Source of the DNA: Deltaproteobacteria bacterium
Lineage (GTDB): Bacteria > Desulfobacterota > Syntrophia > Syntrophales > UBA6807
Direction of reading: 5' to 3'
DNA: 18,997 nt
NCBI GenBank assembly: GCA_016935565.1
Contig: JAFGQS010000102.1
Coordinates: 1 to 18,997, forward strand
The notes below the pieces were generated by a model. The model made no database searches and had not been told where the DNA came from. It saw nothing but the letters and a program-made list of their open reading frames with translations. Positions 1 to 18,997 of this stretch are shown here, in pieces. Position 1 is the first letter of the stretch, and every line of letters starts with the position of its first letter. The translations under genes were made by a program, and so were the position numbers.

Positions 1-77
1 GGCTCCGTCCTCATCCATATGAATTTGCCCTTTACTACGACATTTAAAAATTAATAATAAATTTGGAGGTTGAGACA

Positions 78-1349
78 ATGCAACTTGAAATGATCGGTAT
101 ATTGCTGGGAGCCCTTGCTATTATGATTATTATCATCTATATCAAGGCAAATATGAAAATATGTTCTCCGAACGAAGTGATGATCTTCTCGGGGAGAAAA
201 TTTAAGGACAAAAAAGACAAACGTGTTTTAGGCTACCGTGTAATAAGAGGTGGCAGGGCCCTGAAGGTACCCCTTGTTGAAACTGTACACACATTATCTT
301 TAAACACGGTACCCATTGAGATGGATGTAGCCGGTGCCTTAACGAAAGGAACAATACCGGTAAATGTTAAGGCTATGGCAAATGTCAAAGTGGCCGGCTC
401 AACAGAACAGGGTCTCGAAAACGCAATTGAAAGATTCCTGGGAAAAAGTCAGTCTGCCATCGCGACCACTGCGAGAGAGATACTTGAAGGAACGTTGCGT
501 GGTCTTCTGGCAACGATGGAACCGGAAGAGGCCAATGCCGGTCGTATAGCACTTGGTCGTGATGTTGCTAATGAGGCACGGGAAGATTTACAGCGCATGG
601 GATTGATTCTGGATACAATAAGGATTCAGGAAATCATGGATGATAAAGGATACCTTGATGCAATTGCGAGAAAGAAAAACGCGGAAGTACACCGAGACGC
701 CCGTATTGTTGAAGCTGAAGCCAACGCTGAAGCGAGCGAAAAAGAAGCCGAGGGAAAACGAATAGCTCAAGTCGCTGAGATTGAGGCACGACGTTCCGTT
801 GTTGAATCCGAAACATCTTTTAGGGTGCAACAGGCCGAATGGTTATCGGGAGCTAACCGGGCGGAAGAAAAGGCCAAGATTGCCGGAGAAATATCCCGCA
901 TGGAAGAAATGAAGATACTGGAAGAAAGGAAGGTAGATGCCAGCCGGTTAAAATACACAGCGGAAGTCATCATTCCTGCCGAAGCGGAAAAGGAAGCACT
1001 GAGCATGAGGGCTGCCGGAAATGCTGCTGCCACGTATGAGGAAGGAAAAGCAAAAGCTGAAGCTCTCCGTCTCCTGCGAGAACAATGGGAAAAACAGGAC
1101 AGCAAGGATCTCTTTATGATCCAGTTGCTCCCGGAACTGGTTGAAAAGGTGACCGGAGTCATCGGCTCCAATCTCTCAGTTGAAAGGCTCACCGTCGTCG
1201 ACGGAGGAGGAAATGGGGGGGGGATACCTCACCTGGTTGGAAGTCTGGCAGGATCGGTTAATGCCTTTTTCGAACAGCTCAAGACGTTGACAGGTATTGA
1301 TGTCGCCCGGAAAATCGACGAACATAGCGGAGCCGGCTTGTTAAAATAG
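78..1349 (+). CDS. Flotillin-like SPFH/band-7 family membrane protein. It has an N-terminal membrane hairpin, an SPFH domain, and a Glu/Ala-rich coiled-coil (flotillin EA-repeat region).
   Basis: The hydrophobic N-terminus (IGILLGALAIMIIIIY) is followed by SPNEVMIFSG, which resembles the flotillin PNEALI(V)TG motif. A long AEAEANAEASEKEAEGKRIAQ-type coiled-coil follows. GGAGG at 65-69 lies 8 nt upstream of ATG 78. The ORF track's TTG at 63 is a less likely start. Confidence 0.8.
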   Translation: MQLEMIGILLGALAIMIIIIYIKANMKICSPNEVMIFSGRKFKDKKDKRVLGYRVIRGGRALKVPLVETVHTLSLNTVPIEMDVAGALTKGTIPVNVKAMANVKVAGSTEQGLENAIERFLGKSQSAIATTAREILEGTLRGLLATMEPEEANAGRIALGRDVANEAREDLQRMGLILDTIRIQEIMDDKGYLDAIARKKNAEVHRDARIVEAEANAEASEKEAEGKRIAQVAEIEARRSVVESETSFRVQQAEWLSGANRAEEKAKIAGEISRMEEMKILEERKVDASRLKYTAEVIIPAEAEKEALSMRAAGNAAATYEEGKAKAEALRLLREQWEKQDSKDLFMIQLLPELVEKVTGVIGSNLSVERLTVVDGGGNGGGIPHLVGSLAGSVNAFFEQLKTLTGIDVARKIDEHSGAGLLK

Positions 1350-1390
1350 TCGTGTGCCGTCAAACATACCATTGTTACACCAGAGGGATA

Positions 1391-1409
1391 CTTCGCCCAA
1401 CGGGCGAAG
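1391..1409 (+). terminator. GC-rich stem-loop (8-bp perfect stem CTTCGCCC/GGGCGAAG, 3-nt loop) located 42 nt downstream of the flotillin stop. It has no U-tract.
   Basis: The inverted repeat was read directly from the sequence. The downstream sequence CATCCCCCC is not U-rich, so classical intrinsic-terminator function is uncertain. It could equally be a 3'-end stabiliser, or a bidirectional element for the convergent gene pair. Confidence 0.3.
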
Positions 1410-1653
1410 CATCCCCCCTGGAAATACTCTCCCCGTTTCAGATTCACACCATGAAATCGGTTGCCCCACATAAAAGAATCATCTGTGGTCATCTGCACTC
1501 TGCTTGCCGACCATTGGCTGCGTCCGATCGTCATACCGTTCAGAAATGATATATGATCGACATTATTGTTGATTCGTATCTGAGCTTACCCCGCACTCAG
1601 TCGGGGCAGAAATAGCGACAGGGCGCCTGCAATAAACGAACTTTCATCGCAGG

Positions 1654-2919
1654 CTATACGGGTCTATAGGAAGGAATGACGTTGAGCGCCATGTTGACGA
1701 TTCCATCGACGATTGATTGGAGCCAGCTCACACCGATCGATGCAACATCGGCATCCAGTGCCTGAATCATATGAGTATACCCTCGATCCTCTTTTGCCGC
1801 TATATTATTTATTGCCTGAATAAAAGAGGTTCTTTCGGTTTCCGCAATAGCCACTTCATTCTGTTCCGAAAAGCATTGTCCAAGGGGTGTCCAATTATTC
1901 AGAAGTTCAGCCTGCTGCTGAAGGATTATGTCTTTTTGTTGCCCCTGAAGGATATCCCTTCCCACCTGAATTGATTGTTCCATTTTTTGCGACAGTGCTT
2001 CGAAACGTTTCAAACGTTCGCTGACTGCCATCTCCAGTTTTTCCAGAGCACCCTCGAATAGACCGTCACCGAGTTCCTGCTTCTTGAAAAACGGTTTTCG
2101 CACGTGGATATACCACTGTCGCAGAGCAAGCAAGTTTGCCAGATAGACGATATTATTCAATACCCTTCTCTGGATGTTTCCATAGAAGCCTGGATGAAAA
2201 TGTTTTTCATACGCTTCTTCGCTGTTCCCGCCGATGAGATTACCACCGTCGTGACAATCACCTCTATACACCGTCCCCGCTGCGATAACCGTCCCGTAAC
2301 CTATTCTCGCCGGTCCGACCAATCCCCCCTGCCCTCCCAGGAATATAGGCGGCTGATTGAGCATGACCCCCCGGGGTACGTCACCGATGAGGGACGCCGT
2401 TGCCTTATCCTGATTGGGTGTATAATTGAAATGGATATAAGAACTGCCCACTTCACTGTGGTTCTTTCTGCTCGTCCCTCCGGCCATGAAGCAGTCGCAG
2501 AAATTGATCAGGCTCCCCAGTGTGACGAAGGGAAACAGTATGGTCTGTTTGAGCCCGACCGTGTGACTGCCGTTCGCCTCTTCCTCAAGTATGCAACCCT
2601 CTCGAACCTGAGCTCCGTATGCCATGTTCGCCTTTTCCAGAAAGACCGATTCCTTGAAATATCCTCCCTTCAGCTCGACCTCGGGTCCGAGCTGACAATT
2701 GACAATTGTTACAGGGGCTTCATATCCCAGTTGCGTTTTTGATGAAATAAGGGTGCGTACACCGTATATCTTTGTTCCCGCATGAAATATGGTCCCATCA
2801 CCTGATATTCTGTCGATGTCGACATCCTCACCTATTTCGATGGAAAACGGTGCAGGGATTTTCACTCCCTTATCGATTAATTGAATGACTTTTTCCGACA
2901 ATCTATCTGCCTTTTTCAT
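1654..2919 (-). CDS. Hexapeptide-repeat (left-handed beta-helix, LbH) acyl/acetyltransferase-superfamily protein with a roughly 190-aa alpha-helical C-terminal domain. Exact function unknown.
   Basis: There are many tandem [LIV]-G-x-x-x-x hexapeptides (IGEDVD, ISGDGT, IFHAGT, IYGVRT ... LGGQGG, LVGPAR, IGYGTV, IAAGTV). No nucleotidyltransferase GxGTRL-type N-terminal domain is present. A strong SD (AAGGAAGG) sits just upstream of ATG 2919. The gene is the last in the glmM-nagB cluster. Confidence 0.55.
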   Translation of the reverse strand: MKKADRLSEKVIQLIDKGVKIPAPFSIEIGEDVDIDRISGDGTIFHAGTKIYGVRTLISSKTQLGYEAPVTIVNCQLGPEVELKGGYFKESVFLEKANMAYGAQVREGCILEEEANGSHTVGLKQTILFPFVTLGSLINFCDCFMAGGTSRKNHSEVGSSYIHFNYTPNQDKATASLIGDVPRGVMLNQPPIFLGGQGGLVGPARIGYGTVIAAGTVYRGDCHDGGNLIGGNSEEAYEKHFHPGFYGNIQRRVLNNIVYLANLLALRQWYIHVRKPFFKKQELGDGLFEGALEKLEMAVSERLKRFEALSQKMEQSIQVGRDILQGQQKDIILQQQAELLNNWTPLGQCFSEQNEVAIAETERTSFIQAINNIAAKEDRGYTHMIQALDADVASIGVSWLQSIVDGIVNMALNVIPSYRPV

Positions 2920-2995
2920 TGTCCTTCCTTATATCAACAATTCCGGTTTTCACCGATAGTAGATTTGACGGTGGAGGGATATCCACTCCGCAGGG

Positions 2996-3964
2996 TTACA
3001 CTTGATTACTAATATCTTTGACTTCAATCCCCCGTTTTTCGATTTCAGAAATGCAGTCAACCACGTGTTCCGCAGCCTCCACATCGATGACATAGATCAT
3101 TTCACCGCCGTTATTCGAAAAAACCTGTCCATAGGATATGGGGATCATCGGCGAAGGATCGTTCAGCAGCGATTCAGCGACAGGACCCGCCTTTCTCTTT
3201 CCGCTTGCAAGAAGAACCACCTTTTTTGCCTGATAGACGAGCTCGGCACCCATAGAAATTGCATACCAGGGACTTTTGTTTTTGCTGCTGAAATGCCCGT
3301 CTTCAACGGCATTCGAAACAGTGTTGTCGTCGAGCCGGACAAGGAGCATCCGGTTGCCCTCAAAAGGAATACCCGACTCATGGAACGCCACATGGCCTTT
3401 TCCACCCACTCCGACGATGTGTAGGTCAATTCCTCCCCGCTCTTCGATTTTCTCCGCGTAGGAATCGAGTACTTCATCTCTTACCCAGGAGAGATACGAT
3501 GATTTGGCATCCTTCCGGATGACGATGGCTTTGCCATTATCCTTTCCCTGTTCTTCCCAGTCATTCGGATTCGCTTTCAGTTCTTCTTCAAGCCTGTCCT
3601 GATCGATCAAAGTACCCCAGGGGACGTTCGTCTCTTTAAATTTTGTCGGTAAGAGTCCGAAGAGTTCCTGAATCATAAAGAAACTGTAACTTTCGGGATG
3701 AAGCGCACGCTGCTGGGCGTTTTCTCCGGGGAGACCAACATATTCATCCAGATTGAAACTTTCGACCTTTGTAGGATCAAATTTTCCCTCACCGGCCGCC
3801 TTGGCAAGCAGTTTATACAGGCCGGTAGGTGAATTGCCCGTCGCTAATCCCATGACATAATTATCCCGTCTATCAAGGGTACTTACAACATCCTCGATAA
3901 CGATATCAGCTCCGACCGCACTCATCTGCTCAAAATCTCTTGTTATCAATACTTTAAAGGACAT
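2996..3964 (-). CDS. nagB: Glucosamine-6-phosphate deaminase/isomerase (NagB family), long form with a roughly 55-aa internal insertion.
   Basis: GLATGNSPTG, FNLDEYVGLP and HIVGVGGKGHVAFHE match the NagB/6-phosphogluconolactonase-fold signatures (E. coli LGLPTGGTP, FNMDEYVGLP, GGVGNDGHIAFNEP). The ATG at 3964 is preceded by GAGGAG at -9. The GTG at 3973 in the ORF track is a less likely start. Confidence 0.85.
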   Translation of the reverse strand: MSFKVLITRDFEQMSAVGADIVIEDVVSTLDRRDNYVMGLATGNSPTGLYKLLAKAAGEGKFDPTKVESFNLDEYVGLPGENAQQRALHPESYSFFMIQELFGLLPTKFKETNVPWGTLIDQDRLEEELKANPNDWEEQGKDNGKAIVIRKDAKSSYLSWVRDEVLDSYAEKIEERGGIDLHIVGVGGKGHVAFHESGIPFEGNRMLLVRLDDNTVSNAVEDGHFSSKNKSPWYAISMGAELVYQAKKVVLLASGKRKAGPVAESLLNDPSPMIPISYGQVFSNNGGEMIYVIDVEAAEHVVDCISEIEKRGIEVKDISNQV

Positions 3965-4031
3965 ACGTTCCACTCCTCAACTCAGTGATTGTGAATCTCT
4001 CTTCCTGTTACATCGTCCTGGTCGCATATCA

Positions 4032-5381
4032 TCAACCGATGGTTTTTTTGATGATGTCAGCAATCTGACTGCAGTATTTCTCCGTCTCCGTATCGGAGGG
4101 TCCTTCTACCATAACCCGACACATATTCTGCGTTCCCGAGTATCTGACAAGAACCCTTCCCGTATCTCCCAGTTTTTTCTCAACAGATTCGATGGCTTTT
4201 ACGATTTCGGGTACCTCCGATATATCCGGCTTGGATTTTACGTCAACATTGATCAGCTTTTGCGGATACACCTTCATTATACGTGCAAGTTCCGACAGGG
4301 GCTTTCCATTCTTCAGCATTGCCCCCATAACCTGCAATGCCGAGACAATGCCATCGCCTGTCGTATGATGGTGGAGAAAAATAAGGTGTCCCGATTCCTC
4401 TCCACCGATCGAAGCACCTCTCGCTCTCATCTCTTCCAGTACGTACCGGTCACCTACCTTCGTTGAGACTTGCTCTATGCCGAGAGACTTGAGGGCAACG
4501 CCGAGACCTATGTTACTCATGACGGTGCTTACAATGATGTTATTATCAAGGGAACCTTCTGCTTTCATGACTTTTGCACAGAGCGCCATAATCTGGTCTC
4601 CCGTCAGCACCTGTCCCTTTTCGTCAACTGCAATGAGCCGGTCCCCATCACCATCAAAGGCAAAACCAACGTCTGCTTTTTGCTTTATCACTTCTTCCGC
4701 TAATTTCTCAGGATGTTGTGAGCCACAGTTGTCGTTGATATTCTTCCCGTTTGGCTCTGCAAATAACGTGATCACTTCGGCACCAAGCTCAAAAAATGTC
4801 TGAGGTGCTACCCGGTAGGTAGCCCCATGAGAACAGTCCAGCACTATCCTGGTTCCCTCCAGCGTATATTCCTTTGGAAAAGTATTCTTCAGAAAGACAA
4901 TATATCGATCTCTTGCCCCTTCGATCCTGTAAGCCTTCCCAAGTTCATGGGGAGAGGGGTGAAGTGTCTGCATATTGTTTGAGTTGATCAGGTTTTCGAT
5001 TTCGTCTTCCTTTTCATCGGGCAATTTATATCCATCATTTGAAAAGATTTTTATTCCGTTATCCTGGAAGGGATTATGGGATGCAGATATCACGATACCC
5101 GCGTCAGCGCGCATGTTACTTGTCAGATAAGCTATTCCGGGGGTAGGCATTGTTCCTACCAGAACCGCGTTGACTCCCATTGAGCATATGCCCGATACAA
5201 GAGCATTTTCAAGGACATAACCTGAGATACGCGTGTCTTTGCCGATTATTATGCTTGGATTATGTCCTTTCCTCTTGAAAAGATGTGCCGTTGCTCTTCC
5301 GATGTTTAAGGCCATCTCGGAGGTCATCGGATACTCATTGGCTACCCCCCTTACACCGTCCGTTCCAAACAGTCTTCCCAT
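4032..5381 (-). CDS. glmM: Phosphoglucosamine mutase.
   Basis: The N-terminus MGRLFGTDGVRG and the phosphoserine-loop-like SASHNPFQDNGIKIF are canonical for GlmM (alpha-D-phosphohexomutase family). GAGGAG lies 8 nt upstream of the ATG. Confidence 0.95.
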   Translation of the reverse strand: MGRLFGTDGVRGVANEYPMTSEMALNIGRATAHLFKRKGHNPSIIIGKDTRISGYVLENALVSGICSMGVNAVLVGTMPTPGIAYLTSNMRADAGIVISASHNPFQDNGIKIFSNDGYKLPDEKEDEIENLINSNNMQTLHPSPHELGKAYRIEGARDRYIVFLKNTFPKEYTLEGTRIVLDCSHGATYRVAPQTFFELGAEVITLFAEPNGKNINDNCGSQHPEKLAEEVIKQKADVGFAFDGDGDRLIAVDEKGQVLTGDQIMALCAKVMKAEGSLDNNIIVSTVMSNIGLGVALKSLGIEQVSTKVGDRYVLEEMRARGASIGGEESGHLIFLHHHTTGDGIVSALQVMGAMLKNGKPLSELARIMKVYPQKLINVDVKSKPDISEVPEIVKAIESVEKKLGDTGRVLVRYSGTQNMCRVMVEGPSDTETEKYCSQIADIIKKTIG

Positions 5382-5616
5382 AATCTTTCTCCTCGCCTTT
5401 ATTTACAGTTTAAAAATCTGAAAATGGTCAACTTTGCGTACCCGTTTCAGCATCTATTTTCATTGCATTCGTCCAAGAATCAACCGTTGAAGGCAAATCC
5501 TTGTTCTATGACCAAGTTACCGACACAACGATTTGTAGTATAGTGTCTATCCATATCAGCAAACGACATTATTCTTGCGGTTTTTTAAGTCATTGTTTAT
5601 ATTCAACACTCCGACC

Positions 5617-5666
5617 GGAGGTATCTGATAAGTGGAGGGATGAAATTGTGATGAAACCTCCTTTTT
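5617..5666 (+). terminator. Terminator-like hairpin on the plus strand. GGAGG(T), present at 5617-5622 and again at 5634-5638, can pair with ACCTCC at 5656-5661, which is followed by TTTTT.
   Basis: Seen directly in the sequence. It lies in the 389-bp AT-rich intergenic region between glmM (start) and gltA (stop), where no annotated plus-strand transcript is expected. The stem is short (5-6 bp) and the loop is long. Confidence 0.25.
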
Positions 5667-5770
5667 GGGCGAGAAGTATAGGCAAAATGAGTTTGTTATG
5701 TCAATACAATTTTATAATCCACCATAGTACCAGCCAAAAACCCTGATTATGACAATCACACGTGTAAGAA

Positions 5771-7147
5771 TCACAAATACGACGCAGAAGATCGGTATTT
5801 TGTTTCGAATGTTTTTTCAACCGATTGCGGATAAAGTCTTCTTCCATTTACTTCTTTCGGTTTCCGCTCTGGAATGGGAATATAATCTCTTTTTCCCGGG
5901 CCACTATAAACCTGACGGGGGCGACAGAGTTTTCCCCTTGGATCCTCGCGGCTTTCTTTCCACTGACTGATCCATCCTGGCAATCGGCCGATGGCGAACA
6001 TAACCGTAAACATATCAAGAGGGATACCTATTGCCCTGAGAAACATACCGCTGTAAAAGTCAATATTGGGATACAGTTTGTTATCAATGAAATATGAATC
6101 TCTCAGGGCTGTTTCCTCAAGTTTCATGGCAATATCGAGAAGCGGATCATTAAAGTCACGTTTTTCCAGAATTCTGTAGCACATTTTCTTCATGATTCGG
6201 CCCCGGGGATCGTAATTCTTGTAAATACTATGACCGAATCCCATCAAGCGAAACGGATCATTTTTGTCCTTTGCTCTCGCAACGAACGGTGCCGGATCAC
6301 CACCTCTGTCATAAATCTCCTGGAGCATCTCGACGACCGCCTGGTTCGCACCGCCATGCAGTGGGCCCCACAGAGCACTGATACCTGTCGAGATTGCCGC
6401 ATAGAGATTTACCCGGGCACTTCCTACGAGACGCACAGCCGACGTAGAACAATTCTGTTCATGGTCCGCATGGAGAATCCAGAAAACATTGAGGGCACTC
6501 ACCATATCCTCATCAATGACATAGGGACGGACTGCCGAGTCGAACATCATATTAAGAAAATTTGCACAGTAGCTTAAAAAATATGACGGATATACAACCG
6601 GCATTCCCTTGGATATTCTGTATGACATGGCAGCCATGGTTCTCAGCTTCGAAAGAAGCCGTGCAAACGCTTTGTTAATCTCGGCTTCTTCCGACCGTTC
6701 CGGAATTTCAGGATAGAAGGCCCTTAAGGCATTGACCATCGATGAAAGAATGCCCATCGGATGCGCACCCCTGGGATATCGTTCGAAGAAGTGACGCATA
6801 TCTTCATGTACGAGAGAATGATCATTCAGCATGGCTGAAAAGTCAGAAAGTTCTTCTTTCGTCGGCAATTCCCCGGTGATTAAGAGAAAGGCCGTTTCAA
6901 TAAAGCTGGAGTGTTCTGCCAGTCGTTCGATGGGAATGCCCCGATATCGCAGGATTCCCTTCTCACCATCCATATAGGATATGCTGCTCGTACAACTGCC
7001 TGTGTTACCGAATCCCGGGTCATATGTAATAAGTCCTGTTTCCTTACGGAGTCGGGAAATATCAATCGCCCGATTTCCGTCAGTTCCTACCATAACAGGC
7101 AGTTCATAAGACTTTCCATCAACAATGAGGGTGGCAGTCTTTTTCAT
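5771..7147 (-). CDS. gltA: Citrate synthase, type II (hexameric, Gram-negative-like).
   Basis: MKKTATLIVDGKSYELPV...ITYDPGF aligns with E. coli GltA MADTKAKLTLNGDTAVELDV...FTFDPGF, and RPRQVYSGPGKRDY aligns with its C-terminus. I chose ATG 7147 (AGAGGT SD at -9) over the upstream ATG 7186, because 7186 would place a T8/A8 homopolymer (7162-7169) inside the coding region and has a weaker SD. The protein has roughly 28 extra C-terminal residues relative to E. coli. Confidence 0.9.
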   Translation of the reverse strand: MKKTATLIVDGKSYELPVMVGTDGNRAIDISRLRKETGLITYDPGFGNTGSCTSSISYMDGEKGILRYRGIPIERLAEHSSFIETAFLLITGELPTKEELSDFSAMLNDHSLVHEDMRHFFERYPRGAHPMGILSSMVNALRAFYPEIPERSEEAEINKAFARLLSKLRTMAAMSYRISKGMPVVYPSYFLSYCANFLNMMFDSAVRPYVIDEDMVSALNVFWILHADHEQNCSTSAVRLVGSARVNLYAAISTGISALWGPLHGGANQAVVEMLQEIYDRGGDPAPFVARAKDKNDPFRLMGFGHSIYKNYDPRGRIMKKMCYRILEKRDFNDPLLDIAMKLEETALRDSYFIDNKLYPNIDFYSGMFLRAIGIPLDMFTVMFAIGRLPGWISQWKESREDPRGKLCRPRQVYSGPGKRDYIPIPERKPKEVNGRRLYPQSVEKTFETKYRSSASYL

Positions 7148-7226
7148 CGCACGGTTACCTCTTTTTTTTAAATAATCGTTCACCATTGATTTTATTCTGC
7201 CCTACTCGTTACATTCCACGCTCATG

Positions 7227-7255
7227 TATGTAATTTTCATTGTCACGCTTTGCAA
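7227..7255 (-). promoter_or_regulatory. Candidate sigma70-type promoter for gltA. On the minus strand the -35 is TTGCAA (7250-7255), followed by a 17-nt spacer and the -10 TACATA (7227-7232).
   Basis: Hexamer match read on the minus strand upstream of the gltA start. It sits immediately downstream of the stop of the 861-aa gene. Confidence 0.3.
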
Positions 7256-7264
7256 TTTTAACAC

Positions 7265-9850
7265 TTAATGAAAGCACATCACCTTCTGCGATACTACATC
7301 CGCCACAATTTGAATGTCTTCCTTTTCAACATCATATACTTTCACTACATTAACGTATTCATTCGCATCCGGCATAATTGTTTCTAAGGAGTTCGGCAAG
7401 CCGTTCAAATACTCTTCGTTATAGATAACATTCTCGTCTCCCGGGAAGAGTGCTACATAAAATATTTCCATTTCAACAAGATCCTGGAAAAAATGAGTGC
7501 CGTATGAGAGTTCCGGAATTAAATTGGCATCAACGTATGCAATTTCACCCAGTACGGTAATGTTATTTATTTCCGAAAAACTTACGGGAATCCCGAGAGA
7601 AGGAGTTGATGACCCCCATCTTCCCGGACCCAGCAGCATCGTGGGAGTTCGCTCTCTGTCATGGATTTTCCTGTTCAGTTTTCCTATCAATCGTGCCACT
7701 TCATATTTCCTTGGCAATGACAGATTATTATACTGTCTCGGATCCACAGATATAATTCTTCGAATTGCCTGATATATGGAGCCCCCCATAAATCTGCCTT
7801 CCGACCTGAAAAGGATTCTTTCTCCGTTCATACTCTCCGGAAATTCTACCTTTTTTTCCTGTCCCATTGTCTGTAACGGCCTGCATTGAACAAGATTGAT
7901 TTGAAACGTTCCATTTTTTGCAAAATTAACGGTAAACTCAATATCGACAGGGTACTGATAGATCGTTTCCAGTTTTTGAAGCATTTTCCGCATAATTGAC
8001 GTAAACGAGGTGTTTGACAGCAAATCATCAAACGTAATGATCCATGCTTCCTGTCCTTTAATTCCCAGTTCCTTCAATCTTTGATTGGTTTCATGATCTC
8101 TTACCGCTATACGATCCATAGGAATATTCAGATTTTCTCCCATGAGTTTCAACAATTGAACCGTCTGCAATTCGTTTTCTTTCAGACTCAACACATCCAC
8201 CTCACGCTGTGAGAACTTTCGTGTATCCTCCATGCCGGAATGCGGTTTCATTAATGGTTCATCAAGAGCAACAATACGGGGATAATCGCCCTCGACACGG
8301 TTCACCGCCCGCGTTCCCAGCCCAAAAACCAGTCTGAGCATCCCGGCGCGAGGATCCATAGCGGACTTCCAGACAAAGGTATTATAGGAAATGCCGACCC
8401 CTCCGATATCGGGAAACGCGTAGTGCTTCCTGTACGATCCCGATACCCGCTGAACCAATAAAGCCATTTGTTCATCTTCATTTTCCAGCCCTCTCTGGAG
8501 ACGATACACGAGGGCATTCTCATTCATGGTGCTTGCGTAAATTCGCCGAACGGCATCTTCAAACTGTGCATATCGTTCCTCGGGGCTTCCCTGATTAACA
8601 CAAAAAATACTTACATATTTGCCGGCGAATGCATTACCAAATGCGTCTTCGAGCAGGCTGCTGGAACGGACAATAAACGGCGATTGCCCGAAATATTCTA
8701 CAATTTCGAAAAATTGTTCTTTGATCTCTCCAGGGAATTCCCCGTTATTCATTTTTTCCGCAAGGATCCGGGCTGTATCAAAGTATCCTTCCTTCGTTTT
8801 TTGCTCCATGCGTAATTTCCACCAACCGTTCTGCACGATATACGTGTAAAAGACATCGGAACCAATATAGAACGAATCGTGGGGTTCTAAAACCTCGTTC
8901 CAATCAAAAGAAAGATCTTCCGACAGGATTTTTCTCGCAAGTAACATTCCCACTGCTTTCCCGCCGAGAAAGCCGGTACCGATTAACCGTTCCCTGATTC
9001 GCAGTAAATCCTCAAGGGAAAATTTTTCTTTGACGAGTATGGACATTCTCGGCTCCCGCGTCAGCATTATTCGGCATATTCTATCGATCATGTCCTGTTT
9101 CTCCCCGGATTCCCAGGGTTGATCCAATAACTCCTGAGCTCGTATAAACAGTCGGTCCCAGGCATCCAGTTTCCGTCTTGCCCGTTCCATTGTTTGTCGT
9201 GATATGTGGGAAAAGAGCTGAGCCGCATCAATACTGTTTGCGATAGGAATAAACTGGTCCCCTTCCTGCAAATGGGGAAGAAACATGGTTGGAGAATATC
9301 GCTGCCACACCTTTAAGGGGTGTACATAGAAAAGTCCCTTGTCTCTATAGACGTCGAGCAGTATCTGTGTTGTCTCTCGAATACGGGCGACCGTTTGATA
9401 AGAATGACTGTCTCTGATAATCGCAAAGTAAGCAATGGTATCAAGCTCGAAGAGATAGGGACAGGTAATCATAAAGAAGTTTCCAATCATGAGGTCAGTG
9501 GACCATGCCGACAATAAATCGGACAAACAGTCAAAAACATAGAAAACGCCCTTCCCTTCTTTTGTCAAAATAGTATGGACTTCCGTCGAAAATGACTCGA
9601 AGCCGCCTCCCGCATCCAGATGATGGATCACAACATTGGGATGCTGTTTCACCAGTGGTTTATGATGGGCAAACCGCATGTAGACGATTCTTCTGTCGTC
9701 TTTGATGGCCTTGCTCACGTAACTCTGGACAAAACATGCATATTCTTCGACGTCATCCACCCGCCATACGACGTTGTCACCGATCCGCAAATTATCGACA
9801 ATTTCATCCAGTCCTTTCAAACCGGTACTGATCCTTTCCAATAACTTCAT
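7265..9850 (-). CDS. Multi-domain protein of the PEP-synthase/PPDK N-terminal (nucleotide-binding) domain family. It is fused to an N-terminal KaiC/RecA-like domain that lacks a P-loop, and its C-terminus has a swivel-like region lacking the catalytic His motif.
   Basis: Residues 1-230 follow the KaiC-like pattern: [13 protein letters not shown], then [12 protein letters not shown] where GxxGxGKT would be, then a Walker-B-like VFYVFDCLS. Residues ~285-660 show [11 protein letters not shown] and [21 protein letters not shown], which match the PPDK_N signatures VGGKNASLGEM and [28 protein letters not shown] corresponds to the FIVQARPETV end of the domain. The C-terminal [16 protein letters not shown] (7601-7630) resembles the phospho-His swivel motif GGRTSHAAIIARELGIPAVVG, but without the His. 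The ATG overlaps the carB stop (ATGA). Confidence 0.8.
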
Positions 9851-12800
9851 CTAAAACTATCCTCCTCTTGAGAAGCGTAAATTTCCTGGAGAGATCGAAT
9901 ATTGCAGCATCCACTCCTTAAGGATCTGATTGCATTTGCCATGGCCGCAGCTCCCGAAATTGTCGTCACCAGGGGGATACCGTACGATACGGCTATACTC
10001 CGAATAGATACTTCATCGCGACGCGGTAGCGGGCCGCTCGGTGTATTAATCAGGAGATTAACGTTTCTGTTTTTTATGTAATCGAGAATATTCGGTCGAC
10101 CCTCGGCAAGTTTCGGAAGGCAGGCTACCTTGATTCCTCGATCCATGAGCACCCGCGCCGTTCCCGGGGTCGATAATATTTCAAAACCCATTTCCTCAAA
10201 CTTTTTACCCAGAGCTACGATAGACGGCTTATCGGAATCCTTAACGCTCAGGAACACCGTCCCAGAATCCGGTACCATTTGACCCGCTGCAATCTGGCTT
10301 TTCGCAAATGCCAGTCCTATGTCCTGATCGATCCCCATGACTTCACCGGTAGATTTCATTTCAGGCCCCAGTATGGTGTCAACCCCTGGAAATCTCGCGA
10401 AGGGGAGAACCGATTCTTTTACTGAAAAATACGTGGGCATGGGATCGCTCGTAATCCCCTGCTCCCTCAGGGATAGACCCGCCATGATTCGTGTCGCTAT
10501 CTTGGCGAACGGCAAACCCGTCGCCTTTGATACGAAGGGAACCGTTCGTGATGCCCTTGGATTTACCTCCAGAATATAAATATCATTGCCTCGCACGGCA
10601 TACTGAATATTGAGAAGCCCCCTGACGCCGAGTTCCCTGGCAATGTGTCGCGTCTTCTCTTTAATCGCAGTTACCGTTTCGTTAGCGAGAGAATACGTGG
10701 GGAGAACCATGGCACTGTCTCCCGAATGGATGCCGGCTTGCTCTATGTGTTCCATAACACCACCGATAATAACATCATGTCCATCCGACACGGCATCCAC
10801 ATCAACTTCAATCGCATCTTCAAGAAATTCGTCGATCAGAATAGGATGATCGGCGGATGCTTCAAAGGCTTCTTTCAGGAATCCCGCCAGGTCAGCCGGG
10901 CTCCAGACGACTGCCATGGCCCGGCCACCGAGGACATACGAGGGTCTGATGAGCACGGGATATCCTATTCTTTCTACGACCTTTTCCGCTTCTTCCAGAG
11001 ACAGTGCCGTGTCACTTCTCGGTTGTTTGATCCGGATCTTGTCTGCCATTTCCTTAAAGAGCTTTCTGTCTTCCGCACGGTCAATAGCCTCAGGTGATGT
11101 ACCAAGGATGTTCACGCCGTTTCGAGCAAGGGCCAGTGAGAGATTTAAAGGCGTCTGCCCTCCCAGCTGGACAACCACACCTTCCGGCTTCTCCACCTCA
11201 ACGATATTCAGGACATCTTCCAGCGTCAGCGGTTCAAAATAGAGCTTGTCTGAAATATCATAGTCTGTAGAAACCGTTTCGGGATTGGAATTAACCATAA
11301 TCGTCTCGTACCCCAGTTCTCTCAGGGCCATTGATGCGTGGACACAGCAATAATCAAACTCAATACCCTGACCGATCCTGTTGGGTCCGCCCCCAATAAT
11401 CATTATTTTCTTTGCATCTCCCGTCCTGCTTTCATCCTCTTCCTCATATGTGGAATAATAGTACGGTGTATATGCCTCGAATTCGGCGGCACAGGTATCA
11501 ACCAGTTTATAAACCGGTTTTATTCCCTTCTGTACCCTGAGAGACCGTATCTCGGATTCACTTATGCCGGTTATAGTGCTCATTTGCATATCGGAGAAAC
11601 CGAACCGCTTGGCTGCACGGAGAGCATTCTCCGTAATACCGTTGGACTCTGTAAAAGCCTCAAGGGTCTTTTCCATACTTACGATCTCCTCGATGTTGTG
11701 CAGGAACCATGGATCGATATGGGTAAGTTCGGCAATCTGTTCGACAGAGAAACCCATTTGCATGGCATCCTTGATGTAAAAAAACCGTTCCGGCGTCGGC
11801 CGTACGAGCAGTGCTTCAATTCGATCGGGGTCCGGCTTCTGTTTCAATGTGGATTCATACCCGTGAATACCGATTTCCAAACCTCTGAATCCCTTCTGGA
11901 GCGCTTCTTTGAATGTTCTCCCGATTGCCATTGTCTCCCCGACGGATTTCATTGATATGGTAAGCGTATCATCCGCTCCCGGAAATTTTTCGAAGGCAAA
12001 ACGGGGAATTTTAACGACACAGTAGTCAATGGTCGGCTCGAATGATGCGGGAGTCTTCAGCGTAATATCATTCCGTATTTCATCAAGACTGTAGCCGACA
12101 GCAAGTTTGGCCGCAATTTTTGCTATGGGAAAGCCCGTCGCCTTTGAGGCAAGGGCAGAGGATCGTGAAACACGGGGGTTCATTTCTATGACCGCCATAC
12201 GTCCCGTCTCGGGGTGTACTGCAAACTGAATATTCGATCCTCCCGTTTCAACACCTATTTTCCGTATCACGGCAACAGCGGCGTTACGGAGTTTCTGATA
12301 TTCTCTGTCCGTCAGGGTCTGGGCGGGTGCAACGGTAACAGAATCACCGGTATGAATTCCCATGGGATCGACGTTTTCTATGGAACAAATAATGACAACA
12401 TTATCCCTGTTATCTCTCATGACCTCGAGCTCAAATTCTTTCCATCCGAGGACGGATTCTTCGATGAGTATCTCGCTTATCATACTTTTTTCTAAGCCGA
12501 GTGACGCTGACTCTTCAAATTCTTCAACATTGTAGACAAGGGAACCTCCGGTACCACCAAGGGTAAAACTCGGTCGAATAACCACGGGAAAGCCGATATC
12601 CTTGATGATATTTCGAGCTTCCTCCATCGTACTGGCTATTCCGCTTCTCGGTACTTCCAGGTTGATTTCGGCCATTGCCTTTTTAAACTCATCCCGGTCC
12701 TCTGCCTTCTTAATAGCGTCCAGATTCGCACCGATCATTTCAATACCAAGCCGTTCGAATACTCCTCGTTCGGCAACTTCGACTGCCGTATTTAAAGCTG

Positions 12801-13080
12801 TCTGACCACCGAGGGTGGCCAGAACCGCATCGGGGCGTTCCTTCTCGACAATCTTTTCAAGAACATCAGCCGTTATCGGTTCGATATATGTATGATCCGC
12901 CATCTCAGGGTCCGTCATAATGGTGGCGGGATTAGAATTCAGAAGGACAACTTCATAGCCTTCTTCCCGCAGAGCCTTGCAGGCCTGGGTACCGGAATAA
13001 TCAAATTCACAAGCCTGGCCTATGACGATAGGACCTGATCCGATAAGGAGTATTTTTTTGATATCCGTTCGCTTGGGCAT
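9847..13080 (-). CDS. carB: Carbamoyl-phosphate synthase large subunit.
   Basis: 1077 aa. The N-terminus [30 protein letters not shown] is present. The internal duplicated ATP-grasp halves ([24 protein letters not shown]) and the MGS-like C-terminal domain are diagnostic. Confidence 0.97.
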
Positions 13081-13088
13081 CTTTTATT

Positions 13089-14627
13089 TTATTCCCATTC
13101 TATCGTACTCGGCGGTTTCGAGCTGATATCGTATACGACTCGATTCACACCGTGTACTTCGTTGATAATTCTCGATGACATGCGTGTCAGGACATCATGG
13201 GGTAGTCTCATCCAATCCGCCGTCATGCCGTCAAGGCTTGACACAATCCTTATGGCGATCACATTTGCGTACGTCCGTTCATCCCCCATAACGCCAACGG
13301 TTTTGACCGGCAACAGTACGGCAAAAGCCTGCCACACATCTTCGAAATGTTCGTACTTGAGTATTTCTTCCTTGACGACGCTATCGGCATGACGGAGCAC
13401 CTCCAGGCTTTCCTCCGTCACGTCACCGATGATGCGCACAGCCAGCCCCGGGCCGGGGAACGGTTTCCGTTTTAAAAGCTTTTCAGGCAGACCTAACTCT
13501 TTACCGAGAATTCTCACTTCATCCTTAAAGAGCTCTTTCAGGGGCTCGATCAACGCGAACTGCAGATCTTCAGGAAGACCTCCCACATTATGATGACTTT
13601 TAATCATTGCCGACGGTCCTCCATGAGCGGAACGGCTTTCAATGACGTCCGGATAGAGGGTGCCCTGGGCCAGAAAATCGGCATGGTTGATGTCTTTTGT
13701 TTCGGCCTGAAAAATTCTGATAAACGTTTCTCCGATTATCTTTCTCTTCTCTTCCGGATCAGTAACCCCTTGCAATGCCTCCAGAAATTCCTTCTTTGCA
13801 TCAACGATTGTAATATGCAGCGGATAATCATCGGTAAACATGGATTGAATATCATCGACTTCGCGCGCCCTGAGTAGTCCGTTATCTACAAAAACCGCTT
13901 TCATCCGGTCGCCGATAGCGCGGTCGATAAGTGCTGCCACAACTGCGGAGTCGACTCCGCCGGAGAGAGCGCAAATAACATTCGAGTCAGCAACCTGGGA
14001 TCGTATTCGTTCAATAGATTCTTCGATAAACTTCGTCATGGTCCAGCCGCCCCGGCAGCCGGCAACACGGTAAAGAAAATTCCGAAGCATATCCATTCCC
14101 TGAAGCGTGTGAACGACTTCGGGATGAAACTGGACTCCGTATATCTTTTTGGTATCGTTACCCATGGAGGCAACGGAGCAGGTAGCGGTTTGCGCCAGCA
14201 TTTTATAGCCATCGGGCACGATCGTCACATGATCGCCATGACTCATCCAGACGTCGAGCTGCTGTGCCAATCCGTTGAAGATTGAAGTATCATCTGCGAC
14301 ATCCAGCCGAGCCGGCCCGTATTCACCGCTCCTCCCCTTATCCACGGTGCCACTCAACAACAGTGCCAGCAGTTGCATTCCATAGCATATGCCGAATATA
14401 GGAACATTGAGATCCAGGATTCGTTCATCCATTGTGGGATGTTCCGGGTCGAGAACGGAAGCCGGCCCACCCGATAAAATCAATGCTTTCGGATTCATTT
14501 CTATCAGCTCATCCCTGGTAACACCGTGATGAACGATTTCGGAATACACACCGAGTTCTCGTATCCTTCGTGCGATAAGCTGGGCATACTGCGAACCGAA
14601 ATCAAGTACGGCAACTAATTCTTTCAT
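13089..14627 (-). CDS. guaA: GMP synthase (glutamine-hydrolysing).
   Basis: The class I GATase N-terminus (VLDFGSQY, GICYGMQL) is followed by a PP-loop ATP pyrophosphatase (SGGVDSAV) and the GMP-synthase C-terminal dimerisation domain. 512 aa. Confidence 0.95.
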   Translation of the reverse strand: MKELVAVLDFGSQYAQLIARRIRELGVYSEIVHHGVTRDELIEMNPKALILSGGPASVLDPEHPTMDERILDLNVPIFGICYGMQLLALLLSGTVDKGRSGEYGPARLDVADDTSIFNGLAQQLDVWMSHGDHVTIVPDGYKMLAQTATCSVASMGNDTKKIYGVQFHPEVVHTLQGMDMLRNFLYRVAGCRGGWTMTKFIEESIERIRSQVADSNVICALSGGVDSAVVAALIDRAIGDRMKAVFVDNGLLRAREVDDIQSMFTDDYPLHITIVDAKKEFLEALQGVTDPEEKRKIIGETFIRIFQAETKDINHADFLAQGTLYPDVIESRSAHGGPSAMIKSHHNVGGLPEDLQFALIEPLKELFKDEVRILGKELGLPEKLLKRKPFPGPGLAVRIIGDVTEESLEVLRHADSVVKEEILKYEHFEDVWQAFAVLLPVKTVGVMGDERTYANVIAIRIVSSLDGMTADWMRLPHDVLTRMSSRIINEVHGVNRVVYDISSKPPSTIEWE

Positions 14628-14641
14628 GTATCAACCCCTGC

Positions 14642-15730
14642 TCATTTCTTTTTTATCAGTTCGACAAAACGGCCGAAAAGATGTCGGGCATCATGGGGGC
14701 CAGGCCCCGCTTCGGGATGAAATTGAACCGAGAATAACGGTAATTCACGGTGTCTCATCCCCTCCAGTGTATTATCGTTGAGATTCATATGGGTAATCTC
14801 TATTGTCTCCTTATCCAGTGAGTCTATATCAACACAGAACCCGTGGTTCTGAACGGTAATGTCAATCTTTCCCGTTGCCAGATCTTTTACCGGATGATTT
14901 TCCCCGTGATGACCGAATTTGAGCTTATATGTGTTGCCACCCAGTGCAAGACCGATCAGTTGATGCCCCAGACAGATACCGAATATGGGCAGCGTTCCAA
15001 TGTCCAGTAACTTGCGGATTGTATCAACCGCATATGTTACAGCGGCTGGATCACCGGGCCCATTCGACAGAAGAACGCCGTCTGGACGGAGCTTCATTAC
15101 TTCACTGGCGGTTGTATCCGCCGGTACAACGGTGATACGGCATCCGACATTGATAAGCTGCTCAAGTATGCTGTATTTCAAACCATAGTCTAATACAACT
15201 ACATGAAGGGCTCCCCTTTCAGCCATGACATATGGTTTCTCGCAGGTTACTTCCCTGACCAGGTCCCTGCCGATAAGATCGGGGGAAGCTTTTACCTTTT
15301 CAATGAGAGATTGCGTGTCCTGGTCAATTGTCGAGATAACGGCCCTCATGGAACCTGCTTCCCGTATGTGTTTGGTAAGGGCCCGTGTATCGATCCCCTC
15401 GATTCCCATGATGCTGTATTCTTTTAAAAAAGATTCGAGGTCTTTTTCCGACCTCCAGTTGCTGGGCTTCCGGCACAACTCATTGACCACAAAACCTTCC
15501 AGCCAGATTGAACGTGACTCCGAGTCTTTCTCATTAATGCCGTAATTACCGATCAGAGGATATGTCATGACAACAATCTGGCCTTCATACGACGGATCGG
15601 TCAGTACCTCCTGATAACCGGTCATTCCGGTATTGAATACTACTTCGCCGTAATGTTCCCCGGGCATACCAAAGGACGTGCCTTCAAATATTCTACCGTC
15701 TTCTAGTACAAGTATTGCTTTTTGTGCCAT
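14642..15730 (-). CDS. carA: Carbamoyl-phosphate synthase small subunit (glutamine amidotransferase).
   Basis: The N-terminus MAQKAILVLEDGRIFEGTSFG and the GATase catalytic region GICLGHQL...HPE are present. 362 aa. Confidence 0.95.
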   Translation of the reverse strand: MAQKAILVLEDGRIFEGTSFGMPGEHYGEVVFNTGMTGYQEVLTDPSYEGQIVVMTYPLIGNYGINEKDSESRSIWLEGFVVNELCRKPSNWRSEKDLESFLKEYSIMGIEGIDTRALTKHIREAGSMRAVISTIDQDTQSLIEKVKASPDLIGRDLVREVTCEKPYVMAERGALHVVVLDYGLKYSILEQLINVGCRITVVPADTTASEVMKLRPDGVLLSNGPGDPAAVTYAVDTIRKLLDIGTLPIFGICLGHQLIGLALGGNTYKLKFGHHGENHPVKDLATGKIDITVQNHGFCVDIDSLDKETIEITHMNLNDNTLEGMRHRELPLFSVQFHPEAGPGPHDARHLFGRFVELIKKK

Positions 15731-15941
15731 GTTCTACCTTTGTATTCTGCCGGACCGGCCACATAATCTTACAGCCGTTTCGACCTCAATGAATCACACC
15801 GCCGACAAGGCAGGACATCGTTAGGAATATTTATCAATCTTTTATACCCGCCTTCGGCACGTAAACGTTTCATCTCAGTTTACAAAACGAGTAGTCACGT
15901 TTCTAATTTCATAAAATGACGCTGGTAACGGTGGCCGTTCT

Positions 15942-17387
15942 TTACATGTCATGAGTTTTTTTCGCCCCTGCTGAAAATAATTCTTTACTGAAATTAACGG
16001 GAGTTGCCGTTGGATAATCCCCGCTGAAACAGGCCGTACAGTGTAAGCCTCCCTCCGGGACAGCGCTGAGCATCCCTTTCACCGACAGATAAGCCAGAGA
16101 ATCCGCTCCTATGTATTGCCGGATGTCTCCGATGCACTTGGAGGAAGCAATGAGCTCTCCCCGACTCGATATATCAATTCCATAAAAACACGGAGAGACA
16201 ACGGGTGGAGAGCTCACTCTGACATGGACTTCGGCTGCACCGGCATGTCGTATAAGACGAACCAGTTTTTTTAATGTTGTGCCGCGAACGATAGAATCTT
16301 CTACGACAACGACACGTTTCTTCCTCAATACCCCGGTGACGGGGTTAAACTTTACCTTCACATCCAGATCTCTTTCTCTCTGATGTGGTGCGATAAAACT
16401 GCGCCCTACGTAATGATTTCGAATGAGGCCGATCTCGAATCGCAGTCCCGAGGCCTGTGCATACCCAAGGGCTGCCGTATTTGCCGAATCGGGAATTGCA
16501 ATAACAATATCCGCATCGGCAGGGGCCTCTTCAGCAAGCTTTTTGCCCAGTTGTCTTCTGGTTTTGTCAACCTTTTCATCAAATATTATGCTATCAGGCC
16601 GAGAAAAATAAATATATTCAAATATACATAAAGCACTCCGTGATCCAGACGGCAACTTCTTAGACTCCATACCTTCTTTATCAACAGTAATAACTTCACC
16701 CGGTTCGACGCCTCTCGTGTAATCCGCACCGATAATGTCGAGAGCACAGGATTCGGACGCCACAACGGAGGCACCGCCTGCATTCCCGAGACAGAGCGGT
16801 CTGAACCCGTGGGGATCCCGGGCAGCAATCAATTTCGAAGGCGTAAGGAAGACAAAGCAATATGCGCCCTCAATCTTCATCAGTGCATCAATGATCATTT
16901 CCTCAATTGAATCTTTTTTTGATCGTGCAATAAGATGAAGTACAATTTCGCTGTCCGATGTCGTCTGAAAGATCGATCCCCGCTCTTCCATCGATCTGCG
17001 CAACTCGGCTGCGTTGACCAGATTCCCATTATGTGCCGCCGCTAGCTGCCCGCCCTTAAATTGTATCAGGAGCGGTTGCGCATTCTTGAGCCCCGACGAA
17101 CCTGTTGTCGAATAGCGATTATGACCGATGGCTGACGATCCCGCCAACTTCGGCATGATATAAGGATCTGAAAATACAGACCACACCAGTCCCATGTCCT
17201 TGTGAAGTACAATTTCATTACCGTTAGATGCAGCAATCCCCGAACTTTCCTGGCCTCGATGTTGAAGCGCATAAAGCCCGAGGTATGTATGCTCGGCAGC
17301 CTTCGGATCTCCGAATATCCCGAACACACCGCACGACTCCCGCGGATGGTCACGGAAGTCACTAACAAAATTTTTTGGGCGGGACAC
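15942..17387 (-). CDS. purF: Amidophosphoribosyltransferase (glutamine PRPP amidotransferase), [4Fe-4S]-type with an N-terminal propeptide.
   Basis: CGVFGIFG supplies the Ntn-hydrolase nucleophile Cys after an 18-aa leader. The PRTase motif VVVVEDSIVRGTT is present, and C-terminal Cys residues (CFYGID, CTACFSGDYP) match B. subtilis-type Fe-S PurF. The start is GTG at 17387, with AAGGAGG 5 nt upstream overlapping the dapL stop. Confidence 0.95.
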   Translation of the reverse strand: MSRPKNFVSDFRDHPRESCGVFGIFGDPKAAEHTYLGLYALQHRGQESSGIAASNGNEIVLHKDMGLVWSVFSDPYIMPKLAGSSAIGHNRYSTTGSSGLKNAQPLLIQFKGGQLAAAHNGNLVNAAELRRSMEERGSIFQTTSDSEIVLHLIARSKKDSIEEMIIDALMKIEGAYCFVFLTPSKLIAARDPHGFRPLCLGNAGGASVVASESCALDIIGADYTRGVEPGEVITVDKEGMESKKLPSGSRSALCIFEYIYFSRPDSIIFDEKVDKTRRQLGKKLAEEAPADADIVIAIPDSANTAALGYAQASGLRFEIGLIRNHYVGRSFIAPHQRERDLDVKVKFNPVTGVLRKKRVVVVEDSIVRGTTLKKLVRLIRHAGAAEVHVRVSSPPVVSPCFYGIDISSRGELIASSKCIGDIRQYIGADSLAYLSVKGMLSAVPEGGLHCTACFSGDYPTATPVNFSKELFSAGAKKTHDM

Positions 17388-17399
17388 TCACAACCTCCT

Positions 17400-18584
17400 T
17401 TACGACCATGTAATGTTCATATTTTTTAAGCGATTAAGTGCTAAATCCAGCCTTTCATCGGATACGGTAAGACTCATTCTGACAAAACCTTCACCAAAGT
17501 TGCCGAAACCAACACCGGGTGTACAGACAATACCGGCTTTTTCCAACAATAAGGTACAGAATTCCATTGAGTCGTAATCGGAAGGAATTTTTGCCCATAT
17601 GTAAAATGTCGATGAAGGTAATGGAACATTCCAGCCAATATCCCGTAATCCTTCAACAAAACGATTTCGCCTTGTTTTAAATACGTCACACAGCTTTTTC
17701 GCATCTTCTTCGCACTCCAAAAGAGCGGTAATCGCCGCTTTCTGAACGGGTATAAATATTCCCGAATCCAGGTTTGTCTTAACTTTTGCCAGTGCCTTAA
17801 TGACTTCAGCGTTTCCGACAGCAAAACCGACACGCCATCCCGGCATACAGAACGTCTTTGAAAGAGAATGAAATTCAACTCCCACTTCCTTTCCACCAGC
17901 TGTTTGAAGAAAACTAATCGCCGCCTTTCCATCATATGTAATTTCCGAGTAGGCCATATCATGACACACAAGTATCCCATGCTCTTTCGCAAACTTCACA
18001 ATTTTTTGAAATGTTTCCATATCAGCCATAGCGGTGGTTGGATTTGACGGATAGTTTAACCACAGCATTCTTGTATTGTATGACACCAAATCTTCCAACT
18101 CATCGATATCGGGAAGGTAATCACTTTCATGTCGCAAACGAAAATATCGAGGTAACGCTCCGGCAAGAATAGTGCCCGCCGTGTAGACAGGATAACCGGG
18201 ATCAGGTATGAGAACCTCATCGCCGGGATCGACGTGAGACAAGAATATGTGACCGATACCTTCTTTTGACCCGAGCAAAGGAAGCACTTCACACTCCGGA
18301 TCGACAGCAACACCGAACCGTTTTTCAAACCATTTCGCAAATGCATCCCTCAATTCGGGTATGCCAACGTAAGATGAGTAATGATGAGCGCCTTTGTCTT
18401 CAGCTGCATGCATGAGAGAATCGATAACGGACCTCGGTGGACTGAGATCAGGATCACCGACTCCCAGATCGATTATATCAACACCCGATGCAATGGCACG
18501 TTGCTTTATTTCATCAATCCTTGCAAAGAGATACGGCGGAAGTTGTTGAATCCTCGCAGCGTTTGTTTCTATCTCGATATTCAT
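17400..18584 (-). CDS. dapL: LL-diaminopimelate aminotransferase (class I PLP aminotransferase, DapL family).
   Basis: LPPYLFARIDEIK, IDLGVGDPDLSPP and VLIPDPGYPVYTAG align with the DapL motifs (GYLFPEI, ISLGIGDTTEPIP, IAVQDPSYPAYVDS). It is immediately downstream of, and overlapping (TAATG), dapF. The PLP-Lys region SLSKTF is present. Confidence 0.75.
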   Translation of the reverse strand: MNIEIETNAARIQQLPPYLFARIDEIKQRAIASGVDIIDLGVGDPDLSPPRSVIDSLMHAAEDKGAHHYSSYVGIPELRDAFAKWFEKRFGVAVDPECEVLPLLGSKEGIGHIFLSHVDPGDEVLIPDPGYPVYTAGTILAGALPRYFRLRHESDYLPDIDELEDLVSYNTRMLWLNYPSNPTTAMADMETFQKIVKFAKEHGILVCHDMAYSEITYDGKAAISFLQTAGGKEVGVEFHSLSKTFCMPGWRVGFAVGNAEVIKALAKVKTNLDSGIFIPVQKAAITALLECEEDAKKLCDVFKTRRNRFVEGLRDIGWNVPLPSSTFYIWAKIPSDYDSMEFCTLLLEKAGIVCTPGVGFGNFGEGFVRMSLTVSDERLDLALNRLKNMNITWS

Positions 18585-18997
18585 TATTCTACTCCGATAA
18601 TCTCTCCTTCATAGGTCCGTTTCACGTCTCCCATGAGCCATACATCTTTAATATAATCATTCTCCTTTTGAAAATCGACCACCATGACACCTCCCGGCAT
18701 CTGAACGGCGATCGGCGGATCACCAATTTTTTTGTAGATATGGCTGATAATCGCTGAGGCCACCGCACCGGTACCACACGCCATGGTCTCCGCTTCAACA
18801 CCCCTCTCATAGGTGCGGACTCGTATAAGACGGGGTCCCATTACTTCAACAAAATCAACGTTCGTTCCGTTCGGCTTAAACGCCTTATGAAACCTGACAT
18901 ATTTTCCAATCTGATCAACCTCATCGACAGACATTTCAATGACACAGTCCCTGAATATGATTACATGGGGAACACCGGAATTTATGGGAAACAATAC
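18584..18997 (-). CDS. dapF: Diaminopimelate epimerase. C-terminal portion only, because the gene continues past the 3' window edge.
   Basis: GVPHVIIF (GNPHxV motif) and ETMACGTGAVASA (the second catalytic Cys motif ACGTGA) are present. The first listed codon is TTG, with an in-frame sense codon upstream to the window edge, so the true N-terminus lies outside the window. Confidence 0.8.
   Translation of the reverse strand, partial: VLFPINSGVPHVIIFRDCVIEMSVDEVDQIGKYVRFHKAFKPNGTNVDFVEVMGPRLIRVRTYERGVEAETMACGTGAVASAIISHIYKKIGDPPIAVQMPGGVMVVDFQKENDYIKDVWLMGDVKRTYEGEIIGVE

Follow-up and report, generated by a model that had tools for sequence, protein, structure and literature searches.

The gene directly downstream of carB in an 18,997-nucleotide stretch of deltaproteobacterial DNA (contig JAFGQS010000102.1, hereafter the window), which we call X, is a real gene predicted to encode a widespread and unstudied three-domain enzyme. 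In many anaerobic bacteria, X probably takes part in nitrogen metabolism or in its control and has so far been overlooked there. We tentatively propose that members of the X family could well be dikinase-type phosphotransferases that use ATP and are linked with ammonium assimilation, with a regulatory role as the favoured one. In well-studied bacteria, ammonium assimilation is controlled by GlnD, PII, GlnE and NtrBC, while other groups use TnrA/GlnR, PknG-GarA or NrpR. To our knowledge, control at the enzyme level is poorly known in energy-limited anaerobes (syntrophs, Planctomycetota, Omnitrophota and Margulisiibacteria). The X family bears the marks of an unstudied core component, since its homologues are 55-68% identical across phyla, are operonic with nitrogen genes and sometimes carry the GAF sensor of a nitrogen activator.

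Both the 861-aa open reading frame and its overlap with carB, as described in the initial annotation, were recovered (Table 1). The ATG of X (9850-9848) shares bases with the carB TGA (9849-9847) to form ATGA, and a Shine-Dalgarno sequence, GGAGG, is located at 9865-9861, 10 nt upstream of the X start. The genes leading to X are, in order, carA (14642-15730), guaA (13089-14627) and carB (9847-13080); the gaps along the series carA, guaA, carB and X are 14, 8 and -4 nt, and the four genes probably form one operon. Scanning the whole window for sigma-70 promoters and terminators gave no more sites than shuffled sequence, and was uninformative. None of the PADLOC models matched X (0 families at E<=1), so nothing there points to a defence role.

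Table 1. Coordinates of X, its domains and its neighbours in the window.
Feature	Coordinates	Strand	Basis
Gene X (861 aa; KaiC-like / PPDK_N / His-carrier-like protein, MBN2515866.1)	7265..9850	minus	
ATGA, overlap of carB stop codon and X start codon	9847..9850	minus	
carA-guaA-carB block directly upstream of X, same strand	9847..15730	minus	
LL-DAP-type aminotransferase and purF (glutamine amidotransferase), further upstream	15942..18584	minus	
Type I citrate synthase, glmM and nagB-like glucosamine-6-phosphate deaminase homologue, downstream of X	2996..7186	minus	
Residues 1-225, RecA-superfamily KaiC-like domain without Walker A loop	9176..9850	minus	
Residues 22-37, segment in place of KaiC strand and P-loop (GATGTGKT)	9740..9787	minus	HMMER alignment to KaiC CII
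Residues 226-290, helical linker	8981..9175	minus	Secondary structure of AF2 model; match ranges of core-only relatives
Residues 295-672, PPDK_N ATP-grasp nucleotide-binding domain	7835..8968	minus	Pfam PF01326
Residues 676-861, C-terminal domain, no Pfam model	7268..7825	minus	
Residues 741-747, GPGRWG(S/T), conserved glycine-rich loop (the initial annotation's degenerate His motif)	7610..7630	minus	
H786 codon, candidate phosphoryl-carrier histidine	7493..7495	minus	

X had been described as an orphan. Instead, we found more than 8000 homologues; in addition, 878 clusters (50% identity clustering) matched at E<=1e-30, as did about 589 stretches in species-representative genomes in a separate search. 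A cultured carrier is Pelotomaculum propionicicum, with the orthologue WP_134213514.1. The carriers include Syntrophales, Desulfobacterota, Planctomycetota, Omnitrophota, Margulisiibacteriota and others. Their names are generic: MBN2515866.1 is called only 'PEP/pyruvate-binding domain-containing protein', its homologues mostly bear the same label, and some records say 'phosphoenolpyruvate synthase'. Thousands of such annotations are misleading, at the least. All dikinase-family matches among the NCBIfam models fell far below threshold, and by these searches no curated family model appears to cover X, in agreement with the earlier view that it belongs to no described family. Literature searches turned up neither a publication about the family or its architecture nor experimental data on X.

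As proposed in the initial annotation, whose quoted motifs do lie at residues 22-33, 294-301 (FLGGKAVG), 394-412 and 741-756, the centre of the protein is a PPDK_N domain (PF01326, E 1.1e-49). Among the three Pfam models corresponding to the proposed architecture it was the only one to match: PEP-utilizers PF00391 gave no match to the X sequence, nor did KaiC PF06745 at E<=1. At the ATP-site residues K298, R395, E638, Q655 and R657 there is little or no variation, even among relatives at ~30% identity, and judged by these residues the ATP site of X is intact. When X was aligned with Pyrococcus furiosus PEP synthase using phmmer and hmmsearch, the alignment spanned the ATP-grasp domain and extended into the beginning of the His domain, pairing the hairpin 'ilfrSeGrf' of X with 'vilkGlGas'. 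PpsA and PPDK share with X the PPDK_N ATP-grasp domain, its ATP-site residues and, after it, a small domain that opens with a similar G-x-G hairpin and has a His at a helix N-cap. However, X differs from them in carrying an additional N-terminal KaiC-like domain, in a carrier-like domain that is ~70 residues longer and in which no sequence similarity to PF00391 was detectable, and in a nitrogen-assimilation context where theirs is gluconeogenesis.

X also lacks the PEP/pyruvate-binding TIM barrel of PpsA and PPDK: PF02896 had no match in X, and no free stretch is long enough to accommodate it. This led us to reject X as a true PEP synthase. Its scores were only 45-53 bits against NCBIfam PEP synthase cut-offs of 598-883. 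The Rph equivalog NF041857, whose cut-off is 999, scored 32.7 bits, over residues 360-469 only. Compared with Rph (PDB 5hv1), X has its KaiC-like domain in place of the acceptor-binding domain and has no antibiotic-resistance context. As had been concluded before, X is distinct from the classical PpsA, PPDK, Rph and GWD enzymes, and it would extend the PEP-synthase/PPDK module to a new architecture in which a KaiC-like pseudo-ATPase is the third domain.

The C-terminal domain is weakly similar to swivelling beta/beta/alpha domains, including the phospho-His domains of PPDK, EI and Rph. The initial annotation had considered this tail to be His-less, yet H786 is invariant: it is the only invariant His of X, and 72 of 76 distant relatives have it. 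H786 is the first residue (N-cap) of helix 786-793, which follows the loop S782-x-G784-(T/S)785, giving the motif SxG(T/S)H. In the predicted structure, the order of secondary-structure elements, rather than superposition, would place H786 at the phospho-His position of PEP-utilizer domains. A profile of the C-terminal domain had no match in the PDB, and Foldseek searches of the PDB with this domain returned nothing significant. For hhalign, we made a PEP-utilizers profile out of E. coli PpsA, PtsI and 13 PpsA-like sequences from viral contigs, and compared the profile of the C-terminal domain with it. The probability was <1% over 9-17 columns, with only an insignificant LGIPV match, and on these statistics neither the motif alignment of the initial annotation nor the one based on H786 appears to have sequence support.

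These data bear on the model originally put forward, in which the catalytic His is replaced by a Ser/Thr cluster, the pseudo-swivel tail autophosphorylates on GRWGSSTPS, the KaiC-like domain is an inert scaffold, and the role is specific to carbamoyl-phosphate or nucleotide metabolism. The GPGRWG(S/T) loop is indeed strongly conserved, with R744 invariant and 73 of 78 relatives keeping a hydroxyl residue at position 747, and LGIPV resembles the LGIPAV of PpsA. However, S748 and T749 are not constant among distant relatives, and the proposed alignment to GGxTSHAAI..GIPAVVG, which is the one that fared so poorly in hhalign, would leave the predicted strand-loop-helix-strand order unmatched. With an invariant His present as well, we consider this model very unlikely; its proposed metabolic role is discussed below with the genomic context.

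A profile made from 22 diverse X N-terminal domains had KaiC as its sole match among PDB sequences (E 0.0018), and a RecA-like core fold of KaiC-type topology is present. Invariant residues are R184 and D107, the latter at the Walker B position, and R184 belongs to a conserved pocket-like set of motifs together with GDNVVW, GFE and FDCLS. In contrast, the Walker A motif GxxGxGK(T/S) is absent: in the alignment to KaiC, acidic residues replace the GxxGxGKT loop, with VDDVEEY at the P-loop position. The earlier proposal of a KaiC-like N-terminus without a P-loop therefore stands on the diverse-profile match and on these acidic residues, although the Pfam KaiC model itself does not recognise the domain. 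X is thus related in fold to KaiC and KaiC-like ATPases (KaiC, ArlH/FlaH, SSO2452 and PH0284) but without their Walker A loop. Because this loop and a Pfam KaiC match are both absent, the domain is predicted not to be an ATPase of the KaiC family. It is comparable to the P-loop-less RecA folds of Elp4/5/6 and BcsE, which are also among its matches.

The genomic neighbourhood connects X to nitrogen assimilation. Nitrogen-assimilation genes lie within 6 kb (<=6 kb) of X in 65 of 78 loci, covering at least 8 lineage groups, against a chance rate that we roughly estimate at ~5-10%. The neighbours include gdh, gltBD, glnA, amt-glnK, nrpR, sigma-54 GAF activators, carAB and pyrG, often only 3-12 nt apart, and the linkage recurs in different gene orders across these groups. 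These distances are operon-like: the sigma-54 GAF activator stands 3 nt from X in 7 of the 8 loci, 8 of 10 gltD genes lie between -4 and 12 nt from it, 5 of 9 carB genes between -4 and 18 nt, and nrpR 1-34 nt. X is often the terminal gene of biosynthetic operons, as in gltBD-X and carA-guaA-carB-X, and X-pyrG also occurs. In one fusion, a GAF domain joined to X is 61% identical over 190 aa to the GAF domain of the adjoining sigma-54 activator, and the same locus carries carA-guaA-carB, amt-glnK, glnA and GOGAT.

Adjacency to carB, which the initial annotation had emphasised, is real and recurs in other lineages, with ~13 of 80 loci (~16%) in several phyla. Nevertheless, carAB is less common near X than any one of gdh, GOGAT and the sigma-54 activator genes. 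This argues against a role specific to carbamoyl phosphate, and we rejected a carB-specific function as the main reading; the earlier tie to carbamoyl-phosphate and nucleotide metabolism was too narrow, as the genes conserved around X belong to ammonium and glutamine assimilation and to its regulation. Regarding expression, sigma-54 promoter sites (TGGCAC-N5-TTGCA) occurred in the window at chance frequency, with none directly upstream of X; in related loci, good sites precede porin/amt-glnK operons and gdh, not X. NrpR operator sites (GGAA-N6-TTCC) were not enriched near X, and none was directly upstream of it.

The same neighbourhoods speak to whether X might simply be a non-catalytic or housekeeping paralogue of PEP synthase that follows a general clustering of central-metabolism genes. 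The 'phosphoenolpyruvate synthase' labels would fit this, as would the 52%-identical tandem forms of ~1470 aa that occur in Geobacter sp. OR-1 and elsewhere, whose neighbourhoods showed unrelated contexts and no nitrogen link. The nitrogen-context inference should not be extended to these tandem forms. However, strong purifying selection on the ATP-site residues and on H786, the missing TIM barrel, the PEP synthase scores far under their cut-offs, and a nitrogen linkage well above the chance estimate and recurrent in rearranged loci all argue against such a paralogue, and we regard it as extremely improbable.

Our model for the X family as dikinase-type phosphotransferases begins with the binding of ATP by the PPDK_N ATP-grasp domain. 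A phosphoryl or pyrophosphoryl group would then be transferred to H786 on the small, swivel-like C-terminal domain, a step modelled on PEP synthase, PPDK, rifampin phosphotransferase and L-glutamine kinase. The carrier domain would hand the phosphoryl group to an acceptor, which would not be pyruvate because the PEP/pyruvate TIM barrel is absent. The P-loop-less KaiC-like domain would most likely serve as an oligomerisation module or as a docking module for the acceptor or a partner. We place the acceptor or target in the glutamine/glutamate/2-oxoglutarate node, and the option that we favour is a regulatory modification of GDH, GOGAT, PII or the sigma-54 activator under the control of nitrogen status. 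The data would fit a small-molecule substrate just as well.

One such possibility is that X is a metabolite dikinase, that is, a pathway enzyme and not a regulator, whose acceptor (glutamine, glutamate or a 2-oxo acid) binds in a degenerate KaiC-like pocket. The precedent would be Cj1418, the L-glutamine kinase of Campylobacter jejuni: it is reported to be a PPDK/PEP-synthase-type protein, once mis-annotated as PEP synthase, that carries out the ATP-dependent phosphorylation of glutamine, a nitrogen metabolite (PMC10971088, PMC6429109). Cj1418 shows that a PPDK-type catalytic module can serve glutamine chemistry. However, it is located in a capsule-modification cluster. Cj1418 is not known to have a KaiC-like domain. 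The frequent last place of X in operons for glutamine-using enzymes, a cross-phylum identity typical of core enzymes and the conserved pocket-like motifs are also consistent with a pathway enzyme. In contrast, no enzyme acting on a phospho-metabolite is conserved beside X, so that follow-up enzymes are missing; X is as often operonic with regulators (the sigma-54 GAF activator and nrpR); the GAF sensor fusions suggest signal control; and the NCBIfam dikinase matches are far under their cut-offs. We consider a metabolite dikinase plausible in principle and, on balance, rather unlikely.

For the regulatory reading, Enzyme I-Ntr (PtsP; GAF plus PEP-utilising phosphotransferase) resembles X by analogy only, as its phosphoryl source is PEP and not ATP and it has neither an ATP-grasp nor a KaiC-like domain. 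In a more specific version, which we offer as speculation with a limited chance of being right, X would be a nitrogen-status transducer of anaerobes: a His-swivel dikinase under the control of 2-oxoglutarate or glutamine, with a P-loop-less KaiC-like ring as its docking platform, that phosphorylates GDH, GOGAT, PII, NrpR or a sigma-54 activator, or else makes a phospho-glutamine-type signal. If true, X would fill the same functional place as GlnD/GlnE or PknG-GarA, though assembled from entirely different parts.

Other forms of the protein also occur, among them gdh-linked paralogues with a nucleotidyltransferase at the C-terminus. Core-only relatives of roughly 600 aa begin with the equivalent of the helical linker, and among distant paralogues with different N-termini, 4 of 7 are located directly downstream of gdh.

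The window, 18,997 bp long, is a contig from a 'Deltaproteobacteria' MAG. Pfam and NCBIfam gave the identities of a series of genes that lie on the same strand in the order LL-DAP-type aminotransferase, purF, carA, guaA, carB, X (the 861-aa protein under study), type I citrate synthase, glmM and a nagB-like deaminase homologue. Gaps of 211 nt (purF-carA) and 78 nt (X-citrate synthase) flank a run spaced by 14 nt (carA-guaA), 8 nt (guaA-carB) and -4 nt (carB-X). The X ATG (9850-9848) overlaps the upstream TGA (9849-9847) as ATGA, bearing out the overlap with carB given in the initial annotation, and a GGAGG lies 10 nt 5' of this ATG. The motifs quoted in that annotation were all found in place when checked against the protein sequence. 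carA-guaA-carB is an unusual operon of glutamine amidotransferases, and the same order occurs in the Syntrophales relatives L002, L004, L037, L106 and L107. Models of glucosamine-6-phosphate deaminase match two distinct stretches of the nagB-like protein, both below the cut-offs, which suggests an insertion of ~40-60 residues or a divergent paralogue.

Features of the window around the gene for X
Feature	Position	Strand	Remarks
421-aa ORF	1654-2919	-	ends the glmM/nagB-like gene string; no match in Pfam or NCBIfam
nagB-like gene	2996-3973	-	325 aa
X	7265-9850	-	ORF, 861 aa; MBN2515866.1, sole name 'PEP/pyruvate-binding domain-containing protein'
carB	9847-13080	-	
guaA	13089-14627	-	GMP synthase gene between the carbamoyl-phosphate synthase subunit genes carA and carB
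carA	14642-15730	-	

X had been taken for an orphan; in contrast, a word-index search returned at least 8000 homologues, the best 120 of which show 50-94% identity and are nearly all full-length. When representatives at 50% identity were searched exhaustively, 878 clusters reached E<=1e-30, and in one-genome-per-species contigs at least 589 stretches, out of 600 candidates, proved to be true matches. Hosts among the matches listed include Syntrophaceae, Smithella, Syntrophorhabdus, Desulfobacteraceae, Planctomycetota, Omnitrophota, Margulisiibacteriota/Saganbacteria, Spirochaetota, Clostridia and Aegiribacteria. Among cultured bacteria it is carried by, for example, Pelotomaculum propionicicum, whereas Geobacter sp. 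OR-1 and Geoanaerobacter pelophilus carry a tandem form. The variants comprise an N-terminal GAF fusion (1055 aa), the tandem form of a core plus full X (~1470 aa), 'core-only' proteins (~600 aa), proteins with other N-termini (~780 aa) and proteins that end in a Pol-beta-type nucleotidyltransferase (1060-1650 aa).

The only Pfam match in X is PPDK_N (residues 295-672, E 1.1e-49), confirming the ATP-grasp centre that had been read from its motifs. Residues K298, R395-S398, E401-D402, E638, Q655 and R657 of the ATP-grasp domain are invariant or nearly so, including in relatives at ~30% identity. The NCBIfam models for PEP synthase, PigC/RedH and Rph match far below threshold and over residues 330-470 only, and a PADLOC search with X gave no match. 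The catalytic module belongs to a known kind. Among curated models there is no Pfam entry for the two outer domains and no NCBIfam entry for the family, and a literature search found no description of it; as far as can be seen, there is no earlier account of the architecture, of the divergent carrier domain or of the linkage to nitrogen assimilation. Beside the ATP-site Gln and Arg, C656 (window 7880-7882, motif LVQCRP) is kept in 78 of 79 superfamily members, whereas PpsA carries Ala there (VQARP); a redox-sensitive or catalytic role is conceivable for this cysteine.

Searched against PDB sequences, a profile made from 22 diverse N-domains matched only KaiC CII (E 0.0018 and 0.019), with STGxxGLD aligned to SSGVPELD and FDCLSxL to IDSLSAL. 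In contrast to KaiC, X carries acidic residues at the GATGTGKT position. Together, these two observations confirm the earlier reading of a KaiC-like domain without a P-loop, at the level of fold and, weakly, of sequence. The conserved motifs of this domain are GDNVVW, GFE, FDCLS and R184.

The tail had been described as lacking the catalytic histidine, with a Ser/Thr cluster in its place. However, H786 is the sole invariant histidine of the whole protein and is retained in 72 of the 76 distant members of the superfamily, as are G743, R744, G746, G753, E769, S782, G784 and E793. In distant members S748 and T749 vary and position 747 keeps only a hydroxyl; we consider a Ser/Thr-based chemistry unlikely. 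The motif alignment to PEP-utilizers that had been offered for the tail proved to be a short LGIPV/LGIPAV match, to which hhalign gave <1% probability against a profile built from E. coli PpsA and PtsI together with PpsA-like sequences of viral contigs; statistically, the alignment is unsupported. Sequence-profile searches with the tail found neither PF00391 nor any solved relative, and Foldseek returned no significant match. Modelled alone, residues 668-861 reached a pLDDT of 92.7, with the predicted order strand 737-742, loop, strand 766-770, loop, His plus helix and strand 797-801; H786 starts helix 786-793 after an S-x-G-(T/S) loop. In the order of its secondary-structure elements this appears to mirror PpsA (strand VLVTD, TDP loop, strand AIVTN, GGRTCH plus helix, strand IPAVVG), and the structures that the model resembles, nearly all of them swivelling beta/beta/alpha domains (SCOP fold c.8), weakly suggest a swivel-like fold. 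HMMER alignments of X to P. furiosus PEP synthase continue past the ATP-grasp domain as far as the first His-domain hairpin. The tail is most probably a very divergent carrier-like domain that has kept its histidine, and its description as His-less is not supported.

To our knowledge, the characterised PPDK_N enzymes (PpsA, PPDK, Rph, glucan-water dikinase, PigC and glutamine kinase) all relay an ATP phosphate via a histidine, carried by a domain that swivels, to an acceptor held at another site. Since the ATP site of X is intact and an invariant histidine sits on an equivalently placed small domain, the most economical reading, by analogy, is that the phosphate would pass from ATP to H786 and from there to an acceptor. 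Here the acceptor domain is not a pyruvate TIM barrel; the KaiC-like domain, the only remaining conserved module, would be the docking site for the acceptor or for a partner, and it probably forms oligomers.

We surveyed the neighbourhood of X in the best-scoring 80 loci, a non-random sample in which ORFs were called crudely by our own procedure, clustered, and identified from a single representative of each cluster, checked with Pfam. The genes counted within 6 kb of X were a sigma-54 activator with a GAF domain (30 loci), glutamate dehydrogenase (gdh, 29), gltB (21), gltD (18), carB (12), amt (11), nrpR (11), PII (10), glnA (7), carA/guaA (7), pyrG (6) and archaeal-type GOGAT (5). At least one listed nitrogen gene lay this close in 65 of 78 loci, or 66 of 80 with archaeal-type GOGAT counted, and these 66 span every lineage group. 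Chance would give roughly 5-10% by our estimate, if a genome of 3000 genes holds ~15 of them and each neighbourhood takes in ~12 genes. Set beside these counts, the view of X as an unrelated housekeeping paralogue appears highly improbable. The carB link does exist and is seen again in Syntrophales, Omnitrophota and Planctomycetota, yet it makes up a minor part of the pattern, with carA or carB present in 13 of 80 loci.

Gene orders vary by lineage: carA-guaA-carB-X, gltB-gltD-X, carB-X-gltB-gltD, glnA-glnK-amt-porin divergent from activator-X, and gdh/nrpR-X-sigma54-amt-glnK-glnA. The spacing is operon-like, with gaps to X of 3 nt from the activator (7/8 loci), -4 to 12 nt from gltD (8/10), -4 to 18 nt from carB (5/9) and 1-34 nt from nrpR. 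One Syntrophales contig carries a near-complete assimilation set: purF, aspS, carA, guaA, carB and the GAF fusion of X, followed by opposite-strand glnK-amt and then the activator, glnA, GATase and GOGAT. The GAF domain of this fusion is 61% identical over 190 aa to that of the adjacent activator (L106 8001-11168 and 13323-14885; also L107), which implies that both proteins may respond to the same ligand and points to a recent duplication or transfer between regulator and X.

This context would put what X acts on, acceptor or target, at the glutamine/glutamate/2-oxoglutarate node. We tentatively favour a regulatory phosphotransferase, given that X shares operons with regulators and exchanges sensor domains with one of them. 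A metabolite dikinase of the glutamine-kinase type, for which Cj1418 is a precedent (PMC10971088, PMC6429109), ranks second, as a less likely reading.

Good matches to the sigma-54 promoter (TGGCAC-N5-TTGC) were seen on the minus strand near 1180-4121 in L005, L010, L012, L014 and L040, ahead of an unannotated ~290-aa gene without a Pfam match, possibly a porin, and amt-glnK(-glnA), divergent from the activator-X pair. In Syntrophorhabdus (L028, L047, L049 and L053, ~5512-5968), the gene immediately 5' of X, co-oriented with it and 26-39 nt away, encodes a 147-aa protein of the carboxymuconolactone-decarboxylase (CMD/AhpD-like) family and is itself preceded by a divergent LemA-family gene.

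No nitrogen context was found at the tandem-form loci examined. The 1472-aa form of Geobacter sp. OR-1 (L105 4500-14052), 52% identical to X, lies in a carbohydrate context between a 1149-aa alpha-amylase-family gene and glucose-6-phosphate isomerase; two others have no conserved context. Seven distant paralogues were also placed in context: four sit immediately 3' of a ~429-aa gdh, and three do not. The conserved gdh-linked modules (L112 2868-9195, L117 2960-9180, L118 4218-10965, L110 4681-8355; paralogues at 30-38% identity) run gdh, a ~580-aa PPDK_N core and a PPDK_N protein that bears a Pol-beta-type nucleotidyltransferase at its C-terminus, and look like a separate GDH-linked system. The last two proteins are fused in L118 (1654 aa), and L117 has a third PPDK_N protein ahead of gdh, which faintly matches a receiver domain.
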